NCBI RefSeq assembly: GCF_006345805.1
Contig: NC_043013.1
Span: 55,800,001 to 55,864,000 of the forward strand
Length of the DNA: 64,000 bases
Direction of reading: 5' to 3'
From: Octopus sinensis
Lineage: Eukaryota
Shown: piece by piece, positions 1-64,000 of the stretch
Layout: every line of letters begins with the position of its first letter
Numbering within the stretch: the stretch's first letter is position 1
Translations under genes and position numbers: made by a program
Notes under the pieces: model-generated
What the model saw: only the letters and a program-made list of their open reading frames with translations
Told to the model about the DNA's origin: nothing
Databases searched by the model: none

Positions 1-1321
1 GCACAACAAACACCATCTGATCGTGGCCGTTCGCCAGCCTCACCTGGCACCTGTGTCGGTGGCACATAAAAACACCATCCAAAGACCCGGCGACGTAGTC
101 AGTCCACCTGTGCATACCTTCCCTCTTATGACACTTGTGAAGACCTGTTGAGGCAGAGGCAAGTGTGTGACACTTTGTGAAGACCTGTTGAGGCAGAGGC
201 AAGTGTGTGACACTTGTGGAGACCTGTTGAGGCAAGTGTGTGACACGCGTGACACTTGTGAAGACCTGTTGAGGCAAGTGAAAATCAAACCAAATCAAAA
301 TAGATGAACATCAATGGAATTTGTATCTTTGTGGTTCCAGTACCGGTGGCACACAAGAAAACCATCCGATCGTGGCCGTTCGCCAGCCACATCTGGCACC
401 TGTGTCGGTGGCACATAAAGACACCATCCGAAGTCCCGGCGACGTAGACAGTCCACCTGTGCATACCTTCCTTCTTGTGACACTTGTGAAGACCTGTTGA
501 GGCAAGTGAAAATCAAAAAAATCAAATCAAATCAAAACAAATCAAAATAGATGAACATAAATGGAATTTGTATCTTTGTGGTACCAGTGCCGGTGGCACA
601 CAAGAAAATCATCCGAACGTGGCCGTAGCCAGTACCGCATAGACTGGCCTCCGTGCTTTGGGGACGTAACAAACACCATCCGATCGTGGCCGTCCGCCAG
701 CCTCATCTGGCACCTGTGTCGGTGGCACATAAAAACACCATCCGAGCGTGGCCGTCTGCCAGCCTCGTCTGGCACCTGCCAGCCTCATCTGGCACCTGTG
801 TCGGTGGCACATAAAAACACCATCCGAGCGTGGCCGTCTGCCAGCCTCGTCTGGCACCTGTGTCGGTGGCACATAAAAACACCATCCGAGCGTGGCCGTT
901 CGCCAGCCTCGTCTGGCACCTGTGTCGGTGGCACATAAAAACACCATCCGAGCGTGGCCGTCTGCCAGCCTCGTCTGGTACCTGCCAGCCTCATCTGGCA
1001 CCTGTGTCGGTGGCACATAAAAACACCATCCGAGCGTGGCCGTCTGCCAGCCTCGTCTGGCACCTGTGTCGGTGGCACATAAAAACACCATCAGAGCGTG
1101 GCCGTTCGCCAGCCTCGTCTGGCACCTGTGTCGGTGGCACATAAAATCACCCACTACACTCTCGGAGTGGTTGGCGTTAGGAAGGGCATCCAGCTGTAGA
1201 AACACTGCCAGATCTGACTGGCCTGGTGCAGCCTTCGGGCTCCCCAGACCCCAGTTGAACCGTCCAACCCATGCTAGCATGGAAAACGGACGCTAAATGA
1301 TGATGATGATGATGATGATGA
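1..1321 (+). mobile_element. RTE-LINE-type 3' UTR/derived non-autonomous retroelement with internal ~62-bp minisatellite and (ATG)n tail
   Basis: Tandem units ggcacctgtgtcggtggcacataaaaacaccatccgagcgtggccgtctgccagcctcgtct, then the conserved tail ggagtggttggcgttaggaagggcatccagctgtagaaac...acccatgctagcatggaaaacggacgctaaa(tga)n. The upstream motif cttgtgaagacctgttgaggcaagtg resembles the end of the RTE ORF2 relic at 51565-51880. Confidence 0.7.
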
Positions 1322-1387
1322 TATATATATACATGTGTGTATATATATATATAAATATATACACACATATGTATATATATATATGTA

Positions 1388-1431
<44 letters not shown>

Positions 1432-2032
1432 TACATACACTCACATATATATGCAAGAGATAAAGAAGACTAGAGCATTATGTATATATCCAAAATTTAT
1501 TTATTTCTGAATTATTCTCCTTAATTTCCAGTCGGATGTGGATAAATGTCCCAAGTCCTTTGATGTAGCATTTCTGTGCATTTAGTTGGTTTAGTTGTCA
1601 TACATATTCAGCAAACATTCCTAGGCAGCCTTGTTTGAGGTATTTGCCCTTGCTGGTGGATGAAGTGAACTCAGGATTCAAGTGTAAGGCAGGCCTTCTT
1701 AAAGTATATCTTAGGTGTGGGTTCATCAGACCTTAGGGTACATTACTGTACAAATTTTGAAGCTGTATAATCCTGCAATTCTTCTTTCTGAGGTTGTGAT
1801 GATGTCCTGCCCGAAATCCAAAGAAGCAAACTCAGGATTTACGTCTTGAGTGAAAGACTGTCTAATCTTTGCTCTTAAACAAGTTACGTGTTCCCTACCA
1901 TTTGATGTGGTTAGCCAGATGTGGATTATATCAGAGTGTTAATAAGGTACCACTTCTATTCATTTATGTTATACACACACAATAATTAAGATGGCTAGAT
2001 GAAATTTAAAACCAAAAAGAAAATAATTCACT

Positions 2033-2363
2033 GTCAACAAAAAGGTGAGCAAGGGAGCAGGGAGCACTAGCATTACTGGAGAGTCATGGACTCCTTACCC
2101 ACAGAAGGCACATGTTCTATTTAACTGAGAGGGGAGACAACCTGCCCACCACAAGTGAGATGCATTAGATTAGCACATTAATTTCACATGGAAACTAATA
2201 CTCATCGGTAACGATTACTCCATCTAATGCACCTTGCTTGCAGTGGGGAGGTTGTCTCCCCTTTCAGTTAAATAGAACATGTGCTTTCTGTGCATAAGGA
2301 GTCTCTGACTCTTATTTCTAGCAATGCTGGTGGTCTCTGCACCTTTGGTCACTTTTTAGTGAC
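2033..2363. mobile_element. Fold-back/MITE-like element with ~140-bp imperfect inverted arms
   Basis: 2033-2170 (…cacatgttctatttaactgagaggggagacaacc…tgcattagat) is the reverse complement of 2222-2363 (atctaatgca…ggttgtctcccctttcagttaaatagaacatgtg…), with a ~50-nt spacer. Confidence 0.7.
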
Positions 2364-3327
2364 TCTGTGTGTGTGTGTGTGTATATAAAATCTAAGAACT
2401 CACAATTAGGAAAAAGGTAGAAGGTATTTCTGTAACTGAATGAAAGAAATATATTCTAAGGTAAAAACTTTTTCAGAATAAACAATATACGTTTTTTTTT
2501 TCTGTTGTTGAAAACTAAATTTTGCATAAAATAAAATGATTCTCTCATGAGATGAATGCCAAACTTGTGCATGTTATATCTTTGGTAGTGTTTAATTTAT
2601 CATCATCATTGATTGACATCCAAAGTCAATGTAGATAATTAAAATAAGATATTGATAACAAATGAAATATAAGTGAAACGTGATGTTAAGTTGTTAAAAT
2701 AATTAAAGGAATTCAACATTTTAAGACAAATATTTATGTACGAAAAGAAAATTAGTTCTCAAAATATCATTTAATGATCAATATATATCATTTCAAGCTG
2801 TGTAAGGTTAACTTAAGGTTAACTAATAATTTACTGAGAGTTCGGGAAATAAAATTATGAATACACCATTTGGAGATTAGATTTTGAAAGAATCAAAACA
2901 GAAATTGTTTAGACAAAACATTTCTCTTTGATTGTAAAATATTGTAGCTTGTCTGTCAGGTAATATTTTGTGTAGATATTATTTAGAGGTTATCTAAGTC
3001 TAGACTCATAAATGAAGAAGATTCCAACAACATCATTACTTCTAAGTATAAAAAACAAAAAAATGAAATAATCCCTTCTTTAGCTGTTTCCTTGGCCATC
3101 AGGGTGTTGCCATATACAAATCAAGAAAACTGCATAAAACAGTTGTGGTTGTCACAGTTTTGTGTGTGGAGAAAATCTATAAAAAGTCCCCAACTGCATG
3201 CAACACTCAACATCATTTTGTATCGTAACTCTCTGCCTCTGCCTCAGTTGTTTACCTTGCTGTTGTAACAACCACCTCACATGTCACTTGTCCTGTGACA
3301 GTGCTCTTTCCAATATTAAAGGATTAA

Positions 3328-3515
3328 GGAGGCAAACTGGTAGCAGTATTTCGTTTGTCTGTATTTTCTGAGTTCAAATTCTGCTGAGGACAACTTTGCC
3401 TTTCATCTTTTCAGGGTCGATTAAATATGTACCAGTCAAATACTGGGGTTTATATAAACAACCTGTACCCTCCCCTGAAATTGCTGGACTTGATCCAAAA
3501 TTTAAAGCCAATATT
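3328..3515 (+). mobile_element. tRNA-derived SINE, family A (diverged)
   Basis: B-box-like gagttcaaattc followed by the family core actttgcctttcatcttttcagggtcgattaaatatgtaccagt, which recurs many times in the window. Confidence 0.65.
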
Positions 3516-3673
3516 ATGGGATATAACTGGTTTACTTTCAATATAGTTTACAGATCAAACATAACAGAGAAACTTCTCTTGTGTGATGTCATCTTAGGGC
3601 ACAATCATGAAAAACTTGCTACACTTTTTAACAAAACTGCATGCAGCCCTGAACCCATTCCTCTCTATAAATA

Positions 3674-3903
3674 TATTTCTTTACTACCCACTAGGGGCTA
3701 AACATAGAGGGGGCAAACAAGGACAGACAAGCAGATTAAGTCGATTACATCAACCCTAGTGTGTAACTGGTACTTTATTTATCGACCCCAAAAGGATGAA
3801 AGGCAAAGTCGACCTCGGTGGAATTTGAACTGAATGTAACGACAGACGAAATACCACTAAGCATTTCACCCGGTGCGCTAACGTGTCTGCCAGCTCACTG
3901 CCT
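3674..3903 (-). mobile_element. tRNA-derived SINE, family A (near full length)
   Basis: The minus strand reads ggcagtgagctggcag…cagttcaaattccaccgaggtcgactttgcctttcatcc…gtaccagtt…aaagaaata. A close paralog lies at 56085-56318. Confidence 0.8.
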
Positions 3904-5466
3904 TTGTACCAACTGCAGTAGTTGCTGTGAGCTGCTGTTCACCCACTGCACAGAATCTCATTCATACAAGAATGAGATTAAGTTTGTGTATTACTGGGTG
4001 TGTTAGTTTGTGTAAGAACTTTTGAGCTGCATTGTCCCTCCTTATATCAACATAATAACTCAAAACTCAGCTGTTAATTCATGAAACTGTTTCCTTCCCA
4101 GCATCTTCATCCTGCTACTGGACAAAGATTCTGGGTTTTTTTGCGTTCTTTTTTACTTAATTTATGAGAGCAGTCAGGTTCATTTTCAGTATTCTCATTT
4201 GTGAGAACAGTCAAGTCTATTTCAGATATTCTCATATTGAAAATAATATCTGGCTCATCGTTGAAAGGATGTTGGTGTTGCCTTGGCAGAGGTTTGCACT
4301 CTCTGAGTAGTCTTGTTCAATATTGACTGATTCTGGTCAATAATAAAGAACTTTAAAAAGTTTCCTGCTTTTTCTCTCTAACAAGTTCTCAAAAGTTCAG
4401 TTACACAATCCTGATATTTTCATAATTTCTTCATTAAAACTTCTCAGCAGAACTTATGCAGGATGTATTCTTTACATTTCTTTGATTAAATTGTAAAAGT
4501 GAAAAACTTCAACATGAAAATATAATGGTGTCTAAAATTCTGGTTTCACAAACTTAAGACATCGAAACTCTCTGGAAGATGCAAACCACTTTGAATTCTT
4601 TAATCAAATAATGAACCTACTTTCTATATTTTTTCTCTAAAGCGTTTTCCTTATCAGAGAATATTCTGGCAACAATGAGTAATGAACAATTTATTTCTTG
4701 ACAGCTAGTGTCTGAAAATTTTCGTTTCAATGTTGAATGTGACAAATATTTTAAAATGTGAGTTTAAATTATTACATATTTGAACATAGAAACTATTTAA
4801 CTGTGCAGTTATGTCACATGATATACCACATGGTAACAGATTGTGACAGCAGTAAATCCAAGTACTTGAAATTTTTTTGATATCATTTTCTCAGAATTTT
4901 CTTTCTCCACTTGTTACATTTCATGCCACCACCATCATCATCATCATCATCATTATCAAAACCACCATCGTTTGACATTCACGGAAGATTAGAGACAAAT
5001 GACCTTGTTTGAAAACAGTGACACTTGTTTACAAATAACAGGTTGTATACATATACGATGGGCTTCTTTCAGTTTTCATTTACCAAATCTGACAAATCTT
5101 TGTTTGGCCCAAGTCTATAATAGGAGACACCTGCTCAAGGTGTCATGCTGTGAGACTGAACCCAAAAGCACTTGGTTAGGAAGTATACGAGCATGTTCAA
5201 ATCTGTTGTGAGAGCGATTTAGAAAACAAAATCCAAGAGACGTGCTCAAATCATAAAAGGCAAATTTCGTGTTGGAGAGATTTGGAGTTGAAACATGAAA
5301 CTAAATATTTCTTGTTTTGACAGTGTGGTTGACAAGTTGTTTCTTAATCCTGTTGGTTGGGGTTCAGTCCCTGTGTGTGGCACCTTGAACATAAGTCTTG
5401 ATATTCTAGCCAGAGGCTGATCAAAGCTTTCTCAGTGAATATGGTAAACAAAAGCTGAAAGAAGCA

Positions 5467-5521
<55 letters not shown>

Positions 5522-5763
5522 AGTTCAAAATGATACAAAAAACTCCCAAAAAACAAAAGCCAGAGGCAGATGAGGGAATCAACAAAGAGGGTGTGTTAGT
5601 TTGATGGTCAGGGAAAATAGAAAAAGTCTTTGATGTTTTGAGCTACGTACATCTACAGAAAGAAATGAGATGAGAAAACAAATGGAGACAAGGAAAAAAA
5701 TGAAGAGAAAATATATATATATATATGTGTGTGTGTGCATGCATGTGTGTGTGGCTGTGTGTA

Positions 5764-5806
<43 letters not shown>

Positions 5807-5879
5807 CACACACATATACATGAATATAAATATATATATAGATATAAATACACACACACATGTATATACACACATAGAA

Positions 5880-5913
<34 letters not shown>

Positions 5914-6335
5914 TCATATATACATATATGTATATATATTTATAATGGAAGATATAGAGTCAGAGAATTGTGTTGTTATCACATAAAGCTTTGCTAATGG
6001 AGTTGGCTATCAGACCACATAGTAATCTAATACTATGTGGTCTGATATATGTATGTACAAGTGTGTGTATGTGTGTGTGTGTGTGTGTGTGTGTTTTCAT
6101 ATCATGTGATAATTGTAGATGAGAGTCATCATCATCATCATCATCATATAAATGATGTCTTTCATTTCCATTTTCCTGTGAAACTCTCTCTGGCCTTTGG
6201 GGTAATATCAATTTGCTTGGAAATAAGTGAGGGTTGGTGACAGGAAGGGCATTCAGCTGTAGACAATCAGCCTCAGTGGACACCACCCCACTCATGCAAA
6301 TACGGATAAGTAGACTGTAAAAAGAATGCGACAAC

Positions 6336-6722
6336 GATAATGATGATGATGATGATGATGGTGAGGATTGTAGTGATGATTGTGGTGATGATGATGATGA
6401 TGATGATGAGGAAGATGGTGGTGTCGGTGTTGCTGGTAAGGATGATAACAATGACAACGATGACAAGGATCATGGTAATGATGGTGATGATGATTATGGT
6501 GATGAGGATGATGAGGACAACAAAGACGGTGATGATGATAGTGGTGGGGGGGATAATGATGACAATGATGATGATGGTGGTTGTGGTGGTGGTTTTGATG
6601 ATGATGGGATGATGATGATGGTGATGATGATGATGATGATGGTGGTGTTGGTGGTGTTGGTGGTGGTGAGGATGACAATGATGATGATGATGATAACTCT
6701 GACAACAGTGATGATGATGATT
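6336..6722. repeat. Degenerate (ATG/GTG)n trinucleotide microsatellite
   Basis: Long imperfect gat/ggt repeat; it accounts for the poly-H/poly-S/poly-M ORFs here. Confidence 0.95.
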
Positions 6723-6734
6723 TCATATTTCTAA

Positions 6735-7330
6735 TGGTATGGCAGCAATAGAACGACAATATTTTCTTTTCACTTGATAAAATGTTAAACAGAAGGAACT
6801 CCTGTCGCAATATATTTTGGAACACACAGGAAATGGCACCAAGCAGAAAGTGCCAGAAATTTAATCGCAACCAAATATTTCACATGCTATTGTATTGCAT
6901 TACTAGGGTCTTTTACATTTCTGCCACATTTCAAGAAGAATATGCCAGCAGTGCTTTTGTAATTTCGCAAATTCTTTTAGTTGCATTATCTAAATGAGAA
7001 GTTGGTTGCTGATCCTTAAATCAATGTCTCCCTCCATTGCAGTGGAATAAAATCACAATTTGCTGGAAATAACTACTTAGATTTGCAGATATGTCAGTTC
7101 TTCCTCTCTAAAGAATCATGCATAATCATCTGACATTTCCATAGATTCTATTTTTCTGGACAAAACATTGACGCCATAATCAACACAAACATTTCTGTAA
7201 ACTTATCTTCTGTAAATTATTTCCAACAAACAGCAATTTTCTTTGAATATTTGAAGCTTGTTTTAAGAGATATCTTATCATCGATGACCATGGGTTATTT
7301 TTCATTCTGGGTATTCTAATCCTGTCCACC
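6735..7330 (-). pseudogene. Possible highly decayed piggyBac-like transposase relic
   Basis: Minus-strand frame fragments CGRNVKDPS and LTFYQVKRK..IVVLLLPYH resemble the piggyBac motifs GRNVTxDN and LTVYxxKKxKxVLLLSTMH. There are many stops and frameshifts. Confidence 0.3.
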
Positions 7331-8781
7331 GTTGTTTCATTTTTACACATCTATCCCACATTATAAAGACAAAAAACTTGTCAATGCTAGATTTGTATAA
7401 AAAATGCCAAATTATATTTTTTTTATCTGAAATACTTGACATTTTAAAATACATTAAAAACAGTTTTCTCAGTCAAGAATGCGATAAATAAATTTTATAT
7501 AAAAATCTATGATTCGTCATATCTCTTAAAGTCATCATCAGCATCATCATTATCACCACCACCACTATCACCCTCTCTGCCGGCAGCAGCAGCAGCAGCA
7601 GCAGTACCACCACCACTGTCATCATCATTACAGCCAGCACCACCACCACCATCACTTCCACCTCCATCACTGCTGCTAACACTTCCATCATCACATGTGT
7701 GGAGCTATCACCATATTTGCCATCAGTCATATTCCACCCCACCAACAGTCTCTTTTGCAGTTTTAAACAATTTGGATCTCAGATATGTTTCCCTTCCCTT
7801 CATTCATGGGGAACATTTGAAATGAGGGATTACTTGGACAAGATTCCCTTATTTATTTCCATCCTCTCCTCACACACACACATGCTTGACTGTTCTGCTC
7901 CAAAGGGTTATTCCAAAAGGAACTATGAAATAAAATTACAAAGACTGAGTAGATATCAATACATTTGATATCAGAGTGAAGAATACCTGATACTTTGAAC
8001 ATTGATCCTTCACTGGATAAGAAAAGTTATCTCTAATCATTTACCCATTGCATGTTTCTCTGTGGCCATGCTGGGGCACCATCTTAACGGATTTTTAGTT
8101 GAATGAAACAAAGCCAGAACTTGACTTTCTTTAAGCACGATACTTATTCTATCAGTCTCTTTTGCTGAACCACCAAGTTATCGTGGTCGTAAACACACCA
8201 ACACCGGTTATCAGATTGCAGTGGGAGATAAAAACACCCCCACACACACATATATACTTACATAAGGTCCTGGGAGGGTAGATGGATAGGGTATTTCCAA
8301 TGCAGCACTTAACCTGTGCTCTAGGCTATCTACACTGTCAGACTCCCTTCTAATATCAAAGTTCTTCAGGTGTAGAAAATCCAGGTTTCGCAATGGCAGA
8401 ACCGTTGTGTGAATTTAGTGAAGTGTAAAAATATTTCAAATAAGACAAAGAAAGACTTTAACATGTCTTTAATGATCATTTACAATTGCTTTCATACCAA
8501 CTGTCTTTGGAACTTTTGCATGAAACGGCCTTGAAAGAAGAGTTAGTACAGAAACAATTGTAGCTTATTATTAAAGATGTGTTAAAGTATATCTCTTTCT
8601 TCTTATTTGGATTATGCATAAATCATCATCATCATCATTTAACATCTGCTTTCCATGCTGGCATGGATTAGAGGGTCTGGCTAGAACTGGTGAGCCAGAG
8701 AGCTGCACCAGGTTCCAGTCTGATTTGGCATGGTTTTTACAACTGGACATCATTCCTAATGGTAAGTATATCTACATGTAT

Positions 8782-8836
<55 letters not shown>

Positions 8837-8844
8837 CACACATA

Positions 8845-9005
8845 CAATGAGCTTCTTTCAGTTTCTATATACCAAACTCACTCACAAGGCTTTGGTAAGC
8901 TTGAGGATATAGTAAATGACACTTGCCCAAGATGCCATCCAGAGGGACTGAACCCAGAACCATGTGGTTGGGAAGGAAGCTCTTTCTCACACAGCCATGC
9001 CTGCA
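8845..9005 (-). mobile_element. tRNA/CORE-like SINE family B, 5' portion
   Basis: Matches the 3' half (as read on +) of the full copy at 23757-24151: ctcacaaggctttgg…gacacttgcccaag…gggactgaaccc…cacacagcca. Confidence 0.7.
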
Positions 9006-9216
9006 CCAGAAGTCTAACAGAAGGGAATATGTTAAGAGATATGAACATGAAACATACAAAAAAGGGATTGCAGTGAATCTGAGAGGAAGGGTTTTTCATT
9101 TCACATACTGGGCCTGGAGAAAGGGACAGAGCCCATAGCTTTCACTGCCCCTTTTAGACTGGTGAGTTTGATGTCATTAATGTTTGTCTTGAATCTTTGT
9201 AAGTCAAAACCTACAG

Positions 9217-9518
9217 GTGGAGGCACATGAACTAGTGGTTAGAACAGCAGACTCATGGTCGAGGGATCGTGGGTTTGAATCTCAGACCGGGCGATGTTTG
9301 TTTATGAGCGAAACACCTAAGCTCCATGCGGCTCCAGCAGAAAGTAATGGCAAACTTCTGCTGACTCTTTCACCACAACTTTCTCTCACTCTTTCCTCCT
9401 GCATCTTGCAGCTCACCTGCGATGGACCGGCATCCCATCCATATGGGGAACCTATATGCCAAGGAAACCTGGAAACCGGCCCTTATGAGCCAGGTATGGC
9501 TTGAGAGGGAACAAACAA
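9217..9518 (+). mobile_element. tRNA-derived SINE family C
   Basis: tRNA-like head ggaggcacatgaactagtggttagaacagcagactc…gggtttgaatctcagaccgggc with A/B-box-like motifs; homologous to 23333-23604. Confidence 0.7.
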
Positions 9519-9519
9519 G

Positions 9520-9760
9520 AAGGAACACCTACAGGAAAAGAAGGAATTCGAGAAGGATGATGTTGAAGGAGAAAAGGACTTGGTGTAGATATTTGTGTTG
9601 GATCTTGAGATGTGGTAGCTCAACAATGATGCCACACGTTGTGAAGGTTGAAGGCAGAGAGCGAAGACACGGTTGGCATAAGAGGCGTAGTGGAGTGGAG
9701 TTGGTTAAGAAATGGTTGAAATGAGAGTGGAAGGAAGAGCTGAGAATGTTTTGTGAATTA
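9520..9760 (-). mobile_element. Old LINE (CR1/Jockey-group-like) ORF2 3' relic
   Basis: The minus frame gives SRSNTNIYTKSFSPSTSSFSNS, resembling the RTxxYxxSFFPRTxxLWNSLP C-terminal motif. Confidence 0.35.
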
Positions 9761-11042
9761 ACTAGGAATGGTTAAACAGTTGTATTGAAACAGAAAGGTG
9801 AATGAATGAAGTAGAATGGACAAGTCTCTTTGGATTTTACATTTTATACATTGAAATAAAATTAGATGCATAAATTTTAAGGTTTTCAGTTTGTGCAAAA
9901 GTATTGACTGTATTAATGTTTTCATTGGAGAAACGGACCATCACATGTCCCGGTTTATTCACTATTGCATCTATAAATATTTTAGCAAAGTGAAGACATT
10001 TTTCTTTTCTTTTCACAGATAACAACTTACTCCTTAGAATATATCTCTTTTAAACTTCCATCAGGAACTAAATTATAAGATTAGTGTATGTTAATTACAT
10101 CAATATCTCTAAGTTAATTAATGCATGGTTTACAATTTAGATGAAACATTCAATACAGTTAGCTGTCATCAAACTTTCACTTCTATAAACTACATTTTTC
10201 ATACTGAAATCCTTTGCATATTTTTTTCATCTAAATTAGGCTACACCTTTCTCCTTACAATGAAGATAACCTTTCAACTAATTTAGAAAAATATATTTTT
10301 CTTTCTCTTTTTTACATATTTAACCAACTCCTTTGTTTGATGGCTACAACTTATGTCATGTGATATGTTCAAGTTGTATTGCTTTGCTTTCATATTTTTC
10401 AATCTGGTGACTTCTTAAAGTAAAATTCCATTTTCTTTCAATTTATTTTGACAACCCAAGTGTAACAGCCACATCAGCTTTAATTTATCGAAGCTCCCAG
10501 GAAATGGTAAGGTTACCAAATCAAACACAATAAAATATTAGAGAAGATGTCAGACTTTATTTTCATAATTTTTTGAAAAAGTTAAATAAAATGAAGTGGT
10601 TATCTTCTTGAAAACAAAAGGGAAATATTGGAACACATTTCATCTGACGAGTGGAGTAAAAGAGAAAATAACTGCCTCAGACTTTGTTAATAAAGTAAGA
10701 AGAAAAAGGAAAAATCTGAAAAGGGATTTTGTCAGTTTTATGTGACTTTGATTAACTTTAATAATAACCAGCTCAAAACATTAGAAAGAGAAAATTAAGA
10801 AAAGGATTGTGTAAAATTTTGGATTCTAAAATATCTGAACTTATAAATTAATGTATTTTGGGATTACTAATTTATGATGTGTCATGTACACAGCATAGAG
10901 ATAGCAAGGGGCTGGCATTGTTGTTGTTGTTATTTAACCCCCAACTCAGGCTCTGTTCAAAGAAGATCAACGATCAAAGGCCTAGTTGAGAATATCACAG
11001 CATTTTTCAAGCATAGTGTAGCCTGGACTATATCAATCAGCA

Positions 11043-12245
11043 TTCTAACCATGAAATACACAACCAAAAAGCTATGCGCAGACTATAAATTCTTACTTGA
11101 ATTGTAATTCTTCTTTAAATCCAATAGACTATAAATAAATCCTGGTTTAAAACAATGGTTTGAATTTATTGAAATTTTTGCTGTTCAAATGTCCTTATAG
11201 AACAGCAGTTCTCAACCACTTTTTGCCTATGGATCCCTTTCATTACTATTTTATTCTGGTGGACCCTGCCACAAGTCATTTGATGCTTAAGAAACTAGTT
11301 TTATAGAAACTTTTTTCAAAATTCCTTCTTTGTTTTCACATATTAACTTGTGTAGGTTGAACAGTGTAAAATGGCAGAGAAAAGAAACCCAGCTGTTTCT
11401 TGTAATATGTAACCAATACATAGATCTAAAGCAAAATATTTTTAGGGGCCTTTAAAATACTATTGTGGATGCCCAGTTTACTATTTTGTTGCATGGAGAC
11501 CCCCAAAATCTTATATGGATCCTGGTTGAGAACCACTGAAGAGAATTTCTTATTGGCCCAGCAGTGACCTTATTATTGTGCTTTGGAAGGGTCATACTGC
11601 AAATAATAGCATACACACACACTGGGGCACTGGCTAGGTTTCACTTCATTTTTATTACCAGTTGATTAGATAATTAATCAGTTGATTGCTTGGTTAGTTG
11701 ATTAATGTGAGACAGTGTTTCTATCACAGCCAGGCACTTCAGTTATGACTATGTGGTCCCCAAGCACTTCTTTCTCCTCAGCTCTTACTGCATGTTTTAC
11801 CAGATTCCTTTTTGCTGTCAGTTGCTATAACTCCTGGTTATGAATCAGAAGAATTTGTTTTAAACACACATAAATTATATAATTAAACTTAGCTACAAAA
11901 CTAAGAATATTTTAACCACTTTCAGCAGAAATGTAGAAAGGAATGAGGTTGAGGAAGAAAGGGAGAGAGTGAGAGAAAGAGAGTGAGTGAGAGAAAGAGA
12001 GTGAGTGAGAAAAAGAGAGAGAGATGTCTCCCTTTCCATGTTATAACTTGAGTCAATAACTAAGTGTTCAGTTCCAGTAATTCATTCTTTCCCACTTGTA
12101 TCCACGTTTCATCTTCTCAGTTTTGGCAGTGCAATGCTGTGCACCATCTTTATTTATAGTCTATTGGATTTAAAGAAGAATTACAATTCAAGGAAGAATT
12201 TATAGTCTGTGCATAGCTGTTGGGTTGTGTATTTCATGGTTAGAA
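11043..12245. mobile_element. Non-autonomous DNA element bounded by 97-bp terminal inverted repeats
   Basis: 11043-11139 and 12149-12245 are reverse complements (4 mismatches counted). The flanks caatcagca / caatgtgca may be a decayed 9-bp TSD. Confidence 0.6.
11203..11538. mobile_element. hAT (Charlie-like) MITE
   Basis: Termini cagcagttctcaacc … ggttgagaaccactg match the CAGTGGTTCTCAACC-type TIR, with subterminal ggaccc/ggatcc motifs. No clear 8-bp TSD. Confidence 0.65.
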
Positions 12246-14491
12246 CAATGTGCAGATGTCAGAGTGAATTAAATCACATGAACAACAGTTTAAAATGGAT
12301 ACATTTACAAGAATTTGAAATGTATATACAATAAACTGTTGAAATTAAACAGTTCTCTTTTGGTTTTATAACATTAAGAAAGAAAAATATGCACATATGA
12401 GAGAGAAGGGGCAACCAAAAGAAAACAGCATTCAACACATTCAATTAGAGTTATGTTTCATCTGTTTTTAAAACCAATTTCATTAAACAGCAGACAGCAC
12501 TACATTACTTAAAGTTTTATGGGTAAATTGGACATGTTCACCTCATCATGTGTTTGCTGCATCAAAAACTATTGAGAAAATGGATGTGTTCTACTTGCCA
12601 ATGAAATTTTACTTCATATGAGATTGAATCAAACTGTTTGTTAGACATGAGTAAATGCCCAAGTGACAATATGGATAAGCTAGCATTTTCAGAAAAGCAA
12701 ATCAACCAATTAAACTTGCACATTACAAATCTGTAAGAGGAACAGTAAAAATATGCAAGATTTTTATCAAGTTTAAATGTGACATTGTTTTTGTTGTTTA
12801 TATTCTAATGATGGAGCTTTGTCCCTTTGTTAGAAACCAGCCCCTTCTTCAGGGGAACAATTTCAATAATTAAAAAGAGAAAAAAGGACATACGCAGAGA
12901 CTTACACACACACATACATACACATGCACATGCATATGTATATACGTGTGTGTGTGTGTGTGTGTACATGCGTACGTGTGTGTGTGTGTGTGTGTACATG
13001 CGTACGTGTGTGTGTGTGTGTGTACATGCGTACGTGTGTGTGTGTGTGCATATATATTTATATGAATGAAATATTTAATTTGGAGATAACCCTTCAGTTG
13101 TAGGCTATTGCTTCGCTTTCGCCCCACTCAGTCTTGGAAATCCTACAATACCACCACGGGTACTTCATCATTTAAGGCATCAAAAACTTTGGTAATTTCT
13201 ATGAAAAGAACATAATTCTAGCGATACTGTCCTATGTGTAAAAAAGAATTATTTCTTAGTTTTTATAAGTATGGTCTCATCATGTTTTAGTATTCGTGTG
13301 CTTTGTATATATTTCAAAGTTATTTACTAAGCACTGGAAATATCAAATTTATGATGTTTTCCTGAAAATAACCACTGATGGAGAGATCAATTTACAGCTT
13401 CCTCAGTGACAAAACGATTCAGGTGGTGGACAGGAATCGAAGATTTAACTGTAATGTAATCTGGAACATCTTCGAAAAGAGTCTTGAATTTGCAATTCAA
13501 AAATTCAGGAAATAAAAACTTATAAGAAATTTTTACAATTTAGTTATGTTTTGACTTTACAAAATGTATGCACTGATCATACTTTTATGATTTTTACTTT
13601 CTTTAGGGTTCATGTTAACAAAAAAAAAATCAACTTTTGCAAGAAGACCTATAAAATGAGAAAGTTGAAAATTATATTTAAAGCAAGGTTGAAAATTCAG
13701 TTTTCATCTTAATTTTCAATTTTAGAAAAAATTGTTAAAAAGGGAATATATTTTCAATGTCTAGAACACTGGTAATATATGTTTAAATAAAAAAAACTCT
13801 CACACATAGTAGGAACTATTTGTTTAACATGACTGTGGTTGCTACATAAATCTTACAATGTAAGGAGAAAGTAAATATTGATGTTCTTAAGATACAACTG
13901 AAGTATTTTTCTTTTTCTTCCTTTTTTTTTTTTCCTATTTTCTATTTTCAATAAAAATTAATGTAATAACAGAAATACAATGTTTTTAAAGGAGAGAAAA
14001 ACATTATTTTTTACACTTTTTGCTCAAGTCATGACTGCTTCAAGACAACCAAAATGTAACTAAAAGTCCAAAATGACAAGGAAAAAAAAAATTAATAAAT
14101 TTATTTACTTATTTTTTAATTTCTATTTGCAAGAAACTGATTTCATTCTGACATGTTTTTGAAGCAACAATTAAGCTGTATGAAACAGAAGCAAGCAGCA
14201 GCAGCAACAACAGCAACAATAAAAACAACAACGATAATGGTAGCAGTAAGAGTAAAAATGTAGAGAGAAGGGGGTATAGGGAGAGACACAGAGGATGGGA
14301 GTAAATGAAAGACATTTAAGAGAAGTGGAAGTAGGAAATTGTGAAGGAAAGGAAGGAGAGGGGAATGAGAGAAAAGTAAAAGAAGAAGAAGAAGAAATGA
14401 CTGTTAAAGACATAATAAAACCAGAAAGTAAATGTATCAGCACCAAATATAGAAAGCAGGAAGCATATATGTATACATATATATATATATA

Positions 14492-15274
14492 TTAAGGTAT
14501 GTAGAAAAATACAACATGGACAAGAACGTATAACTCTTAGAAGACGATACAATAAACACGGACAGGACATTCGAAACCCTCAGTCTTCAGTCAAGAACCG
14601 GATCATCGTAGTAATTTCGGCTGATTAATCTTGAGATTACTAGATCACGGCCAGCCCTCCAAGAAAAACTAAGCAACGAGCATTAGAAAAACTAAGCTGG
14701 GAGCGTAGATTTCCTGGAAGAAGGATCGAATGCATACGGACACCAGGACAGCAAAAGGGACGAATATAAAAAAACAAAAAATAATGGAATACAGAAACAT
14801 GAAATACAGAAGCATTAACGGTGAATACAACAACAAGTGTCTTACGACTGATAACAAGCAAACAAATTTTTTCTCTGGCGCAAGGAAAGGAGCCTTATCG
14901 GCGATGCCTATAGCGGCGGACGAAAAACAACGATGTTAACACGACGCTGGTCAGAAGCTGAAAGGCAGATTTCGGCCAGCAGTCACGTGACAGAGAAGAG
15001 AGAAAAGAAAAGAAAGAGAAGCAACGGAAGAGAGAGAGAGAGAGGGGAGAGAGAGAGGAGGGACAAACGCAACAAAGAGAGAGAAGAGAGAGAAAGAAGG
15101 AATCAGAGAGGAGAAGGGATGGGTGTCGAAGATTGACCTGTGAGTGCAGAGCGAGACAAAGAAATAGGAGGGTAGTGGAAGATTAGACCAAAGAATCAGA
15201 GGAAAGAGAAGAGAAAAAGAGGATGAGTAGAGAGAGAAGGGGACAGATCAAGTAAAAGTGAGAGAGAGAGAGAG

Positions 15275-15277
<3 letters not shown>
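14492..15277. mobile_element. Unclassified CpG-rich interspersed element inserted between (TA)n and (GA)n/(TA)n tracts
   Basis: Abrupt shift to a CpG-rich non-coding sequence bounded by microsatellites. The motif tcacgtgacagagaagagag has an inverted counterpart at ~31455-31473. Confidence 0.4.
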
Positions 15278-15319
<42 letters not shown>

Positions 15320-15322
<3 letters not shown>

Positions 15323-16055
15323 TCATCATCATCATCATTATTTAACGTCCGCTTTCCATGCTAGCATGGGTTGGACGGTTCAACTGGTGTCTGGGGAGCC
15401 TGAAGGCTGCACCAGGCCAGTCAGATCTGGCAGTGTTTCTACAGCTGGATGCCCTTCCTAACACCAACCACTCCGAGAGTGTAGTGGGTGATTTTATGTG
15501 CCACCGACACAGGTGCCAGACGAGGCTGGCGAATGGCCACGCTCGGATGGTGTTTTTATGTGCCACCGACACAGGTGCCAGACAAGGCTAGCAGACGACC
15601 ACGCTCGGATGGTGTTTTTATGTGCCACCGACACAGGTGCCAGACGAGGCTGGCGAACGGCCACGCTCGGATGGTGTTTTTATGTCCCACCGACACAGGT
15701 GCCAGACAAGGCTAGCAGACGACCACGCTCGGATGGTGTTTTTTATGTGCCACCGACACAGGTGCCAGACGAGGCTGGCGAATGGCCACGCTCGGATGGT
15801 GTTTTTATGTGCCACCGACACAGGTGCCAGACAAGGCTAGCAGACGACCACGATCGGATGGTGTTTTTTATGTGCCACCGACACAGGAGCCAGATTAGGC
15901 TGGCGATCGGCCACGATTGGATGGTGATTGTTACGTGCCCACAGCATGGAGGCCAGTTGGTGCGGTACTGGCTACGGCCACGTTCGGATGGTATTCTTGT
16001 GTGCCACCGGCACTGGTACCACAAAGATACAAATTCCATTGATGTTCATCTATTT

Positions 16056-16058
<3 letters not shown>
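15320..16058 (-). mobile_element. RTE-type 3' UTR element with ~62-bp minisatellite (inverted paralog of 540-1321)
   Basis: (cat)n tail, tttaacgtccgctttccatgctagcatgggttggacgg, tandem gtgccaccgacacaggtgccagac units, ending at aattccattgatgttcatctattttga. Confidence 0.8.
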
Positions 16059-16150
<92 letters not shown>

Positions 16151-16397
16151 TATATATACATCTATCAATATATAAATATATATATATATGTATATATATA
16201 TATTATATAAAAGGGCTTAGTAAAATAAATTACTTTGCCGCATACTGAACTCATTAGAAATAGCAGCTAAAAAACTTTTTTAAAACTATTTCTAATACTT
16301 AAAGAAAACCTCTCTCATATAGTGTCTGCTCAACTCAACCCACGCAAACATGGGGGTAGAGACATTAAAAAAAAAAAAACCAAGTGCAAAGGTTATT

Positions 16398-16449
16398 TGA
16401 GAACGTACGTTTCAAGATTAGTCAACACGACATTTCTATCATCAGCTCA
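16398..16449 (-). ncRNA. Type I hammerhead ribozyme motif (inverted copy)
   Basis: Minus strand: UGAG CUGAUGA [stem II] GAAA C GUAC G UU CUCA. Confidence 0.65.
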
Positions 16450-17008
16450 GAACTCCCTGGTTTGGACCCGAAAACACTGAAAGTGGGAGCATGCCCTTTC
16501 GGCCTCCTCTCGCTTCCGAAGATCCGCTCCCAACTAACAGTGCCAACAAACCCCAAAATGCAAGCGAAGAATTTCTGCTCTCCCCTTTCCACCAGCGTGG
16601 GTTAAAATCAGCAAACACTATGCCTCCTTCGGTAAAGTCCGCGGCATTATATAGAGAGAGATGAATTTATTTTACTAAGCCCTTTTATATAATGTAATAA
16701 TTTGAATTCGCCTTAAATGGTCCCTTTGCATACTGAATACTTGGTGAAATTGATTAATTAATTAATTTTACCCTCAATTGTTGAAATTATAATTCATCTC
16801 TCTCTATATAATGCCGCGGACTTTACCGAAGGAGGCATAGTGTTTGCTGATTTTAACCCACGCTGGTGGAAAGGGGAGAGCAGAAATTCTTCGCTTGCAT
16901 TTTTGGGTTTGTTGGCACTGTTAGTTGGGAGCGGATCTTCGGAAGCGAGAGGAGGCCGAAAGGGTATGCTCCCACTTTCAGTGTTTTCGGGTCCAAACCA
17001 GGGAGTTC

Positions 17009-17060
17009 TGAGCTGATGATAGAAATGTCGTGTTGACTAATCTTGAAACGTACATTCTCA
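17009..17060 (+). ncRNA. Type I hammerhead motif, unit 1 (stem III G>A variant)
   Basis: tgag ctgatga tagaaatgtcgtgttgactaatctt gaaa cgtaca tt ctca; the G>A change breaks the C-G pair and the palindrome of stem III. Confidence 0.55.
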
Positions 17061-17565
17061 AATAACCTTTGCACTTGGTTTTTTTAATGTCTCTACCCCC
17101 ATGTTTGCGTGGGTTGAGTTGAGCAGACACTATATGAGAGAGGTTTTCTTTAAGTATTAGAAATAGTTTTAAAAAAGTTTTTTAGCTGCTATTTCTAATG
17201 AGTTCAGTATGCGGCAAAGTAATTTATTTTACTAAGCCCTTTTATATAATGTAATAATTTGAATTCGCCTTAAATGGTCCCTTTGCATACTGAATACTTG
17301 GTGAAATTGATTAATTAATTAATTTTACCCTCAATTGTTGAAATTATAATTCATCTCTCTCTATATAATGCCGCGGACTTTACCGAAGGAGGCATAGTGT
17401 TTGCTGATTTTAACCCACGCTGGTGGAAAGGGGAGAGCAGAAATTCTTCGCTTGCATTTTTGGGTTTGTTGGCACTGTTAGTTGGGAGCGGATCTTCGGA
17501 AGCGAGAGGAGGCCGAAAGGGTATGCTCCCACTTTCAGTGTTTTCGGGTCCAAACCAGGGAGTTC

Positions 17566-17617
17566 TGAGCTGATGATAGAAATGTCGTGTTGACTAATCT
17601 TGAAACGTACGTTCTCA
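17566..17617 (+). ncRNA. Type I hammerhead ribozyme motif, unit 2
   Basis: tgag ctgatga … gaaa cgtacg tt ctca. Stem I is tgag/ctca, stem III is the palindrome acgtacgt, and the cleavage triplet is GUU. Confidence 0.7.
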
Positions 17618-18122
17618 AATAACCTTTGCACTTGGTTTTTTTAATGTCTCTACCCCCATGTTTGCGTGGGTTGAGTTGAGCAGACACTATATGAGAGAGG
17701 TTTTCTTTAAGTATTAGAAATAGTTTTAAAAAAGTTTTTTAGCTGCTATTTCTAATGAGTTCAGTATGCGGCAAAGTAATTTATTTTACTAAGCCCTTTT
17801 ATATAATGTAATAATTTGAATTCGCCTTAAATGGTCCCTTTGCATACTGAATACTTGGTGAAATTGATTAATTAATTAATTTTACCCTCAATTGTTGAAA
17901 TTATAATTCATCTCTCTCTATATAATGCCGCGGACTTTACCGAAGGAGGCATAGTGTTTGCTGATTTTAACCCACGCTGGTGGAAAGGGGAGAGCAGAAA
18001 TTCTTCGCTTGCATTTTTGGGTTTGTTGGCACTGTTAGTTGGGAGCGGATCTTCGGAAGCGAGAGGAGGCCGAAAGGATATGCTCCCACTTTCAGTGTTT
18101 TCGGGTCCAAACCAGGGAGTTC

Positions 18123-18174
18123 TGAGCTGATGATAGAAATGTCGTGTTGACTAATCTTGAAACGTACGTTCTCA
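18123..18174 (+). ncRNA. Type I hammerhead ribozyme motif, unit 3
   Basis: Same motif as unit 2. Confidence 0.7.
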
Positions 18175-18659
18175 AATAACCTTTGCACTGGTTTTTTAAT
18201 GTCTCTACCCCCATGTTTGCGTGGGTTGAGTTGAGCAGACACTATATGAGAGAGGTTTCTTTAAGTATTAGAAATAGTTTTAAAAAAGTTTTTTAGCTGC
18301 TATTTCTAATGAGTTCAGTATGCGGCAAAGTAATTTATTTTACTAAGCCCTTTTATATAATGTAATAATTTGAATTCGCCTTAAATGGTCCCTTTGCATA
18401 CTGAACACTTGGTGAAATTGATTAATTAATTAATTTTACCCTCAATTGTTGTATATATATATATATATTTTTATCAATATATATGTATATGTATGTATAT
18501 GTTTACATACAAACATACATATATGCATACACATATAAGTATACACACAGGCACACACACATATAACTAAAAGACTTTTCCAAGTGGTGCCATTGAGTTA
18601 GTCATGGCCTGGGCTGATAATGGCTGAAACCAATCTAAGTTATCTATATAAATATATAT

Positions 18660-19028
18660 ATAAAAATTCTATAAGTATAATTATAATTAGGTTTCAGCAA
18701 AAATTGCTTCACTGCAAACCAAAATTTAGAAATAGCAGTTAAATACTATTCTACTACCATAAGATATCTCCCAGACAGCAATACTCCCAACTCACGCAGG
18801 TAAAGAGTAAAAAATAACGAATTCATCTGGATTTGATTAACTATATACACGTTTCTGGGTGAAAGAGATGTAAAAACATGTAAAATCATATTTCTACTCA
18901 TTTACTCCCATCATCAGTATAGTATTTCAATTTTAAATTTGAGAGCACTAATAATTAACATACCGAACTACTTGGTAAAATTATTAATTATTAATTGATT
19001 GATTAATTTTCGCCTTTATTATTATTGA
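18660..19028. mobile_element. Diverged relative of the 557-bp pLTR-like element, between (TA)n tracts
   Basis: Shares ttagaaatagcag(t/c)taaa with the inverted arm and the tacttggt(a/g)aaatt…attaatttt terminus with the forward unit; contains an HHR on the minus strand. Confidence 0.6.
18840..18923 (-). ncRNA. Type I hammerhead ribozyme motif with long stem II
   Basis: Minus: actata CUGAUGA uggg…(long insert)…ccca GAAA C GU G UA uauagu. Stem I is a perfect 6 bp and the triplet is GUA. Confidence 0.7.
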
Positions 19029-20494
19029 TAATATATATATATATGCGTGACTTGTGTCTGTGCTTTTATGAACTTCTCAAGGCTAAAGACAAAGTATTCA
19101 GCATTCTAACAAGCTATCCCTGCTAAGTTGGATGTAAAGATTGCTTTTAGGTACTGCTTCTGCTACTAATAATTACTTCCTAATAACCTTGTTGGCCCTT
19201 TGCAACATCAGTGTCTGAAAAGATATTCTGTATAACATTGCAGTAAGATTTGTTTGGAGTGTTGTCACTGGCGATTACCAGTAGAATGAAATCACAGGAT
19301 ATGGGAGTTCTGGCACGTATAACAAACGATTCTCATCTGCTAAAACTTATGTCTCAGCTTTTATGTCTCTTTACCTGTGTGAGAGGATCTCCCAAGTCTA
19401 ATAATGCTGTATTCAGAGTCTAACAAGGCATCTATGTTGAGTTGGATATAAAGATTGCCTTTTACTACTAATACTGCTTCTATCACTGATAACTAATATA
19501 TATGTATGTGTGTATGTGTGTGTATATATGCACACATGCACACACACACATACTATCTCTCTCAAACACACACACACATATATGTAGGGAAGTCAGAGAA
19601 AGAGAGGATTTTAAATGTAAAACCATTGCAAAGACAACACAGAAAGCACAAAGTGCATTGAGTATAGAATTGGTTTAACACTTGGGAGGAATTCTTGAAA
19701 AGTGTAAGCGGTCATTTCAGATATTTGTCCTTCTTCAAAAAGAAAGAAGAGGAACTTGCTGAAGAAAAGTATTATGGAATACATTAGAAAGAAAATATAT
19801 ACAAACTGATCACCTGATAATCTAACTTCACAGCAATATATACAGAACAAAATTCTACATGAAGAGAGCAGACAATTTTGGAAAGGAGTCAGAAGATTAA
19901 TATATTCCTGTGTGTTAGCACATCAAGTGAGATTTAGTTAGGTTTAACAGCAACATCTTTCACTCATATCAACAAAAACCAAATCATCAGAAAATTTCAA
20001 TCTAAAAAGCTTAACTCAACAGAAGAATTTCAATAAAGTGTTTGAATGATTTTTTTTTTTCCAATTTCTTTCTTCCACCCTTTCACACAATTCAATTTAT
20101 TCAATTACAAATAAGTATTTTTGTTCTCAAATAAACAATTTGGTAATTCTCTCTGTATCTGACCAATCTTTACCATTTTTTAAACTTTATTTTTAGTAAA
20201 TATTTTTCTAAACTATACAAGATTATTTCCGTCTTAATATTTGTCTCACTTTTGTAAGAAATATTTAATCTTGAGTAGATTAAATATTCGAACCGATTAC
20301 AAGCCTTCAGTTATAGAGGCATTGCATTAGCCAAGCTACCATCAATATTGCATTAAGGAGCCTGGTTTGTTTTATTTTGCTTAGACATTGTTGAAATATC
20401 TATTCTAAATATATTCGTATTAGTGGGGATAACAAATAAATCAATAAAAAAATATATTAAAAAGCAACAAAACTATAATATATATGTATATACA

Positions 20495-20543
<49 letters not shown>

Positions 20544-20552
20544 ACATACATA

Positions 20553-20583
<31 letters not shown>

Positions 20584-20617
20584 ACATACATATACACATG
20601 CATACATATACATATAC

Positions 20618-20729
<112 letters not shown>

Positions 20730-21850
20730 TATTCTATTTTGATTAGTTTATTGTTTTGGAAGTGTTTATGTAAGATAGTTTAATGCTTTGTTGTTCTGTA
20801 TGTATAAATCTGCCAATACCAACACCAACATATTTAGAAATATAAGTCAAATATATTTGGTCTGGCATAGAGATTTATATTACCACCGATCTCTTTGTCA
20901 GACAAGTTTTCTGGAAAGTAAGAAGCAATGAAGTTTTCCTTCAAAAATTAATTAAAATAACAAAGCATTGTAATTTCAAAATACAAAACAGAATTAAAAA
21001 AAAAACTCCAGACAAATTAACCGAAAGAACAGGTTGTCTTTCATTTTGTATTTTATGATGATATAAATACTTTGATTTCCTATGATGCTCACAGTTTGAT
21101 GTAGGATCAACACAGAAAATACGACATAAAAGCCAATGAAGTTTACATGAACCAGAATAAATAAAAAGTTGAATGACCCACGATGTGAAAGCAGTTTTCT
21201 ATTGTAAGTCATTCACTATTTTAATTAATTACTCAGTAAATTACTGGGGAACGTATGAGCTACATGGCTGTGGGTAACTCTAAGTCATCTTTTGACATGG
21301 TTTCTACAGTGGGAAGCCTTTCCTGATGCCAACCACTTTACAGAGTGTACTGAAGTTACCATGAAACTTGCAAAACAGAAGAGAACAAAGGAAAAGAAAA
21401 TGGAAAAATCTCTCCCTATTAAGGGGAAGTATTTGGGAATGGCAGATGGAGGTGGGCAGCTTTAGGCCAGGTGTTCAAAGGCTAAATTATGGTAGAGGAA
21501 CAAGCAAAGGCGTCTTGCTATGGAAATATGGCTGAAGGAAATGAGAGGAATGTAGTGATAGAGTGCAAGAGCAAACTCTCAGCTATCTCTATGCTTGTGT
21601 ATCTTTGTGTCTGAATATGTCAACCCCTTCTTCCCACCACCACTACCACCACCACCGCCGCTTGACAACTGGTGCTGGTTTCTTTATGTCTCCAGAACTT
21701 TGCAGTTCCACATAAGTCACCAACAGAACAAGTACCAGACTTGTAAAAAAAAGCAGCATATTTGACAAAAATCTTTCAAGGCAGTGCCCCAGTATGGCTG
21801 GGTGACATGAAACAAGTAGAAAGAATATATACATTGATAGAGGAAGAGAA

Positions 21851-21898
<48 letters not shown>

Positions 21899-22479
21899 AT
21901 CTAGATAGAAATATAGATATATTGTTATTATTAAATCACATTTGATGACAAATGAATTATACGTGTATATTGTTGGAAATAGAAGCTGGTATTTATTGAA
22001 TGATACAGTTATGGAGACTCACATACAGGACTTTAAGTTTCTGTGTTAATGATATGATGATTACTGCATTTGTTTAGCTATCATAAGCCTGGTAGCACCA
22101 TCAACTACAAACACAAAAGAAAACTGCACCATTGGTTGGAACAAAAAGTCCCTCTCAGCATTTGATCATACAAAGCAAACAAAGTTTTTGGGCTTGATGG
22201 CCAGAACTTAGATAGGTAGGTAGAAAGGTAGGTAGGTAGGTAGGAAGATAGGTAAGGAGGTAGGAAGATAGGTAGGGAGGTAAGCAGGTAGATAGACAGA
22301 GAAAGTGTGTGTGTGTGGTTCAAATGAACTGAAAGATACTGTATTGATGATAGAAGAGGCTGACAGAAGTAAGCAAACATCTGTAAGCCGTAAACCATGT
22401 TGGTCAGTGAATCATTAGTGACCACTTAAATGAACTTGTTTTGGCTCTAGCCTAAGGTATTTAGATGCATCGTCATCAT

Positions 22480-22511
<32 letters not shown>

Positions 22512-22997
22512 GCAACAGCAGTGACAAAGTGAGCTGGCTGCATCTGTTGTGCAACAAAACCTTTGGCTTCATATAGTTTATGGTGGCTGGCTTTGTGAAA
22601 CACCTGTTGTACATTAAAGAGATCATAAATATCAATTCTACTTTCTGTATTTCTTTTCTCTACACACTCAAACACATACATTACATACGTACATACATAC
22701 CTACATACACACATGCACACACACACACACACACACACATATCATCATCATCATCATCATCCTTTAACGTCTGTTATCCATGGTGGCATGGCTTGGACAG
22801 TTTGACAAAAGTTGGCAAGCCAGAGGTCCATACCAAAGTCTGTTTGGGCATGATTTTCTTGGCTGGATGCCCTTCCTAATGCCAACCACTTAACAGAGTT
22901 TGGACTGGGTGAATTCTACATGGCACCAACAGGAGTGAGGCCACCAAGTAACGTACAGGACAAGACAAAGTCACCCCACCCCTGCCAACTGGGAAGG

Positions 22998-23265
22998 TGA
23001 CTAGTATTGAGGGAGGTGGCTTTATGCCAGTTGATGAGAAGCTAGAAAGTAATAGAGACACACACCCACACCTACGCGCACCCACACCTACACACACACA
23101 CACATATATACATACATACATACACATATATACATACATACATATATATATGTATATATGTGTGGGAGTGTGTAGGTGTGGGTGCGTGTAGGTGTGGGTG
23201 TGTGTCTCTATTACTTTCTAACTTCTCATCAACTGGCATAAAGCCACCTCCCTCAATACTAGTCA
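22998..23265. repeat. Near-perfect inverted duplication (hairpin) centred on a CA/TA microsatellite
   Basis: tgactagtattgagggaggtggctttatgccagttgatgagaag… and its reverse complement end at 23265; the ORF track shows the same peptide start on both strands. Confidence 0.9.
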
Positions 23266-23276
23266 TGTTTGGATTA

Positions 23277-23332
<56 letters not shown>

Positions 23333-23334
<2 letters not shown>

Positions 23335-23604
23335 GAGGTGCAATGGCCCAGCGGTTAGGGCAGTGGACTCACGGTTGTAGGATCACAGTTTCGATTCCCA
23401 GACCGGGCGTTGTGAGTGTTTATTGAGCAAAAACACCTAAAGCTCCACAAGGCTCTGGCAGGGGTGGTGGTGATCCCTGCTGTAATCTTTCACCACTCTT
23501 TCTCCTGTTGGCCTGCTCACTTAGCCAGTGGGGTGGCGTCATTTGAAGGCTAAAAACAATGCGAAGCGCATTGTGACCAGCGATGTGTAGCGACATCTGA
23601 TAAC
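23333..23604 (+). mobile_element. tRNA-derived SINE family C
   Basis: ggaggtgcaatggcccagcggttagggcagtggactc…gtttcgattcccagaccgggc, with A box TGGCCCAGCGG and B box GTTTCGATTCC. Its 3' part recurs at 25787-25900. Confidence 0.8.
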
Positions 23605-23756
23605 CTTATTTGCATCACTTTTCCATTGTGATACAAATAAATTGAACCAAGTATCTATTATAGTTTTCTTTGCCATTTTCTTTTATCAGCTTCATATATA
23701 TATATATAATACACACTCACACACACATATTCATGCTCTTTACTCTCTCTTTTCTC

Positions 23757-24151
23757 TTTTACTTGTTTCAGTCATTTGACTGCGGCCATGCTGGAGCACC
23801 GCCTTTAGTAGAGCAAATCGACCCCGGGACTTATTCTTTGTAAGCCCAGTACTTATTCTATCAGTCTCTTTTGCCGAACTGCTAAGTTACGGAGACATAA
23901 ACACACTAGCATTGGTTGTCAAGCAATGATAGGGGGACAAACACAGACACACAAACATACACACACATATATATATATACATATAAACGACAGGCTTCTT
24001 TTAGTTTCCGTCTACCAAGTCCACTCACAAGGCTTTGGTTGGCCTGAGGCTATAGCAGAAGACACTTACCCAACATGCCACGCAGTGGGACTGAACCCGG
24101 AACCATGTGGTTGGTAAGCAAGCTACTTACCACACAGCCACTCCTGCGCCT
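23757..24151 (-). mobile_element. tRNA-derived CORE-like SINE family B (full length, octopus OR-type-like)
   Basis: Minus: aggcgcaggagtggctgtgtggtaagtagc…ggttcagtcccactgcgtggca…gtaagtgtcttctgctatagcctc…, internal (TG)n, tail tgactgaaacaagtaaaa. Paralog at 59158-59520. Confidence 0.8.
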
Positions 24152-24172
24152 ATGCATATATATTTATACACA

Positions 24173-24537
24173 GCAAGGTGCATTCAAAAAGTATCTAAAA
24201 CGAAAGCTGTATGGGCTAAATTCTTTAGATGAGAGGTGACACCACCCTTCCTGTGCAAGTGTGAAAATTTTCCTGGTGGTACGACACGTAATTTCCCACC
24301 TGCCATGCCTAAAGTACAGCTTGATAGATTTTTTTTCCATGCAAGATGACCAAAAGCATCAAGCAGAGACTATAAACCCATATCTCTTCACTAGGGATGA
24401 TGGTCTCCATGAGGTGTGGGTCATGGTTGGCTCAATCCAGCATGGCCTGAGAAATATCCATGTAAAGTTGCTTTTGCTGCTTTGCTAGCACCTTTGGCAG
24501 GATTTTACTGACACTCTCTTCAGGCACAAATCCTCCA
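24173..24537 (-). mobile_element. mariner-like transposon fragment
   Basis: TIR-like caaggtgcattcaaaaagtatc. The minus frames give EDLCLKRVSVK…ANHDPHLMETIIPSEEIWVY, resembling the mariner KRVSAKFVP…IITGDETWVY region. Confidence 0.55.
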
Positions 24538-24736
24538 TGGGTCTATTCAGACATTTATTTAGCAACCATGTGGTTCAGGTTCAGTTCCAGTGTATGGTAC
24601 CTCGGGTAAGTGTCTTCTACCACCACCATGGGCCTATTTCAGCTTTCTTACTGGGTTTGGTAGATAGAAAGGAAACCTCATGTATCTCTCCATCTGTCTG
24701 TTTATCTATCTATCTATCTATCTATCTGTCCATTTA

Positions 24737-24769
<33 letters not shown>

Positions 24770-25544
24770 TTATCTGTTTGTCTATCTATCTATCTACCTC
24801 TATTGTGTGTGTGCATGCATGTGTGTCTGTCTGTGAGTTTGCTAACATTTACACTTCTCCAAAACTTGCTCTGCTATGGACAATGATGTTGTTGCCAGTT
24901 CCCCTGTCAACAGGTCTTCTTCCTCTACCTCTGTGCATTTGAAGCTGTGTGAAAACAGACATAAAAATGAACAAAAGAGTAAATAATGTTTGTACAGATG
25001 AAGAAATTGAAATTTGTTTTAATCGATACCCAACACTCTATATTCAGTGGAATTCCTTTATATACACTATCACAACACGTTTCTGTCCCTCAGTATCAAA
25101 AATATTTACATCATTTACTATTTTCATTCGTTTTGAGTTTTATTTTTAAATATTGGTCTTATTTTAATTAATATTCAGTTAATAATTCACTGAAAAGTGA
25201 AATGTTTTAATTTGGTATTTCAACTGATAATTAAGTAAATCATCTCCAATAAATATTAATTAGGAATAAATAAATTGAATTTGTTGAAATGATTCCTTCT
25301 CGTCATTGCACTCACGATATTGCACATGGTGCATTAAAAAAATGATGATGCGAGAAGGTGTGGAATATATACCATTACGGAAATGGTAATGAGTGGTGTG
25401 AGTATGTGTGACCATGTATTATGAAGAAGTCATTTTATAATAAGACAAGAAAATCTTGGGAATGAAACATTTCTGAGAGAATGAATAATAAAACAATCTC
25501 TGATTACTTGGAAATTAATTCCTTCTATCAATATACATATACAT

Positions 25545-25594
<50 letters not shown>

Positions 25595-25657
25595 TTATAT
25601 ACACACATATATGTATACATATATATATACATACATATATATATATATACATATATA

Positions 25658-25688
<31 letters not shown>

Positions 25689-25955
25689 ACATATATATAC
25701 ATATACATATATAGATACATATATACATACATATATTTTTACATATATATATATACATACATATGTATATATATATGTATGTATATATTGGCCTGCTCGC
25801 TTAGCCAGCGGGGTGGCACCAGTTGAAGGCTAAAACAATGTGAAGCGCATTGTGACCAGCGATGCGTAGCAAGATCTGATAGCCTGGTCGGTCATGGTGA
25901 TATATGTATATATATATGTATATACATATATGTATATATATATGTATATATATAC

Positions 25956-26028
<73 letters not shown>

Positions 26029-26045
26029 CATATATATATATATAT

Positions 26046-26554
<509 letters not shown>

Positions 26555-26560
26555 GTGCGC

Positions 26561-26625
<65 letters not shown>

Positions 26626-26651
26626 AGAAGGCCACCACCAACAGATGCAGG

Positions 26652-27005
26652 ATGGCCACCACAGACACCAATAGACACACCACAAAACTATTTCTACAGA
26701 ACGTAGGAGGGCTGCTGTGTGGTAACTGTAAGAGGAAAATCTCATTCCTGAGAGACCTTGTGGCATGCAATCAAGCTATATGCATGGCACTCATAGAAAC
26801 ACATCTTGGACCCAATATAAGGGATGCAGAAATACCCATACCGCAATATGCTGTCATACGCTCAGATAGAAAAGGGAGGAGCCATGGTGGAGTTGCAATG
26901 TACATCCGAGATGACCTCACGCCCCAGGTCCTGTCGTCATATTCAAACTCAGTGTGTGACACTCAAATTGTACACATAAGACAACTGAATATCGTCATTT
27001 GTTAA
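26652..27005 (+). pseudogene. LINE ORF2 apurinic-like endonuclease N-terminal fragment (CR1/Jockey-group-like)
   Basis: LQNVGGL, MALIETHL and IRSDRKGRSHGGVAMYIR match the EEP/APE motifs NVxGL, ET.L and RxDR…GGVxxYI. Truncated after ~115 aa. Confidence 0.8.
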
Positions 27006-27362
27006 ATTTATTCCGAAAAAACTTTTCCTATCCGAAATGCAGTTCGAAAAAGCCCGCCATTTACCGGATATATGATTTATAAACTTCTCCATGTGCTTCG
27101 TTAGAAAGAGCAGTTGGCTGTTCGACTTCGACAGTGCTGGTAGTTTATTTATGATGTGTTCAGAATCAGTTCTACCGATGAGCATGGACGCAAATTTTAT
27201 GCGGTGAGTGTGAAATCACAGGTGATATAGGACTAAATTCATTTTTTAAATGTCTTGCTTTGAAAAACTGCATTGGGTATGATTAGTGAAATTTTTGGTA
27301 GAAATGGCTTATGTCCCTCTTAGTGTGAGGCATTTATGTGTAATAATGCCCTCTATATAATA
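27003..27362 (+). mobile_element. HHR-bearing pLTR-like element, homolog of 26046-26437 in opposite orientation
   Basis: gtccctcttagtgtg…gccctctatataatata aligns to the reverse complement of 26149-26202; it carries a homologous HHR and ends in a (TA)n tract. Confidence 0.65.
27169..27233 (+). ncRNA. Type I hammerhead motif with variant core CCGAUGA
   Basis: gttcta ccgatga gcatggacgcaaattttatgcggtgagtgt gaaa tcacaggtga ta taggac. Stems I, II and III can all be drawn. Confidence 0.65.
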
Positions 27363-27552
27363 TACATATATATACATACATATATATATATACATATATA
27401 CATATATATATACATATATATACATACATACATACATACATACACACACACATACATACATACATACATATATACACATATATATATATATACATACATA
27501 TATACATCCATACATATATATATATATACATCCATACACATATATATATACA

Positions 27553-27597
<45 letters not shown>

Positions 27598-27731
27598 GCA
27601 TATATAAATATATATATACACAGACATACATATCTATCAATCTACCTGTATTAGAGGATGTAAAACTCAGCTGTCTCATTTATTTATATATAAATATATG
27701 AACATATATACATTGTTATATATCCATATAT

Positions 27732-27769
<38 letters not shown>

Positions 27770-27825
27770 GGTGATTGTAAAGTAACTGTATATATATAGT
27801 AACTGTATATATATATATATATATA

Positions 27826-28686
27826 CAGGGTGATTGTAAAGTAACTCCGTATATTAAAATACTTATAATTTATTTATTAACAATAATTTTTTCCTCAAAT
27901 TTGTTCTTTAATGTTTGGGAATTGATTCTATGTTGTTGTTTTTTCAGATTGATTGTTTTGCTTGAAATTTAGAAGCCCTACAATCATGGTCTGATCTCTT
28001 TAAAAATATCCTCTGGAGTGATGAAGTGGTAGCTACATCGGTGGGTTTGTGAACAATCACAACTGGGCAGGAGAAGATCCATGTTTTACCTCTGAAAAAA
28101 TGCAGAATCATCCCAAGCTAATGGTATGGTGTGGAATGACTTTGGACAGGATTGTGGGTCCTTTCATCCTTTGCAATACCATAAATGCTGAAAAGGACCT
28201 CACCATGCTGCAGGATGAAATCTGGCCAGTTATCAGAACTTAGGAGAATATTGAAGATTTGATTTTTATACAAGATGGCGCTCCTCCACATTTTGCCATT
28301 TTTGTTCGTGAATGTCCACTTCCCTGGGAGATGGATGGGTCATCGAGGTCCACATGATTGGCCAGCCAGAAGCCTTGATTTAACACTGCAACTTTTTTTT
28401 CTTTGGGGCTGGTTAAAGGAGCAAGTTTACTCTACCAAACCAACAACTTTGGAAGAACTTGAAGGGTGAATGCAAGAAGTTTTGTCTTCCATCCCACAAG
28501 AGTTCCTGATAAAATCAGTTGATGTGGTTCCCGAGTGGTTTGAGAAGCTGGTGGCAAATGCTGGTGCCTATATCGAATAAAACTCCATACTATCTGCTTT
28601 CTTCGCATTCATTTTTGCTAAATGATTATAGTTAATAAATAAATTATGAGTATTTTAAAATAGGAACTTCCTTTTCGATCGCCCTG
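27826..28686 (+). mobile_element. Tc1/mariner-superfamily transposon, internally deleted, with transposase pseudogene
   Basis: TA-flanked TIRs cagggtgattgtaaag…ataatttatttattaac / gttaataaataaattat…cgatcgccctg. Peptides KLMVWCGM…IVGPF, QDGAPPHFA and WPARSLDLT..FFLWGWLKEQVY. Confidence 0.85.
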
Positions 28687-28757
28687 TACATATGTGAATA
28701 TCACTACATGCATACACACACACACGTTTATAGATATTCATATATATAATGTGGTAC

Positions 28758-29050
28758 CATGTGACCAGATTGTCAGATGTTGTTACACATCGCTAGTCAC
28801 AATGTACTTTGTATTGTTTTAGCTTTCAAATGATGGCACCTCATTAGCTTAGTGAGCAGGTCAAATTTCCTCCTGCTGAAGAGGATATCAGTTCATTGAA
28901 GGGTGGATCCATTTACAACTGAGTGAACTGAAGCAGTGTGAAATGAAGTGTTTTGCTAAAAAGCACAAGGTGTCACCCTGTCCAGGAATTGAACTCATGA
29001 TCTAGAGATTGTGAGTGAAAAACTCAACCACTAGGCCATGATCTTTCACA
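28758..29050 (-). mobile_element. tRNA-derived SINE family C-like (diverged)
   Basis: Minus head catggcctagtggttgag…gagttcaattcctggac; the 3' part matches tgtgactagcgatgtgtaacaacatctga. Confidence 0.6.
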
Positions 29051-29053
29051 TAG

Positions 29054-29124
<71 letters not shown>

Positions 29125-29449
29125 GCCAAATAAAGTTTGAAGTGTATGGCAAGTGCATTGAGTACGTTGTGTTCATCATTTTACTTCATGCTTCCCAGAT
29201 ACCTTTGATATAAGCAGTGGTTTTATTATTAATACAATAAAACAGAGAACCAGGTTAGAACAGCATACGTGTTTGAAGACAGATGAGTTAGGCTGTAAAT
29301 TGAAACATCAATGGTGGACAAAAAGATAACACAACTGTTTTTGTGGTTGAAGAAGAGAATCAAAGAGATTGACTAATGTTAGGTAAAGATCTCATTGCTA
29401 GTTTCCGTATTCAAACTTTGGCACTTCAGATTTGTGTGTAATATTTCTT

Positions 29450-29872
29450 TCTGCTATACACATAAGGCCTGACATTTTGAGGGGAGGGACTTGTTGACCT
29501 CATCGACCCTAATACTCAATTGCTACTTATTTCATTGACCCCTTTCATCTTTTAGGGGTCAAAGTCGACATTGGCAGAATGTGAACCCGAAACTTGAAGA
29601 TGGATGAAATGCAATTTAGCATTTTGCTAACAACTCTGCCAGCTCACCATCTTAAATTTTCATATCATACTGCTTTTTAATTTTTGCACAAGGCCAGCAA
29701 TTTTTGGGGAAGGGGTAAGTCAATTACACTGACCCCAGTGCTCAGTTGGTCCTTGTTTTATCAACCCTGAAAGGATGAAAGGCAAATTTAGCTTCAACAG
29801 AATTTGAACTCAGAGCCTAAAGACAGACAGAATGCTGCTAATGTTAGCTAATGATTCTGCCAGCTCGCTGTC
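29450..29872 (-). mobile_element. Two adjacent diverged family A SINEs
   Basis: Each has caaggcc…ggggagggg…gacccc…aaagtcgac/aaatttagc…agaatttgaact…ctgccagctc. Confidence 0.65.
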
Positions 29873-31251
29873 TTTGATTTGCATGTAATATTAATAACAG
29901 AGTAACTTTACTTATTTAATTAAGCTGTTGTGGTTGATTAGCTTCATACTTAGCCCAATTAGGTTGATTTATTATTAAGAATTTACCAACCAAGATTACC
30001 CTGTTTTATTTTCTGACATAGTGTATCAAAGATTGCATAATCCAAAATAACTTTCTTGTTTAAGACCCACAAGCGTGATTTCAGGGAAACTGAACTGACA
30101 GAATTATTATTAGTATCGTGAAAAAAAAAAAAAAAGCAGATGCCATACTTTCTGCAACATTCTGTAAATGGTGAAGAGCAGAAGGAAAAAGTACACAGAA
30201 CCTTGAACTGCAGAATTAAGAGAGAATTTTAATGATCATTCCAAGATTGATGTAACTGATATAGAATGTATGGAATAATATGGTTGCAGGAAAAGAAGTA
30301 CAAGGAAACAGAGAAACTTCTGGACTTCTTTGATAACAATTAATTTACAATATTCAAGAGAAACTTTTGAAAGCCAGTCACCAACAAATCACAAGAGACG
30401 GAATGACAAACAGGCATTATCCGAGTTTCAGAAAAGAGACAAATATCCATGAGATCCTGGTGTGTCTTTCACTTAAATTATATCTGATATATATCTATAT
30501 CTAATAATAATAAGAATAACAACAACAACAACAACAATAATAATAATAGACTATATCTTTATATCTATATGTAATAATGATAGAATATATCAGCTGTGAT
30601 TTTAATTTCAAGATGCTCCTCACAACAGCATTTAATGCCAGTTCTCTTTATCTGTAATGGTTATATTCAAAACTTTCTTTAGTTTTCTCCAAGCATCTCA
30701 ACCTCTCAACCTTCAATTATTCTTACTTTGGTTCCGTTCCATTCTCCACAAAGAAAGCCATTGTTGATCTTATTGTTATGATATACAACCTGCTCGACAG
30801 TCTCTAAATTCCTACTCTTCAGCTGATTGCTTATATCTTTCCTTTCAAAAAGCCATTTCTATCGAGAAATATTTAAACTAAAACAATTTATTGATAAAAT
30901 CTTGTTGCTTTGCCACTTCTTATATATTTCACATAAAATTACAATGTCTTCACTTCACAATGAAGCAGGGAGATAAACTCATCACATATAAGTAATGCTA
31001 TTAATAAGACATGGAAATGTCTTCATCATAAATTGTGTCTAAGTTCCTTTGTTACATTTTCAGCAACAATCAACTTTCTAATGATTCAACTGCCTTCAAT
31101 TCCGTGTCTTCTCTAAAAGACACAAAAAGCTACATGTTTTGCAATTATTCTTTTGTTTTAGGTTTTCCTTTCTTTGCTCTATTAACTTCATTTATTGAGG
31201 TGAAACAGTTTTAAATATTTACTTCCTCCTTTACGCCATTTCTTGTCGTAC

Positions 31252-31288
<37 letters not shown>

Positions 31289-32179
31289 CCCAATCACTTG
31301 ATCATTCTGATCACTTTCTCTTTCTCCTACCAGCTTCTGTCTATTTGTTTGTCTCTGTCTCTATCTCTTTCTCCTATCACTTTGATTCTCTCTCTCTCTC
31401 TTTTTCCTGTCTCTCAATCTCTCCCTCCTATTGCTTTCTCTTTCTCTCTCTCTCCCTCTCTTCTGTCACGTGATCTCTACCTTTTGTTGCTTTGTCTCTC
31501 TCTCATATCGCTCAATCTCTCTCTCTTTCTTTCTTTCTCTCTCTCTCTCTCCCCCATGCTGTACATATTTACCAACAGCCACGCTGAAGCTCTCCCCTAC
31601 TCATGCACAAACCTTAATATACTCCCCCCTCTATCCAATTACTCCCCCACACCCTCTTTCACTCAGACCCTACTCTCACCCAGTCGTATGAGAATGAAAG
31701 GATCGAATTCTCAGAACTAAGGCTGGGAAGACAGAACCCTCCTTTGTCTTGCTAATGGTCAAACTGTATCTCAGGTGTTGGGGAAAATAAAGGCTATCAT
31801 ACACCCACATATAATATACACATCAGTTACACCATACATTATACACACCCTTAATATGACATACTGTATGTACCCTCGTTATTAATACTAATTTTGGTGA
31901 ATAAAATGTTTTAGAGTATTTACATGATTTGTTTTACTTCATTTGCTATAAATAAAACTGAGAAATCAAGAAGTGAACTTTGATTTTTGTCTATCAATAA
32001 ATTCCTCAACAGATTTTATTTAAAATTTTTACTTTATTTTGCTATAATAATAATCTGAGCAAGGTATTTTGCTGTTTTCCATTTATTTTTGCTATATTTT
32101 CTAGTTTAAAATGGTTTTATTGGTAGAAACACGTGTTCTTAAAACTTGATGTCCTTGTTTATTTTTCAAGTAATGTAAG

Positions 32180-32530
32180 GGTGGCATCTACCCTCATGGT
32201 TTGGTCAGTCTATCATTTTGAGAAGCAGGTGTATTATATTGATTCCTTTAATATCTTCACCTAATTCTTGAATGCATTAAGCAGAGTCTACAGCATTTAA
32301 ACTCAATCACTGATTTCTTTCCCACCCAAATATTTTGATTAAATTTCCTTCCTCCAAGTATCTCGTCTCCCCATATTTCCTCTGTAGATATTCAGGTTAA
32401 ATATCCATTCCAGTGGTTTCATCAATCTTCTCAGCAAAAGTGCAAAATAAGTCTTTGAAATTGTTCTTTACTGAAAACTGAAGTAGGTCAATAGTCCAAG
32501 TTTCACATCCATGGAGATTCCGTCTCTTAA
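32180..32530 (-). mobile_element. Ancient RTE-like ORF2 relic
   Basis: The minus frame LHGCETWTI resembles the RTE LLYGCETWT motif; heavily decayed. Confidence 0.35.
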
Positions 32531-32877
32531 TTTACTTTGGTTCTATTTAATAAGTTCACTGATATTTAACACAATAGATAGACTGTTTATGGTGGTTTTG
32601 ACAATGTAACAAGTGAGAAACAATGTCATTACAGTTATCAATCATTTAACGTAAATTAGATAAATTTCAATACTGTTTGCAGGAAGAACGTCTATAATTG
32701 AAGAGATCTTCCCTGGCTTACGTACTTCTACAATGGAATCCTTTTATGTGCCTAGAAGAGGCAACAAGGAACCAGTCTGCTGTATTCTTTCATTCTTTCA
32801 ATTGATTCAGTCATTTGACTGTGTCCATGCTGGAACACCGCCTTTAGTCAAACAAATCGGCCCCAGGAATTATGCGT

Positions 32878-33414
32878 TGCTTGCAAAGACCTGTTGAGGC
32901 AAGTGAAATCATAATCAAAGTCAAATTCGCTGACGTGGCCAATGACAGCACCACTTGACTGGCACCCGTGCCAGTGGAATGTTAAAAGCACTATCTAAGC
33001 ATGATCATTGCCCGTGCCGCTGATTGACTCCTCTGCTAGTGGCACATAAAAAACACCATTTGAGCGTGATTGTTACCAGCATAGCCTTACTGGCACTTGT
33101 GCCGGTGGCATGTGAAAAACAATATTCAAGCGAGGTCATTGCCAGTGCTGCTGGACTGGCTCCTGTGCAGGTGGCACATAAAATACACCATTTGAGCGTG
33201 GCCATCACTAATACCGCCTGACTGACCCTCATGCCAGTGGCACGTTAAAGCACCCATACACTCTTGGAGTGGTTGGCGTTGGGAAGGGCATCCAGCTGTA
33301 GAAACTCTACCAGAGCAGATTGAAGCCTGGTGCAGCCATCTGCCTTGCCAGTCCTCAGTCAAACTGTCCAACCCATGCCAGCAAGGAAAGCAGGCATTAA
33401 ACGATGATGATGAT
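32878..33414 (+). mobile_element. RTE-type 3' UTR element with diverged ~62-bp repeats and (ATG)n tail
   Basis: gcttgcaaagacctgttgaggcaagtgaaatc…ggtggcacataaaa…gggaagggcatccagctgtagaaac…aacccatgccagc…aacgatgatgatg. Related copies lie at ~33950-34240, 43890-44228, 52945-53108 (+) and 54690-55255 (-). Confidence 0.75.
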
Positions 33415-35689
33415 CAGTTAATTATGATTTTATTTAATATATTCCTCCTCTCAGATTCCCACACTTATTGTACTTTAGTTTTTCTAAGCCTTGTAAAAGA
33501 ACTCAGAATGTTGGACCTCCAGCCTGGCCTTTCTCAGTACCCTTAAAACCAGGAACTTTACAGATGACACAGTATATGTGGTTGAAAGAAGCGCAACAAG
33601 AGATTTGAGTAGTCAGTGAGCAGATTTAAAATTGGCTGGTTAAGTATGGTTGGGGGTATGGAGCTTCTAATTAGTAAAGTGTTGGAGTTTCCATTGTCTG
33701 TTGAAAGCCAAGAGAAGTGATGCGGGAGAGATAAGAACAGTTGTGGGACCAAAGAGAAATATTGTTCAAACCTACATTTATTCATTTAGCATTTGATTTT
33801 CCATGCTAGCATGGATTGATTGAGGATTTATTTTAAGTAGGAATTTTATGGCTGGATGCACTTCCTGTCACCAACCCTTACTTGTTTTTCATGTAAAGAA
33901 TTTTATATTCCATAGATCTTAGGAAGTGAAGAGTGACTAGTCATAGGCAATGACAAATGACTGAGGTATTTGGCAATATGCTGTGCTTGCAAAGAAGACC
34001 CATCAAGCCAAGTGAAATCATAGTTGTGGCAGATACTGGTGTCACACAAGTGGCACCCATGCTGGAAGCATGTAAAAGCATCCATTACACTCTTGATGTT
34101 AGGAAGGGCATCCAGCTGTAGAAACCATGCCAAATAAGACTGGAGTCTGGTGCAGCCCCTCAGATTACCAGCCCTGGTCAAACTATTCAACCCATGTCAG
34201 CATGGACAATGGACGTTAAATGATGATGATGACGATTATGATGAATGTAAACATAGTTGAGGACCAGCATTTGGTAAAGAAATAGAAAAAAAGAAACTGT
34301 TAAACAACTTCCTGATATTAAATATTCCTCATTTCTCACTGGAGGGACCTCACAGCACATAAAGCTATTTCATGAATTTATTATTACAATCTTTAATTTT
34401 ATAATACAATATGTTCAGCAGTCGACTAAAATACCTATTTATTTAATTGTCCTGCTTCAGACAATTTCTGGTCTTTTATAAATCCAAGTTCTTTTATAAA
34501 TTCAAAAATATTATTTTATTGATTATTGCAGGTTTTATAATCAGTAATTAAATTAAATTGCTAAAAGGACAAAAATTGTACTAACAAAGAGTTGTTCTCT
34601 GCAACCAGAAAGAAATTTAATTTAGTTTGATTTAAAAAGATTGTCACCAGGGGGATATTTGACGGCTGCAACAATCAAGTGAAATGTTACCTCCAATTTT
34701 GTGATTAAACTAAAATAGAATGCATTAATTACATGATTATATTTTTGAAGACTGACAGAAAATAGATCAATCAGAACAGAGTGAAAAATAGCAACAGGAA
34801 AGACAAGTATTAGATTTTAAAAAGCCTCCACTACTTAAGGCAGAATGAAAATTAATATTTCATTGTTTAGTATGCTGTAAAATGTTTACATACAGAATAA
34901 GTTGCTATATTTATAGATAACAGATGTATTTTGCCTGACACAGCCGCCCACCATATAGAACAAAAACAACTTTTCTACTCACAGATATACCTTACAACAA
35001 AAGCTTCTAACTTAAACTCAAAGAAAATAAGATTAAAATTGACAAAATAGTTTTTGTTTAAAGTCAGTGATACAGCTTAAGTGCACACTTAACTCTGATC
35101 AAAGCATTCTTCTGATAGTTTTTCAACTGTCAATGCGTACAATGAAAGTTTGTGAATTTTAAATTAGTTACTTTGAAAAATTTGCTCCTAAATATTATAG
35201 TTTTTCCAATTGTTTTCTTGTCCTGGGAACTAAAATTTTATTACGTTAAAATAAGTGCTCTAAATTTTGCCACTTCTATTTTCTTTGCTGTTAGAAATTC
35301 AATAAATGAAACACTTTTTATTGTTTTGTCTTGCACACTTTTCTAAATAGCCAAGATATACATATCCATAAATAGATAGCACTCAAGTCTATCCTTTTAT
35401 TTGTTTGCCACATTAACTGACATGAAACGAATGTTTGCTTCCTAACACAAACCAATTCAAACTTCTTTTATAATAAAAACAATTTAACCAACAGGACACA
35501 CACACTGACCCTGATCTAAACATATAAAACACTTTAGTATTGTTTTACTGGACTGTAAACACGTTGGGGCCACCGACTGCAAAGGTTTCACTTAATTTCA
35601 TCACTCCTTATATTTATTCATGTTATTGATTTCTGTTTGTTTTATGTTTCTGGTTGAATCTGGAGGAAGGGACCTTGGCAGGCCTCTGG

Positions 35690-36030
35690 AACTAGAAACC
35701 TTAATACCATTAATATTCTTTTTAAACTGTTGTAGGTTGATACCTGCATGGAACACATGAGGAAGGGGGAAATTCCAGAAGAGGAAGGACTAAGGATATT
35801 GGTTAGTGAGAGGCTGAGGATGTTGGATGCAACAAGGGTGGCAAGATGGAGCAAGATCAGTGAGTGAGGGCTACCTTAGGGGTAAAGGTACGAGATCAGC
35901 CAGCTCAGAGGAAGAGAACCCATTTGAGAAGAAACAACAAACCTTGTGTGTGTCTGTTGGGGACGGAATGCTGATCAGTCAAGTGACCTTTCTCTGGATG
36001 CGGTCCTAGATATCAGTGTGCATAGCAGCA
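35690..36030 (-). mobile_element. Old LINE (CR1/Jockey-group-like) RT C-terminal relic
   Basis: The minus frame HTDI*DRIQRKVT*LISIP…FFSNGFSSSELADLVP resembles LDRIQRKAxRLI…YYNGxCSSELxDLVP. Confidence 0.5.
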
Positions 36031-37788
36031 GCACTGGTATAGATGGAGAAGCAATATTCCATTGTGAGAGTACTAATGAAATGGCTGTTTACCCCCACCC
36101 CCGAGTTAAATCACTTAAGTTACCTCCCTTTCAAAGATTTCAGCACTGGAAGATATTTACTTTGGTAAACACAAACACATACATGAGCATACATGTATAA
36201 TTAGTACATACATTGCATGCATGCATACATAAACATATATATATAAAGCTTTCACACAACATTTGTCAACAAAATTTCACTGACAAGATTTTGCTCAGCT
36301 TTACATTTACTGAAGAATATCTTCATCTTCTCATCAGAGTAGAGAAGTGTATGATCCAGAGTTAAAATTTCAAACTAACTGTGTTTGTAGGTTTCATTTG
36401 TCTCTGGACAACACCGATTCCAGCAAAAATTCCAGCTTTCCCTTGACCAAATCTCATCAGTTCCCTAACAGAAGCTCCTTTCAGTAGTTATGAAAGAACT
36501 TCTGAATTTATGGGGCTGAGGTGGTGGTAAGTACTTGGAACTTTATTAGTGAAGGTGAGGATGAAAATGGCATTATTTGGAGAGTCCTTGTGAAGTTGCT
36601 ATAGCAACCCAGGACTGAGTACCCAAGATTCACTGCAAACTGACAACTTAAAAAATACACCCAATGTACCAAAATAGTACAAGAAGGATACCAATGAAAT
36701 AAAAAAAAACATGGACTCTTAAAATGGTTGACTGGAACTAATGAATAATTTCTATCACTTTGACCATGGGTAAAATCTTGAGGAAGTTGAAATTTGAAGT
36801 ATTTCACTGATAAAATTATGTAAATATAACACCAATATTGACTATAAAAAACAGAATAAGACATAAACCTCTGAGAATATTTCAGAAAAAAAGAACTAAT
36901 TTAATACAAGTTGCTTTGAACCCCTGATTTTTGGTTACTCTAATGATTGTCATGTGACAGTCACCATTTGTCTAAATGGATATAAAATGATGATGCAATA
37001 ATCACACCCTTATTATAGCTAATTAATATTAAATGGGTCTTTTAAATTATTTTATTAAAGATTTTGGATCAATAATTTAAAGTGCATAAAATTATAACTT
37101 GTTCTAATAAAAGAAAAACGATTTACCAACGAAAGATCTTTCTTCAATAAAAAATAGTTGATTATGTTTTTTCATAGAAATAAAAAATGTCTGTGAGTTT
37201 TATTTGGAAATATATTTTTGGTTGTAATTTATATAAAAATATATATTCTTTAATGTTACGTTTTGACCTAGTATAAGGAATATGGAAAACTGAGAGAAAG
37301 TCGGCATTTATAGAAGCTAGAATTTCAAAACTAATGTTTATGCTAACAGCAGTCGATTTTCAAAAGACATATCAATAAAAATACTGTTGTAACACAAGCT
37401 AGTTATAGATTGGGTGTGAACTAATTTCAAAGGAAAGTGAAAGCATATTTTGAAAGTAAGTTTGCTAAAGGTGTTGTGAAGTTTAACTCCAGAAAACGTC
37501 AGAATGTTTGAGAATATTTTTTTTAACACGTGATACAGTATGTTACTGTATAAATGACATGGCTAATGATAAAGAAACACCTTCCGAAGAAACATAATTT
37601 ATTCAATAGCCAGAGATAAGAGAAGACACATAGTAAATACAACACAGTTTGATTATTTGTAGGTGGGGATAATGGTAAACTTTACGATATGAGAAGATTT
37701 TTTTGTTTCAAAGTCAATGCATGGACCCAAATAACAGCCATCAATTACACTGGTTTGTGAAGAAATTGAGGCAAACATAAAAATAGTT

Positions 37789-38091
37789 TTTGGATTTGGT
37801 TTGCAAGATTCTTTATATGAGTTTGTGCGTTGAAGCATATTCTGTTGTGTCTGGGGAGAGTCATTTTCTTTTTGTGCCTTATAATATAACACACTCACCG
37901 GTAAAATTTCCACTTTTTTCTTATTTTTATTTTCCTAAAATTTTCGTTGTGTCTTCCAGCCTTTTCAAAAGTATTGAAAAGGTTGCAAGACCTTTAGGAA
38001 AATAAAAATAAGAAAAAAGTGGAAATTTTACCAGTGAGTGTGTTATATTATAAGGCACAAAAAGAAAATGACTCTCCCCAGACACAACAGA
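37789..38091. mobile_element. Hairpin (palindromic) element inserted with 12-bp direct repeat ataaaaatagtt
   Basis: Arms 37838-37939 and 37993-38094 are reverse complements (1 mismatch counted). The direct repeat lies at 37777-37788 and 38092-38103. Confidence 0.8.
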
Positions 38092-38279
38092 ATAAAAATA
38101 GTTGTTCTAGCCTAATTTTGGGGTGCTGATTTCAGATACAAAACCAGTTTTCACTCATCACTGCTAGTTTTTGAGATATACATTATTATGATTTTGCAAC
38201 AATTCGCATAACGATGTATATGATCAATTCTTATTTTGTTTTCCCTATTTTTGTGATGTATATGATACATATCTCTAAA

Positions 38280-39948
38280 ATGGCTTCAGGCACTTCAAAA
38301 CACCGAGGATGCCTCAGCAAGGCAAATTCATTCTGCTACGTGTGTGGAGATTTCATGACAGTTGCACAGCGCCAAACAATTACTTCCCTCCTGAGAACTG
38401 CTTACTTTCATCATTTTGATTGTAAAATTGGAGTCCAGCACAAATCCTGGGCCCCACACATCTGTTGTAAATTCTGCTACAATGGACTAACTGCATGGTT
38501 TAATGGCAAGAAAGCAGCCTTCAACTTCGCTGTCCCAATGGTCTGGAGAGAGCCATGAAGCCATGCAGATGATTTTTGTTTAAGAAATATAACAGGTTTC
38601 AATGCTTCTTCTAGAAAAAAAGATCAAATACCCCAACCTTCCCTCGGCTAGGAGACCTGTTCCCCACTCAGATGATTTCCCTGTCCCTACATCCCCAGCA
38701 AATAAAGATCTTCTTCCTTCACCAAATGAAGAAATGCCTTTAGGGGAAGATTCTGCCAAGTTGACCTCTACTGAAGACAATGTCTCTGTTTATTCTGGGG
38801 CAAGTGGCAATGAGCCCCACTGGATCATGCAGGAAGATCTGAATAACCTTGCCGGTGATTTGTATCTATTCAAGCAGCTGTCAGAGCTCCTGGCATCCTG
38901 GCTTAAGCAGTGGAACCTGGTCAACGGAGATGTAAGGGTCACCAGTTTTAGGACTTTGCTTCATTCTTCAAAATGGAAAACAGGTTGTGCTACTGCACAA
39001 ATGTCCCTGGTTTGCTCACCTTCCTTGGTTTTCCACACAATTCCTCAGACTTGCATCTTTTCATAGACTCTTCCAAGCGAAATCTGAAGGCTGTACTCCT
39101 GCACAATGGGAATAAATACCTCAGCATTCTCATTGCCTACTCAGTCCATCTGAAGGAGTCGTATGACAATATGGAGCTCCTTTTGAAAAGCTGTTGAGTA
39201 CAACCAGTACCAGTGGAGTCTCTGCAGAGACCTCAAGGTCATTGGGTTCCTTATGGGTACGCAAGTGAGCATCACAAAATACTGTTGCTTTCTCCATCTC
39301 TGGGACAGTCGGTCTGTGTCTAAGCACTAGAAGCGGAAAGACTGGGGATGTAGGAGCACTTTCGTGCCTGGTGTCCAAGAAAATCCTCTGGTGAACATCA
39401 ACAAAGTGCTTTTGCCTCCTTTTCATATCAAGCTTGGCTTAATGAAGAATTTCATGAAGGCAATGAACAAAAATGGCATTGCCTTCCAACACTTGTGCAC
39501 TCTGTTCCCAGCTCTAAGTTCTGCTAAGCTCAAGGAGGCACCTTTGTTGGACTTCAGATCCAAGAGGTGCTGAAGGATAAGGACATTGAGGCGATTTTTA
39601 CCTTAAAGGAAGCATAGGAAGCATTTAAGTCATGGCAACACACGGGCACTAGATTACCAAGAGTGTACGGAGAAGTTGTTACAGTCTTATGAGGATGTGG
39701 CATGCTTCGTGTCATTCAAAATTTACTTTCTCTACATCTGTTTCAACTTCTTCCCTCGGAAGCTCAGAGAAGTGAGTGATGAGCATGGAGAAAGGTTCCA
39801 CCAAGATATTACTAAGATGGAGAGCAACTACCGAGGCAAGTGGAACCCCAGCATGATGGGGGACTTTTGGATGCTCTTGCATGACATCCCAGAGGTAAAG
39901 TACGCAAGATCGCCCAAAAAACTCACTTCTGACTGTTTGCTGTACTAG
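38280..39948 (+). pseudogene. Chapaev-type transposase pseudogene
   Basis: Motifs FCYVCG, SWAPHICC, FAVPMVWREP, LFIDSSKRNLKAVLLHNGN, DLKVIGFLMG, LLPPFHIKLGLMKNF and SDEHGERFHQDI are spread across several frames with stops and frameshifts. Confidence 0.85.
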
Positions 39949-41816
39949 GATTTATATGTATTGTATTATCCAAGTAATTTAGTTCCATCAATGTTCTGTA
40001 TCTATTGCTGTTTTTTTTTTACTTCTGAAATATACCTTTGTAACAGATATTTTGAATTTATATGCAGTATAATTAAAATATGATATGTGAAAACAAAAAT
40101 TCTAGAAGTGATAGAGCAAAACTGCTCAGAAAATAGAATTCGCCATATCAGAATTGATAAAAAGCACCTATTCACATCCTTGCCTCAGAGAAAAAAATAT
40201 TTTTTTGTAATCCAGTGGTATTAATATGACTTCATAGCATGCAACTGGTTTCTGCAGTTATGCCATTATCAAACTCATTTTTCAGAATTTGGACAAGATG
40301 CTGTAAGGAGATTGCATCAAATTCCATTAATTCTTCTTAGTTAATGATGATACCAATAACACTATTTAAAGTCACCACCAACATACTCCATAAGTTGAAC
40401 AGCTTTAGTAAAAATAAACAACTGATGTTTAAGTTGGATTCACAGATGCTAAGAAGAACAGCTTCAGTAGAAAGGGGTAGATCTACCAAACAGAATGTAT
40501 GGTTCTATTGCAGCTGGTACTTTAGAGCAGCTAAAACTATGATAACAGATGCAGCATATATTCAGTACTTGCACAAAATGAAGCAGCCTTGTTATTCCTG
40601 GAGGATACAACCTTTTTAATATAAGTTAGTAAAATAAATATACAGGAGTTACATGTCAATATATCTGGAATTATATTAAAATGGTATAAGCAAGAATTTT
40701 AGCCTCTCACCAACTTTTGGCCAATTCCTTTATCATGCTTTTTTTTTCAATAATAAAAGGTTGAGTGTCATTTGTGGCTACTAAGGTGATATTCTAAAGG
40801 TACCTTTGCAAATTATTGAATCCATGAAACACTCTTTAACTTGCCACTGCAGAATAGTCTGGTTTTATTTCAGAATTTATGGATCCTTTTTACAGAATAT
40901 TCTAGAAAAATATTAATACTAAGAATTATATTGAAGTGACTTAAAATTTGATGGAGGCATCACCATTTACAAAAGAATGTAATCTTTCCAAGTCATACTC
41001 AATAAAAACCATTCCAAATAAAATAACCAAATATTTCAAAAGAATTCTCTGGAATTATAAATTTAGAAATCATTCAAGGTTATGGTTTGGTATTTACAGG
41101 TGCTTAGGAAGTTTTGCATAATCATCTTATACTCACTTTTGTTAATTCCATGTGTTCCATAATCAGAGGAAGATTGCTTTCAAGTTTTCTTCCCTTATCA
41201 ATCATCTCCAGGAAACAGGAAATACCATTTATAACACGAAATAGAACATAACAAAATAGGCAGAGCTTTCCGTTAATGGGGCCATTCAAAACAGTAGCCA
41301 AAAACGATTCTACTAATAAAATTCTTTGTTAAATTTATTGAAATGACTTGATTCCCTGACAATAGTCTTGGAGTTTAGCAGAAAATTTGGAGTGTCCATG
41401 GATCCCACTGGATTTGATAATGACAGTCATGTTTCATTTGAAAATCTTGACCAAGATTTCATTAGTTTTTAAGAATACTAAGATGATTAGAAAAGAAATT
41501 CTTATCTTTCAGTTTTAATCAATAGTGTATCCACCAACAATTTTGTATTTAACTTGGATTGTATTCTACAGAAGTCACGCATAGATGTCTGTGGAATAAT
41601 AGAAGCATTGTTTACTGCACCTGAACTGAAATTGCAAGAACCAAGTCAATGAGTGTAGACAATCATCTCTTTCTCCTTGGCAAAAAAATAAACACGAAGG
41701 GCACCACAGCATTACGCACACAATGTGTCAGTCAAGAAAATTACGGGTTTGTTTATCTTTCATCACAATTTTTATTGTTGAATTTGGACATGCATACCTT
41801 GGATAAATGACCTTAC

Positions 41817-41915
41817 TCGCTACAGGTATAACAATCAGCGTGACAAGCAGAACAATATCTGCTTTTGTGCAATAAATCAGCACAAAAGTAACAGCGTTTA
41901 GATTTGGTAAAGAAA
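41817..41915 (-). CDS. Candidate coding exon, Cys-rich (furin-like-repeat-like) peptide
   Basis: aattccag|…|gtaagg splice signals around a 99-nt open frame FFTKSKRCYFCADLLHKSRYCSACHADCYTCS. No homology confirmed. Confidence 0.3.
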
Positions 41916-43338
41916 CTGGAATTTTGGTTTGAGCAGGTGTGGGTGTAACAGCAACGAGAGAAGGAGTTTCTTCTCTTTGATTAGTTTTTTTGAGGAAGAT
42001 TGAGAGATTTGTAGAGTTTTTTTAAAAAACAATGACAAATTGAGATATGAGTGTGTGTTAATGGGTGCACATGTGTGTGCATGTATGTGTGCATGTGTGT
42101 GTGTGCATGCATGCGTGAGTGTGTGTGTTCTTGTCTCAGCATTGCCGTATGACTGTAAATGAATGTCAAGTGAGGATTGATTTCAGGGTGGGCACCTGAC
42201 CATAGAAAATCTGCCTCAGTGCAATGTGTCTGATCCATCTAAATGTGGAATGGTGGATGTTAAAACAAAAGACAATGATGAAACAATGAAGTAAATCTGA
42301 AAAAATATCAGCTTTTGAGGAATGGCCTTTTAAAGTGTGTTCCTGTTTTTCTCCAACCAATTTCTCCACAATGATTGTCAACATTAACTTTAACCAAGAA
42401 TCTTTTGCGTTTTGGACATATGGAACTTGTCCATACCTGCTGTATTGTCAATCACATCTCACATCTTTGCACTTTTCAAAGTTACGGAGATGCAACTAAG
42501 ATGCAACAAATATTTTTATCATTAACTTTAAAACATTATACTCCATGCCATTTGCTTTAGTTTTGGTATCTAAATCATTAAAACAGTTTAGTTAATTAAT
42601 GTCTTATTACATTTTAATTAGTTTTTCTTATAATGATTACATGCATACCTGTTAGTGCATAGCTATTAATTTATAAAATTATAAATATTAAATTTTGCTG
42701 CTTTTCTCAAGTCTCTGGTTTGTTAATTCCCTAATTTTCCACCTTTCTTTCAAGTTGAGGAGCTTGTTGCTTTTGTTACTGAACAATTTGGGAATCTATC
42801 TCTTAGAATCGCATTATTACAATAAATGGTATTAATACTGCCAAGATGTTCTGTGACAAAAAGGATTTTGGGAATATTTCAGCAATGTTTTTCATTATGT
42901 TTGCTTTTTTATTTTTTTTGTTTTACAAAGACCTACAGAAACACTGGTTACACACATCCAAATTTGTTGAGATTGTTTTCTAGCTACCATGTTTTAATTA
43001 TACCCAATGTAAAATTAAGTCACTACTAATGCTCAAAGGTCTTTCTATTTCATTTTACATTGGTTGTAAAATGCCATCTTGATAGAGATGGATACAATAA
43101 TATTTAATACATTTTTTGTGTCTTTACATTCTAAGTTTAAATTCCACTGAGGTCAATTTTGCCTTTCATCATTTCGGGGTCGATAAATTAAGTACCAGTT
43201 GCGTACTGCGGTCGATCTAATCGACTGGCCCCTTCCCCCAAAATTTCGAGCCTTGTGCCTAGAGTAGGAAAGAATATTCAATACATTTGGATTTTGTCTT
43301 GGGAGAGGAATTCTCTTCATTGATAACATGTGACTAAC

Positions 43339-43463
43339 GATAATGTTGCAATCTGAACAATAAATGATGTCAGCAAACTGCAGGTTCTGTGATGCTGTAC
43401 TGTTGCAATTCATCAACACCAAATCCATCTTTTGTAACCTTCTAGGAACTGATGCTCTTGTAT
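43339..43463 (-). CDS. Candidate coding exon
   Basis: Strong acceptor ttttttttttgctgtttag and donor gttagt around a 125-nt open frame TRASVPRRLQKMDLVLMNCNSTASQNLQFADIIYCSDCNII. Confidence 0.3.
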
Positions 43464-44664
43464 CTAAACAGCAAAAAAAAAACAATTACTGATGAGTGCA
43501 AAGCCTTATCAAGCTGGAATTTATTAATTAAAGCTACACATGAGAGTGATAATTACAATATAACAGCATACAGTTATATTTAAAACACCTGTATACACCA
43601 GAACATAAACAAGTCTTAGTGAGCGATGAACAATGAATTCAAAGACCATAGTTGGGTCCAATGTCCTCATTCATAGCCCTGTGCTAGTTTATGAACATAT
43701 AGTCTATGAGAAGAATTTCTCTCCTGAGACAGAATCTGCAGTGATGGTCATTCTACTTTCAGCTGCACACTAACATATTTCATATAATTGCACCCATCTA
43801 TATTTTGAAGCATCATTGCTTTGTGTACTTCAGAGTAACCATCTTAATAAAGTGCATGATCTAATTTCAAACCATTATCCAACACCAGTACTGCGTCACT
43901 GGCACCCATGCTGGTGGCACGTAAAAAGCACCATTTGAGCATGGCTGATGCCAGTGCCACCTGAATGGCTGCAATGCCTGTAGAATGTAAAAAAAACACC
44001 ATTTGAGCGTGGCCGATGCCAGTGATACCTTACTGGCACTAGTGCTGGCGGCACATAAAAAGTACTCACTACACTCTTGAAGTGGTTGGCATGACGAAGG
44101 GGCATCCAGCTGTAGAAACCTTGCCAAATCAGATTGGAGCCTGGTGCAGCCCACCGGCTTACCAGTTCTCTGTCAAACTATCCAACCCATGCCAGCATGG
44201 AAAGCAGACGTTAAGCAATGATGATGATAAACATAAGTAGTAGTGATGAAAATGTAATCAAAATTGACCGATGACTTATTGTTAAAGTCTGCCTTCTAGT
44301 GATGAATAAATTTAAAAGTCAAACAACTGCAACTTTAATAATGTAGAAAGGTGTCTTCCAGATAGGTCACTAGTTGCACGAATTACCTTAAACGGTATGT
44401 GATAGCAGAAGGAAAGGCTGACCAACCAAAGGAACACAATGGATCACAAGGAAAAGGTGATTGCTGTTGTTTAGCCCCGAGTCAGCCTCATTGGACAGAC
44501 ATAGGAATCAAGTTCTTCGACTCACGACAATCCCAATATCCATTTGCTTTTTCATAACAGTGACTACACTGTCCAATATGTCCTTCATTTTTAAGATAGT
44601 AGGGTGTAATTTGAAGGAACTTTAGCTGTTATTTCTTGTTTATATACATGTGTCTTTATATGTG

Positions 44665-44720
<56 letters not shown>

Positions 44721-44769
44721 CATACACACACATAATATATATATATACATACACACATACATATATATA

Positions 44770-44802
<33 letters not shown>

Positions 44803-45254
44803 TATATATATACATCATCATTGTCTAATGTCTGCCTTCCATGCTGGTATGATGCATATATACATGTATACGTGTGTATGTGTATATGCATGTGTGTGTG
44901 TGTGTGTGTGTAAATCAGCATGGTACTTATGTTGCTAAGAAACATAACTATGTGATAAATAGAGATCTATAAAATACACAGCAAATTTAAAAATTGAGTT
45001 GATTATAGTTTAATATAAAAGTCCCCGATGGAAGTGCTCCAGTATGGCCACAGTCCAATGACTGTAGTCAGTAATTGAATAAAATGTCCATTATCCTTCA
45101 CAGCACAGCTTCTCTTTCACAGGTGCATCTGCACCAGAAGTTTGACCATAGTATTAAAAAAAAACCGTTCCCCACCTTTCATTCGAATACATTAATAAGG
45201 AAACAACCTTTGTAGTGGGGATAATAGAGTAAGAAAGAGAGAGGGAGAGAAAGA

Positions 45255-45285
<31 letters not shown>

Positions 45286-45792
45286 TGAGATAGTATGTGG
45301 TGACGGGAGTGGGGAAGAGCTTCAGAGAGTTAACAAATCCGTTGTCAACAAATATGTTTCTATGTTCGTGCAAGGAGTAAATTGTATGAAGCGTGTTATA
45401 ATAAAATGTCATTGTGTAACGAGGAATGTGCACTGAATGTAGAGGAAGATGTGTTGTGAAGGCTGGAAATGAAAAAGAGGAGGATGCACTGTTGAAGGTG
45501 CATCAACTTGCATGAAATGTGGACTGCACATCAGCCAACAAAACAGAAAAGAATTAAACACGTTAAGTGATGCAATCGGGAAGTGATGTCATGGATTCTG
45601 TTAAATACTGAAGGAAACAAAATAGATGGTTTCTATTTTCATGAGCAGAAGTATCCTTCAGTGAGTTTACAACCTTAAAAACAACGTAATTAAAAACATA
45701 ATTGGCAATGAGCTTTGTCCAGTTGTGCAACTTAATGAAGGTTTTAGTTCTCAGTTTTTCAATATCTTATTGATGTGGATATTGTACTTCAT

Positions 45793-45853
<61 letters not shown>

Positions 45854-46058
45854 CAGACATATCCACATATCAAAGTCACCAGCTCTTATCCACATGCACA
45901 CACTCTCACATAGATACACACATGCGCACCTTCATTTTGGGATCACCAGTACTTTATTATCTCCCCTTCCTCGTACCTATCTATCTTTTTCCAACCAGAT
46001 TGATTGACCACTAAATCCACAAGTTTTTTTTATTCTCTCTCTGTTTATTTTCTTGTCT

Positions 46059-46098
46059 TCTTTTCTGTTGAAGAGCATAGGCTCGAAATGTAGAAGAC
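46059..46098 (+). ncRNA. Minimal (PLE-type) hammerhead-like motif, degenerate
   Basis: tttt ctgttga a gagc-atag-gctc gaaa tg ta gaag. The core has A6>U. It lies in a non-coding element (~45855-46190) bounded by (TA)n. Confidence 0.45.
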
Positions 46099-46824
46099 TT
46101 TCTTATCTTCCCAAGTGTCAAATTAATATACCTTGCTTGTTGTTTATACACCTGCCTTCATCATTAGTTTTTCTGTAAATTTCAACTATATATATATATA
46201 TAAATATAACTTTTTTTAACTGTTCACCTGACAGCTGTTGATTTTCTGTTGTGTTGCTATTGGTTGTTTAAATGAGGATTTAAACTCCTCTTTCTAGCAG
46301 GTAGGCACCTTGTGTGCCTTATGATTGATATCAATTTTAATTCTATAGCTATCTAATGTTATTTTAGGCCTGCAACCATCTATATTATTGTTATTATTAT
46401 CAACTATTTATATTACCGCAGATAATGATAATAATATCTATATAAATATTCACTCTTGAATATTTGCCCCTTACTGGTATATATATATATATATATACAT
46501 ATATATAAGAGAGAGAGAGAGAGAGAGAAAGAAACAAAGAGAGACGTAGGAAGGTACATAAACACTGGTAGGTTTGAATGTACATTTACCTAGAGCACAA
46601 AATACAGATTAAAGGATAAAGGGAAAAGGAAAACAAAGCAGAAGTATTATGTAAAATTTTATGTCTAAAGCTGTTTCAAGACAGCCATAACTTACACTGT
46701 AACCATATTGACACATAATATGTGCATAATGTCATAGATGTGTGTCCTGTGAGAGGTCTCGAAGAAATTGTTCAAGTAAGTTAGTCATCCCTTCTCAAGA
46801 GCATACAAAAAACACTAGGATATC

Positions 46825-48262
46825 AGCTATCACTCAAAAGGATATACTTTTGCAATATAGAGCAGGAAGTAACTGCAAAATAATTGATGCACATAAGGGA
46901 TACAGATACAGCTGCAGCTATGTAGCGTCTGTGAAATTAACACTGAGGATATCACCCACATCATATGAGGTGGTATCAAAAAGTTCCAGGATTAGTTCTG
47001 TTTAATAAAAAATAACTTATTTACAAAAGTTTTATCATCTCTACCAAAATAGTCACCTTGCACAGTAATACACTGGTACCTGCGTTCCAGTCAGTTTTGG
47101 AATCCAGCCTGGAAGTCGTCTTCCCTAATGAGTTGAGGACCTTCTATGATTCACTCTGGGTCTCAACAAGGCATTAAAATGACAACTTTTGAGCTGCATT
47201 TTCATCTTGGCGAAGATGCTACATCTGACAAATAGGGTAGAAATGATACCTAGTGGTTTTTGGTAAGAAACTCACTAGGAAGGAGAGCTCCATAGCAGGG
47301 TGCATTATTATTGTGAAGGATCCAATTAGAACTCTCAGTTGATGATCTGGCCCTGGGGAACAAATTCTCAATGCACAATACAACATTTCCGGGGGTGATG
47401 CTCGTGGCATGTCTTCCAGATCACTCCTCATCTTCCAGTGATGTCCTTTCACTTTTGAAGCACCTGTGCCCCTCAGGACGTTATGTATGACCCATTGCCA
47501 CGTCGCTGTAAGCTTGCCAGAGCATGATCAATGTCTCTGGAGCAGAATTCACAAAATTTCCTGTTAGTTCTTTGTTCCTGTCCATGGCAAAACCACAGAC
47601 TACAGTATTACATGTGATCACAACACCACAAATTTCACAACTTGTGAAGTAAACACAGTAATATCACAAGGTACGCTGCCTCATAAATTTCACTGTTAGC
47701 CCTCACTGAGCATGTAACCATGTGCTGCCACCTGTTGGTGCACAGCAAAACTAGTCCAGGAATTTTTTGATGTCACCTCGTAAGTAGCTGTTAGATAATT
47801 TCATCTGGTTATTATCGACAAAGGGGACAGTATATCATGGCTAGAACATTATAGAATGAAATCTACTGGAAGCATAATCCTGGGGAGACAAACATAAGAG
47901 GCTACGGTGATGTGGAGGCCATAATCTTAGATAATTTGAAAGATTACCACTGCAAATCAAAACTTCTGTAAAATGCTAGAATAGGAGTCCAAATATAGTG
48001 ATCCGGGATGAAGAAAAGTAAGGATGTGCAGTAATTGAAATTAGTTTCTCAGTGCTGACGTCAACATAAGTTTAAAGATTGGTGGAAAAGGAAAACAACT
48101 TTGGTAAACTGATGAGAAGTCTGTGAGCATTCCATCGAGAATACAATTTTAGATTTCTACTAATAATTATTGTGATAATCGACAATGTGACTAACTGCTT
48201 TCATACCAATCTTCAGAAGTTGGGATTCACAAAAGCAGAAATAACATGCCTCAGTAGAAGAT
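46825..48262 (+). pseudogene. R4/Dong-like RLE-type non-LTR retrotransposon C-terminal relic (interrupted by mariner)
   Basis: GYTFAI..EQEV, CSVCEINTEDITHII|SSC (CCHC knuckle), MARTL*NEI, SPNIVIRDEEK*GCAVIEIS…EKENNFGKLMRSL…NLQKLGF (PD-(D/E)xK restriction-like endonuclease). Confidence 0.7.
46966..47780 (-). mobile_element. mariner-like transposon, internally deleted
   Basis: TA TSD at 46964-46965 and 47781-47782; ~34-bp TIRs tgaggtggtatcaaaaagttccagga / tccaggaattttttgatgtcacctcg. Minus peptides LEDMPR and HNNAPC…EFLTKN. Confidence 0.8.
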
Positions 48263-51200
48263 TACAGATAAGAATCTATCAAAGGCAAACATTTATACAA
48301 TTCAACATGTAACAAAATCCACAAACCAATGGTATTTGTGCATGTGTATATGCAAAGATATATGCCTGCCTGCATACGTATATATGTACATACATACGTA
48401 CATCAATACATACGTATGTACATACGTACGTACATACATACGTACATACATACGTACATACATACGTACATACATACATGCATACATACATACATACATA
48501 ACTATGGACAGTCACTTCGAAACCTTTAACGTTTATATGATGATACAAATTTATATTTCTTCCAGTAATAATTGTTATCCTTGGTTTTGTGATCAAATGC
48601 CTAATTGACAGTCTAGATAAGCTTGGAATTTTTGAAAAAGAAATCAACAAACTGACTCACACACATTACAAATACAGTCTGTAAGGCCTCCACATCACTG
48701 TAGCTTCTTGTGTTTGTCTCCTCAGGATTATCAGTATAAATGTGCAAAACTTTTCTCAAGTTTAAAAGGTGATTTTTTTGTTACCTACATTCCAATGATG
48801 AAACTTTGTATATTTGTTAGAGACCAGCTCCTTTCTCAGAGGAAGAATTTCCATAATTAGAAACAGAAGAGAACCTGCATACACATACATACATACATAC
48901 ATACATACACTCACATGCATACACACATACATACATACATAGACATGCATATACTTGTACATACATAGGTAAGTACATATTTTCATACATATGGTCATGC
49001 ATATACACATATATACATCCATATATGTGTCTCTGTGCTGTTAACAAATTTCAATAACAAATCTGATTTTAAATACTGGACTGGCTTTCATTTTGTAACT
49101 TTAGACTGTTTAATATTCATAGAGGAAAGATTTTATTATGTGTTCTGATCATTTTACTTATGTAACAAATATCTAAACATATGAAGATAAATTTACAAGT
49201 GGAAACCAAGATGCCATTAAAGATAGGAATCGTCTTAAAAATTGTAATACGAGATACAGAATATGATTAAATTCGTTAGGAAAATAATGATTGTAATGTT
49301 AGCTTGATAAAATAAATTAATAAAGGGGAGAATATGAGAAATTCTATTTTAGATCATAAACTACAATTTATAAACCATGATTTAAAATTAACATCTTAAT
49401 AGATACGAACTTAAACATATCTTGGAACTGGTAAAAGATAACATGGAACCATATATCATATCCTTCTCTTGGTTTCTTAGTCATTTCCACATGGGATTTC
49501 ATTATCACTTTGTTGAAATCTTCTGTTTGTTAGTTGACTATCTGACTAGCTGCCTTGGCAAGTGAAGCTCTCTAGAGAGTAAGTATTAAAATACTTGTGA
49601 TGATTCCACTCTCTGTCTGTTCTATTTATTCATGCAGCTATCAATGCAACTTATGCAGGCAATATTCCACACCAATTTGGTTCCATTACATGTTTGTGAC
49701 ATATCAAATATTCCTCTTAGAGACTTTACAAAAATGAAGATAAATTCCTTTTATCGATCGGGAAGATCAAAATTCATGTTGATTTAATTCCAGCATAAGG
49801 ATGACTCATCAATTATCCTTGTGTTCCGACAAAAGCAACATAGAATGGAATTATAGATTACAACAAGAAAATTGCTAAATATACATGGTATATTATTTAA
49901 ATAATATGAAATGGTCTCTCCCAAAGGCTTAAAGATGAAATGAAAGCATTTAGCCTTTACCGCACTCTGCAAAGATACTGTTTCATGTGAAGTAAAAGAA
50001 AGAAACTGTGTCTACAGTTTGCAATATGTAAGGAGGATAAGTGCAGAAATGGTGCTGGATTCTTTATCGGTTTTTATGTGCATATATATATATGTATATG
50101 TATTATATCACATACACACATGTACATGTACACACATATTCTATTGGTAAAACTCCAGAAAACAAAGAGAAATTTATGAATGCTAGGCAGAGCCACAATC
50201 AGGTTAAGAGCCAAACCAAAGGAAATTACAAAAACATGATGAAGATAAGATATAGCAGGCAGCAACATCATCAGTAAAAACTTATCTTTGTGTGTATCAA
50301 GGATTACATTGTTCATTGTGATCTTCCTTTATTTGTAATACAATAATGTGCAATTTGAAGGTGATTTAGCTGTTATTTCTAACAGTTCAGCTACTTCTCA
50401 GAGGATGTTGCTGATTATTGCATAAAAATTCCTTCAGTCAACACAGTCTCATTAAGCAGGCCTTATATAAAAACTCATTCCAGCAATAAACATGACGTTT
50501 CTTCTTATGTATCAGGGGCTACACTATGCAATGTGCCTGACATTTAAAATTATAAAAAAGTTTTGTTTTTTTTTTGTATATCCATCTTATACTGTCAAAT
50601 TATGTGTATTATATACAAATGTTATTTTTATTATTTTAAAAGATAAATAAAAATAAACTATAAAAATAGAAACCAAAAGAGATTATTGTCCTTATTAAGG
50701 AGACAAACTAGCAGACTTTTTGTTATCATGTTGGACAAAATGCTTACTGGCATTTCTTCTGGCTTTTACAGAGTTCAAATGCCACTGAGGTCAACTTTGC
50801 CTTTCATCTTTTGTGGATCAGTAAAATAAATACCAGTGATATACTGGGGCCAATACACTTGACTTTCCCCTTCCCCTCAAAATTGTTGGCCTTGTGTCCT
50901 ACTTAGAAAGAAGTATTATTACTAGATTCAGAAAATAGTTGTATGTAAGATGCATTTGGCTATCAGCTGTGTCCATTGTGTTTCTCTATGTCTTGGGCCT
51001 TTGAAGAAGAGGATGAGAAGAATTGAAGACAAACTTTCTCACTTCAGTCAAGCCCTCGTTAACATTTTAAAGTTCCACTTTGAAAGAAAAAAGTGAGGAA
51101 TGGAGTAAATGGTTAGAGTGAAAAGAATTACTCTAAGCATGTGTCTGTAGATGGAACAAAAACACTTGCGTAAAGACAAGTGACCTTGATGGTCAGTGTT

Positions 51201-51564
51201 GCCAACCTTGGATCTATGGCATTCTATCCATTTTCCTATATTAATCGTCATCATTGTCGTCGTCATCATCCTCATCATCATCGTTTAATGTCCATTTTCC
51301 CTGCAGGCATAGGTTGAACGATTTGACAGGAGTTCACCAGCTGAAGAGCTGCCCAGGCTCTGCTGGTCTGTTTAGGCATGGTTTCTTTGGCTGGATGCCC
51401 TTCTTAATGCCAACCATTTACAGGTGTTCTTACACAGCACCAGCCCAGGTGCATTTGGCACTTTTTACATGGCATCAACACCTATGAATCCACAAGGTGA
51501 GGAATGCTCAGTTGGAGAGAGATGCAGGGGACAAGCCTGTATGCAAAGACAACCATGCATTTCC

Positions 51565-51880
51565 ATAGCTTGGCATGTCTTTTCAAGCACAGCAAACTAC
51601 CAGGAGTCTAGGTCACCTGTCATCCCCTCTGTGAGTTCCAACGTCTGTAGGTCCTTTCTTACCACTTCGTTGCACGTCTTCCTGGGTCTACTCTTTCCAC
51701 GTGTCCTCTCTACAATTAGAGATCAACACTTCTTGATGCAGCTGTATTCATTCATACACATTGCACAGCTGCACCAGGGCAGTCTTCTCTCTTGCACACT
51801 ACATCTGATGCTACATGTGCCCAGTTTCTCTCTCAAATCACTTACATTCTGTTGTACATGCAAACTGACATTACCCATCC
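51565..51880 (-). pseudogene. RTE-clade LINE ORF2 C-terminal fragment
   Basis: DLREKLGTCSIRCSVQERRLPWCSCAMCM…VERTRGKSRPRKTCNEVVRKDL matches the RTE RRLRWxGHVxRM…GRPRKTW motif. An RTE-type 3' tail lies at ~51250-51470. Confidence 0.75.
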
Positions 51881-52187
51881 ATATATATATGTGTGTATGT
51901 GTGTATGTGTGTGTGTGTATAGACATAGAAAGAGAGGGGAGAGTGGAGGAAAGGAATGGTACAAAGGAAGAGAGTGAGAGGATGAGAGAGAAAGAATACA
52001 CTTTTTCTGATGCATTGAGACAAAACACTTTCCACAGGAAGCAGTGGAGAATATAACACAAATGCTCAAAACATGCTACTGCCAGTGGCCCAGGAATGGA
52101 ACTTGCTTCGGGGGTGAAAACCTGGCTCCAAAAGTTTTTTACAAACAAGGTAGATTTTTCAATTTTAATATCAAAACAAACACAGGT

Positions 52188-52308
<121 letters not shown>

Positions 52309-52564
52309 TTTTTATTATTATGAGAGTCAGCTGAAAAGGACTTATGTTGTGAAGCATTGTCCTGATGAAGGAGGACCACCTTCAATCGTTTTTCTCGGCA
52401 TTTGGTCTTGGTAACTCCATTTATTTATTTATATATATTATACAAAACATTTCACATCAACCAGGGTGTTATGTCCTTATTCTTGTGTGATTTTTTGCTA
52501 CCCTGATAACTGTTTATCTATTTTTTCCGTGTTAATTGTAAACAAGGGAAAAATACACACACCC

Positions 52565-52603
<39 letters not shown>

Positions 52604-52849
52604 AGAGTTATGGATGAAGTAGGAAAAATCCTGGCTACATATGTCTCATAGTGAGTGGAACCTCAGAAGTGGTAAACTCCAAGTGAAATGTATACTGCCA
52701 GCTACACTTCAGGCTAAGGATATCTTGATATTGAGAATTTCTTCACCAGGGAGAGAGAACTCAGAATGTTGGGCCTCCAGCTAGGCTTTTTGCAATAACC
52801 TTAAAGCCAGAAACTTTTAAGCACCCTCTTGTATCTATCTACCTGTCTG

Positions 52850-52908
<59 letters not shown>

Positions 52909-53194
52909 CTCTCTATATATATACATACACATATATATACATACACTCACGGAGTGGTTGGCGTTAGGAAGGGCATCCAGCTGTAGAAACATTGCCAGAT
53001 TAGACTGGAGCCTGGTGCAGCCTTCTGGCTTCCCAGAACCCCGGTCGAACCGTCCAACCCATGCTAGCATGGAGAACGGACGTTAAACGATGATGATGAT
53101 GATGATGATATATATACATATATGTATGTATATATATTTCTCTCTCTCTCTATATATATATATATACATATATAAAATATATATATATATATAC

Positions 53195-53280
<86 letters not shown>

Positions 53281-55914
53281 TCACAACTATCATAGATATT
53301 AACTAATTTTGGGAAAATTTTATGCTCACTTTATGTGCAAAAACTAAGTTTATATACACATATAAAAAAATATATTTTAAACATCATCATTGTAATGAAA
53401 ATCAGAAATTTAAGGCTCTTCTCATATATACCATATTTGCTATCATTAGTGCAGCTTCAATAAATAAGAATTGCAGATTGGGATGAAAATCTCTTTGAAT
53501 GAAGACATTAGTGGCATTTAACTACCGCTGTTGGTGACAGAATCATGAAAACATGAATGATATATTAAAGAATTTACCATTTTAATGCCAAGTAACAGAG
53601 TTTCGTACAGCTGTGAAGGTTATAAAAATAAATGTACTTCATTGGGAAAAAATAAAATCCAAAAACTAAAAGTGAGTTTTTGATTTTGTTGTAGCTATTT
53701 TACAAATTACTGCTGCGATTTTAATGTCAACTAACAGTAGATATTGCACCAAACAGGAACTGGAGAGACTCAGCATGTTTGTTTGTTTAATTTCTATTTT
53801 TCTTTGTTAGCATGGCTTGGATGGGAATTTATTTTCGGGCAGGTTTTTGCAGCTGGATGCTCATCCTCTCAACAACCCTTCATTGTTTTCCAGTTTATGG
53901 TTTCTAAATACATACAGCAAACTGTTATAATGTCAATAAGGAATGAAGACACCAGCACCAACACTTCACTTAAATGGTGGAAACAGTGACAAGGGAAATA
54001 TCAATATTTACATCTATTTGCACACACAAAGACACTTACACACACACACGTGCGTGCACACATGCACACACATATATAAATTCAGACATAAATTTGCAAA
54101 CACATGCACACACACACATACACATACACAAGCACAAACATATACACACACACACACACATATATATATACATTCAGACATAAACTTGCAAACACATGCA
54201 CACATGCACACACGCACATATATGTGTGTGTTATAAATGATGGACTTCACACAGTTTCCCTTTACCAAATACATTTACAAATCATTGAGTGACCCAGAGC
54301 GATAGAAGTGGACACTTGGCCAAGTTGTTGTTGTTGCTGTGCAGTAGGCCCGAACCTGAAACCATGTGGTTTCAAAGCAAACTTCTCAGCTGAATCTCCA
54401 AACCTGTACCAACCATATATCATCTATAACATCATCGTTGTCGTCGCCATTTGGCATCCACCTCCCATGCTGGCATGGGTTGGACAGGAGCTGGCCAGGC
54501 AGAAGACTGCACCAAACCCTTGTGTCTGTTTTAGCATGTTTTTTTTTACAGTGGATGCCCTTCCTAAGACCAATCATCATCAGTCACTATCGTGCAGTGG
54601 TGACACTACTGATGGATGGAGGAAGAAGGAAAGGCAGAAGTGGCCCTTTCACCATTTCCCACCCACTCTGCCCAGCATATAAATATATATCATCATCATC
54701 ATTGTTGTTTAACGTCTGTTTTCAATGCTGACATGGGTTGGACGGTTTGACTGAGGTCTAGAGAGCCAGTGGCTGCACCAGGCTCCAGTCTGATCTGGCA
54801 ATGTTTCAACAGGTGGAAGCCCTTCCTAACGCTAACCACTCTGAGAGTGTAGTGGGTGCTTTTTATGTGCCACCAACACAGGAGCTAGTCAGGCGGATCT
54901 GGTATTGGTCATGTTTGGATGGTGCTTATTACATGCCACTGGCACAAGAACCAGTCAGGGGGTACTGGCATTGACCACAATCGGTTGATACTTTTTACAT
55001 GCCACTGGCACAGGAGCCAGTCAGGTAAACCTGGCATCAACCATATTTGGATGGTGCTTTTTATGTGCCACCGACACGGAAGTCAGTCAGGGGGTACTGG
55101 CCACAGCTATGATATTGGTTTTACCTGACTCAACAGGTCTTCTCAAGCATAACATATCACCGAACGCATCAGGGGTACTCTTAACCAGGCTGGACATGTA
55201 TGGCTGCGATCTCACTTTAGTTGCTGGGTCTTCTCAATCACAGCATGTCTCCAAATGTCGAAGCCAATGGCGATTTTATTGAATAAATATACTCTTTAGT
55301 ATTTCAAGAATATTTTTATGCATATATATATATGCATGTATTTTTATGTATATGTAGATATATATGTATAATATGTGATGGCATGTGGCCTAGTGGTTAG
55401 GGTGTCTCACTCGGGATTACTAAATCAAAAGTTTGATTCCCAGACTGGGCAGTGTATTTTGTTCTTCCTTAAAAATACTTCATTTCACATTGCCCCAGTC
55501 CACTCATCTGGAAATGGGTCACCCTGCAATGGACTAGTCTTCTGATCAGAGGGGAATGTTAATCTGCTGGCCAGTGGAGTGGTATCATTCAAAAGCTAAA
55601 ATGATGCAAACGATGTGACCAGTGGCATCTAATAACATCCAATAGTTTGGTTGAAACCATCATACCATCTGCTATACGAGGTTACAGTTATCCTGTTGTA
55701 CAACCAGAAACACTTGGTATGGCTATGTTGTCCAGTTCCTATTGGTGTGACTTTTGCATTTGCTAGTCACAAATTCATGCTTACCAATGTCTAATGAAAT
55801 ATTCATGCAAAAACAATAAGCCATTTAATGCTCCTATTTGTTTTGGATTCCAAAAAACTTGTTTGTTCATCTGAATGACTGTTGATAAAACAACAATTCA
55901 TTCTGCTAGATATA

Positions 55915-56318
55915 TTCTTTTCTACTCTAAGCACTTTGTTCGAAGTTTTTTGGGGAGGGGGGGGCAGCCGATTAGAGCAATCCCAGTACCCAACTGGTAC
56001 TTAATTTATTGACCCTAAAGGATTAAAAGATAAAGTTGACCTTGGTGGAATTTGAACTCGGAACGTAAAGACAAAAGAAATACTTATTTCTTTACTACCC
56101 ACAAGGAGCCAAACAGAAGAGGGGACAAACAAGGACAGACAAACGGATTAAGTCGATTACATCAGCTCCAGTGCATAACTGGTACTTAATTTATCGACCC
56201 CGAAAGGATGAAAGGCAAAGTCGACCTCGGTGGAATTTGAACTCAGAACGTAATAGCAGATGAAATACGGCTACGCACTTTGCTTGGCATGCTAACGTTT
56301 CTGCCAGCTCACTGCCTT
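55915..56318 (-). mobile_element. Two adjacent family A SINEs
   Basis: 55915-56083 is a partial copy and 56085-56318 is near full length, matching 3674-3903. Confidence 0.75.
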
Positions 56319-56637
56319 ATTCTGTAATATATATTAAATATACAATTTTATGCTACATCTTTATTATATTACTGAAGTCTCTTCTTATTAATTTTAAGGT
56401 TTTGTCTTGTAAGTTTACTCTTTCTGGATAATGTAATACATATTTCATGTTTTTAATTTACAGTTATGTTTAACCTGATAACAGTCAATCCCAATATATT
56501 TGTGGAATAAAAAGATCCAATCCTAAAGTATGATTCAAAGCAATATTACTGTCACCTCAGTGCAACCAAAACCTTATGAGAACCTGATTTAGTAGGTGGA
56601 AAACTGAAAGAAGCCTGCTGTATATAATACATATCTA

Positions 56638-56854
56638 TAAGGAGATGCTGAAAAGTTCCTGGCTTTAAGGGCATTGCAAAAGGCCTGGTTGGAAGCCCAA
56701 TCTTCCAAGTTCTTTTACAGGGCTTAGAAAAACTGAAGGACCACTGCAATAAGTGTTTGAATTTGAGAGGGGAATATGTTTAATAAAATCATAATTAACT
56801 GATCCTCTTGTATTTCCTTTTACACAAAGACATGAACTTTTCAGTACTCCCTCA
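56638..56854 (+). mobile_element. mariner-derived MITE
   Basis: TA-flanked TIRs taaggagatgctgaaaagttcctggcttt / aaagacatgaacttttcagtactccctca; retains the transposase end LQGLEKLKDHCNKCLNLRGEYV*. Fragments also lie at ~33415-33560 and ~52755-52830 (-). Confidence 0.75.
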
Positions 56855-57063
56855 TATGAATATATATATATATATATATACCATATTTTAACATGTATAA
56901 GGAACCTTTTTTTGTGAAAAATTGTGAGTTTCTTATACATGGATAGTATTATAATCCCTTACAAAATCAAGTTTCCAAATTTTAAGCCCCAAAAGATTAG
57001 GGGGTTCCTTATGCTTGTAAAAATACAGTCTCACTCTCTCTTTCCATATATATATATATTGAT

Positions 57064-57385
57064 GTAAGGTTCATTCCAGAAGTATTGAGACTTTTTCAGA
57101 GAAGACATTTATTTCAAAGAATTACAAAACTTCCCTTCAGAGTGGGATCTACTGAGTTCAATGCAGTTTCTTGTAGTGCCCCAACCACTTTGTGAAGGCC
57201 CCGAGGACATCCTCCAAAGTGAACGTGTCCAGGACCCTTGTCATCACAGCCTCCATCTTCTCAATGTCTTCAAATCTATTGCCTCTGAAGTCCATCTTCA
57301 GCTTAGGGAACAAGCAAAAGTAACAGGGAGCAAGGTCTGGACGGTAGGGAGGGTGAGGGACAGTTTTCTTGCCCATTTCTGTTGT
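57064..57385 (-). mobile_element. mariner transposase C-terminal fragment with 3' TIR
   Basis: TVPHPPYRPDLAPCYFCLFPKLK matches the mariner PHPPYSPDLAPCDF motif. Confidence 0.8.
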
Positions 57386-58199
57386 TAGTTGTTAGTTACT
57401 CGAAGGAATTTTCGACAAGCATGGAAAAGTAGATGTTAGAATAATGAGGATATCTCATTTAGCTGTTCTGTTTTCCTAATTTCAGTCATTAGACTATGGC
57501 CATGCTGGGGCACCACCTTGAAGAATTTTAGTCAAATGATTTGACCCCTGCATATATTATTTTTTGTAAAGTCTGGTATAAATCTGTTGGTCTCTTTTCC
57601 TGAATTGCTAAGCTGCTCAACCAGAAGAAACTTGCCCAAAGAACAGCAGAAAGGGGTTCAAACTTGGAACCACATTCTTGCAAAACCAGCTTCTTAACCA
57701 TGCTGCAAATCATTGCTAAGTAAAATATTTCAGTATGAGTCTTAACACATTTAATGCAAGCACCATTAAAATGTTAACTTGAAATAATTATGCAAAACCT
57801 TCACCATATGTAAAATATTGCCAATAATAAATTCAATATATGAAACCTCATAAAAATCATTATTATGTATAATTAACAAACATTAGTTATTACGTCGATA
57901 AAATAAAACTACAGAGCAGTGATCTGATACTTGAAAATAGTTTGAGACAGAACAAATGTTACAAAGTGTGAACAGACATTCAAATAATAATTCTGTGAAT
58001 ATTTCCTGGTAATTTAAACAACACACAAGAAAACTTTGGTATGTAGTAAAATAGAATTAAGATAATGAAACACGCTAATATTATAAAACAGCCAAACACG
58101 TGATGTCAAAGATAATTCTCTGTTTTGTATCTTATGTATAATGTATACATGAATACATACATACACACAAACATACATGCATGCACACATGCATACATG

Positions 58200-59020
58200 C
58201 AGGGAGTTCTGGCTGAATTTCGCAACTTTTGTCTCCTTTTTTCAGGATATTTTGGTGAACTGTCAAAAGCATTGGAGAGTATTAAAGTTGAAGTTGAAGG
58301 AAAGTTAGTTGTCATGGAAGACTGGAGACAATCTGAATGTTGGAAAAGAGTTGTGTCATGGTGACTTGTGTCAGGTATCAAAATGTTGAAACCATGACTG
58401 CTGCTGCTCAATGCTCTGTAAACACTTTGAAGGCAGTATGAGACTATGAAGCCATAACTAGAAGAAGGGACACAGAAGGTGTTCTCATTGCATCTGTATG
58501 CTGAATTCATCCAATAAGTGTTGTACAGGTCCTTAGTTCCAATTCATATGGCTTTGAGAAGCTGCTGGGGTCTGTGGTTAAACCATAGCTGCATAAGTCT
58601 GCTGCTTGAAAGCTATATGTGTGTCAGCAGGGTTCGAGTCCTTAGCACACCTCTGGAAAAAGTCAGCAGTGGTTGTCAGAGAATTTCTATAACTTTACGG
58701 GACCCAATTATTTCAGGCTCCCTAATTTCTCTGATGGTAATCCCATGGATTACGATGTGTGGTGTGCAACTGAGAAGACACCAACCACTCTGTCTGAGCT
58801 GGTGACCAGGATCAAGGGGCTGTTCCAATATCTTCCCAGGAACACTGATTAATGCATGCACCAGGTTCTGGAGCTGCTTTGAGACCATGGTTGAAGCTAA
58901 GGGCAGCTACTTTGAGTCAGCTGTTATCTCCCAACCAAAATCTGATTGGTTTTTGGATGGCATATTGTGTTTTCTTTTCCATTTATGCAAACAATCAAAT
59001 TGAGCCAAGCGTTCTGAATA
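58200..59020 (+). mobile_element. Decayed Tc1/mariner (maT-like) element
   Basis: Starts cagggagttctggctgaattt. The internal PNFSDGNPMDYDVWCATE resembles WPPNSPDxNPMDYxVW. Confidence 0.5.
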
Positions 59021-59157
59021 TATACATACATACGTTCATATATACATATGTACATACATACATAAATACATATATTATCAATATGGACTTCAATGGCTAG
59101 GCTGCTATTTAGTGAGATATTTTTGGAGTTAGTTACAGGTTTACTTACTCTTTACTC

Positions 59158-59520
59158 TTTTACTTGCTTCAGTCATTTGACTGTGGCCATGCTGGAGCAC
59201 CACCTTTAGTCGAGCAAATCGACTAGTACTTATTGTATCATTCTCTTTTGCCAAACCGCTAGGTTACAGGGACGTAAAAACACCAGCATCGGTTGTCAAG
59301 CGATGCTGGGGAGACAAACACAGACACACAAACACATACATACACACACATATATACGACAGACCTCTTTCAGTTTCTGTCAACCAAATCCATTCACAAG
59401 GCTTTGGACGGCCTGAGGCTATAGTAGAAGACACTTGCCCAAGGTGCCATGCAGTGGGACTGAACTCGAAACCATGTGGTTGGTAAGCTAGCTACTTACC
59501 ACACAGCCAATCCTATGCCT
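59158..59520 (-). mobile_element. tRNA-derived CORE-like SINE family B (full length)
   Basis: Close paralog of 23757-24151. Confidence 0.8.
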
Positions 59521-60438
59521 GTATTTATGTATATATGTTTGTACTTATTAAATTTATTTACTAATACTATTTTAGTACACAGGGTAAATGTGTTTCTTTG
59601 TTGTAGTTTAATTGATAATGTTAGTGTTTAATCCTTCCTAGAATTGAGAAAGAATGAATGTGGTGATGTCTAAGGTATGTTCCCAAACAACGCTTATTTA
59701 TTTTAGTGCTGTTGACACCACCAGATTGAATGGTACCGCCCAGGTGTCAAAACCATAATGATATCCGTAGGGCAGCTGATGATGGAGGTATGTTGGATTG
59801 TGGGTATGGCTGGTATTGTATGTTGGAATAGTTTTTTAACACATACATTTGATATATATGTTCTTTTATTATTTTTTTTCATGTGTTTCAGTTATTTGAC
59901 TGTGGCCTTGCCTTGAAGAATTTTAGTCAAGCAAATTGACAGAAGTTCTTTTTAAAGCCAGGTACTTATTTTACCAGTCTCTTTGCCAAATTGCTAAGTT
60001 ATGTCATCATCTGTTTTCCATGCTGGCCTGGATACCAACAATATATCAGAGAAGAGAGGATAAAGGAATAAGCAATTATTTTATGAACTTGATTGGGTTA
60101 TTAACTGTTTCCACAATAAGAAAGAATAGATCTGTTCCCTCTTTTTCTACATCTGCATATACCCAGCATTATACATGTCCAAGAATTAATCTTATTCTAA
60201 TTGTAGGAGGACACCCTGGATCTCTTCCCCCACAGATTTGCTTTTTCATTGCTAATGCAATCTTGTATATATACTTAAATGTTTTGGTCTTTCCACATAA
60301 TTTGCACTTCATGTGTGAGGCTCTGATGAAACTGTAAAGTGTTACTCAGTCACACAAGTATGAATCCACCACATCTTATAGCTGCTTTTGCCTTTCATCC
60401 TTATGGGATCAATTATATACATATGTGTGTGTGTGTAT

Positions 60439-60488
<50 letters not shown>

Positions 60489-60585
60489 ATCCAAACATGA
60501 AAACAAAAAGAGAAAACACAACAACGCGAGGATATGGAACAAGTATAGTGTTATTGGATGCTCAGGAAAGAAGGAAAGAAGGAGG

Positions 60586-60620
60586 GTTTAATGTTTTGAG
60601 CAGAGCTCTTCTTCAGAAAC
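60586..60620 (-). ncRNA. Minimal hammerhead-like motif, CpG-decayed
   Basis: Minus: guuu CUGAAGA a gagc-ucu-gcuc AAAAC AUU aaac. It is consistent with cGAAACgUU after two CpG>CpA transitions and lies in a (TA)n-flanked element at 60483-60697. Confidence 0.45.
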
Positions 60621-60796
60621 ATTGAAAAAGGAAAGATCCAAGGAGGGAGGATGGAAGAAAAAAATTGCCAATGATACACACGCGGTCAAATTTTGAATAT
60701 ATATATATAGCAAATGAAAGACAGAAGATACGAGACTTTATTATTAATCATGACAATTGTTTTCCCACATCCATCATCGATTCATCTTGGGTGGGA

Positions 60797-60852
60797 CACT
60801 CAACAACTGTTTCAGGAGCATCCGGTGATGCAGATGTATCTCGTCAGGTGAT
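60797..60852 (-). ncRNA. Type I hammerhead-like motif
   Basis: Minus: ucac CUGACGA gaua-caucug-caucac-cggaug-cuccu GAAA caguug UU gagug. The core is intact but stem I is weak. Confidence 0.5.
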
Positions 60853-61263
60853 AAATAAATACAACTTGTTAAAATAGCTGTTCCGCAATGTGGATGTGTT
60901 GGGCAGTAAACTACACCGACTTTTATGCTTGTTTTGCAGAATTGTATTGGCCTTGACTTTTCCTATTTTCATGTGTGCCTCCCAGTTTTATGAGTTTATT
61001 TTTACAGTTTTGAAGGGCCCTCAATTAATTTATGATAATCGATTAGGAAATTACCGATAATAAATTATGGTTAACTGTTATCATTTTATGTTCTGTAATG
61101 CCCAGTATTTTTACTTTTTACTTCTTGCTCAAGAACACAATATGCAACCTGGTCCGGGATTCGAACTTATAACTGCACGATTGTAAGCTCAATCCTCTGA
61201 CCACTGAGCCATGCGCCTTCACACACACACACATATAAATATATATATATATATATTTGTATG

Positions 61264-61309
<46 letters not shown>

Positions 61310-61553
61310 CATATATATATAAACACATCATACATAAATATATGTATAGATATGTATGACACATTTCCACATAATTTGACAACCGAATTCCATTTATTAG
61401 GCATTGGCCAACCAATGCTTACTGTAAACAAGACTTCATTCTTCAATTGGTTCACAGTGGTATTGATCCCAGAACCCCATTGTTTCAATGCAATTTCCTT
61501 AAGTACAAACCCGTATCTTCACCCAGTCGATATTCTCATTTAACTTTTAGACA

Positions 61554-61835
61554 CTATTTCACATATTGTCTCTGTACAACCAAATTAGGATAATTTATAA
61601 AATCCAGCTCAACTTTCTCATTGTTTTTTGTCAAAGAACAGTAAAACCTTGCAGTACGAGTTCCCCATTTTATGAGTAATTTGCTGTATGAGCCGAGACT
61701 CGTGTGAATTTTTGTCTTCAAGTACAAGCAGAAATCCGCAGTACGACCACACAAATCACCCCATCTTTCAGGTAATTCAGTTAATAAAACCAGTTTACAT
61801 ATTTCTTTTGAATTCTCTTTTTTCGTAATTGTCAT
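61554..61835 (-). CDS. Candidate coding segment (93-aa non-repetitive ORF), unknown product
   Basis: Open frame in non-repeat, CpG-containing sequence with protein-like composition; no recognised homology. Confidence 0.2.
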   Translation of the reverse strand: MTITKKENSKEICKLVLLTELPERWGDLCGRTADFCLYLKTKIHTSLGSYSKLLIKWGTRTARFYCSLTKNNEKVELDFINYPNLVVQRQYVK

Positions 61836-62038
61836 TTTACTTGTAACTACACTTTTTTTGTTTTAATTATTTTTTGAGTGGTTTTTTCTGGGCTGGAATG
61901 GATTAATTGTATTTTAGTTAATTTCAATGTGGAAAAAGATTTTTAAAATGAGTAAAACGTAAAATGAGTTCAGTCATGGAATGAATTGAACTCATACTGC
62001 GACGTATCACTGTATTTAAAAATATCTCATATATTTTA

Positions 62039-62296
62039 TTTCGTTTTTATATTTGGTTTGCAAGATTCTTTATATGAGTTCGTGTGTTAAAGCATATTCT
62101 ATTGTGTCTGGGGAGAGTCCTTTTCTTTTTGTGCCTTATAATGTAACACAGTCACCAAGAGAGTCAAAACTAGTTAAGGTTGCAAAATGCAATGAAAATT
62201 TTAGGAAAATAAAAATAAGAAAAAAGTGGATATTTTACTGGTGAGTTTGTTACATTATAAGACACAAAAAGCAAATGACTCTCCCCAGACACAACA
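62039..62296. mobile_element. Second copy of the hairpin element, with 12-bp direct repeat tcatatatttta
   Basis: Same arms (tgtgtctggggagagtc… / …gactctccccagacaca). The direct repeat lies at 62027-62038 and 62297-62308. Confidence 0.8.
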
Positions 62297-62425
62297 TCAT
62301 ATATTTTAAGATTCTTCAAAATTGAAAAGAAACACATTTAGAACAGATTCAGACGTTATGCATCTCCTTTTACTTATCCTCAACATTTTAATATTCATAG
62401 TCCTATCAGTCATCAGTTTTCAACA

Positions 62426-62467
<42 letters not shown>

Positions 62468-64000
62468 TCTCTTTCTTTTACCCTTTGCTTTTCTTCTTCC
62501 TCCGCCCCCCTCTCTCTATCTGTCTTGTTGGTGATTCACTCTCTCGCTAAGCATCAATAAATGGAACAATGATTCACTTTGACCAAAGGAATATAACAAG
62601 TAAATTGAGTGTTAAGAGTTTGGGGATGAAACAGTGAGCAGAATAAGCCGTTGAGATTTTGGATATTGCTAGGTTTAATGAGGAAGTCTATATTGGGATG
62701 GGGTAGTGGAGTGTGGGTGGGGTTTGTAGTTGTGTTTGGAGAGGAAATATCTGGAGAAAGAAGAAAGATCTGAAGAGTGTTACGTCCCCTCTAGGAGCAA
62801 AGACTGACTGCAGCTTCTGAAATTTCTTATGATTCATATCCCTTGTTGTTGTTTCTATGCAAATTATTTAGCCCTAGGCCAAACCCTGCTCAAACAGATC
62901 AATGATGAAAAGATATACAAGCTGTGATCATTGCTTTTTCTTTCTAAGGTTTTCATAGAATTACATTACTTAACATAGTAGGGTATCATTTTATTTTATG
63001 GAATTTGGTTGCTATTTCTAGCAAGGTGACCAACTATAAGGTTCTGTCTTTCTATGCTTCTGGTGGAAGTAGTAAACAGGGATCTTTTGAATCAGTTGGG
63101 TTTACTTGAAGAACAAGGATAGGATTCTCTCCTCTCCTGAACTAATATGCCAGGTCAGGTTAGGCATGGGGACATGCGTTGTTGCTGTACATTGCTGCAG
63201 TCAACATTAGTCAGTATTTGCTGGGATCATCCCAGGCAATCCTCTGAGCAGTGTCCCAGTTAGTCCCCTGGTCTGGGAATTACCACTTCATCAGCTGCGA
63301 TCATATGACATGTGATCATGTGACAGTTGTGACATGTGGCCTATCTCCTTAGCCAGATCCTCAGAGCTTTCTCCTTGTTGTGTGATTGGTATTAATTAAA
63401 TATTACCAAATTCACTGCCCCAAATGTAAGTTTTAATAAAATAAAAATCTTTCTTTGCCTGAGAATGGGAATGTCTGGCAAAAGAGCTGAGAATATTAGC
63501 AGCTGACAGATTATTGGATTTGAAATGCTGCCGAGGAAGAGTAAAGTGTTATGTCAAAGGGTGGTAGAGAGATAGCAGTGATAAACAAAATATTATTGAT
63601 GAAGAAAAGAGAAAGTGTCAATGAGATAATAGACTTTATTTTAGTTTACTCCAACAAGTTGAGTTAAGTAGATAATGATATCAAAGTAAATGACAGGGAA
63701 TAAACTAGCTTTTGTTGATACAAAGCTCCAAAAAGAAGCCAAGATGGCAGCTAAATTATGACAAACAAAAGAACTCTAACAAAAGACAAGTGACGCTTTT
63801 AGATTTGATATTTATCACCTTATGAATTTTTCATAACTTTAAATGCCAAATCATTTCCAAAACCAAGAAATTAGAATAAATTTGCTGTAGTCCACTTTTC
63901 TTTGCAGTAATTCTTTTACCATATTTCCTGTCTGTCATATTTCTAGTCCACACTAACATTCTTTTCGCCTCCAGGAATTTCATGGATACAAACAATAGAA

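Follow-up and report, generated by a model that had tools for sequence, protein, structure and literature searches.

The array is located in a 64-kb stretch of Octopus sinensis DNA (the whole stretch that was analysed, hereafter the window), between two TA-rich microsatellites (Table 1). An inverted partial copy of 466 bp is followed by 3.2 head-to-tail units of 557 bp, and AATT at 16664–16667, common to the inverted copy and unit 1, forms the joint. Phases were numbered as position minus 17220, with unit 2 as the reference. Taken together, the inverted and direct parts overlap by 30 nt and make up four units almost exactly. Units 1–3 are more than 99% identical, and five substitutions and four homopolymer indels separate the array copies over ~2,250 bp. 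An assembly artefact was rejected as the main explanation, because the copies differ by these substitutions and head-to-tail joints occur in other runs; the copy number at the locus is as assembled. The GC content was 38%, below the retrozyme criterion of 45–50%, and the CpG observed/expected ratio was 0.81 in the array and 0.36 in the window. No target-site duplication was discernible around the array, and both flanks are (TA)n. The preliminary description of a CpG-rich array, with an inverted partial copy and ~3.2 direct units within (TA)n, was borne out by the copy alignment, the flanks and the CpG ratio.

Table 1. Positions of the array, its hammerhead motifs and the diverged neighbour in the window
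Feature	Positions	Strand	Remarks
Left (TA)n/(TACA)n target microsatellite	16058..16209	.	
Inverted partial copy	16202..16667	-	Unit phase 128 to 557, then 1 to 30
Type I hammerhead motif, inverted copy	16392..16453	-	Core from 16445
Direct unit 1, 557 bp	16664..17220	+	Hammerhead stem III broken, G to A at 17054
Damaged hammerhead motif, unit 1	17005..17066	+	
Direct unit 2, 557 bp	17221..17777	+	Hammerhead motif intact
Type I hammerhead motif, unit 2	17562..17623	+	Predicted cut after 17613
Predicted cut-to-cut monomer, 557 nt	17614..18170	+	Predicted circular fold -173.6 kcal/mol, z -7.4
Direct unit 3, 554 bp	17778..18331	+	Hammerhead motif intact
Type I hammerhead motif, unit 3	18119..18180	+	Predicted cut after 18170
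Partial unit 4, 120 bp	18332..18451	+	Phase 1–120
Right (TA)n target microsatellite	18452..18502	.	
Diverged relative	18655..19030	.	Inverted segment (minus, ~18965 to 18655) and direct 3' segment (plus, ~18959–19030)
Hammerhead motif of the diverged relative	18830..18930	-	Core from 18917

No coding frame was found in the array. Its six stop-free frames gave no Pfam match, in line with the earlier statement that reverse transcriptase (RT) and endonuclease ORFs are absent from it. The Pfam scan comprised 150 of the 256 filtered stop-free frames of the window (covering 2987–50011, array included); it yielded two weak matches below the cut-off, both outside the array, and no ORF for a telomerase-like RT with a GIY-YIG endonuclease. 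The 64-kb window contained no tRNA genes (ARAGORN). When 20-nt motifs were searched, metagenomes gave no and then two matches, viral contigs none and prokaryote genomes one; these three matches spanned only 22–23 nt and were discarded as chance.

In unit 2, the core of the type I hammerhead motif starts at 17570. Helix I is formed by 17566–69 and 17614–17 plus three distal pairs, helix II lies at 17578–17600, and the palindromic helix III at 17605–17612. The motif had been claimed for the inverted copy and every full unit, which was correct for the inverted copy and units 2 and 3; in unit 1 stem III is broken, so that only those three motifs are intact. Units 2 and 3 are thus consecutive tandem units with a complete motif, and the two cuts predicted earlier are correctly placed. 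A type I descriptor, written after the motif had been seen, matched two of 20,000 sequences obtained by dinucleotide shuffling of the unit, and none of 20,000 when a palindromic stem III was required. Across the 64 kb, it matched only the three array copies and the diverged neighbour. None of the 38 variable places listed falls within the core and stems, which comprise 57 bases (P 0.014), and the two within the motif are both in loop II.

The Rfam search suggested in the preliminary description returned no hammerhead family at E values up to 10, only hairpin and snoRNA chance matches below gathering scores. The label "minimal" was not appropriate either. Minimal hammerheads of Penelope-like elements have a long helix II with G10.1–C11.1 and little or no helix III (PMC4209133), whereas here helix III has 2 bp with a tetraloop, and the weak helix II (3+3 bp) has U-U at its base in place of the conserved G10.1–C11.1 pair. 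The architecture resembles that of axolotl HHR_Amex2, described as self-cleaving with U-U at the helix II base and a 2-bp helix III (PMC7229834). An 8-nt palindrome lies inside a 10-nt palindrome, positions 15.2–16.2 are palindromic and a dimer is allowed, with a computed duplex (dimer helix III) energy of -11.6 kcal/mol. The drawn hammerhead fold had -2.0 kcal/mol, compared with -10.5 kcal/mol for the minimum free energy of the region, which is another fold; helices I–III had a predicted probability of only 0.0–0.33 in the circular monomer. A published pipeline (bioRxiv 10.64898/2026.07.22.740005) sets the active hammerhead fold under -5 kcal/mol, and the same preprint reports that eight of nine predicted Xenopus retrozyme dimers did not cleave. 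The giant squid genome is reported to have 235 Rfam hammerhead_1 matches (PMC6962438); no dedicated paper on octopus hammerheads was found in the literature search.

The unit family was present in 20 listed sequencing runs (four organisms, 10 studies), seven of which held half the words or more. Contigs were aligned to the unit in four runs (2,769, 9,964, 498 and 109 contigs). None of the runs is recorded as RNA; one of them, X8, from another sample, was guessed to be RNA. The natural head-to-tail point was bridged by record 1 of run X1 and record 15 of run X13, three opposite-strand joints occurred elsewhere in the runs, and X1 also contained a diverged dimer contig. The family is thus very abundant, with head-to-tail and inverted joints at other loci. 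At most 3% of the aligned contig sequence, from contigs that are short, continued into unlike sequence, and none of the 24 loose ends listed (264 in total) led into identifiable coding sequence; no helper element was found among them.

The whole monomer is predicted to fold as one self-paired unit. The computed z was -7.3 for the linear and -7.4 for the circular form, and 13 control windows ranged from -4.4 to +2.0; the minus strand likewise folds well (z -5.6). One compensatory pair, 17769/17842, changes from C-G to U-A at about half of the depth in X1 and X3.

Two fixed 3' ends were recognised: the outer end of the inverted copy and the end of partial unit 4. Their distances past the predicted cut site, on its downstream side, are 194 and 284 nt, compared with roughly 85–125 nt in the Penelope-like element PAc (derived from PMC11167929). 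A ~90-nt "tail" (phase 31–120, 18362–18451) is absent from the inverted end. The diverged neighbour lies 200 bp from the array and repeats its layout of an inverted part joined to a direct part; both segments have their ends in TA-rich DNA, at positions homologous to those of the two array ends. Its motif (6-bp helix I, long helix II, short helix III) stands at the equivalent place, with helices unlike those of the array in sequence and with pairing kept. With stricter scoring, the alignment score of the inverted part was reached by one of 1,000 shuffles and that of the direct part by none of 1,000; under permissive scores the minus part fell within the shuffles (134.5 against a mean of 120.7 and a maximum of 162.5). 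BLAST extended the neighbour to the inverted end of the array, TA included (E 6e-8). A third remnant was found at 26046–26064, and both it and the neighbour are short 3' pieces. Family depth drops after ~17904 in X1, X3, X8 and X13 and after ~17809 in X3 and X13, and in X8 there are loose ends rich in TA at 17797 and 17905. The two ends thus recur in two elements and in the depth drops, ~90 nt apart, against a known tail of 30–40 bp (30–40 nt) in Penelope-like elements. This pair of ends would represent a Penelope-like "tail" signature.

Animal non-LTR retrozymes (Cervera and de la Pena 2020, PMC7229834; Li, Clavereau and Pollet 2026, bioRxiv 10.64898/2026.07.22.740005) are described as abundant families of non-coding, low-GC repeats in tandem, in which the units carry a type I hammerhead and the monomer is highly self-paired, as found here with a predicted fold. 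The unit had been called longer than typical monomers, which holds against the 150–450 bp of PMC7229834; it is inside the 51–972 bp of the preprint. For retrozymes, the accessible parts of these two papers mention neither an inverted copy on the 5' side nor a pair of fixed ends nor an A-to-G bias on one strand, features that the array shows. Metazoan retrozymes are known to yield monomeric circular RNAs; for the array, cleavage is predicted and circles are putative. Endonuclease-bearing Penelope-like elements (Penelope/Poseidon, Neptune, Naiad) are likewise reported to have partial tandems with an inverted 5' copy and a tail at one end (PMC8557442, PMC11167929, PMC4209133), AT-rich or microsatellite targets without clear target-site duplication, and a hammerhead with a small palindromic helix III upstream of the reverse-transcription starts; unlike them, the array has no RT or GIY-YIG ORF. 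Targeting of (TA)n is typical of Naiads, which are described as lacking canonical hammerheads. Chlamys elements such as MRC1 (PMC8557442) are also non-autonomous Penelope-like derivatives inserting as multicopy head-to-tail arrays; they differ in belonging to a green alga, in being mostly without hammerheads and in their (CA)n or (C)n targets, as far as the accessible text states.

The array differs from the family majority mainly in one direction. On the ribozyme strand, all 13 near-fixed differences (at least 85% of X1 depth) have G in the array and A in the majority, and at 50% of X1 depth or more 16 of 22 are G-for-A; both counts refer to the 40 of 106 differences listed, which include 22 G>A and five T>C in X1. 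The G-for-A excess departs from a strand-symmetric G>A/C>T model (P 8e-4), and over all places at 5% or more G>A exceeded C>T with P 0.008 in X1, 0.046 in X3, 0.019 in X8 and 0.17 in X13, the last not being significant. This signal was absent from the preliminary description. The G alleles at the 13 sites make up 12% to 0.01% of X1 depth (eight at 0.2% or less), and being rare and graded they fit derived alleles. In the predicted fold, 10 of the 13 sites are paired when they carry G and eight when they carry A, against a background of 58% (the pairing table leaves out one of the 40 differences, 17498 G>T, seen in X8 only). Among the 10 paired sites, six are G-U, compared with 21 of 84 other paired G (P 0.03). 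Placing A at all 13 sites weakens the fold (-163.4 against -173.0), and four sites form G-C pairs in the window, so selection on structure may contribute. In X8, the probable RNA run, A>G at 17716 and 17722 reaches 32–36%, against less than 4% in the three other runs; both positions are within predicted A-U pairs.

We infer that A was the ancestral and G the derived state at the 13 sites, and we lean slightly towards reading these sites as ADAR A-to-I edits of an RNA intermediate that repeated cycles of reverse transcription would have fixed. RNA editing was named, without a test, as a possible source of retrozyme heterogeneity (PMC7229834, accessible part), and no paper on ADAR edits fixed in retrotransposed copies was found by title in the literature search. 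It is conceivable, if somewhat less probable, that G was ancestral and the majority acquired G-to-A through a cytidine deaminase acting on first-strand cDNA, or that selection on pairing (wobble tolerance) or a biased reverse transcriptase produced the pattern. APOBEC DNA-editing footprints are clusters of sense-strand G-to-A, a single mismatch type fixed on one strand of a genomic retroelement copy (PMC2873906), and here the fold is better with G and four of the sites are G-C pairs. ADAR sites across animals are depleted of G on the 5' side (PMC5625713), and no such depletion was seen at the 13 sites (3/13 against 33/146, with low power). If A is ancestral, the polarity is opposite to that of APOBEC, and A-to-G in the RNA sense points to ADAR acting on RNA. 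The rarity and gradation of the G alleles argue for the editing reading, as do the further A>G changes of X8 in predicted stems, and the neighbour, in a weak alignment, appears to have A at the equivalents of 17546–48 and 17669. Wobble tolerance would predict a T>C count similar to that of G>A, which was not observed in X1.

The young array is probably a non-autonomous animal non-LTR retrozyme, copied from RNA by Penelope-like enzymes into (TA)n as a ready-made multimer. The assignment made in the preliminary description was upheld and reinforced by the abundant family, the tandem and inverted joints elsewhere, the two fixed 3' ends, the (TA)n target, the second hammerhead and the self-paired monomer; the ribozyme of one copy is broken. 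The cycle suggested there, in which the RNA would cleave itself, form a 557-nt circle and be re-integrated from it, is hypothetical. A monomer or dimer inserted by Penelope-like enzymes might instead have expanded locally like a minisatellite, through slippage or unequal crossover, with no role for the ribozyme. Local DNA amplification is a route proposed and left open in the accessible text of the preprint (bioRxiv 10.64898/2026.07.22.740005), the high identity of units 1–3 agrees with it, and PAc, the one Penelope-like element studied in vitro, did not require hammerhead cleavage for insertion there (PMC11167929). This origin is nevertheless unlikely, given the tandem joints in other copies (the diverged dimer contig of X1 included) and the near-exact sum of four units with its 30-nt overlap. 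Because an inverted copy with 120 bp alone contains no direct repeat from which expansion could begin, one or more head-to-tail joints without an ORF arrived with the insertion. Still less probably, the copies are debris from the pseudo-LTRs of an autonomous Penelope-like element, truncated on the 5' side, rather than a non-autonomous family that propagates independently. The depth is greatest at the 3' end, as 5' truncation would produce, the neighbour and the 26046–26064 remnant are short 3' pieces, and the majority of minimal hammerheads in metazoans are regarded as truncated elements (PMC4209133); against this stand the 557-bp ORF-less head-to-tail joint bridged by contigs of X1 and X13, the small share of the (short) aligned contigs that continues into unlike sequence, and the monomer predicted to fold as a single unit. 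A DNA-level element (Helentron/HINE- or MITE-like, or a satellite), folding through internal inverted repeats and carrying a hammerhead by chance, would suit the missing Rfam match and the well-folding minus strand. TA-rich targets and tandem arrays are also known in such elements and satellites. We consider it very improbable, as the descriptor matched so few shuffles, the neighbour has a second motif in the same place with other stems, and a strand-specific A/G asymmetry is unexpected under DNA-only copying.

For the retrozyme copied from RNA, the following course is proposed. The ribozyme strand would be transcribed into a highly self-paired RNA; the fold was computed, and transcription is suggested by the run guessed to be RNA. 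Neighbouring hammerheads might then pair through the 10-nt palindrome and, in a step to which we give slightly less than even likelihood, cut as a dimer to release a 557-nt monomer that may circularise. By analogy with known insertions, which carry tandem and inverted copies in AT-rich or microsatellite targets without clear target-site duplication (PMC8557442, accessible part), a trans-acting Penelope-like protein would nick both strands of AT-rich DNA (inferred from PMC11167929), and reverse transcription would begin internally at two places, which in this unit are phases 30 and 120. The 3.2 direct units would come from one cDNA and the inverted copy from the other, the two being joined by 4-nt microhomology. 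ADAR edits of the RNA intermediate would, on the marginally favoured reading given above, be fixed as reverse transcription is repeated.

Mobilisation of animal retrozymes by Penelope-like enzymes has so far been argued from co-occurrence and pseudo-LTR homology. In the present family, a hammerhead multimer without an ORF displays the layout of a Penelope insertion itself, with an inversion, two fixed ends and a TA target. Leaving the editing signal aside, the family is new but ordinary and of a known kind. The strand-specific G-for-A excess makes editing computationally testable on an assembled genome and, if confirmed, would prove an RNA intermediate. A more far-reaching and rather doubtful proposal is an ADAR ratchet, in which the self-paired RNA is edited in the germline, each Penelope-driven round fixes more A-to-G, and a single circular template, already edited, gave rise to all four copies. 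Counting against such a single template, the C at 18406 corresponds to an allele that makes up 39–65% of depth in the three non-RNA runs. If the ratchet is true, the family would preserve germline editing across the genome as a fossil record, and would give direct sequence evidence that animal retrozymes spread via RNA, with Penelope enzymes starting at two internal sites ~90 nt apart.

The preliminary description had placed here an inverted copy joined to about 3.2 head-to-tail units of a 557-bp non-coding repeat, and both parts were recovered (see table). Phase was defined as position minus 17220, with unit 2 (17221–17777) as the reference. The parts share four bases (AATT) at their joint, overlap by 30 nt of unit sequence, and together total almost exactly four units. 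The array copies differ by only 5 substitutions and four homopolymer indels, and this near-identity points to a young insertion. As had been described, both array flanks are (TA)n, the array is CpG-rich (observed/expected 0.81 vs 0.36 for the window; GC 38%), and RT and endonuclease ORFs are lacking: its six stop-free frames gave no Pfam family (the scan took in 150 of 256 filtered window frames, six from the array). No target-site duplication was readable in the (TA)n flanks, and no tRNA was found in the window.

Coordinates of features in the window
Feature	Position	Strand	Remarks
Inverted copy	16202–16667	minus	phase 128 to 557, then 1 to 30
Direct part	16664–18451	plus	three units + phase 1–120 (3.2 units)
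Predicted hairpin, inverted copy with unit 1	16202–17253		~460 bp
Neighbour, older array relative	18655–19030		own hammerhead (minus, core 18917), homologous ends
Third remnant	26046–26064	minus	abuts (TA)n
Very old fragment or chance match	50365–50390		27 nt, 89%, E 0.008
GC-rich repeat	671–1151		62–68 bp
GC-rich repeat	15487–15942		62–68 bp
GC-rich repeat	32958–33224		62–68 bp
GC-rich repeat	43898–44061		62–68 bp
GC-rich repeat	54855–55101		62–68 bp
Higher-order period	15492–15942		125 bp = two repeat units
Endonuclease-like frame	26628–27005		125 aa
Broken coding frames	38175–39948

The GC-rich tandem repeats are related, and one block lies 120 bp left of the array flank. The broken coding frames, probably of a transposon protein, gave no Pfam family; the first has 79 homologues at E 1e-20 or better. 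The 125-aa frame, which we take to resemble a LINE apurinic endonuclease fragment, had no Pfam match at E 0.01.

A type I hammerhead descriptor, composed after the motif had been seen, gave four matches in the 64 kb: the inverted copy, units 2 and 3, and the neighbour (at 18917, minus strand). Shuffled sequence matched it in 2/20,000 cases for the unit and 1/20,000 for the neighbour; the remainder of the window, shuffled 40 times, gave no match. The proposed hammerhead in each copy holds for the inverted copy and units 2 and 3 and fails for unit 1, where a G to A change at 17054 breaks helix III. This sole broken hammerhead is also the one that the predicted hairpin would bury; formed from a read-through transcript, that hairpin would be a likely ADAR or Dicer substrate.

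Helix I has 4+3 bp, helix II 3+3 bp with U-U at its base, and helix III 2 bp within a 10-nt palindrome. The motif is unlike the minimal type as described in PMC4209133, given the U-U and the 2-bp helix III, and resembles the architecture of axolotl HHR_Amex2, for which PMC7229834 gives 22% cleavage as a monomer and more as a dimer. Three findings speak against activity: the motif matched none of the Rfam hammerhead models, a check suggested in the preliminary description; a single hammerhead as drawn reaches −2.0 vs an MFE of −10.5 kcal/mol for its region; and 8/9 predicted Xenopus retrozyme dimers described in bioRxiv 10.64898/2026.07.22.740005 failed to cleave. Judged from sequence, the motif appears to be conserved across the family: none of the 38 variable family places listed affects the 57 bases of the core and stems (P 0.014), and the two that do lie inside the motif are in loop II. 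In the neighbour the core is kept, and helices I and II differ from the array's in sequence with pairing retained. Its helix III is a single CpG-type change short of a palindrome.

The unit was present, whole or in part, in 20 public runs (4 coded organisms, 10 studies; none recorded as RNA), and half or more of its words were found in 7 of them. From four runs, X1, X3, X8 (presumed RNA) and X13, 2,769, 9,964, 498 and 109 contigs were placed on one unit; the family is clearly abundant, contig depth here being no copy number. Depth drops past ~17904 in all four runs and past ~17809 in X3 and X13, which supports fixed ends, short of proof because divergence reduces depth too. TA-rich loose ends of X8 lie at 17797 and 17905 (among 24 of 264 loose ends listed). 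The fold z of the monomer (17614–18170, between predicted cuts) was −7.3 linear and −7.4 circular, with 13 control windows at −4.4 to +2.0, and −5.6 for the minus strand. At the pair 17769/17842 both sides change, at about half of depth in X1 and X3. The control window 49600–50156 (z −4.4) was scored from only 12 shuffles.

The neighbour repeats the array layout, its inverted segment stopping at ~phase 30 and its direct segment at ~phase 120, both in TA-rich DNA. Under strict scoring, its homology was significant, being reached by 1 (inverted part) and 0 (direct part) of 1,000 shuffles, and it extends to the inverted end at E 6e-8, TA included; with permissive scores the minus part did not attain significance. 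The third remnant carries a 3' terminal motif near-identical to the array's, and behind it lie 380 bp, flanked on each side by (TA)n, with no further match to the unit. The 27-nt match, possibly a very old fragment, corresponds to the unit's conserved hairpin region.

PMC8557442 describes PLE (Penelope-like element) insertions as targeting microsatellites and forming partial tandems, in which the 5' copy is inverted and only one end bears a tail. For an anole element, PMC11167929 describes nicking of both strands of AT-rich DNA in vitro, reverse transcription that begins at two internal sites, the distance between them being the tail, and hammerhead cleavage that is dispensable in vitro. The array ends lie 194 and 284 nt downstream of the predicted cut, so the tail would be ~90 nt, whereas known PLEs have 30–40 nt. 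These positions suit circular and linear multimeric templates equally. The C at 18406, found only in partial unit 4, is a common family allele, which at 17852 makes up 39–65% of depth in three runs; it counts mildly against one circular template and hints at a mixed template, gene conversion or recurrent mutation.

We consider it probable that the array is a Penelope-mobilised non-autonomous retrozyme, with cleavage and circles predicted and the helper putative. The unit would be transcribed on the ribozyme strand and then reverse-transcribed into (TA)n by Penelope enzymes, starting at two internal sites. Local tandem expansion would suit the near-identical direct units; the natural head-to-tail point is bridged by two contigs, X13 record 15 and the diverged dimer X1 record 1, and at least three opposite-strand joints occur elsewhere in the family, therefore tandems and inversions exist at other loci. 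We regard such expansion as unlikely.

The array is not an autonomous PLE, and pseudo-LTR debris from one is a still less probable source. Head-to-tail non-autonomous PLE derivatives are already known (PMC8557442), and 31 recently active PLE families are given for Octopus vulgaris in PMC13282606; no helper element was found in the 150 window frames scanned or among the 24 of 264 loose contig ends listed. By its sequence, the array would work like animal non-LTR retrozymes: it has two consecutive non-coding hammerhead units, as in the published sequence definition, and its 557 bp, above the 150–450 bp of PMC7229834, lie within the 51–972 bp of bioRxiv 10.64898/2026.07.22.740005, so that the length, earlier thought atypical, is not exceptional. 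A DNA element with a hammerhead motif by chance would agree with the missing Rfam match, is set against the rarity of the motif in shuffles, and seems very improbable.

Family differences were compared in the 40 of 106 rows listed. Among these, all 13 at ≥85% of X1 depth are window G vs family A (P 8e-4 under equal per-base G>A and C>T likelihood), as are 16/22 at ≥50%; the rows are apparently ranked by share with a floor of ~31%, so further near-fixed rows are unlikely. The 13 sites also exceed 75% in X1, X3 and X13, and all four window copies have G at each. Over all places at ≥5%, G>A:C>T was 22:5 in X1 (P 0.008), 21:7 in X3 (0.046), 21:10 in X13 (0.17) and 26:8 in X8 (0.019). The non-A share at the 13 sites in X1 runs from 12% down to 0.01% (≤0.2% at 8/13); G alleles this rare and graded are as expected of derived alleles acquired stepwise. 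The A-to-G direction was taken from allele rarity and a weak outgroup.

The G/A asymmetry would arise from ADAR, an origin we favour slightly. G-U pairs account for 6/10 paired sites vs 21/84 other paired G (P 0.03), and A>G places for 19/89 in X8 vs 19/165 in X1, X3 and X13 together (P 0.03). At 17716 and 17722, both in predicted A-U pairs, A>G reaches 32–36% in X8 vs <4% in the other runs; expressed alleles could mimic editing here, since X8 is another sample. Against ADAR, the 5' G depletion described for its sites across animals (PMC5625713) is absent (3/13 vs 33/146), G-C pairing occurs at four of the 13 sites, and G gives the better fold.

Hammerheads have been counted in the giant squid genome (PMC6962438), and a literature search by title found no paper on octopus retrozymes or on retrozyme copies that carry fixed ADAR edits. 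What is distinctive here is a Penelope insertion signature on a retrozyme together with strand-biased A-to-G, the latter bearing on the editing question raised in PMC7229834.
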